The notes under the pieces are model-generated. The model was not told the DNA's origin. It made no database searches and worked only from the letters and a program-made list of their open reading frames with translations. Below, in pieces: positions 1 through 31,747 of a stretch of DNA of 31,747 nucleotides. The DNA is from an uncultured Candidatus Peribacteria bacterium (lineage in GTDB: Bacteria; Patescibacteriota; Gracilibacteria; UBA1369; JABINC01), in the NCBI GenBank assembly GCA_964358905.1, contig CAYHQD010000002.1, positions 1-31,747 of the forward strand, in the 5' to 3' direction. The translations under genes were made by a program, and so were the position numbers. Position 1 is the first letter of the stretch. Each line of letters starts with the position of its first letter.

Positions 1-351
1 TTCGATGGCGCGGTTGGAAATAACTTCATTCGCATTCATATTGGACTGTGTACCGGAGCCTGTTTGCCAGATTTTGAGCGGGAAATGTTCGTACAGAGTA
101 AGATCAATTACTTCATCGGCGGCTTTTGCGATTATGTCGGCGGTTTCTCTCGGCAGTGCGCCGAGTTTTGCGTTTGTAAGTGCGGCGGATTTTTTTACCA
201 AGCCGAGCGCGCGAACAAGCGCGCGAGGCAAAATCTCTTCCCCGATTTTAAAGTTTTTCAGCGATCTTGCCGTCTGTGCTCCGTAATATTTGTCCTGCGG
301 TACTTCTATCTCTCCGAAGCTGTCGGATTCAATTCGATATGATGTTTTCAT
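1..351 (-). CDS. fumC: Class II fumarate hydratase, 5' part (runs off the window edge)
   Basis: Not in the ORF track. Manual translation from ATG at 351: [37 protein letters not shown]...[28 protein letters not shown]. The [16 protein letters not shown] motif is FumC-type, unlike the aspartase QGGAGTS version. Confidence 0.95.
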
Positions 352-412
352 TGTATTCGATTTTATTAAGTTGTTTGTGCCGATTGTAAAGAAGGTATAC
401 TTTTTCGCAATA

Positions 413-1093
413 TCAACTCTTATTTGCGCATACATTTGTTTTGCTCATGTATTCAAGGCATACCAAGTACACCTCCCGACTGCGATCACGTACGGCATCC
501 GGTTTTGCGATTTTCAATGTTTTGAAATGTTTTTTTACCTCTCGATAAAATTCATCGAAATCCGCTCCCTGGAAAATTTTCATCACCAGGTTGCCATGCG
601 GTTTTAACCATTTTTTTGCAATTTCCATCACCTGCATGCACAGTTCCACCGATTTCCACTGATCTATGTCTTTGACTCCCGAGGTGGAAGGCGCGAGGTC
701 GGAGAGGATTACATCAAATCTGTGCCCCACGCGCGTGAGCGCACCGTTCCCGTTCCCATTTTCACTTTCCGCAATTTTTTTGAAAAACGCTTTTACCGAT
801 TCTTCAACTTTCGTATCATCAGAGATATCGCATACCGCAGTTTCCACATTTGGCAGTGAAAGTTCTATCTCCTGTAAGTCCAATCCCAACGCTTGACTCT
901 TCGGCCCGATTACTTTTGACGTATACTGCAAGAAACTTCCCGGCGCCGCCCCGAGGTCGAGTACCATATCTCCCGGTCGCATAACCCGAAGCTTCTCCTG
1001 AATTTCTTGTAACTTAAATGCACTTCTCGCCTTGTATCCTTCCTCTTTCGCCTTCTTAAAATACCTATCCTGCGGGTTGTACGGTTTTGGCAT
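413..1093 (-). CDS. rlmE: 23S rRNA Um2552 2'-O-methyltransferase RlmE (FtsJ/RrmJ)
   Basis: [20 protein letters not shown] (SAM binding), [22 protein letters not shown]; K-D-K-E catalytic tetrad present. Confidence 0.93.
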
Positions 1094-1266
1094 ATATGTG
1101 TATACTTTTCGTTGGATACACTAATCCAATGATGTCATGGTTGGCAAGGACTCGAAAGCAATAGTTGATTTTAAAGGCAGATCTTTTGTGAACGTTTCTT
1201 TGCTTTTTCTATTTTTTAAGCCGGGTCGTGTACATTCGTAATGTAGTAACAATGAGCGCTATTGTA

Positions 1267-1779
1267 TCATGTAGTGTGCCCATATTTACTCCAAACTGCG
1301 TTCATAAAATGTGTTTGCTCGCCCGTGATGTGTTCCATTAAGGCGTCAATCCTGAAATAGTCCGTTTCTCCAATATCCTCTTTGAGGGAAAGGATTAAGG
1401 ATTTTAACGCCTCTTCATCTTCTGTCGAGTACTCAATCATTTCATTTGGATTGCTCATGACAACGGTTTGATGTTTTTTTAGATATTTTGACGAATATCG
1501 GTCGCCAAGAATCTCACCAAGAATACGCAACGTTATTTGACCTTTCTCCGGATGACTCTTGAACTCTTCATGTGCAATGTCGCGGGCGCGTTGAGCAAGT
1601 GCAACGACCTCTGCGCTCGAAAGCATGAGCGTTCTCATATGAAAATTCTCTATCAACGCCTCCTCCTCCTGCCACTCCATTTTTTTTTCAGAAGATGTGG
1701 GCTCTATGTCCTCATACGAGGAAATACGAATGTACTGACGTAGCAAGTCATCGCCGATTGATTTGTGATTTGAAATCAT
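1267..1779 (-). CDS. Hypothetical acidic cytoplasmic protein, candidate immunity protein for the upstream toxin-like gene
   Basis: 170-aa ORF starting 15 bp after the stop of the 952-aa ORF, same strand. No signal peptide and no family I recognise. The immunity role is inferred from position. Confidence 0.6.
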   Translation of the reverse strand: MISNHKSIGDDLLRQYIRISSYEDIEPTSSEKKMEWQEEEALIENFHMRTLMLSSAEVVALAQRARDIAHEEFKSHPEKGQITLRILGEILGDRYSSKYLKKHQTVVMSNPNEMIEYSTEDEEALKSLILSLKEDIGETDYFRIDALMEHITGEQTHFMNAVWSKYGHTT

Positions 1780-1794
1780 AATATATAGGTTGTC

Positions 1795-4653
1795 TTATTG
1801 TGCAAAATTGTGTGGTGTGAATTCCGGAAGCTCAAGATCAAATTGCTTCCGAAAGGCCTCGCGTACAGCCTGTTGCCCTGTGATATCATTCGGTTTTGGT
1901 TGATAATGTCCGGACCAGTTATCCCAAAATTCCACCGATTTACCATCGTTACCGATTTTAATACGCCCAGCATAATCTACATTATCTCCTTTAGTTATGA
2001 AGGAGTGACCTTTACCGAACTTGAGTTTTCCATTCTTAAGGATAAAGTCAACCTCTTTAGGAGGGGTTAGTCGTTTGCCGTTAACAAAGTATCGTAATTT
2101 GCCATCGAATGTTTTTTGAAGATTAAAGATTTTGCCGATTTCATCGATAGGTAAAAGATTGTTGTACTTACCGACATTCGTTATAGCTTTGGTAATATCT
2201 TCAGCAGGTGCGGCGGTTTTTGATTTTGAAAAAACGTTCTTTATTAAGTTCAATATCCCTTCCGATTTCTTTACTGTGTTGACGCCTTCTACGACCTTTG
2301 CTCCTTTTAGCATCGCATTAAGTTCTCCGAGACCGACAAATAATGTCGCCACATCAAGTCCAATCATTGTTGCAAATTGTGTGGGGTTACTGGCTTTTAC
2401 CCATTCTGGATCTATAGGTCCTTGGAGATTTTCCAGATTAAACATTACTTTCAATTGTTCGTAGCCGGTCATACTTTCTTTATCAAATCCAAATGTTTGT
2501 TCGAGCGACTTTGGAGTAAGTACTCTTCCGAGTAACTTGATTCCGCTTTCTCCAAGCGAGGAAAGGTCGAGGTATGTTTTAGGATTTGTAGCCAACTCGA
2601 TTATTCCAAGAACCCACTTACCTGTGCCAATCGCTATATCTTTTTTCGTTTCTTCGGACATCATCATCAGTCCGATACTAGGGTTGGCGATTGCTACACC
2701 GGCTATGATCAACCCTTTTGCCGGCACTTTCACTTCATCGTATACCGTGCGTGCGACCTGTTCGGTGACTTCGACTTTGCTTGTGACATATTCAACGACA
2801 TCTTTGAACTTTTCCACGGCGACCTCATAGGCCTCTACAACGGGAGTGATGACTTTCTCCGTCACTTGTCGGTAGACGGTTTTTGCCACGTCTTTGGATA
2901 CTTCTACGATTTTGTCGACGATGCGCTCGGCTTTTTCATAGACGGTTTCGGCGACTTCTTTCACGACGGGCACGACTTTCTCCACGATATTGACCACGTT
3001 TTCATAAATGGTGCGCGGTACATCAACGACTTCTTTCACTTTCTCGGTGACATAATCGGTGACTTGCCTTATGACCGGTATCACTTTGTCAACCACACGA
3101 GTGGCCGTATTCCAGACCGTTTCGGCAACCTGCTTTATTTTCTGCACGGGCTTCTCGACCATGCGGTATGCGGTTTCTTTCACTTTGTCATAGACGGTTT
3201 TCACGACGGGCACGACTTTTCCAACCCATTCGGTGACGGTGTCGTAGACGGTGCGCGGTATTTTTTCCACCCATTCTTTCACGTGGCGGACTTTTTCGAA
3301 GATAGTGCGAGGTATACGTTTGATCTCGGTGTATGTTTCGTTGACAAATCTCTTTACCTTATCCGTTACCCAGTGTCCCGCTTCCACCAGTTGCTGGTAT
3401 GAACGTGATACCCATCCGTATATCGGTTCGATTATTTTTCTCTTTGTCCAACCGACGACTTTGGTTACCCATTTCGTTGTGGTGTTTTTTAACCAGTTCC
3501 ATCCTTTCTTGATCCAGCTTGTGGAGGTTTCCGCTACGGTTTGATATATCGGCACATTTTCATATCTTACGCTATCTCCCGTCTTTCCCCATACTCTTTC
3601 GGTGACGGTGCGATAAGTGTCGCCCACCCAGCGGCGTGCGTCTTCAAATTTTTCAACCAACCTTGTTTTCGTCTCCTTGACTTCGTCCCACACGGTAGAT
3701 GCTTTCTCTTCGAACCAAACTTTGCTTCGTTCGACGTTGTCGTACACCGTGCGTGCCACTTCTTTGCTTTGTTTCATTTTCTCCGTGACGTACTCGGTGA
3801 CCTTGCGAGGGACTTCGCGCACAACTTCGTAAGCTTCCTTCACCGGTTCCATGACCCACTCTGCCACATCTCGTGTGACCTTGGTCGCGTACTGATATGC
3901 CTCCTCAACTTTGGTGGTGACGTAATCGGTGACCTGACGTACCACCGGAACAACTCTATCCACGAAACGCTCCACCTTATCAAAAACCGTTTTTGCCACT
4001 TGCGAGGTTTCTTCAAACTGCTTCGTGACGTATTCGGTGACTTGTTTAGTTTTGGTGACGGCTTTGTCATATGTTTCAACTATCGGTCGTACTACATTTT
4101 CCTTTACGGTTTCGTAAACCGTTTCCGCCACCTGTCTGGTGACGTCTATCACTTTATCCACTGTTCTTTGCGCTGTTTCATATACGGTGTAAGGAACACT
4201 TTTTACCATTTCCACCGTCTTATCTATCATGTTGGTGACATTTGCATAGATGGTTCTCGGGATTTTTACAATTTCATATTCCGTAGTCGGCTTTGCAAGA
4301 GGTGCAGGAGTGCTGCTTAGCGCTTTTGATGCACCGAGAAGACCAACCGCGCTCAAAACCGTCATCCATGCGGGGAGATTACTCTTCTTCTCATCGGTGG
4401 ATGTTTGCGTATTTTTCGGATCGGGCAGGGTGCTAAGCTCTGGCTTCGCCTTTTCAGTGGACTTCAAAAATTGCACTCTCTCCACAGTACCTTTATTCAT
4501 ACTTTTCTCTTCGTATCTGCGAGTGGCCTGCATGCGGGATTGAGGCGGAGAAAAATCGGCGTACGCAATAAAGCTGATGGTGTGATACCAAACCACGACC
4601 ACCAATGCGAGAGGTAAAAGAAAATAAATCGACTTCATGTTCTTCTTAACCAT
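1795..4653 (-). CDS. Membrane-anchored repetitive-stalk protein with a polymorphic-toxin-like C-terminal domain
   Basis: N-terminal hydrophobic segment, about 540 aa of V/T/E/K-rich periodic repeats, a Gly/Ala-rich hydrophobic pre-toxin-like region, and a C-terminal domain with GH...YAG...WDNWSGHYQP. The CDS is solid; the toxin call is inference. Confidence 0.7.
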   Translation of the reverse strand: MVKKNMKSIYFLLPLALVVVVWYHTISFIAYADFSPPQSRMQATRRYEEKSMNKGTVERVQFLKSTEKAKPELSTLPDPKNTQTSTDEKKSNLPAWMTVLSAVGLLGASKALSSTPAPLAKPTTEYEIVKIPRTIYANVTNMIDKTVEMVKSVPYTVYETAQRTVDKVIDVTRQVAETVYETVKENVVRPIVETYDKAVTKTKQVTEYVTKQFEETSQVAKTVFDKVERFVDRVVPVVRQVTDYVTTKVEEAYQYATKVTRDVAEWVMEPVKEAYEVVREVPRKVTEYVTEKMKQSKEVARTVYDNVERSKVWFEEKASTVWDEVKETKTRLVEKFEDARRWVGDTYRTVTERVWGKTGDSVRYENVPIYQTVAETSTSWIKKGWNWLKNTTTKWVTKVVGWTKRKIIEPIYGWVSRSYQQLVEAGHWVTDKVKRFVNETYTEIKRIPRTIFEKVRHVKEWVEKIPRTVYDTVTEWVGKVVPVVKTVYDKVKETAYRMVEKPVQKIKQVAETVWNTATRVVDKVIPVIRQVTDYVTEKVKEVVDVPRTIYENVVNIVEKVVPVVKEVAETVYEKAERIVDKIVEVSKDVAKTVYRQVTEKVITPVVEAYEVAVEKFKDVVEYVTSKVEVTEQVARTVYDEVKVPAKGLIIAGVAIANPSIGLMMMSEETKKDIAIGTGKWVLGIIELATNPKTYLDLSSLGESGIKLLGRVLTPKSLEQTFGFDKESMTGYEQLKVMFNLENLQGPIDPEWVKASNPTQFATMIGLDVATLFVGLGELNAMLKGAKVVEGVNTVKKSEGILNLIKNVFSKSKTAAPAEDITKAITNVGKYNNLLPIDEIGKIFNLQKTFDGKLRYFVNGKRLTPPKEVDFILKNGKLKFGKGHSFITKGDNVDYAGRIKIGNDGKSVEFWDNWSGHYQPKPNDITGQQAVREAFRKQFDLELPEFTPHNFAQ

Positions 4654-4745
4654 GGGAGAGGGGGGTTAGAAGATCTTATCACCTCGAATCTACAACTTAT
4701 TTCCAGTCCTGCGCAAGGAGGAGAAGTTGCGAAGGGTAACCTTTT

Positions 4746-4790
4746 ATTATAGCGCACTACACTTCGTTTCGTGCGTGTCGTTTCGTGCGT
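4746..4790 (-). promoter_or_regulatory. Putative promoter of the toxin-like gene: -10 TATAAT with a 13-bp direct repeat over the -35 region
   Basis: TATAAT on the minus strand at 4746-4751. TCGTTTCGTGCGT occurs at 4764-4776 and 4778-4790. No canonical -35. Confidence 0.4.
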
Positions 4791-4794
4791 TGGA

Positions 4795-5553
4795 TCATTT
4801 ATCCAGCACAATGCGAAGGATACCCGGGACGAGATAGACAATAAGGAGTGCGGGAAATATGAAGAACACGAGCGGAATGGAGATTTTGACCGATGCGGTT
4901 CTGCTGATTTCCTCGGCTTTTTGTCTCCTTCTTGTCTTGATGAGATTGGATTGAATCTTGAGCGTTTGTGCAATCGAGACGCCGAGACGTTTGGCTTGTT
5001 TGATCGCGCTGACAAATTTTGAAAAATCTTCTATGCCGAGGCGAAACGCCATATTGTCCAATGCCTCTTCCTGACTGATGCCGAACGTGATTTCTTTTTT
5101 TGTGCGGGCGACCTCTTTGCCGAGTTCTCCCTTGGTTCTCTCGCTGACGTATTCAAACGCATTGATGAAATTCATGCCGGATTCGATGGCCATCGTCAGT
5201 GCATCTATGAAGTCGGATATTTGCAATTCCATCTTTTCGCGCTTGATCCTGATGATGCGTTCGAAGATGGTTTCAGGCGCCAGACAGATGATTGCGTCCA
5301 GTGCGAAATTGAGGAGCAGTCCTTTTAGAAAAAGTCCAGTGAGTAAAATATAGGTGAGAAAAAACAGGAAACTTAAATGACATAAAAATTGCTTAATTCT
5401 CATAATCTCTTCGTCCTTTAATTCTATGTGGTCGAGTATTTCGAGTTGTTTTTGCAATTTGTCGCGTTTCGTTAATTTTCTCACAAACCATCCGGGTGAA
5501 GTGAAACGCATCTTTGGTATGCGGTATAGTATTTTTGTCAGGGTTTTGCTCAT
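4795..5553 (-). CDS. tadC: Tad pilus inner-membrane platform protein TadC (T2SS F family)
   Basis: QISDFIDALTMAIESGMNF...ALDNMAFR...QAKRLGVSIAQTLKIQS...AEEISRTASVKISIPLVFFIFPALLIV; position after tadB. Confidence 0.9.
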   Translation of the reverse strand: MSKTLTKILYRIPKMRFTSPGWFVRKLTKRDKLQKQLEILDHIELKDEEIMRIKQFLCHLSFLFFLTYILLTGLFLKGLLLNFALDAIICLAPETIFERIIRIKREKMELQISDFIDALTMAIESGMNFINAFEYVSERTKGELGKEVARTKKEITFGISQEEALDNMAFRLGIEDFSKFVSAIKQAKRLGVSIAQTLKIQSNLIKTRRRQKAEEISRTASVKISIPLVFFIFPALLIVYLVPGILRIVLDK

Positions 5554-6267
5554 TTATAATTTGACGTGAGTGATATTCCAAATCAGTTTAAAACCGATGA
5601 TTTCCAATGCGATGGCGAGTACGAGGAAAAATTGGCCGATGGTCGTATTATAAAGTACGTCGACATATTCGCGGCTGATCATGGTGAACATAAAAAGAGA
5701 GATGGGAAAGAGCATGGCGACTATGACGCCCGAGACGCGTCCTTGCGCGGTGAGCACTTTTAATTCGTTTTCCAGTTTCATTCTTTCGCTTGTGATATAT
5801 GCGATGTTCTCCAGCATTTCGACCAGATTTCCTCCTATCTTGTGTTGCATCAGGATACCGTCTACAACGAGATCTATGTCGCGGTGATTTGCGTTGTTTC
5901 TCAAACGGGTGAGTACTGCATCGGTTGAAAAATTATATTCGATTTCTTTTACCGCGTTACGCAGGTATGTGCCTATTGGGTCGACCGATTCGCTTGCGAC
6001 AAATATGAATGCTTGTTCAAACGAATAGCCAGCTTTCATGGCGTTTGCTATGGCGCGTATGGTTTCGGGAATCTGTTGCGTGAGGCGGTCGTATCTTTTC
6101 ATCGCGAGGTACTTCCCCAGAACGAAGTGCGAAATAGGGAGCGCGACTCCGATGCATAGTGCAAAGATAAAACCAACTCCTTTGAGTAAGAGGATGAGGA
6201 AGATGATGAGCCCCGACACGGTCGGGGCGAATTTATGCCGACTTAGTTTTCTTAAAAAAAGAAGCAT
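5554..6267 (-). CDS. tadB: Tad pilus platform protein TadB (T2SS F family)
   Basis: QIPETIRAIANAMKAGYSF, QHKIGGNLVEMLENIA, LKVLTAQGRVSG, two C-terminal TM segments. Confidence 0.9.
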   Translation of the reverse strand: MLLFLRKLSRHKFAPTVSGLIIFLILLLKGVGFIFALCIGVALPISHFVLGKYLAMKRYDRLTQQIPETIRAIANAMKAGYSFEQAFIFVASESVDPIGTYLRNAVKEIEYNFSTDAVLTRLRNNANHRDIDLVVDGILMQHKIGGNLVEMLENIAYITSERMKLENELKVLTAQGRVSGVIVAMLFPISLFMFTMISREYVDVLYNTTIGQFFLVLAIALEIIGFKLIWNITHVKL

Positions 6268-7477
6268 TCACATCAAGGTTATAATCTTTGAATTTCGAAA
6301 CCATCTGCGGTACGTGTCCCGTAAGTTCGCATGCGTTCTTTGCCTTGGAATATAGAAATATATCATTTACCTCATACTCCGCAGTATGGAAATTCTTCTC
6401 TATCTCGCTGATATGGGTAATGCGTCTTTTACCGTCTACGTCGCGTTCTTGCTGAATGATGATATCTATACTGCTGATGATCTGATTCCTGATCGCCGGC
6501 AGTGGTAGGTCGAGATTTGCCATCAGCACCATCGTCTCCGTACGCAGGAGAGCTTCACGCGGCGCATTTGCATGGACGGTCGTGAGTGAGCCGTTGTGAC
6601 CTGTATTCATCGCCTGCAACATATCGAGTGCTTCCGCCCCACGTATTTCCCCGACGATAATTCTATCCGGGCGCATCCTGAGTGCGTTTTTTAGGAGCGA
6701 CCTGATGGGGATATCACCTTTGCCTTCGATATTTGCCGCTTTACTTTCCAGACGGATGAGGTGTGGGAGGGTAAGTCGAATTTCCGCTGCATCCTCGATG
6801 GTGATCACACGTTGGTCTTTCGGAATCAAGTTGGCGCAGGCGTTTAGTAGGCTCGTTTTGCCCGATCCCGTACCTCCGGAGATGATGATATTTTGTTTTG
6901 CCACGACGGCGTAGTAGATAAACTCCGCCATTTTTTCCGTGAGTGAACCGAATTTCAGCAGGTCATCCATCTGCAAGGATTTTTGCGGGAATTTTCTGAT
7001 GGTAAGAATCGGCCCAGTCAGACTTAAGGGAGGAATGATTGCATTCACGCGTGAACCATCCGGTAGTCTCGCATCTACGAGTGGTGACGATTCATCTATA
7101 CGTCTTCCGATCTTGCTTACGATCCTGTTGATGACTTGCAGTAGGGTGTCGTCCGATTGAAATTTCACTTCGGTTTTTTCCAACTTACCGCATCTCTCTA
7201 TAAAGATATCGTTTTTACCGTTGACCATGATCTCCGTCACATCGGGATCTCGCATCAGTCCTTCGATAGGTCCAAGCCCCGTGATTTTGTCTATGAGGTT
7301 GCCGATGATTTGTTCCTTGATCAAAGTCGGCAAAATCTCTCCGCTTTCCTCGATCAGTCGTTTCGCCTCTCGATACAGATTTTGAGGATCCAATGTATCG
7401 GTTCTCTTGATCGAGTGAAAAAGCGCTTTATGCAAACGTTCTTCGATGGCGTGAATTTTTTGCGATGAGGTGAGCAT
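6233..7477 (-). CDS. tadA: Tad pilus assembly ATPase TadA/CpaF
   Basis: GLGPIEGLMRDPDVTEIMVNG, Walker A GGTGSGKT, ITIEDAAE, ALRMRPDRIIVGEIRG, MNTGHNGSLTTVHAN. Start placed at ATG 7477, which overlaps the cpaE stop (TAATG), rather than the track's 7570. Confidence 0.95.
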   Translation of the reverse strand: MLTSSQKIHAIEERLHKALFHSIKRTDTLDPQNLYREAKRLIEESGEILPTLIKEQIIGNLIDKITGLGPIEGLMRDPDVTEIMVNGKNDIFIERCGKLEKTEVKFQSDDTLLQVINRIVSKIGRRIDESSPLVDARLPDGSRVNAIIPPLSLTGPILTIRKFPQKSLQMDDLLKFGSLTEKMAEFIYYAVVAKQNIIISGGTGSGKTSLLNACANLIPKDQRVITIEDAAEIRLTLPHLIRLESKAANIEGKGDIPIRSLLKNALRMRPDRIIVGEIRGAEALDMLQAMNTGHNGSLTTVHANAPREALLRTETMVLMANLDLPLPAIRNQIISSIDIIIQQERDVDGKRRITHISEIEKNFHTAEYEVNDIFLYSKAKNACELTGHVPQMVSKFKDYNLDVNASFFKKTKSA

Positions 7478-8202
7478 TAGGCGAGGAGTTGATCCAATAA
7501 TTCTCCTGTTTCTTTTGCTAATTTTGATTTTGTGAGTGCGTAGGGAGTGGCGAAAGCAATGGCATCCCACGCGCTTTCGTTGTCATAAGATAGCATATGA
7601 ATGAGAGGTGCACTGAAGTATGCTTGAGCCTCTTTTTTGCCGATGGAGGGAGGGCGTTGATTGATGACCACGTGTCGCCCGATTTGAGGGAATTCCTTTT
7701 CCAGCATTTCGCTAAGTTGATTCGTACGGACGATGCTTTGCGGATCGAGATTTGAAACGGTTACCACCTTATCGCTCTGTTTTACTACAGCTCGGTACTC
7801 TTGAAATTCTTTTCCCAAATCTATCACTATCGTGGTGAAGAGCTGTAAAGCGGCATTGATCAAGAGTGACAGATGTGTTTCCGTGATGCTTGCGGTCTGC
7901 TCCGGGTCCATCGGTGAAAGCAAAATCGCCATATTGTTTTTTCGATATGCGAGCGTCTGGAATGTTTGAAACAGATCTTCTTTGTGTTCCAAAAAATCAA
8001 TGACGTGCGCGAAGTTTTTCTCGGTGCTTACATCAAAAAAGGTATGCGCATCCGGATACTTCGTCAGTTGGATAAAGAGGGTAGGGTGTCGCTGTGCGGC
8101 GATACATGCCAGATTGCTCGATATCAGCGTCTGCCCCGTCCCGCCCTTCGCAGATAAGAACGTGATGACTTGTTTAAATTGTGCCGTGCGAGGTTGGTTC
8201 AT
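7477..8202 (-). CDS. cpaE: CpaE/TadZ-like MinD/ParA-family pilus localisation ATPase
   Basis: VITFLSAKGGTGQT (deviant, degenerate Walker A), IVIDLG, HVVINQ; lies between cpaB and tadA. Confidence 0.75.
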   Translation of the reverse strand: MNQPRTAQFKQVITFLSAKGGTGQTLISSNLACIAAQRHPTLFIQLTKYPDAHTFFDVSTEKNFAHVIDFLEHKEDLFQTFQTLAYRKNNMAILLSPMDPEQTASITETHLSLLINAALQLFTTIVIDLGKEFQEYRAVVKQSDKVVTVSNLDPQSIVRTNQLSEMLEKEFPQIGRHVVINQRPPSIGKKEAQAYFSAPLIHMLSYDNESAWDAIAFATPYALTKSKLAKETGELLDQLLA

Positions 8203-8204
8203 AT

Positions 8205-8891
8205 TTATTGTGTCAGTACTACGGTGATTAGCTGTTCTTTCGCTTTTGCATAGAGAATATCGCGGCTTTCATCTTCGGTTACTTTTAAGGTGAGGTAGTT
8301 GGAAGAAGTGTTTTTCCCGTCCTGGACATAATCTATCACTTCAGCCGCGCTTACGAGGAAGAGAGTATCATCTATACCTCTTTGAGGGTTGCTTATGAGA
8401 ATGCTCACGCGATCACCTTTTGTCACTTGCGGAAATTTGCTTTCGAGCCAGGATGCATCTATCGTCAATGCCACTTCATTCTCGCCGAGTTCGACTGCCA
8501 TCGAGTCATTTTGTATGAATATTTTCACATCTTCCGCGGTGATGATGGCATTCGCGGGGATGGTCTGTACGGCGAAGAGACCTATCAACTCTTCATTGGT
8601 TGAGAAGTAGCCGCTCGGCAATTGTTGGCGTGCGAATTTTCCTTGAGTCAGATGTTTTTTTTCGATCTGTGTACCCTTTGAGATTTCGTCCGTTGCAACG
8701 ATGACATGTGTGAGCGCTTTTTCTTGGTCGGCTTTCGCATTGTACAAAAGCATCCAGATCAGGGCGAATACCGCGATGACGGATCCAATGATAATCCGTT
8801 TTTTAAAACGTTTTTTTTTATATAGCTCCCAGCTCAACGTGGTCTTCGGAGATGCATTCTTTAGCTGTTTTTGAAATTCCTTGTATTCCAT
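8205..8891 (-). CDS. cpaB: Flp pilus assembly protein CpaB/RcpC (SAF domain)
   Basis: N-terminal TM, SAF-like VIVATDEISKGTQI, RcpC-like VALTID...VTKGDRVSIL. Confidence 0.85.
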   Translation of the reverse strand: MEYKEFQKQLKNASPKTTLSWELYKKKRFKKRIIIGSVIAVFALIWMLLYNAKADQEKALTHVIVATDEISKGTQIEKKHLTQGKFARQQLPSGYFSTNEELIGLFAVQTIPANAIITAEDVKIFIQNDSMAVELGENEVALTIDASWLESKFPQVTKGDRVSILISNPQRGIDDTLFLVSAAEVIDYVQDGKNTSSNYLTLKVTEDESRDILYAKAKEQLITVVLTQ

Positions 8892-9418
8892 CAGTCTATG
8901 TTTATGGATGACATTGATTCCGCCGAGATGAATTGGGTTTCGATACCCATCATGGAGCCGAAGTAGAGCTCATGCGTAGTTCCGAGTTCGATTTTCATAG
9001 AGAGAGTATCATCTCCAACCGTATAATTGTAGGGGAATGTGATATCTTGGGGAGAAAGCGCCAAATTATCATAATTGTTTAAATCTATATAATTTTCCGC
9101 CATTTGCGATGGTCCAGTGCTGGCTGCGAGTACCGCCCGATCATCATTGCTCAGAGCGTCCACAATGTTTTCAGGCGCTTCGAACTCGGGATCTTGCGCC
9201 GCCATAGCCTCCACGATATCCACTATCTCATCTCCCGACACCGATATGCCCGCATTGACTGCGCTGTCCGCAATTGATTGCAGTTGAGCTTTTTTGACGA
9301 ATATCATGCCGCCATCCACTACGAGTCCGGTCAGTATAAGCACGGATGGGACCATTATCATGGTGAGTCCCATTGCGTTTCCCTTGTTCCCGCCGATGTA
9401 TTTTCGCAGGTATGTCAT
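8891..9418 (-). CDS. tadG: TadG-like pseudopilin (Tad N-terminal domain)
   Basis: KG-NAMGLTMIMVP...GLVVDGG...QLQSIADSAVNAG matches the Tad/TadG N-terminal pattern; TGATG overlap with the cpaB start. Confidence 0.75.
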   Translation of the reverse strand: MTYLRKYIGGNKGNAMGLTMIMVPSVLILTGLVVDGGMIFVKKAQLQSIADSAVNAGISVSGDEIVDIVEAMAAQDPEFEAPENIVDALSNDDRAVLAASTGPSQMAENYIDLNNYDNLALSPQDITFPYNYTVGDDTLSMKIELGTTHELYFGSMMGIETQFISAESMSSINID

Positions 9419-9428
9419 TGGTTTGGTG

Positions 9429-9824
9429 CTAAATTTCGATTCGAGCTACCGCCTGGGATGATAAGACGATGTTCTCGGATATGATATTTAGGATGATGAG
9501 AGGGAGGTCGTATTCTATCAGTACGGTGAGCTCGTCGCCTCGGTTTCTGCTCGTTTCATCTTCGGGGATGATTTGAATGGTGATTCGGTCACCGTTTTCA
9601 TCTATGAATTGTGTGGCGGTGCCGATGGCGCTTTCTATCTGTGCGTTTTCATTTGTCAATGCGCCGACGCGGGCGCCTTCTCTCGATGCGTAGGTTATCG
9701 TCTGTTGTACAGAGAGGGCGATACCGATTTCATATATGCCAAAGAGCAAAATTATTATAAGGGGAAACACGACCGCGAATTCCACCAGCGCTTGGGCGCG
9801 ATTTTGTGCAAATGACCGTAGCAT
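9429..9824 (-). CDS. tadE: TadE-like pseudopilin
   Basis: RAQALVEFAVVFPLIIILLFGIYEIG...ASREGARVG. Confidence 0.9.
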   Translation of the reverse strand: MLRSFAQNRAQALVEFAVVFPLIIILLFGIYEIGIALSVQQTITYASREGARVGALTNENAQIESAIGTATQFIDENGDRITIQIIPEDETSRNRGDELTVLIEYDLPLIILNIISENIVLSSQAVARIEI

Positions 9825-9840
9825 ATACGAACGTGCTAAA

Positions 9841-10011
9841 CTAGAACGAATCGACTATGTCTTGGAACGCACCTTGAATCGTAGTTCCAAGCAATGTAAC
9901 CACTGCGACCACAACTACGGCTATCAAAGCAAGTATAAGTGCGTATTCGGACATTGCCTGTGCTTTTTTCTCTGTGAGCGCGAGATATATCTTGCAAAGT
10001 TGCAGTTTCAT
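9841..10011 (-). CDS. flp: Flp (type IVb/IVc) major pilin, 56 aa
   Basis: Not in the ORF track. Manual translation: MKLQLCKIYLALTEKKAQAMSEYALILALIAVVVVAVVTLLGTTIQGAFQDIVDSF*. Has the Flp motif E(+5)Y(+6) and a hydrophobic helix, 16 bp upstream of tadE. Confidence 0.92.
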   Translation of the reverse strand: MKLQLCKIYLALTEKKAQAMSEYALILALIAVVVVAVVTLLGTTIQGAFQDIVDSF

Positions 10012-10052
10012 ACAAGTGTGGGGTAAGTGGTAATAAATGGTAACAAACTTTT

Positions 10053-10328
10053 TTACAGCACGGTTTCCATCACGGTAACGGTTTTCTTTGGGCCGATGGC
10101 TATGCGCCAGGGTTTCAGCCTTTCTATTCTTTTTATTTCTCTGTCGTCTTTATCCAGGAATTGTATCTCGAGGTCGTATTTTACTCCGAATGTGTGGATC
10201 ATCCTGCAATTCCGGAATGCCATTCTTGTCCCTTTTACGGGATTTTTCAAGCCTTTTACTCCTCGCAGACGAGTGAGAAATGTATCTGCAATTATGACTT
10301 TTTCGTTATCCATATTCATACATATCAT
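10053..10328 (-). CDS. DUF192-family protein
   Basis: IADTFLTRLRG...MIHTFGVKYDLEIQFLDKD...ME pattern; first gene of the tad run. Confidence 0.75.
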   Translation of the reverse strand: MICMNMDNEKVIIADTFLTRLRGVKGLKNPVKGTRMAFRNCRMIHTFGVKYDLEIQFLDKDDREIKRIERLKPWRIAIGPKKTVTVMETVL

Positions 10329-10446
10329 ATCCGCGTCTTTGGCGTGATGGAAAGAAGATGACTTGACTTTTTTGAGTAACGTTATGGCGAATACATATTT
10401 TCCCGTTTTTTGGCTTGTTTTGTAGCAGTTCTCATAATCGTCAAAA

Positions 10447-10475
10447 TTGAAAATTTCTTAAAATAATGTTAAAAT
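10447..10475 (+). promoter_or_regulatory. Putative sigma70 promoter of the VirD4-like ATPase gene
   Basis: TTGAAA-N17-TAAAAT with extended -10 TG(T), about 20 nt upstream of ATG 10497. Confidence 0.55.
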
Positions 10476-10496
10476 GAAAGGATTAAATATAAAGAT

Positions 10497-13139
10497 ATGT
10501 ATTTGGTAAAAACCATATTCGCCGGCCTCTGGGATTTTATTCTCACGTATCCGCTCTATGCGCTCGGTATTTTAGTGCTTGCAGTATTGCTCTTTAGGCT
10601 CGCATTGCGTGCGCTTCGTTATACGTATGCCCGTGTGCATCAGAAAAATCTGATATTCATGCAAGTGATGCTTCCACGCAAGGATTCCAAGATAGATAAG
10701 GAAAAAGAAACGGAGAAGGACTTTCGTGAAAAAATTGCCGTGATGGAGCAGTTTTATCGCAATATCCATGAAATTCGCGAGTTGAATCTTTGGAATCTCT
10801 GGAAATCCTGGTTGGTGAATCACGATATGGTGTCGTTTGAATTGGTGCTAAAGGAAAAGGAATTGTATTTCTACGTCGTGACCTATCCGTATTTCCGTAC
10901 CCTCGTCGAGAAACAGATTACGTCCTATTATCCCGATGCCGATATCACCTATGTGAAACCATACGAATTGGGTAAGAAAGGGGATAGCGTAAAGGCGTTT
11001 TATCTCTATGAAAAGCGCGATTATTGGTTTCCTGTGAAGACATACAAGACTATAGAAAATGATCCGCTCAATGATATTACGAATGTATTTTCAAAGTTGG
11101 ATGATGCTGATTTCGCTTCAATCCAGATCGTAATCAATTCGATAGGCAAGGGATGGAATAAACGCGCTGAGATGGAAGGTGCTCTTATGTTTAAGGGTAA
11201 AAAGAACACCTACGGATCGGGTGTTACCAATTTTCTCGGACGTATTCCCATCATAGGATTTTTGAATAGTATCATCGTGGGGGCAATTCTCGGTCCCGAA
11301 GATGTGAAAGGTTCCACCAATGAGCCCGGTGCGAAAGGCGGTGACTCATTTCAGCGTATGCTTCAAGCCCGTGAAGAGGTGGCAAAACATATTGGAGAGA
11401 AAGCTCTCTCGGTCGGATTTGAAGTGGGGATTCGTCTGGTGGCTTCTTCCCCTACGAAAGAGCACACCGAAGATATTTTGAATAATCTGGTTATCGCATT
11501 CAACCTTTTCAATTCACCGGAGATGAATTACTTCCAGAATCGTCGTATCGTGCCTCTGGATTTTCTCAGTACGCCGGCGCTTCTGCACGGATATCACTTG
11601 CGCTTGCCCAAGCATGGAAATAAAACATCCATTATGGTGCCGGAGGAGTTGGCATCAATGTACCATTTTCCGGTGAGCAAATACAATTACTCGCCGACGA
11701 TTAAGTGGCTCCCGTATACCGTCATACCCGCGCCGACCGATTTGCCGAAAGAAGGGATTTTACTCGGACACAACGTCTATCGCGGTGAGCAGAGAGAAAT
11801 TCATATCACCCGAAATGATCGCACGCGTCACATGTATATCATCGGTAAATCCGGTACCGGTAAATCGGCGCTGATCAGCTACATGGCACGTCAAGATATC
11901 GCCAATGGCGAAGGTGTCTGTGTCGTAGATCCACACGGCGATCTCATCGAAGATATTTTGCACTATATTCCCAAGGAGCGGGCGAAAGATGTCATCGTAT
12001 TTAATCCCGCGGATTTGGAGCGCCCGATGGGGCTCAATATTCTCGAAGCGGATACGCCCGTGCAGATGGATCTCGCATCCTCTCAGGCTACGGAAATTTT
12101 TATCAAACTTTTCGGCGACGAAATTTTCGGTCCGCGTATTCAGCATTATTTCCGCAACGCGTGTCTGACTCTCATGGAAGATAAGGAAGAGGGTGCGACG
12201 CTCGTCGATGTGCCCCGTATGTTCACCGATGACGCATTTATGCGCTACAAAGTTTCTAAGATCAAAAACCCCGTCGTGAAATCATTCTGGGTACATGAAT
12301 ATGCGCACACTGCTGATCGTGAACGCCAGGAAATGATTCCGTATTTCTCCGCAAAATTCGGTCCGTTTATCACGAATTCGATCATGCGCAATACGATAGG
12401 TCAGACGAAATCGGCGTTTGATTTCCGCGAGGTGATGGATAAGCAAAAAATCCTGCTCATCAATCTTTCGAAAGGTAAGATTGGCGATCTCAATACCCAG
12501 CTTCTCGGTCTCGTGCTCGTAGCGCGTATTCAGATGGCGGCTATGGCCCGTGCGGATATGCCGGAGAATGAGCGAAAGGATTTCTACCTCTATGTGGATG
12601 AGTTTCAGAATTTTGCGACAGATTCGTTTTGCGAGATTCTTTCCGAGGCCAGAAAGTACCATCTCGCGCTGATCATGGCCCATCAGTATATCAACCAGTT
12701 GACGACGACCAAATTCGGTACCACTTCTTCAAAAATCCGCGATGCCGTCTTCGGTAACGTGGGTACGATGATGTCGTTCAAAGTCGGTGCGGAAGATGGC
12801 GAGTATCTGGCGAAAGAATACGCTCCCGTGCTCTCCGAACAGGACATCATCGGTATTGCGAAATTCAAGGCATATATCAAACTGAATATCGACAACACGA
12901 CCTCACGTCCATTTTCCCTCCATACGGTGTGGGATACCAAAGGTAAAAATGCAAAAATAGCTGAAATCGTCACACAATACTCCCGTATGAAATATGGGCG
13001 TAAAAAAGAATTCGTCGATCAGGAAATTTCCGCACGCATCGGAATTGATTTGGCCGATACGACTCCAGTGCAACTCGGTGAAATAGGCAAGCCGCCGGGA
13101 AGTGAAAATCAGCAATTACCACCCAATGAATCAAATTGA
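10497..13139 (+). CDS. VirD4/TraG/HerA-FtsK superfamily membrane-anchored ATPase
   Basis: N-terminal TM; HMYIIGKSGTGKS (Walker A), CVVDPHGDL, YLYVDEFQNF (Walker B), LSEARKYHLALIMAHQY, AVFGNVGT. Confidence 0.85.
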   Translation: MYLVKTIFAGLWDFILTYPLYALGILVLAVLLFRLALRALRYTYARVHQKNLIFMQVMLPRKDSKIDKEKETEKDFREKIAVMEQFYRNIHEIRELNLWNLWKSWLVNHDMVSFELVLKEKELYFYVVTYPYFRTLVEKQITSYYPDADITYVKPYELGKKGDSVKAFYLYEKRDYWFPVKTYKTIENDPLNDITNVFSKLDDADFASIQIVINSIGKGWNKRAEMEGALMFKGKKNTYGSGVTNFLGRIPIIGFLNSIIVGAILGPEDVKGSTNEPGAKGGDSFQRMLQAREEVAKHIGEKALSVGFEVGIRLVASSPTKEHTEDILNNLVIAFNLFNSPEMNYFQNRRIVPLDFLSTPALLHGYHLRLPKHGNKTSIMVPEELASMYHFPVSKYNYSPTIKWLPYTVIPAPTDLPKEGILLGHNVYRGEQREIHITRNDRTRHMYIIGKSGTGKSALISYMARQDIANGEGVCVVDPHGDLIEDILHYIPKERAKDVIVFNPADLERPMGLNILEADTPVQMDLASSQATEIFIKLFGDEIFGPRIQHYFRNACLTLMEDKEEGATLVDVPRMFTDDAFMRYKVSKIKNPVVKSFWVHEYAHTADRERQEMIPYFSAKFGPFITNSIMRNTIGQTKSAFDFREVMDKQKILLINLSKGKIGDLNTQLLGLVLVARIQMAAMARADMPENERKDFYLYVDEFQNFATDSFCEILSEARKYHLALIMAHQYINQLTTTKFGTTSSKIRDAVFGNVGTMMSFKVGAEDGEYLAKEYAPVLSEQDIIGIAKFKAYIKLNIDNTTSRPFSLHTVWDTKGKNAKIAEIVTQYSRMKYGRKKEFVDQEISARIGIDLADTTPVQLGEIGKPPGSENQQLPPNESN

Positions 13140-14292
13140 ACTTCAACACATGGAAACCGTGCATCATCATATGACGTCACAGATCAAGCTGAGTCTGTAT
13201 ATACTTGGTTTCTCACTCTTGGTTTTGGCACTCGGTGTTTGGTTTGTCATGGGGAGGTATTCGGATATTTTTCATACCAATAATTTCCAGATGGGATCGC
13301 TCTATACCGAAGTTGGAGATGCACGCGGTGAGAACGAACGCGTATATAACGAACTCAAAAAGACCCAGAGTGAACTCAAGGCGACTATGGCCGTCCTCGA
13401 GAATATAAACGATAAACTCTCTACGATTGAGGGAGAGGATGTGTCTCAAATTAAAGTCGATGTCGATGCATTGAGCGAGAAATTATCAAAAAATCCGTTG
13501 ATCGCAAGGGCCGTGGATAAAGAAGGGGAGGTTATACTCGAATACCCCGAGGAGGTGATGAATTTTCTGCTCATCGGTCAGAATCAAGGTCTTACGGATA
13601 CCATCATGGTGGTGGCGATAAATCCCAATACGAAACGTATCACTCTCATATCCGTGCCGCGTGATTTGTATGTCAACGGACGACGTATCAACGAAATTTA
13701 TCACCACTACGGTATCGAGAAATTAAAAGATGCGTTGCAGGACATTCTCGGACTCAAAATCAGCGAGTATGCTGCTGTGGATCTCGAAGGATTTGAGGCG
13801 GCGGTGGATGTGCTCGGCGGGCTTGATATATATGTGGACGAAGATATTTATGACTATCAATACCCTACCGCAAATAAGGGTTACCAGGTTTTTAATTTGA
13901 AGGCGGGGCAGTATAACATGGATGGAGCGAGCGCCCTTAAATTTGCGCGCAGTCGTAAGTCGACTTCCGATTTTGATCGTGCGGAGCGCCAGCAGAAGGT
14001 GATCGAAGCGATGCTACGTAAGGTGAAGGAGATGAAGTTGCAAAGTGATAAAGAAAAAGCGGTCGACTTCTTCAATACCGTCAGTGATTATGTACATACC
14101 GATATGGAGCCGATTTCCGCATATACCTATCTGAAAATGTTTAAAGATTTCCAGGTGGAAAAGAATAACGTGCTCTCGAGTTCAAATTATTTATACAGTA
14201 TGATCAACGCGAGCGGAGCTTATGTGCTTTTACCGCGTTCCGGAGATTACGACGAAATCAAAGGATATGTCTTCGAGCTGGTGGTGGAGTAG
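13126..14292 (+). CDS. LytR-CpsA-Psr (LCP) family glycopolymer transferase with an N-terminal TM and coiled coil
   Basis: TDTIMV...LISVPRDLYV, ALKFARSRKSTSDFDRAERQQKVI. Start taken at ATG 13126; the track uses GTG 13102. Confidence 0.9.
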   Translation: MNQIELQHMETVHHHMTSQIKLSLYILGFSLLVLALGVWFVMGRYSDIFHTNNFQMGSLYTEVGDARGENERVYNELKKTQSELKATMAVLENINDKLSTIEGEDVSQIKVDVDALSEKLSKNPLIARAVDKEGEVILEYPEEVMNFLLIGQNQGLTDTIMVVAINPNTKRITLISVPRDLYVNGRRINEIYHHYGIEKLKDALQDILGLKISEYAAVDLEGFEAAVDVLGGLDIYVDEDIYDYQYPTANKGYQVFNLKAGQYNMDGASALKFARSRKSTSDFDRAERQQKVIEAMLRKVKEMKLQSDKEKAVDFFNTVSDYVHTDMEPISAYTYLKMFKDFQVEKNNVLSSSNYLYSMINASGAYVLLPRSGDYDEIKGYVFELVVE

Positions 14293-14340
14293 GGTGGTAA
14301 TCTTTTATCATACAGCGCATGCGCTTGTGCGTGCATATGG

Positions 14341-14369
14341 TTGACTTTTTGACCTCGATTCTCTAGATT
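14341..14369 (+). promoter_or_regulatory. Putative sigma70 promoter of tRNA-fMet
   Basis: TTGACT-N17-TAGATT, about 40 nt upstream of the tRNA. Confidence 0.55.
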
Positions 14370-14407
14370 ACATGAGCCTTTTAAAATAAGGTTTTCATAT
14401 TTTTTGA

Positions 14408-14482
14408 CGCGGGGTGGAGCAGTGGCAGCTCGTCGGGCTCATAACCCGGAGGTCGCAGGTTCGAATCCTGCCCCCGCAACCA
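14408..14482 (+). tRNA. Initiator tRNA-fMet (CAT), CCA encoded
   Basis: Full cloverleaf, C1:A72 mismatch, three consecutive G:C pairs in the anticodon stem, loop CTCATAA, TTCGAAT T-loop. Confidence 0.96.
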
Positions 14483-14509
14483 CTACTGCGAAGCGTAGCG
14501 AAGCAGTTT
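14483..14509 (+). repeat. 27-bp tRNA 3'-trailer element, copy 1
   Basis: CTACTGCGAAGCGTAGCGAAGCAGTTT; 25/27 identical to 20306-20332. Confidence 0.85.
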
Positions 14510-14586
14510 CCCTTTTCCGACCAAGAAGGGTCTTGTTTGTATTATTTTTCCGCGTAGCGGCAGGCACATTTATTTCATTCTAAAAG

Positions 14587-14614
14587 CAAAATCCCCGCAT
14601 GTGCGGGGATTTTG
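14587..14614. terminator. Bidirectional intrinsic terminator
   Basis: CAAAATCCCCGCA-TG-TGCGGGGATTTTG perfect inverted repeat with A/T tails, between the convergent tRNA and TMEM43-like gene. Confidence 0.8.
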
Positions 14615-14649
14615 TGGTGTTGAAAACATTCTGAGCGCGAGGGGCAGGA

Positions 14650-15654
14650 TTAACTTTTTTCTTTTTTCTTTTTCCACGTGTACACGAGGAGTCCGATGAT
14701 AATGATAAGTATGAGCCACCACAGTTTGAGGATGATAGTGGCAAGTAATACGACTACAATACCGAGCAAGAAGGAGACGATGAAGACTAGTATTTGTAAG
14801 AATTTACCAAGTCCAGGCAGGATATTGAGAAGCATCAGAATAGGGGAGACGATAAGTGTGAGACCCGCGGCGAACATCAGTACCGCGATACCTTTTAGCA
14901 TCCAGAAAAGCGCTTTTTCTTCCGATTGCAATTTAGCCACCAGCTGATCGTTGGTCAGATCGCTGATAATAAAGGTAGTTCCTCCTGATACCATTCCACT
15001 TAAGTAATCACCCACGACGATGAGGCGGGTTGCGGGACCGCTGGCAAATGCCTCGGTTTTATGACGAATTCCGCCTATCACACAGGTATTGCCCGAATAG
15101 TCCCCATCCTGAGAAATGTTTGTCAGTGTCAGACGTTGCATGGCGGTCGAAGGACTGACTTTGGTGCCTCCTACGGTGAAGTCGGCCCATTGTTCTACGG
15201 GTTGTCCCTTCCATACATTACGTTCTTTTTCTACAGTTTGTTCCACATCTTGTCCGTTTCGTGTCACTGTTTCCGTTACTGTGTATTTTTCCAGAATACA
15301 GGTCTCTTCGAGAAACGAATAGTAGAGCACCGGTTCGTTGTTTGGTTTTGCGTAGGCAAAACTCGCAATGTCGACAGGACCGTCGAATTTGACCGTGCCT
15401 TCGGTGAGTGCGCTTGAGTCGCTCATAGGTAATGCGACGACTACTTCGGAATGCTTCACAAAGTTTTCTGAATACCACATGACTCCGAATGAACCGAAGA
15501 AGAGTGCTACTCCAAGTATGGCACCTCCCACCGACTTCATAAAATTTCTGAAATAGCGCGCGATGGGATTACTGGATCCCACAATGCGCTCGGAAACTAC
15601 ACGTCCCCCTCCGGAACCGCCTCCCATCGGGTTGAACCCGCCAAAGTTTTGCAT
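14650..15654 (-). CDS. TMEM43 (LUMA)/DUF1625-like membrane protein
   Basis: Gly-rich N-terminus, TM1 GGAILGVALFFGSFGVMWYSE, soluble domain, then LFWMLKGIAVLMFAAGLTLIVSP...LPGLG and further TMs. Family recalled from this topology and these motifs. Confidence 0.65.
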   Translation of the reverse strand: MQNFGGFNPMGGGSGGGRVVSERIVGSSNPIARYFRNFMKSVGGAILGVALFFGSFGVMWYSENFVKHSEVVVALPMSDSSALTEGTVKFDGPVDIASFAYAKPNNEPVLYYSFLEETCILEKYTVTETVTRNGQDVEQTVEKERNVWKGQPVEQWADFTVGGTKVSPSTAMQRLTLTNISQDGDYSGNTCVIGGIRHKTEAFASGPATRLIVVGDYLSGMVSGGTTFIISDLTNDQLVAKLQSEEKALFWMLKGIAVLMFAAGLTLIVSPILMLLNILPGLGKFLQILVFIVSFLLGIVVVLLATIILKLWWLILIIIIGLLVYTWKKKKEKS

Positions 15655-15695
15655 GCTGTTTTAGGTTAGTATGTATTTTTATTTTGGATAGCTTG

Positions 15696-15724
15696 ATTAT
15701 ATTTTTTGTTCAACGGATTGTCAA
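15696..15724 (-). promoter_or_regulatory. Consensus sigma70 promoter of the TMEM43-like gene
   Basis: Minus strand reads TTGACA-N17-TATAAT, a perfect consensus, 41 nt upstream of ATG 15654. Confidence 0.85.
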
Positions 15725-15902
15725 TCCCTACGTGCCTCAAGTATCCCCTATCTCTTCTCCCTTTATATTTTATTGTAAAATTCTGTAACCTTTGCACACT
15801 ACCGACATTTATTGAATCGGATCAATACTACCGCTCTTTGACATCACCGTCCTTCGTAAAATAGGTTTATTTTTTGTGTTGAAGTGGTATATTCCAGGGC
15901 GT

Positions 15903-16475
15903 ATGAATGAACTTTCTAAGGAACAGGAAACGGAGCTTGTTGAGAGTGCGAAACAGTCGCAAGACGGGTTTGCGCGGCTCTACGACATGTATTTTGATGT
16001 AATGTTTCACTATATTCTCAAGCGTACAGGCGATTTGGAGCTGACGAAAGATCTGACTTCAGAGACATTTATGAAAGTTCTTAATTTTCTTCCACGCTAC
16101 AAAGTGACCGAGGTGCCATTTGCATGTTGGTTGTATCGGATTGCGACGAATGAGATCAACCAGCACTTTAGGAAAAAGCGATTGTTGTTCTTTGATTTTT
16201 TGGAGCCGCATGAAGAACCCACTACGTTTGAAACTCCGGAAGATGAGGTGAAGCAATGGGAGCAGGAGAAAGCCAATAAAATGGAATTCACCCTTATGCT
16301 CGAATATATCAAAAAATTGGCTCCATTGGATCAATCGATTATCACTCTACGTTATTTTGAAGACAGAAAATTCTCGGAAATCGGTGATATACTCAATGTG
16401 AGAGAAGGAACGGTGAAAGTACGCATGAATCGCGCGTTAAACAAATTGCGGCGATGGATGAAAGGATCGATATAG
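15903..16475 (+). CDS. ECF (sigma-24/RpoE-like) RNA polymerase sigma factor
   Basis: Region 2 DLTSETFMK...FACWLYRIATN; region 4 IITLRYFEDRKFSEIGDILNVREGTVKVRMNRA. ATG 15903 preferred over the track's GTG 15876. Confidence 0.92.
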   Translation: MNELSKEQETELVESAKQSQDGFARLYDMYFDVMFHYILKRTGDLELTKDLTSETFMKVLNFLPRYKVTEVPFACWLYRIATNEINQHFRKKRLLFFDFLEPHEEPTTFETPEDEVKQWEQEKANKMEFTLMLEYIKKLAPLDQSIITLRYFEDRKFSEIGDILNVREGTVKVRMNRALNKLRRWMKGSI

Positions 16476-16509
16476 TATTGTATAAAAAAAATGTTCAACA
16501 AATCTAATT

Positions 16510-18042
16510 ATGAATGACGTGAAAACAAAGTTAGGGCAAATTGAAACCTATGAACATGATGCTTCTCGTTTCAAAGCGGAGCTCAGGTCTCGGTTAGTGC
16601 ATGAATACGCGATGCGCGTGGAGGAAAATAAAGGTGAGTATGAGCCAAGGTCGTTTAGATGGAGGTTTGCATTTGTACCGGTTATGGCGGCACTGACTCT
16701 TATCGTGTTTATAGGTTATGAGTACCTCGCTCAGCCTTTGACTGCGTATGCGTATCTGGAAGAAGTGGAGCGTCGTATGGCAATTTTGGGAGGTGGCGTG
16801 ACTATTCGTTTGGTGCAGGAATTGGGTGATACGAGTTATGATATAGATGTCAGTCGCGGAAAAGACGGTGATATGAGTATTCGTGTGAAGAGGGCAGGTA
16901 AGGTGGTCGAAGATGTGGTGGTGCAGGAAGGGGTGCTCTATGTAGCGAATATGCCACAAGTTGAAGTACCGGCCGATGATTTAAAGGAGAATCTCACTTC
17001 TATTGTGAATTCCTTGGTGATTGCGGAAGCCGCGGATCCGCGTAACGAGCTAAGTGAAATGATGCGGCGCGAGGGAGTCGAAATAGAGTTACTTGAGGGT
17101 GATAAGAATGGCCTTGTGAAGGTGAGCTATGAGGAGGGCGTCGGCGATGAGGCATATCGTCATGAATTTTTATTTAGGGATTTTGTGCCTGTTGAGAGAA
17201 AGACGATCACTTTGAATGAGGATATCACCACTTCTCTTCGTTCTGTGGCCCAAGAGGTATCCACGGTTTCTTATAAAGAATTTGTACCTCTCGAGAAAGA
17301 GGTGTCGGTGGATCCAGCTCAGTACAGAGTGTTCGTGGAAGATGCCCAATTTACGGAGAAAGTGGATGTATTGCTTGAAACCCGTCTGCCTGACCTAGCC
17401 AGGGAGTATGCAAAATTGCCCGAGGAGAATAAAGTGCGATATCTCGATGTCTGGGAAGATGCCGAAATTTTGTCTGCGCCGGAGGTGACGGCGGTGATGG
17501 ATGAGCGTCCGATTGATGCGATCCCAGTGTTGAAGGTGCGTCTTGAGCCGGTGGAAGCGGTACCGTCGGTAACAGCGAATCCGGAGCTGTTGCGTGACAG
17601 TTACATTGACCGTGAATTTGATGAGATTTTTAGAGAAGTGGTGGAGAAAAAAGATGAGATACCTGTGCCAGTCTTGGTTGTCCCGGAAGTGAAACCTGAT
17701 TACCGAGATGCTTTGATCGATAATTCTATTCCCGAACCGTATATGGCCGAGCCTATAGATCCGATTATTTTGCCTGAAGATAAGGGGTCATATCTCGAGC
17801 CGGTTATCGAAAAAGAAATTCCTATTTTGGATACTAACCTGAAGACGCCCGAGACGACATCGGAAGATACGCCGACTTACATTGAGATACTTGAGGATCG
17901 TGTGAGATCTCAGTATGATGCGGCGGAGCGCAGGCGAGAATCCCGTATGGAAAAGCAGGAGATTCAGCTCAAAGAGTATCAGCCGTTTGAAGGGACTCCG
18001 ATCAAGCTACGCGGAGAAGATGTAAACGTTGATTCAAAATAG
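16510..18042 (+). CDS. Putative single-pass anti-sigma factor with a large acidic extracytoplasmic region
   Basis: Directly downstream of the ECF gene; about 50-aa cytoplasmic N-terminus, one TM (FAFVPVMAALTLIVFIGY), acidic/Pro-rich C-terminus. Confidence 0.6.
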   Translation: MNDVKTKLGQIETYEHDASRFKAELRSRLVHEYAMRVEENKGEYEPRSFRWRFAFVPVMAALTLIVFIGYEYLAQPLTAYAYLEEVERRMAILGGGVTIRLVQELGDTSYDIDVSRGKDGDMSIRVKRAGKVVEDVVVQEGVLYVANMPQVEVPADDLKENLTSIVNSLVIAEAADPRNELSEMMRREGVEIELLEGDKNGLVKVSYEEGVGDEAYRHEFLFRDFVPVERKTITLNEDITTSLRSVAQEVSTVSYKEFVPLEKEVSVDPAQYRVFVEDAQFTEKVDVLLETRLPDLAREYAKLPEENKVRYLDVWEDAEILSAPEVTAVMDERPIDAIPVLKVRLEPVEAVPSVTANPELLRDSYIDREFDEIFREVVEKKDEIPVPVLVVPEVKPDYRDALIDNSIPEPYMAEPIDPIILPEDKGSYLEPVIEKEIPILDTNLKTPETTSEDTPTYIEILEDRVRSQYDAAERRRESRMEKQEIQLKEYQPFEGTPIKLRGEDVNVDSK

Positions 18043-18050
18043 AGTGTGGA

Positions 18051-20105
18051 TTACGCACTCTTTTTACGGAGCAGATAAAATCCCGCGCCGACGCCGACGA
18101 GTACCATGCCTCCTATAATCGCGAGGAGCGGAGTTTTGGTTTTATCAGTTTCGTTTATCTTGAGTACCGTGGTCTCCACCGATTCTCCGAGGTTGAAGGC
18201 TACGGTTGAGTTTTCACTCTTTACACCTGTGGAAGGATCTACGGAATAGAGCCACACGTTGTGGTCGCCTTGTTCCAGGTCACCGCTCGGTGTTATCTCG
18301 AATCGACCTTCACTGTCGGCGATCACCGCAGAGGAAAGGATAAGACTTTGCCAGTATCCTTCTACGATACTTCCCGGCTTTGTATAACCGATGAAGCGTG
18401 GGCGTGTCGCTGATTTTTCCAGGTTGGCAAATGATTCCAGTTTCGGTTTCTCAACTTCGACCGGGGATATTGCCACAGTGAGAGTGAGTTTGGTTTGATC
18501 GGCGATATTGCCATCCGGTCTCATCGCTTTTGCATAGAGCGTGTGGGTTCCTTCGCCCAGTTTGGAAAGTTCTCCGATGAATTTATTTTTTTCATCCGCT
18601 TGAAATTTTCCTACGACTACTTTTTCACTTGTTCCCGGTTTTATGTAGTAAAAGATCATACTTGTCCCTGATGGTGCAGTGCCTTTCATAAGGGGAGTTG
18701 CATCATACGATACTTCTCCTTCTTGCCAGTTTACCACACGTGCTTTCGTAGGATTGTTGAGTGGGAGTTGACGAATTTTTCGTGTGCGTACATTGACGTA
18801 GTCGAGTACTACTTCGGTATCTGTCAGCTCATCATCAAGAGAACGTTCTTCTGTCAGGCTGGTACCCTTGAGTGCTTCATATGCGTCGCTGAGACCGTCA
18901 AAGTCTGTATCTTGCCAACCATTTGCTATGTTGATACCCGTTTCTTTGGCAATTTTCTGTTCAACGAGATCGGGTACGGAGTTGGCGTTTGCATCTACCG
19001 CCAAGCTCTCAGGTGATGCATCGGTGAGACCATACTGCGCTGCTGCGTAGTCGCTCAATCCATCATTATTGCTATCACCTGCAAGGGGGTTTCCTCCTTG
19101 GGCGATTTCTTCACTGTCGAGTACGAGATCTCCGTCTGAGTCCGCATTTGCAGGGTCGGTACCGATATTTCTTTCTTCGTTGTCACTGAGACCGTCCGCA
19201 TCTGAGTCCTCATTGCTCGGGTCTGATCCCATTTCAAATTCCTGAGCATTGCTCAATCCATCATTATCCGAGTCGTTTGAGGCGGTTTCATTTGAATCTA
19301 CACTGAAAAATTGTTCCCAATCATCTGGAAGTTCATTTTTATTGCTATCGGCTTCGGGTGCAGATACAGCCTCGATTCCTTGCTCAGGGCCAGGGGCTAC
19401 AGTTTCACTTGAAGGTGTGGGGGAAGTTGCTTCGGGTGCGGATACGGCCTCGATTCCTTGCTCAGGGACAGGGGTTACCGTTTCACTTGAAGATGTGGGG
19501 GAAGTCGCTTCGGGTGCGGGCGCCACTTCGGTAGTTACTTCTGCATTCGGTTTAGGTTGCACAACTTCAGCGGCTGGTTGTTCCGCTTCTTTGACAGGTT
19601 CTTGTTCTTTTGCCGCTACCGGTGCAGGTACTTTCTCTTCCACTTTTACTTCTTTTGTCACGCTGTAATCCACCGGTTTCTGTCCGGCGTTTACATTGAT
19701 CGAATAGTTCAGGTCGCGGTACCACTCGAGAATTTTACCATGACCATAGAATGCCGTATCGTACAATTTTGCATTATTTGTTACCGCCGTCCAGCAGTCG
19801 CTTGGAATACCCTGCATGAGGGAAGTGAACGCATCGGTAAATTCTTCCGAGGTCGCATATGATTTCCCCGTACCTTTGGTAAAGTTGGGGCAAGAAGATG
19901 CCGTGCCAAGATCGTAAAGGCGCTTTTTGATGATATTCATCATTTCACCATAGTCGTTTCCTTCAAATTCTTTCGCTTGATCCAAATATATAGTATAAAG
20001 ATCGGATGATGCCGCCTGGATGGCCTGCAGAGGGGTTATCACCAAACTTAAAAAAAGTGCGGTAAGCGAAAGCGCACTCAGAATTTTTTTATTTTTGTGT
20101 TGCAT
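18051..20105 (-). CDS. Surface protein: signal peptide, Pro/Glu/Ala linker, DxDxDG (TSP3-like) repeats, Ig-like domains, C-terminal TM anchor
   Basis: 22-aa DSDxDGLS..E...G.DP repeats; GTAPSG and GYTKPGS Ig-like starts; C-terminal AIIGGMVLVGVGAGFYLLRKKSA. Confidence 0.8.
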   Translation of the reverse strand: MQHKNKKILSALSLTALFLSLVITPLQAIQAASSDLYTIYLDQAKEFEGNDYGEMMNIIKKRLYDLGTASSCPNFTKGTGKSYATSEEFTDAFTSLMQGIPSDCWTAVTNNAKLYDTAFYGHGKILEWYRDLNYSINVNAGQKPVDYSVTKEVKVEEKVPAPVAAKEQEPVKEAEQPAAEVVQPKPNAEVTTEVAPAPEATSPTSSSETVTPVPEQGIEAVSAPEATSPTPSSETVAPGPEQGIEAVSAPEADSNKNELPDDWEQFFSVDSNETASNDSDNDGLSNAQEFEMGSDPSNEDSDADGLSDNEERNIGTDPANADSDGDLVLDSEEIAQGGNPLAGDSNNDGLSDYAAAQYGLTDASPESLAVDANANSVPDLVEQKIAKETGINIANGWQDTDFDGLSDAYEALKGTSLTEERSLDDELTDTEVVLDYVNVRTRKIRQLPLNNPTKARVVNWQEGEVSYDATPLMKGTAPSGTSMIFYYIKPGTSEKVVVGKFQADEKNKFIGELSKLGEGTHTLYAKAMRPDGNIADQTKLTLTVAISPVEVEKPKLESFANLEKSATRPRFIGYTKPGSIVEGYWQSLILSSAVIADSEGRFEITPSGDLEQGDHNVWLYSVDPSTGVKSENSTVAFNLGESVETTVLKINETDKTKTPLLAIIGGMVLVGVGAGFYLLRKKSA
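19351..19517. repeat. Intragenic 78-bp tandem repeat (about 2.1 copies, 26-aa unit)
   Basis: Units start at 19351, 19429 and 19507; 71/78 identical by hand count; encodes APEATSPT(S/P)SSETV(T/A)P(V/G)PEQGIEAVS. Confidence 0.9.
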
Positions 20106-20135
20106 ACAAGAAAAATTAAGTGAATAAATCCTGTT

Positions 20136-20164
20136 ATTGTACCATTAATTTGGTGTTTTCACAA
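20136..20164 (-). promoter_or_regulatory. Putative extended -10 promoter of the TSP3-repeat surface protein
   Basis: TTGTGA-N17-TACAAT with TG(G) extension. Confidence 0.5.
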
Positions 20165-20182
20165 TGAGCTTTCGTATTTTTC

Positions 20183-20211
20183 TTGCAAGCCGAGCGGGAA
20201 ATACATACAAT
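20183..20211 (+). promoter_or_regulatory. Putative sigma70 promoter of the second tRNA
   Basis: TTGCAA-N17-TACAAT, 17 nt upstream of the tRNA. Confidence 0.6.
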
Positions 20212-20228
20212 AACCGAGCTGAAATCGT

Positions 20229-20305
20229 GGCAGGGTAGCTCAGTTGGTTAGAGCACAGGACTCATAAGCCTGGGGTCGGCGGTTCGAATCCGCCTCCTGC
20301 TACCA
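20229..20305 (+). tRNA. tRNA with CAT anticodon, non-initiator (elongator Met likely; Ile2 not excluded), CCA encoded
   Basis: 77-nt cloverleaf GGCAGGG...CTCATAA...TTCGAAT...TCCTGCTACCA; paired 1:72 and no 3GC signature. Confidence 0.9.
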
Positions 20306-20332
20306 CTACTGCGAAGCGTAGCTGAGCAGTTT
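20306..20332 (+). repeat. 27-bp tRNA 3'-trailer element, copy 2 (hairpin plus T-tract, possible terminator)
   Basis: CTACTGCGAAGCGTAGCTGAGCAGTTT(TTT). Confidence 0.85.
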
Positions 20333-20393
20333 TTTCTCCCCTGACTGAGGCTGGAATGTTTGCAAATATCTGTTCCGCGAAGCGGCTACCAGT

Positions 20394-20810
20394 TTAGTAT
20401 CTAAACGGATTTTGCGCGAAGAAAAATTCCCACCATCGGCGCAGGTTTGACATGCGTGCGCGCTTCGCTGCGTTTGCCGCTTCAATGTCGTCGAATTCAA
20501 ACACGGAGATCACTGCGGAAGGTGGTATGACTATCACTTCTTCTCTGGAATTTACGCGTCCAAGATTTTGTTTGGCGATCTTGTCTTGGTATTCGGGAGA
20601 AGTATAGTAGGCGTAGCTTTTCATTTTATCTTCTATCTCTTTTTGGAGTTGAATGTTGGTGCGCTCGAAATTCTGAATATGCACGTTGATGCTATAATTA
20701 CGATAGATGGATAAGGTTAGGCTGTAGAGCATATACGCGATCATCAGAAAACCCACGATGATGATCATCATCATGATATTTGAATCTTGCGGGCGGAATT
20801 GAGTCTCCAT
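20394..20810 (-). CDS. Septum formation initiator family protein (FtsB/DivIC-like)
   Basis: Short N-terminus, TM, coiled coil, SPEYQDKIAKQNLG...EEVIVI. Confidence 0.8.
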   Translation of the reverse strand: METQFRPQDSNIMMMIIIVGFLMIAYMLYSLTLSIYRNYSINVHIQNFERTNIQLQKEIEDKMKSYAYYTSPEYQDKIAKQNLGRVNSREEVIVIPPSAVISVFEFDDIEAANAAKRARMSNLRRWWEFFFAQNPFRY

Positions 20811-20931
20811 AAAAAGCTCCTAGGTTGGCTCTTGTAATGTACTATAGAGGGAACATTTTATCCAGTCTTGTTTTCTGGTCTTTTTTGAGATGACGGGGTG
20901 TGTTACATTTTGACGCGATGTAATATAGGGA

Positions 20932-22215
20932 ATGGATGTGTTTCAAAAAGGTACTGTGGTGCATATGGTGGGGATCGGCGGGATTGGTATGAGTGCGCTG
21001 AGGGCTTTTTTGGTCGCGAAGGGGTGCAAGGTGACTGGGAGTGATGTCTCTTTGAAAGGGCATGATGCGTCGTCCGTGACCGAGCGTGTAAAGGTGGTGG
21101 TGATCTCTTACGCGATTCCATCCGAAAATGTCGAAGTTGCGAAGGCGGTGGCGCTCAAAATTCCCGTGATTACCTATCCTGAGGCCGTGGCGGAAGTTAT
21201 CAAGGGTAAAAAAGTATTCTGTGTAAGCGGGACGCATGGTAAATCAACGGTGACGGCCATGCTTGCGCAGATTCTCGTGGAAAGCGGTAAAGATCCGAGT
21301 GTGATCGTTGGGACGAAGGTGCCCGCACTCGAAGGTAAGAACTATCGCGTGGGGAGTTCTGATATTTTTGTGCTTGAAGCGTGTGAGTATAGGGAGGCTT
21401 TTCTCAACTATAGGCCTGATGTATTGGTGATTACGAATGTTGAACCGGATCACCTTGATTATTATAAGACGGCGCGCAATTATTATCGAGCGTTCAAACG
21501 GTTGTGTAGGCAGGTGACGGGAACTGTGGTCGTGAATCGTGAGGATGTTCGCGCCACCGAAATCCTCCGCGGGTATGAGGGTAGGGTGGTGAAGGTGAAA
21601 AAAGCCGATCGCAAAGTGTTTCCGATGCAAGTGTTCGGGGAGCACAATCGGCTCAATGCCTGGCAGGCGATACGGGCGGCGGCTGATGCCGGGGTGAAGC
21701 AGGAGAAGGCGATGAAAATACTGGCTTCATTCAAGGGTACGTGGAGGAGGTTGGAGTATAAAGGTGAATATAATGGCGCAAAACTTTTTGATGATTACGG
21801 ACATCATCCGACTGAGATTTTGGTGACCTTGCGTGCGATACGAGAGCGCTATCCGGAGAGGCGGCTGGTCTGTGTATTTCAGCCGCATCAATACTCGCGA
21901 CTGCATTCTTTTTTTAAGGATTTTGTAAAGGCGCTCGGAACCGCCTCATTTGTCGTCATTCCGAATGTGTATCGTGCACGTGACAGCAAAGAGGATATGG
22001 TGAAGGTGAATGCGGGTATGTTGGTGGATGCACTTAATGTGCAAAAAAACGGATCAGCGGTATATGGGCGAAGTCTTTCAGGTACTGTTCAGATACTAAA
22101 AAAGGCACTTCGTGCCTTGGATGTCTGTGTCGTTATGGGAGCGGGGGATGTGACGCAGGTTTGTCCTATGCTCCTTCAGCCTTCCTCCACCTCACGCCGT
22201 CCGAAGAGTCGATAA
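20932..22215 (+). CDS. murC: UDP-N-acetylmuramate--L-alanine ligase
   Basis: VGIGGIGMSA, GTHGKST, EACEY, DHLDYY, DDYGHHPTEI, VFQPHQYSR. Confidence 0.93.
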   Translation: MDVFQKGTVVHMVGIGGIGMSALRAFLVAKGCKVTGSDVSLKGHDASSVTERVKVVVISYAIPSENVEVAKAVALKIPVITYPEAVAEVIKGKKVFCVSGTHGKSTVTAMLAQILVESGKDPSVIVGTKVPALEGKNYRVGSSDIFVLEACEYREAFLNYRPDVLVITNVEPDHLDYYKTARNYYRAFKRLCRQVTGTVVVNREDVRATEILRGYEGRVVKVKKADRKVFPMQVFGEHNRLNAWQAIRAAADAGVKQEKAMKILASFKGTWRRLEYKGEYNGAKLFDDYGHHPTEILVTLRAIRERYPERRLVCVFQPHQYSRLHSFFKDFVKALGTASFVVIPNVYRARDSKEDMVKVNAGMLVDALNVQKNGSAVYGRSLSGTVQILKKALRALDVCVVMGAGDVTQVCPMLLQPSSTSRRPKSR

Positions 22216-23560
22216 GTTCTATACCTCTCGCCTTTAATTTATCTCGAATTTGGTCGGCCTTTTTGAAATTCTTTTCTTTTCGTGCATCTTCGCGTTCTTT
22301 TATGAGTGATTCGATCTTTACGTCGATAAATGTCTCGCCGTCAACTTCCGTCAAAATGCCGAGCACGCTATCGAAGGAGCGCAGTTGATTTAGTATGTGC
22401 ATGGCGTCTTTGATGGATATTTTTTTATTCGCGATGAATTTGTTTGCTTCACGCATCATATCGAATATAGCTCCCAGAGCCTGCGGTACCTCGAAATCAT
22501 TTTCAAATGCTTTTTCCACCTCCGCTTTGGTTTTTGCAAGCAGTTTGGTGAGTGCGGCGTGGTTTTTTGCATTGCTGGTGTAGGTTTTGAGATTGAAGAC
22601 GAAATCGTTGATACGTCTGAGTGTCTGAACCGCTTGTTCGAGTTGTACGTCGGAGAAATTAATCGGTCCACGGTAGTGTGTTGAAATCAAAAAGAGCCGC
22701 ACCGCTTTCGGATCGTATTTCGCAAAAATATCTTTCAGCGTGAAAAAATTCCCGAGACTCTTGCTCATTTTTTCATTGTCGACCTGTACGAAACCGTTAT
22801 GCATCCAGTACTTCACATACGACTTCTTTGTCGCCGATTCACTTTGGGCGATTTCACATTCGTGATGAGGGAAGATGAGATCGAGTCCCCCTGCGTGAAT
22901 GTCGAAAGGTTGACCGAGCAATTTAGTGCTCATGGCGCTACATTCAATATGCCATCCCGGTCGTCCTTTGCCAAACGGGCTGTCCCATGCGGGCTCACCC
23001 GGTTTTTCAAATTTCCATAGCACAAAATCCGCAGGATTTCGTTTCCCTGTCTTAGTTTTTATACGGATACCCATCTGTAACTCCTCAAGTTTTTGTCCCG
23101 ATAATTTCCCGTATTCGGTATCCTTAGCAATGTCGAAATATACGCCGTCTTCGAGATCGTAAGCATATTTTTTTTCTCTCAGTGTCGCAATGAGTTCGAT
23201 CATCTCTTTGATAAACTCGGTGGCGCGGGGAGTGCGGTCGGGCGGGAGAATATTCAGTCTGCCGTAGTCCTGCGCATAATGGGGGATTATTTTTTCCGCT
23301 AATTCTTTCACTGTGATACCTTCCAGTTTGGCACGTTCGATCATCTTGTCTTCGATGTCCGTATAGTTGGATACGTAGGTTACTTTGAATCCTTTGTATA
23401 TGAAGTATCTGCGGATTATATCAAATGATACCGCGCTTCTGCCATGACCGAGATGAGCGTAGTCATATACCGTAGGTCCACATACATACATGCGTACTTC
23501 GTTTGGGTGAATCGGTGTGAAAAGCTCTTTTTTCTTGCTCAGCGTATTGTGAATTTTCAT
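22166..23560 (-). CDS. cysS: Cysteine--tRNA ligase
   Basis: YVCGPTVYDYAHLGHGR, GRPGWHIECSAM, DLIFPHHECE, KMSKS. Confidence 0.98.
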   Translation of the reverse strand: MKIHNTLSKKKELFTPIHPNEVRMYVCGPTVYDYAHLGHGRSAVSFDIIRRYFIYKGFKVTYVSNYTDIEDKMIERAKLEGITVKELAEKIIPHYAQDYGRLNILPPDRTPRATEFIKEMIELIATLREKKYAYDLEDGVYFDIAKDTEYGKLSGQKLEELQMGIRIKTKTGKRNPADFVLWKFEKPGEPAWDSPFGKGRPGWHIECSAMSTKLLGQPFDIHAGGLDLIFPHHECEIAQSESATKKSYVKYWMHNGFVQVDNEKMSKSLGNFFTLKDIFAKYDPKAVRLFLISTHYRGPINFSDVQLEQAVQTLRRINDFVFNLKTYTSNAKNHAALTKLLAKTKAEVEKAFENDFEVPQALGAIFDMMREANKFIANKKISIKDAMHILNQLRSFDSVLGILTEVDGETFIDVKIESLIKEREDARKEKNFKKADQIRDKLKARGIELIDSSDGVRWRKAEGA

Positions 23561-23572
23561 GCACGGGATTTG

Positions 23573-23830
23573 TTAATTTACGATCAGGTTTACGAGGAGA
23601 TTTCGGACGAGATCGATGGCGATGAGTGCGACGAGCGGGGATATGTCTATCATGCCTATACGCGGGATGATTTTCTGAAAAAAACCGAGTACTGGTTCGG
23701 TGACATCCCTGATAAAAAGGTACAATTTCGACGCTTGATCCACTTTTATCCATGAAAGAATCACACGTACGATAATCGCAAAGCTGAGTAGCTGGAGGAA
23801 TATATTGATAAAGGCGAAAATTAAACTCAT
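23573..23830 (-). CDS. yggT: YggT family membrane protein
   Basis: IIVRVILSW...VTEPVLGFFQKIIPRIGMIDISPLVALI. Confidence 0.9.
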   Translation of the reverse strand: MSLIFAFINIFLQLLSFAIIVRVILSWIKVDQASKLYLFIRDVTEPVLGFFQKIIPRIGMIDISPLVALIAIDLVRNLLVNLIVN

Positions 23831-23870
23831 GGTATGCGCGAGCGGAGCGATTGAATAACGAAGGTATCTC

Positions 23871-25979
23871 CTATTTTACTGCTCCTTTCGCTCGGTACAC
23901 TATATCAACTATGATGAATGAGGCAAGGATAAAGAACCAAACTTCGGGACCCGTGTTTGGTGTCGCAGAAGGGAGTTCTTCGAGTACGATCGGTTCTCCA
24001 AGGCTCGCAGGCAATGCGCCGGCGGGAGCCAGAGGGATCGCAGAAAGCAGTTCGCTCATCGGACCTGCGTTACCTTCCGAGTCTATGGCTTGCATACCGA
24101 AATAATAGGTCTGATCGTTTTCAAGATTCGGTACATACCATGTGGTGCTTGAGTCACGCGTCGTTGTTTCCAAGTATAGTCCTTCGGGGTTGAATCCGTA
24201 GGAAATTTTGTATGCGGTGATGTAGGTGTTGTCTTCCGCCGCGGCCCATGTCAGGGTCACTTTTTGGTCACTCGGTACTGCGGTGATTTCCGTCACTTGC
24301 GTAGGCAGGCTCACTAAAGCTTTGACTGCGAATTCGGTTTGCTTAAGAAGACCTGTTTCATTGCCGACGTTATCTTTGAGTATGAGGTCTACGGTATATG
24401 TGCCGGGTGTACTGTCCGCGTTGAAGGTGCCTGTGTACGTGCCTTCTTCACCGAGTACTTCCGCGAGTTCCACAGAGCGATTGTTGATGAGAATGGTCAC
24501 TTCGGAGAGCCCAGCTTCCGACACGAGCTTTGCCTGTACTTCGCTTCCCGGCTCGATGTCGGTTAGCGGTTCCATGGTGAAAGACGTCATGAGGGGAGGT
24601 GTATTGTCGAGTGAGAAGGCGATACGGTCGGATTCACTCACTATCTGTCCGTCGGCATTCAATGCGGCTACATAGAGTACATGTGCGCCATCTTTCAGCG
24701 TGGAGAGCGACGTTTCGAAATTGCCGTTAGTATCGCTTTTTATCTCCGCGATTCGTGCAGTGCCTTCAAGTACCTGAAGTGACGTGTCCGGCAGAGCTGT
24801 GCCGCTCAGTTTGATAGTGTCGGATTTATATATGCCTTCGGCTGGAGAAGTGATTTTTATGATAGTTTGCACCGCCGGTGCAGAGGGTACTCCAGGTGCG
24901 ACTTCGAGTTCCAACTCTCCTTTGAGTTCGATATTGGTCGTATCGTTTACACTGAGGATATGAGTGCCCTGCGATTTAAATGTTACGCCGAGAGAAAATT
25001 CATGTACGCCGAGGTCATCCGTAGTGAAGGTGTAATCCTCCGGCAGAATCGCATTGTCGTCCGTGGAGCTGAAACGAATCGTACCCATGTAGTTCGGGAC
25101 GGTGTTGCCCAGTTCATCGACTGCGCTCACGGTTGCGGACATACTTTCATTACTCTTTTTTATATTGCCATCCATATCTATTACAAATTCGTACAAGGTA
25201 CCTGGTTCTCCCACACTTGAGAGGAAGATACTCGCATCATCGTAGTAATTTCCGTAGGAGTAAGAAGGCAGTTCTATATTTTCCCCGCCGAGTGCTTTTT
25301 TATCGGCGGAAAGAAATGCGATGCGCGCGCGTGCAGAGATGGTCATATCTTCGGTGAGGTCGAGGGCGCTGAGAGAGCTCATACCCTCTTCCTCGGAACG
25401 TACGAGGAAGGAAATCGTGCCTTCATCATCGGTATATGGCAATGAGGAAAGCAACTGGACTTCGTCTTCCGCTCTGCTCGAAAGCAGTTTGACGGTATGA
25501 CCCTTGATCGGGTTGAGGTAATTATCCACGAGTTTCACATGTGCGACTATATTTTCAAACGAGCCCGCTTCAGCGGTTTTTCTATCCGTCTCTATGAGTG
25601 ACTTTGTCACGGAGAGTTCTCCCGGGAATACACTGAATGAACAGGCGTTTTGCATTTCACCTGCACTCTCACTCACACGAGCGGACAGTGAATATTCTCC
25701 TGCACGGAGGGTGTGATACTCCGGAATTTCCATACGTATTTTCCCGTTCTTGTCGCTCGTTTCGTCGAAGGAGATAGTTTTCCCCGTCGGTGAAGTAAGC
25801 ATCATACTGAGGTCGACGTTCTTTAGTGTATTGACCGAAATTTCCATCGGAAGTCCGGCTATGGTGTTTTCACACTCCATCTCAACTCCGTTTTCCGCTA
25901 CGCCAAATACTGTCCCGGTCATTATCGTGAGACTCGCAATTATCGAAAATATACTTAATGCAATCGTTTTTGTTTTCAT
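23871..25979 (-). CDS. Surface protein with Ig-like (Big_1-type) and fibronectin type III domains and a C-terminal PxTG-TM-basic sorting-like tail
   Basis: Signal peptide; VKLVDNYLNPIKG and TDDEG (invasin-like Ig); VTLTWAAA...ITAYKISYG...YYFGMQAID (FN3); tail TPNTGPE + TM + RAK. Confidence 0.8.
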   Translation of the reverse strand: MKTKTIALSIFSIIASLTIMTGTVFGVAENGVEMECENTIAGLPMEISVNTLKNVDLSMMLTSPTGKTISFDETSDKNGKIRMEIPEYHTLRAGEYSLSARVSESAGEMQNACSFSVFPGELSVTKSLIETDRKTAEAGSFENIVAHVKLVDNYLNPIKGHTVKLLSSRAEDEVQLLSSLPYTDDEGTISFLVRSEEEGMSSLSALDLTEDMTISARARIAFLSADKKALGGENIELPSYSYGNYYDDASIFLSSVGEPGTLYEFVIDMDGNIKKSNESMSATVSAVDELGNTVPNYMGTIRFSSTDDNAILPEDYTFTTDDLGVHEFSLGVTFKSQGTHILSVNDTTNIELKGELELEVAPGVPSAPAVQTIIKITSPAEGIYKSDTIKLSGTALPDTSLQVLEGTARIAEIKSDTNGNFETSLSTLKDGAHVLYVAALNADGQIVSESDRIAFSLDNTPPLMTSFTMEPLTDIEPGSEVQAKLVSEAGLSEVTILINNRSVELAEVLGEEGTYTGTFNADSTPGTYTVDLILKDNVGNETGLLKQTEFAVKALVSLPTQVTEITAVPSDQKVTLTWAAAEDNTYITAYKISYGFNPEGLYLETTTRDSSTTWYVPNLENDQTYYFGMQAIDSEGNAGPMSELLSAIPLAPAGALPASLGEPIVLEELPSATPNTGPEVWFFILASFIIVDIVYRAKGAVK

Positions 25980-26003
25980 TTTGTTTATTTTGGCTTTCGC
26001 TTC

Positions 26004-26032
26004 AGTATAGCATGTATCTTGCCTGTATTCAA
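26004..26032 (-). promoter_or_regulatory. Putative extended -10 promoter of the FN3/Ig surface protein
   Basis: TTGAAT-N17-TATACT with TG(C) extension, 24 nt upstream of ATG 25979. Confidence 0.65.
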
Positions 26033-26097
26033 AAGACGAAGTGATGCCAGGGTATCAAAGCGTATCCAAGTCAAGCAATTTCTCAAGGAAATTTCTC

Positions 26098-27192
26098 TTA
26101 CTTGTACTTCAAAATCATGAGACTCATATCGTCATCTTGTATATGCCCTTCGAGGAAGTTTGAGAAATGTTTCGAGATTTCTTCAAATAAGAGAGAAGAA
26201 GTTTCCAGCCGCCCGTATTTTTGAGTGATTTCTTGAATGCGTTTAAGACCGTATAATTCGCCCCTCGGATTTTCACCTTCGCTTACGCCGTCGGTGTAAA
26301 GCACCAAGGTGTCGCCTTTTTCAAAACGAATTTCAGTCTCCTTCAGCAATGCGGTATTGTCCGGAACCATGCCGAGTGCGATACCGCCGGAAGGAAATAC
26401 ATCACATGTGCCTGTTTTTTGACGAAAGATTATGACGTGTTCATGTCCAGCACCGCAGTAGAAAAGTTTTTCTGTTTTTTTCTCCCAGCGAAACATCACC
26501 ATGGTCATGAACATGGTCGCGGAGAGTTTCGGTTCGAGATACTTATTTGTATTGATCAGGACGTCTTTGGTATTCATACCTTTATCTATGAATGTATCGA
26601 GCAGGGTATCCACCATAATCATCACAAGTCCCGCGGGTACGCCGTGGCCGGTTACGTCTCCTATGTAAAAAAATAGATTCTCTTCGGTCTCCATGAAGTC
26701 GAAGCTGTCACCGCCGATTTCTTCCGCTGGTTTGGTCTTTGCCACTATGTCGAGGTCGGGGATTTGAGGGGCAGCTTTCGGCAGGAGGTTTTGCTGGATT
26801 TGATGGGCGACATCGAGTTCTTTTGAAATGCGTTTGTGCTCGGTGAGGTCGTGGGAGATGCGCTCCAGGTTTTGCGTGATCTCATTGAAAAAATGTCCTA
26901 TGACACCGATCTCATCCATGCGCTTCGTGTATACTCTGCGGTAGCGTTTGCCGGTGAGGAGAGCTTTCATTTCATGCATAATTTTTTGTATGGGATGAAT
27001 AAATTCGACATACATGAAAAGGAGGTAGAGGAGTGAGATGCCTGCGGTAATCATGACGGCCATTTTGAGCGGCACGGATACGATATCAAATGTATGAAGC
27101 GCGAAAAAAGTTCCCGCACCGAGTGCGCCGACGATCAGTACATGCAGGATGATCTTTTTTACGAGACTGTTTTTGAGAAAATATAGACTCAT
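26098..27192 (-). CDS. SpoIIE/RsbU-type PP2C phosphatase with two TMs and a HAMP domain
   Basis: DEIGVIGHFFN (HAMP), IGGDSFDF, IGDVTGHG, LYTDGVSE, DDMSLMIL. Confidence 0.92.
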   Translation of the reverse strand: MSLYFLKNSLVKKIILHVLIVGALGAGTFFALHTFDIVSVPLKMAVMITAGISLLYLLFMYVEFIHPIQKIMHEMKALLTGKRYRRVYTKRMDEIGVIGHFFNEITQNLERISHDLTEHKRISKELDVAHQIQQNLLPKAAPQIPDLDIVAKTKPAEEIGGDSFDFMETEENLFFYIGDVTGHGVPAGLVMIMVDTLLDTFIDKGMNTKDVLINTNKYLEPKLSATMFMTMVMFRWEKKTEKLFYCGAGHEHVIIFRQKTGTCDVFPSGGIALGMVPDNTALLKETEIRFEKGDTLVLYTDGVSEGENPRGELYGLKRIQEITQKYGRLETSSLLFEEISKHFSNFLEGHIQDDDMSLMILKYK

Positions 27193-29708
27193 ACGGTTGA
27201 AGCATTATGAATGCGGGTGAGAGGGGTCGACTCGCGCGCGCGTAAAATTTCATTTACTTGTACCATTTCCTTTTCTTTTCGCAGGACGCGGTAGAAATGC
27301 CTGAGTGTCTCGAGAGTATCTGTTTCGAGTTCTGCAAATGTTGCCGCACTATTTTCCAGAAGCAGGTGGTGGATGCGTTCGCTCACCTCGTGTTGGAGTG
27401 CAGTCATAAACGTGTGAAGGTAATGTTCTGAAAGAAGCGCGTGGTCTATGTGTTCGGCCGCCGCTTCGAAATGCATTTTGCTTCGAAGGAGCGTCTCAAC
27501 CAACTGATGGATGGATTTTTCATCTTCGAGGCGCATGAGTGTAAGGAGTGCGGTGAGATGAATTTGCTCGTCTATGTGTGAGATAAGCGCGCGCACACGT
27601 GAAGTACATCCTTTTAGATTTAGTGCGCCTATGGTGTGTAAGACGGGTATCAATTTTTGCGGTTGCAAGACATATTTTGAGAGAAGTGCATGCAGTTCTC
27701 TTTTTATGAGTGTCTTGTATTTTGCAGTGTGCCACAGAGCTTCCATGGCAGCGCAGCGAATGTCGGTATCATGTGACGAGAATAGACGCGTCAGAGAGCG
27801 TAGGAGACGCGGCTCATTAAAAAGCGAGAGTGCGCGTATACAGTCGCGTTTGAGAATATGGCTTCCGTTTTCTATATTGTGTTGTAAGAAGGAAACCGTG
27901 TCGTGCGGACTCAAATGCGCCATGATCTTAATCATGTCTTTTTTGGTTTCAGACGGCAACTCTTGTGCGAAGAGATGTGTCAGTATTTCGAATATGTCAT
28001 GGATGACAAAAATATCATCACGTCTTTGGTGATAATGTTCCGCGAATTTGAGAAGAGTGTGAACCGATGCTTTTTGGATCGGTTGCGAATTGCATTTCAG
28101 TCCGGCCGCTACGACGTTGAGTATCGTTGGATCATCGTAGGATGCGAGACTGTGCAGAGCTTTGATGCGTACGATTTCTTCTTCAAGGGGATTTTTTGCG
28201 GTGTCTATCAAGAGCGGTATGACTTCATCATGCCCCTTCTGTCCCAGTACTTCTATGGCGGTCAGTTTATCCACGGTGGTGCTGATGGTGGTGAGCGCTT
28301 TTTTGCTTATTTTCGTATAGTCGTGTTGCAGGTGATAAATGATGCCGGCCATCACTGCGGTGAATGACAGCATGGTGATATTGAGTGCGAAGGTGATGCC
28401 CTCTTCTTTCAATATGTACTCGTAGAAGAGAATAAATATGGTGCCGATGAGGGCGCCGCACGGTACGACGATGCCCTCTATGAATTCTTTGACTTCTTCA
28501 CGTACCTCCTCTTTAAGCGAGTAGTAGGTGGAGAGATAGGCGTTTTGAAAAATCGCTCGGCCCACTTCAAATCCTGTCTTTGAGAGGAGCGCCGTGGAGA
28601 GATTGAATCTCAAGGTCATGACGGAAAAATTGGCGAGCATGAGGATGGGGTGGAGGAGCAAACTGTAGATGATGCCAAATTTTGTCATCACGCGTTCCGC
28701 AACGAATATGTGGGAGAAGAGTGCGAAAAAGTTGACGATCAGCTGGAATATACCGAGAGTATACGCGAGTTTTTTTTCATGCGTGGACACAGTTGCCGCT
28801 TTCACTTCCGGATTCTGTGTCTCATACTCTATGGAAGCCAGGTATATGCCATGATCGGTTTCCTGTGCCAGTGTGTGTTCCGGCGCATTTAAAATATCTT
28901 GTTGGATCGCTTTGGTGTATTGAAATTCCACCAGATTAAAAATGATGAATTGGAGCAGGATGATTGCCATAATACCCCAGAGAAAACGTGTTTTTTTCAC
29001 CTCCGCCCAGCTTTCTTCTATGCGCTGTAATTTGCCAATATGACGAAGTGCTCCCATTAATTTTTTATGCACTGCTACCGGTGCGAGATCGTGATATTTG
29101 TTTTTGAAGTATCCGATAGTTGGGATTATGACGAGCGATGCGATAACCAGGATGTAAAGAAATTTATAAGGCGGGATAATTGTACCCAGCAAGGTGAGAA
29201 GTAAACCGGCGCCTATACCTCCGACTATTTCCGCTGTCTCGATAATTGGGAATGCATGTTCGCTTTCCAGCGGACTGAACATATCTTCGATGAAGAGCTG
29301 GAGCAGGATGTGCACTTGTCCCAAAAATAAACTTATGCCGATGAGGGTGGTGATGAGGAACGCAGTTTCATGTCGCGGCAGTATGAATGTGACTGACACA
29401 AATATGATTGCGGCGGCGATGAGGAGATTGCTGATGATTAAAATTTCTTTGCGTATATATCGAACCAGCTCGGAAAAGATGATGCTTCCGCACATCATCA
29501 AAATTGCGTTGCCCACAAAAAGATATGGTAGAGATTCGATACCTATACGGTTGACGAAGATGGCGGTGAGTACCGTCCAACCCAGGATGAAACTCAGGCG
29601 GTATAAAAAGTTCACCGTCCATGACATGGCGAGTCGGCTCTGCATGCCCACCTCGCTTCTCAGGGTTTCTTTCATATGTCTGCCGAATTGGACGTGTGAA
29701 AATAACAT
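27189..29708 (-). CDS. MFS/Npt(TLC)-like multi-pass transporter fused to HEAT repeats
   Basis: About 460 aa with roughly 12 hydrophobic segments, followed by helical HEAT-like repeats (VRIKALHSLA, IRCAAMEALW). Substrate unknown. Confidence 0.65.
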   Translation of the reverse strand: MLFSHVQFGRHMKETLRSEVGMQSRLAMSWTVNFLYRLSFILGWTVLTAIFVNRIGIESLPYLFVGNAILMMCGSIIFSELVRYIRKEILIISNLLIAAAIIFVSVTFILPRHETAFLITTLIGISLFLGQVHILLQLFIEDMFSPLESEHAFPIIETAEIVGGIGAGLLLTLLGTIIPPYKFLYILVIASLVIIPTIGYFKNKYHDLAPVAVHKKLMGALRHIGKLQRIEESWAEVKKTRFLWGIMAIILLQFIIFNLVEFQYTKAIQQDILNAPEHTLAQETDHGIYLASIEYETQNPEVKAATVSTHEKKLAYTLGIFQLIVNFFALFSHIFVAERVMTKFGIIYSLLLHPILMLANFSVMTLRFNLSTALLSKTGFEVGRAIFQNAYLSTYYSLKEEVREEVKEFIEGIVVPCGALIGTIFILFYEYILKEEGITFALNITMLSFTAVMAGIIYHLQHDYTKISKKALTTISTTVDKLTAIEVLGQKGHDEVIPLLIDTAKNPLEEEIVRIKALHSLASYDDPTILNVVAAGLKCNSQPIQKASVHTLLKFAEHYHQRRDDIFVIHDIFEILTHLFAQELPSETKKDMIKIMAHLSPHDTVSFLQHNIENGSHILKRDCIRALSLFNEPRLLRSLTRLFSSHDTDIRCAAMEALWHTAKYKTLIKRELHALLSKYVLQPQKLIPVLHTIGALNLKGCTSRVRALISHIDEQIHLTALLTLMRLEDEKSIHQLVETLLRSKMHFEAAAEHIDHALLSEHYLHTFMTALQHEVSERIHHLLLENSAATFAELETDTLETLRHFYRVLRKEKEMVQVNEILRARESTPLTRIHNASTV

Positions 29709-29774
29709 TACTTTTCTTTCTTCTTAAAAATCTATATAGTATAGCAGAAAAATGGCTTCTATAAAAGTCTTTAC

Positions 29775-31382
29775 GTGACTTCATCACAATTGTACAAGAG
29801 TGCGGCGATTCTCGGCGTATCCTCGCTATTCAGCCGCATACTCGGGGTACTGCGCGATCACCTGCTTGCACGATATTTTGGGGCGGGCGGGGAAGGAATT
29901 TATAACTTGGATGTCTACTACGGGGCGTTTCGCATACCGGATTTTGTATACGGGCTTCTCGTCATGGGTACGGTGTCCGCGGCATTTATACCGGTACTTA
30001 CACAAGTGATGAAAAGCGCAAAAGGCAATGACGAACATTATGTAAATCGTTTCATTTCCAATGTCCTTACCTTGCTTACGGCGCTTACGTTTTTGGTCGC
30101 GCTGATCGGATTTGTCTTTGCTCCACAGCTTGTGGCGATATTGGTTCCAGGTTTTGATGGTGAAACATCTGCTCTTACGGTGACGCTTACGCGTATTATG
30201 CTTTTGTCGCCCATTTTTTTCTGTGTGAGTTCCGTATTCCAAGCGATCCAAAATGCGAAAAATTTATTTCTGTATTACGCGCTCGCACCGCTTTTTTATA
30301 ATCTCGGTATCATCGCGGGTATCGTATTTTTTGGACGTGAATATGGTGTGTATGCGGTGGCGGGAGGGGTCGTGATAGGGGCTCTGCTTCATATGTTGGT
30401 CCAATTACCGGGTGTGAAGATGGCCGGCTTTACCTACCGTTTTGTATTCGATGCGAAGGACGAATTTATCTGGCGTATGTGGCGGCTTTTTTTGCCGCGC
30501 GTGGTCGGCACGTCGGTGACGCAGATCAATCTTATCTTTGATACCCTCGTCGCTTCACTTCTGCCGCTTGGCAGTATCACCGTTCTCAATTATGCCGTAA
30601 ATTTGAGCAGTTTGCCGCTGGGATTGATCGGTGTTTCTTTTGCGGTGGCATCGTTTGCCACACTTTCACAGATCGGCGCAGATACGTTGGGTGCGAAAGA
30701 TCCATTTTCCAAGGAAGAAAAGTCGGCGCAATTTGCCGCCGAACTTCGCAAGGTGATACGGAGCGTGTGTTATTTTCTTTTTCCGATGGTCGTGGGACTT
30801 TTTGTCCTGCGCTATGAGGTGGTTGATGTGATTTTACGCAGTGGCGAGTTTTCGAGTGAGGCGGCGGTGAAAACGGCCGGCGTGTTTGGCGTGATGCTGA
30901 TCGGGGTCATAGGGCAGAGTCTTTTGCCACTTTTTTCGCGCGCATTTTATGCGCTTCACAACACCGTTATCCCCGTCGTCGTAAGTGTTTCCGCCGTGGT
31001 GATCAATCTGGGTTTGAATTTTTATCTGGGTATCAACCTTGGATATGGGGTCTACGGTATAGCGGTTGCTTCTGCGTTTTCCACTCTCCTCGGTATGATC
31101 GTGCTGATGCTTCTTCTGCGTAGCAAGTATTTAAATACATACGCCTTCATACCGTGGGGACATATCGGTATCATTCTCGTTTCTGCGCTTATCATGGGAG
31201 TTAGCGTATGGTTTTTGAAACAGATGTTTTTTGATTTACTTTCCCTCAATGTCATCACAAAATTGCTCGCACTGGGGGTAAGCAGTTATCTGGGTGCGAT
31301 CTTGTACTACCTCTTGTGTCGTCCTAAAGTCTTCGAAGAATCGAAACTACTTCGCCGCTTGCTTATTGGCTTCACCAAATGA
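29775..31382 (+). CDS. murJ: Lipid II flippase MurJ (MviN)
   Basis: SRILGVLRD, FRIPD...G.VSAAFIP, YAVNLSSLPLG, RAFYALHNT. Confidence 0.95.
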   Translation: MTSSQLYKSAAILGVSSLFSRILGVLRDHLLARYFGAGGEGIYNLDVYYGAFRIPDFVYGLLVMGTVSAAFIPVLTQVMKSAKGNDEHYVNRFISNVLTLLTALTFLVALIGFVFAPQLVAILVPGFDGETSALTVTLTRIMLLSPIFFCVSSVFQAIQNAKNLFLYYALAPLFYNLGIIAGIVFFGREYGVYAVAGGVVIGALLHMLVQLPGVKMAGFTYRFVFDAKDEFIWRMWRLFLPRVVGTSVTQINLIFDTLVASLLPLGSITVLNYAVNLSSLPLGLIGVSFAVASFATLSQIGADTLGAKDPFSKEEKSAQFAAELRKVIRSVCYFLFPMVVGLFVLRYEVVDVILRSGEFSSEAAVKTAGVFGVMLIGVIGQSLLPLFSRAFYALHNTVIPVVVSVSAVVINLGLNFYLGINLGYGVYGIAVASAFSTLLGMIVLMLLLRSKYLNTYAFIPWGHIGIILVSALIMGVSVWFLKQMFFDLLSLNVITKLLALGVSSYLGAILYYLLCRPKVFEESKLLRRLLIGFTK

Positions 31383-31715
31383 TTTAATAGCCTCCTCTTC
31401 TGGTATCGGTTTGCCGGAACTTCCATCATCTATTTCGGTGGGCACTTCAAAGTTGAATGGTTCGTTGGTTGGTTCTGTCAGTTCAATTGGCATCGGTGCG
31501 GCCGTAACGGGTGTTTCTGTGTCAGGAGTAACTTCGGTGGTTCCGTTTGCGAAAAGTGATGCAACGCCTTCCCGTACCTCTTCTGATAAACTTGCGATGA
31601 GAGTGGCGGCGAGAAGTAACGCTAAGGCAAGAGGCGCATTTGAAGGGCTTTCTCTTTTTTCTCCGGGGAGAGTAAGTCGCTTTTGCTTGGCACAGAATGG
31701 TGAGAGGATAGCCAT
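31347..31715 (-). CDS. Hypothetical protein with one hydrophobic segment and a Pro/Thr/Glu-rich tail; may start beyond the window
   Basis: The frame stays open from 31715 to the window edge; 36-bp convergent overlap with murJ. Confidence 0.4.
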   Translation of the reverse strand: MAILSPFCAKQKRLTLPGEKRESPSNAPLALALLLAATLIASLSEEVREGVASLFANGTTEVTPDTETPVTAAPMPIELTEPTNEPFNFEVPTEIDDGSSGKPIPEEEAIKSFGEANKQAAK

Positions 31716-31747
31716 AGGATTTTTCGTGTTGGGTAGTTCGAGTCTAC

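Follow-up and report, generated by a model that had tools for sequence, protein, structure and literature searches.

What does a CPR bacterium encode directly downstream of its Tad pilus operon? In the window, a stretch of 31,747 bp from an uncultured Candidatus Peribacteria bacterium (contig CAYHQD010000002.1), this position is taken by a gene for a long repetitive protein, P0001, and by a small ORF, P0002. A sequence-only reading had proposed that the two form a stalked polymorphic toxin and its immunity protein. CPR bacteria are attached to other cells, and their means of harming or exploiting these partners are largely unknown. Polymorphic toxins have been catalogued for T5SS, T6SS, T7SS, Sec/lipoprotein, phage-like and outer-membrane-exchange routes. 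In the literature searched we found no polymorphic toxin tied to Tad pili and no description of a carrier of the P0001 type.

Architecture of the gene pair

The two ORFs, with a 15-bp gap between them, lie exactly where the sequence-only reading had placed them (Table 1). The Tad operon is directly upstream of P0001 on the same strand. Between Flp and TadC it carries, in order, TadE, TadE/G-like, CpaB, CpaE-like, TadA and TadB, and searches with Pfam and NCBIfam revealed no secretin in it. Promoter and terminator scans at the locus stayed at chance level. P0001 consists, from the N- to the C-terminus, of an N-terminal module, a helical repeat stalk, a pre-toxin module and a toxin tip.

Table 1. 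Coordinates in the window of the gene pair, its parts and the adjacent operon
Feature	Positions	Strand	Basis
P0002, 170-aa acidic cytoplasmic ORF, candidate cognate immunity protein	1267..1779	-	downstream of same-type tips
P0001, 952-aa ORF, putative polymorphic toxin	1795..4653	-	ORF and translation; swapped C-termini in homologues
N-terminal hydrophobic segment, residues 6-29	4567..4638	-	Kyte-Doolittle 19-residue mean 2.1
Second, weaker Gly/Ala-rich hydrophobic segment, residues 93-113, just before the stalk	4315..4377	-	KD19 maximum 1.26
Stalk, residues 119-645	2719..4299	-	autocorrelation; low-confidence AF2 secondary structure; generic family matches
Pre-toxin module type A, residues 646-790	2284..2718	-	common to P0007; replaced in P0006 and P0008
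Junction motif IGLDVATLFVGLGELNAMLKGAK, residues 763-787	2293..2367	-	same motif in relatives
Toxin tip, residues 833-952, ~120 aa	1798..2157	-	106 representatives at E<1e-3; alignments A3 and A4
Variable cassette: pre-toxin module, tip and candidate immunity gene	1099..2721	.	conserved flanks, blastn against L003
DUF192-Flp-TadE-TadE/G-CpaB-CpaE-TadA-TadB-TadC operon	4795..10328	-	Pfam and NCBIfam; Flp alignment A8
TadC gene	4795-5553	-	P0001 comes next
Flp gene	9841-10011	-	
DUF192-like gene	10053-10328	-	

The Kyte-Doolittle profile showed that the hydrophobic N-terminus claimed earlier is real. It is followed by a conserved, A-x-A-like A-Y-A/D-F site, and an (A/F)-A-D-F-S motif is common to P0001 and its relatives P0006 and P0007. 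These features would suit a cleaved Sec signal peptide as well as a signal anchor, and P0001 showed no known trafficking domain. The counterpart of the second hydrophobic segment is strongly hydrophobic (2.08) in a paralogue on contig C96. With this segment in front and a Lys-rich stalk behind it, the stalk could be cytoplasmic, which leaves the topology ambiguous.

The stalk (~520 aa; 527 residues) is built of repeats that are rich in V/T/E/K, 22 (and 18) residues long and often initiated by Pro. Its identity autocorrelation reaches 0.246 at lag 22 against ~0.10 expected from composition, in agreement with the long repetitive stalk described before. Five long alpha-helices are predicted for this region; the AF2 model of full-length P0001 has a pLDDT of 42.8 and is unreliable for architecture. 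The stalk gives generic matches to the Phasin_2, ApoLp-III, ZorA tail and tape-measure families. Phasin_2 proteins are small, belong to PHA granules and consist of the phasin domain; the match to them (PF09361, 35.2 bits against a cut-off of 24.9) covers only residues 204-298 of the stalk, and we read it as amphipathic-helix similarity.

The type A pre-toxin module, helical with Gly-rich hydrophobic segments, opens the variable cassette. The hydrophobic pre-toxin-like segment recognized by the sequence-only reading corresponds to a junction segment at residues 760-778. The motif (Y/M)(I/V)G(L/F)D(V/I)...G.G precedes the variable part in P0006, P0007, P0008 and P0009, and P0015 has a similar G.GEL...G.K stretch. 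In full-length P0001, neither Pfam nor NCBIfam detected RHS, LXG, FHA/haemagglutinin-repeat or MafB domains, which upholds the earlier view that the scaffold is unlike Rhs, FHA, LXG and MafB.

Exchange of the C-terminal cassette and the family of the tip

Comparison of the window with its closest relative, L003, revealed a replaced segment between conserved flanks. L003 has the same Tad operon, stalk and downstream flank; blastn gave 75-77% identity at 4804-10012, 2722-4673 and 453-1098 and 83% at 2-330. Across 1099-2721 no homology to L003 was found by blastn, with sharp breaks at 2722 and 1098. P0001 and the L003 protein P0006 are 82% identical in the stalk and show no similarity after residue ~645. 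At the same locus, the pre-toxin module of P0006 is unrelated to that of P0001, the protein ends in a Tas1-like (p)ppApp-synthetase tip, and different small ORFs follow. This tip aligns to Tas1 (6ox6_A) over 135 residues with an E of 2.3e-4; Pfam RelA_SpoT gave no score on it. Tas1 (PDB 6OX6) is a T6SS (p)ppApp synthetase toxin of P. aeruginosa, and the likeness to it concerns P0006, not the window protein. Further, different C-termini are found in P0009 and P0012, whose tips had no Pfam or PDB match. The type A module is 54% identical between P0001 and P0007, while P0006 and P0008 have another module, and pre-toxin module and tip assort independently. The cassette is thus swapped among relatives, and the C-terminal toxin domain varies between otherwise homologous proteins, as is characteristic of polymorphic toxins. 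The variable C-terminus on a common scaffold, together with changing downstream genes, is what the sequence-only reading had envisaged.

The product of the downstream ORF is acidic (net charge -12) and lacks a hydrophobic N-terminus, consistent with the earlier description of an acidic protein without signal peptide. The proposed tie between this ORF and the tip stands in that the ORF changes with the tip and is kept, co-diverging, where the tip is kept, but one homologue was found away from any tip. Homologues of P0002 follow a tip of the same type in 4 of 5 contexts and diverge along with it: the tip and immunity identities to the window pair are 85/85% in L021, 61/41% in L004 and 56/35% in L006. 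Where the tip differs P0002 is absent, and L003 has other ORFs instead. The homologue without a tip adjoins a DEAD helicase gene on a 1.5-kb contig and fits an orphan immunity gene. In other lineages, the ORFs downstream of P0001-type tips are unrelated to P0002; by hhalign the P0002 family is unrelated both to these ORFs in G168 and Listeria and to the C-terminal extension in G064, and by BLASTP P0002 is unrelated to the corresponding ORF of Aliikangiella. P0002 itself matched nothing in Pfam, NCBIfam, PADLOC or PHROGs. Tip and downstream ORF co-vary, and an adjacent candidate immunity gene that appears to co-vary with the toxin domain is a further mark of polymorphic toxins.

The tip (residues 831-952) has a net charge of +4; the C-terminal domain called basic before is positive, but only mildly basic. 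The conserved residues of the tip family in P0001 are D869, H883, A895-G896, N912, S914-G915-H916 and P919, of which H883, A895, N912, S914 and H916 are invariant in A3, and D869, G896, G915 and P919 nearly invariant in A3 or A4. The P0001 tip thus has the family pattern D..GH..AG..N.SGH..P of a ~100-aa C-terminal domain, and the tip profile matches the window's own genome at E 1.3e-43. The motif H...AG...NxSGHYxP, which the sequence-only reading had named, was correct: across 25-62 diverse carriers there is little or no variation in D, H, AG and N.SGH..P. Its placing of this motif on Rhs-type toxins also holds, with RHS repeats in 7 of the 44 long carriers. One candidate explanation, that the tip is a YD-repeat artefact (phmmer found 7 stretches in a 3052-aa protein), was rejected, as a search with the A3 profile missed that protein; the tip profile gave no cross-match to YD repeats.

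In 159 of the 165 carriers, the tip domain ends no more than 60 aa before the end of the protein. The carriers bear RHS_repeat (7), LXG (3), PT-HINT (2), DUF4280 (2), WXG100 and Phage_GPD domains. The same domain terminates RHS, LXG, PT-HINT, PAAR-like, WXG100 and VgrG proteins, and it also occurs in orphan toxin/immunity arrays. A P0001-type tip is borne by a canonical DUF3130-LXG-small ORF operon on a Listeria plasmid, and another stands beside Toxin-deaminase and Imm3 in an Aliikangiella array. The domain is therefore toxin cargo, common to carriers of other secretion routes, as polymorphic toxin domains are.

Searches with the tip alone gave no match in Pfam, NCBIfam, PADLOC or PHROGs, and neither the single sequence nor the A3 profile matched PDB sequences. 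The AF2 model of the tip (pLDDT 90.2) is a beta-rich domain. Foldseek searches against PDB (best E 0.2, TMq 0.27) and BFVD (best matches unnamed, E 1.6e-3, rmsd 9 Å) were taken as uninformative. Among 62 short carriers, a single one has Nuc_N ahead of the tip, which is a weak nuclease lead. The invariant Asp, two His, Asn and Ser suggest that the tip is an enzyme; a nuclease or RNase is our leading guess, and a tentative one. The target of the tip is probably cytoplasmic, given that P0002 lacks an export signal.

Linkage to Tad genes and alternative readings

The context is known for eight stalk relatives, and each of them is next to or within an Flp/Tad operon. Five different arrangements occur, and the stalk is thus linked to Flp/Tad genes. 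The order Tad-toxin-FtsJ-fumarase is kept in three genomes, and two tip-less relatives, P0010 and P0011, lie inside Tad operons between flp and tadE. A paralogous N-terminal module is joined to a peptidoglycan peptidase of the M23 type, whose members act outside the cytoplasm; no Tad genes were seen in the 1.8 kb visible upstream of this paralogue. The carrier is rare: a sample of 400 other genomes from the phylum yielded none. From the conserved gene linkage (8/8 contexts) we infer a possible role for the Tad pilus.

The polymorphic-toxin reading of the pair is well supported, and we consider it highly probable that the locus encodes a polymorphic toxin and immunity pair on a carrier not described before. 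We propose a carrier of four parts: a hydrophobic export/anchor module, a helical stalk of ~520 residues, a pre-toxin module with a GLDV...G.G end and an exchangeable toxin. The 170-aa acidic protein would neutralise the tip in the producer cell. The carrier might be exported and displayed beyond the wall of the monoderm CPR cell, and the Tad pilus might provide cell contact or an export route for intoxicating a neighbour or host. Surface display, contact dependence, membrane topology and Tad-dependent delivery are what we infer in this proposal.

P0001 might instead belong primarily to the Tad pilus itself, in a structural or accessory capacity (length ruler, anchor, adhesin), and its C-terminus would then function in adhesion or pilus biology and not in killing. 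The tip-less P0010 and P0011 between flp and tadE, and the resemblance of the stalk to ruler-type helical proteins (tape-measure proteins, ZorA tail), speak for such a part, and this reading may describe the ancestral role of the stalk. However, Rhs, LXG, PAAR-like and VgrG toxins carry the same tip as cargo, it is found in toxin/immunity arrays, a Tas1-like toxin takes its place at this locus in L003, and a structural role leaves the co-varying downstream ORF unexplained. We regard a primarily structural P0001 as improbable. P0001 could also be what remains of a tape-measure protein from a phage or tailocin: the stalk matches 21 PHROG families, mostly tape-measure, with E down to 3.7e-15, and the M23 peptidase of the paralogue is found in many tape-measure proteins. 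Yet these matches are scattered over unrelated families and confined to the repeat region, as for generic helical-repeat similarity, and there are no phage genes nearby and no phage-collection match. With the synteny conserved in three genomes also against it, a phage origin has hardly any probability in our view.

The pair could also act inside the cell, as a toxin-antitoxin or anti-phage defence module (Zorya-like, abortive infection) rather than an exported weapon. ZorA-tail matches on the stalk reach E 2.5e-9, a cytoplasmic stalk is a possible topology and the acidic partner has no export signal. These ZorA matches fall on the helical tail only, with NCBIfam scores of 19-23 bits against cut-offs of 250-500, and no MotA/ExbB domain or ZorB was found; the neighbours are Tad genes and FtsJ, and neither the tip nor P0002 has a PADLOC match. 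Modular tip swapping and the T6SS/T7SS carriers of the tip family are traits of secreted toxins, and an intracellular module is very unlikely.

Within the preferred reading of an exported toxin and immunity pair, a bolder proposal is that the CPR Tad (Flp) machine has the helical-stalk proteins as its dedicated substrates or appendages, and that Tad is an unrecognised delivery route of polymorphic toxins; this we hold to be speculative and rather doubtful. If true, the route would perhaps also deliver a peptidoglycan hydrolase, and an ultrasmall episymbiont whose pili touch hosts or rivals would use it to intoxicate or breach them. The conserved gene link between toxin carrier and pilus machine makes effector delivery by Tad directly testable.

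Comparison with known systems

The locus offers a concrete, testable toxin/immunity pair in a CPR bacterium. Its tip is an unnamed toxin domain of many lineages and several secretion-system carriers, with a confident model and no known fold. The carrier is neither Rhs, LXG nor CdiA, and the sequence comparisons would make P0001 a rare and hitherto undescribed carrier, although interbacterial weapons of its kind are known. LXG toxins of type VIIb secretion (Listeria innocua plasmid NZ_CP095722) share the tip family, a small downstream ORF and a helical N-terminal carrier. However, P0001 has no LXG/WXG domain, its locus has no DUF3130-type partners or T7SS genes, and the carrier part consists of a hydrophobic N-terminus and a stalk of 22-residue repeats. 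Rhs/YD-repeat toxins (T6SS or Sec-dependent) carry the same tip family as cargo and share the layout, with a motif at the start of the variable C-terminus, a downstream immunity gene and orphan cassettes, whereas P0001 lacks RHS/YD repeats, a PAAR domain and the Rhs core DPxGL motif. Similar to CdiA/CdiI, the locus combines a putative export signal, a long filament, a pre-toxin demarcation motif, a variable CT and a candidate immunity gene, and the cassette is exchanged between close relatives. In contrast to CdiA/CdiI, it has no FHA repeats, TPS domain, CdiB or VENN motif, the prediction for the stalk is alpha-helical, not the beta-helix of CdiA, and an outer membrane is probably absent from the cell.

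The Kil system of Myxococcus xanthus is a Tad-like apparatus needed for contact-dependent killing of prey, and its toxin remains to be discovered (PMC8460266). The CPR locus would likewise tie Tad-type machinery to killing on contact, and here a gene for a putative toxin is located within or next to the Tad operon. If the proposed Tad delivery is true, the helical-stalk toxin would represent the sort of effector that Tad-like contact killing in Myxococcus still lacks.

The candidate toxin-immunity locus and its carrier protein

P0001, the candidate polymorphic toxin, and P0002, the candidate immunity protein, are encoded in the window, contig C2 of a genome of 1.25 Mb (92% complete, 163 contigs). 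Upstream of P0001 on the same strand lie, in order, genes for a DUF192-like ORF, Flp, TadE, a TadE/G-like protein, CpaB, a CpaE-like ATPase, TadA, TadB and TadC; RlmE/FtsJ and a fumarase-type lyase gene lie downstream of the pair. No secretin was found at the locus. The genome has a single Flp gene and, on a different contig, a single prepilin peptidase. Divergent from the Tad operon runs the gene of an 880-aa VirD4/TraG coupling-protein-like ATPase, an arrangement kept in the related loci L003 and L004; this protein may work together with the pilus or the toxin system.

Features of the window and of the compared loci
Feature	Locus	Position	Strand	Remarks
P0001, 952 aa	window	1795-4653	minus	ORF
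P0002, 170 aa	window	1267-1779	minus	ORF; 15-bp gap after P0001
Flp pilin	window	9841-10011	minus	upstream of P0001; Flp_Fap 37.4 bits
RlmE/FtsJ	window	413-1093
880-aa membrane ATPase	window	10497-13139	plus	TrwB_AAD_bind, DUF87, TraG-D_C domains
C96 paralogue of P0001	L019 (G000:C96)	3-3155	minus	at least 1051 aa; gene runs off contig end; short stalk repeats
101-aa ORF and 145-aa RDD-family membrane protein, 3' of the Tas1-like tip of P0006	L003	12981-13730	plus
P0004, P0002 homolog	L022	716-1216	plus	1.5-kb contig
DUF7674 ORF	L008	10070-10426	plus	3' of P0012
909-aa secreted protein	L018 (G064:C1)	6732-9461	plus	contains window-type tip
Tandem tip-only genes and acidic ORFs	L015 (G168:C3:1-3303)	2353-2787, 1902-2372, 1423-1788, 843-1430	minus	code 25

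Residues 6-29 of P0001 form a strongly hydrophobic segment with a conserved A-Y-A/D-F site at its end, and a second, weaker, Gly/Ala-rich hydrophobic segment occupies residues 93-113. In the stalk (residues 119-645), V (21.6%), T, E and K are frequent and a 22-residue unit is repeated, with some 18-residue variants and Pro often first (identity autocorrelation 0.246 at lag 22, 0.205 at lag 44). The full-length AF2 model, unreliable at pLDDT 42.8, predicts five long helices over residues 131-640, and the stalk gave generic matches only (Phasin_2, ApoLp-III, ZorA tail and many tape-measure families). Between the stalk and the tip (residues ~833-952) lies a helical pre-toxin module (residues 646-790); it contains hydrophobic stretches rich in Gly and ends in IGLDVATLFVGLGELNAMLKGAK.

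The tip domain

An exhaustive phmmer search with the last 170 aa of P0001 against 1.84 billion representatives matched the tip in 106 proteins of 60 to 3052 aa at E<1e-3. By the domain profile A3, 159 of 165 carriers have a tip that ends no more than 60 residues from the C-terminus. The 44 longer carriers include proteins with RHS repeats (7), LXG (3), PT-HINT (2), RHS core (2), PAAR-like DUF4280 (2), WXG100 (1) and VgrG-type Phage_GPD (1), which bears out the sequence-only reading that this tip type also occurs on Rhs toxins. On Listeria innocua plasmids the tip ends an LXG protein in an operon of DUF3130, a small ORF, LXG and a 133-aa ORF, and in Aliikangiella a tip-only gene and a 191-aa acidic ORF stand within an array, adjoining Toxin-deaminase and Imm3. 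Judged from its sequence relatives, the tip is genuine toxin cargo.

Conserved across the family are D869, H883, A895-G896, N912, S914-G915-H916 and P919 (P0001 numbering). The AF2 model of the tip is confident (pLDDT 90.2, pTM 0.82) and predicts a beta structure of seven strands, in which a short helix follows the GH motif and a long helix forms the C-terminus. No match was found in Pfam, NCBIfam, PADLOC, PHROG, PDB sequences or Foldseek, and source annotations of the carriers read only "hypothetical" or "RHS repeat-associated". Two invariant His residues, an acidic partner lacking an export signal and one Nuc_N carrier prompt a weak guess of nuclease or RNase activity.

The gene of the 909-aa protein of L018, from another CPR genome, has a PilB-type ATPase gene on one side and two type IV pilin genes on the other; in the protein, the tip comes after a G.GEL...G.K motif similar to the carrier's junction and before an unexplained 240-aa extension. 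L015, from the same class as the window genome, reads TGA as Gly and holds tip-only genes (144 and 121 aa) with an acidic ORF of 156 or 195 aa behind each of them; every tip has 11-12 in-frame TGA codons. Several database proteins (P0037, P0045, P0057 and P0069) have W at conserved family G positions, suggesting code-25 genes translated with TGA=W.

Exchange of tips, modules and candidate immunity genes

A search of 5.8 billion proteins yielded eight carrier relatives, one named relative coming from a Candidatus Peregrinibacteria MAG. The closest, P0006, has a stalk 82% identical to that of P0001 but no similarity past residue ~645, and its C-terminus aligns to Tas1, a T6SS (p)ppApp synthetase toxin (6ox6_A, E 2.3e-4). 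Aligned as DNA, the window and L003, the locus of P0006, show identities of 75-77% across 4804-10012, 2722-4673 and 453-1098 and of 83% across 2-330, with nothing in common over 1099-2721; the more distant L004 (flanks about 65%) retains the cassette. P0009 and P0012 carry other C-terminal domains, of no assigned family, after the same junction motif. Variable C-termini on a shared scaffold, as had been proposed, are thus found in P0006, P0009 and P0012. There are at least two types of pre-toxin module: P0001 and P0007 have type A, P0006 and P0008 type B. Since P0008 pairs module B with a window-type tip, module and tip assort independently. In the fragment P0013, stalk repeats occur together with a third type of module and a window-type tip.

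P0002 has a net charge of -12 and no hydrophobic N-terminus. Its homologs lie directly 3' of window-type tips in L004 (14-bp gap, 41% identity), L006 (1-nt overlap, 35%) and L021 (85%, the tip being also 85% identical), and two unrelated ORFs, one of 101 aa and one of the RDD family, take its place in L003. The window genome has a single tip and a single P0002. In other lineages the ORFs 3' of window-type tips are acidic but unrelated to P0002. P0004, a 73% identical homolog, adjoins no tip: its neighbours are an unrelated acidic ORF of 103 aa on one side and a DEAD-box helicase gene on the other. It looks like an orphan immunity gene.

Either L003 ORF could encode the immunity protein to the P0006 tip. 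DUF7674 may be an immunity family, given the position of its ORF downstream of P0012, a Magasanikbacteria stalk protein whose tip differs from that of P0001.

Tad linkage and comparison with known systems

Each of the eight stalk relatives whose context is known adjoins genuine Flp genes or sits within a Tad operon. Five arrangements occur: downstream of tadC (window, L003, L004/L005); Flp, three ORFs and P0008 (L006); P0009, two ORFs and Flp-Tad (L007); Flp and P0012 (L008); and between flp and tadE, as in the tip-less P0010 and P0011 (L010, L027). This pattern suggests that the stalk protein was originally a Tad-associated component and that toxins were gained in some lineages. Carriers of this kind are rare: none was found when 200 further sampled genomes from the class and 400 from the phylum were searched.

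We infer that P0001 is exported and displayed on the cell surface; it would act on contact, and the pilus may have a part in this. Given a second hydrophobic segment ahead of a Lys-rich stalk, the stalk might also lie in the cytoplasm. The paralogue on contig C96 of the same genome, which has the N-terminal module of P0001 (E 4.6e-8) and an M23 peptidase at its C-terminal end, argues for an extracytoplasmic fate. This peptidoglycan peptidase protein is possibly another effector on a P0001-type chassis; no Tad genes were found in the visible 1.8 kb upstream.

The literature searched gave no account of a Tad-linked polymorphic toxin or of this carrier, and the paper on the Myxococcus Kil system states that its toxin has yet to be discovered (PMC8460266). 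The proposal of a polymorphic toxin and immunity pair beside a Tad operon is well supported by the cargo status of the tip, the tip swap and the co-occurrence of P0002. Compared with known systems, P0001 would combine an unnamed toxin domain with a new, rare, Tad-linked and helical carrier.
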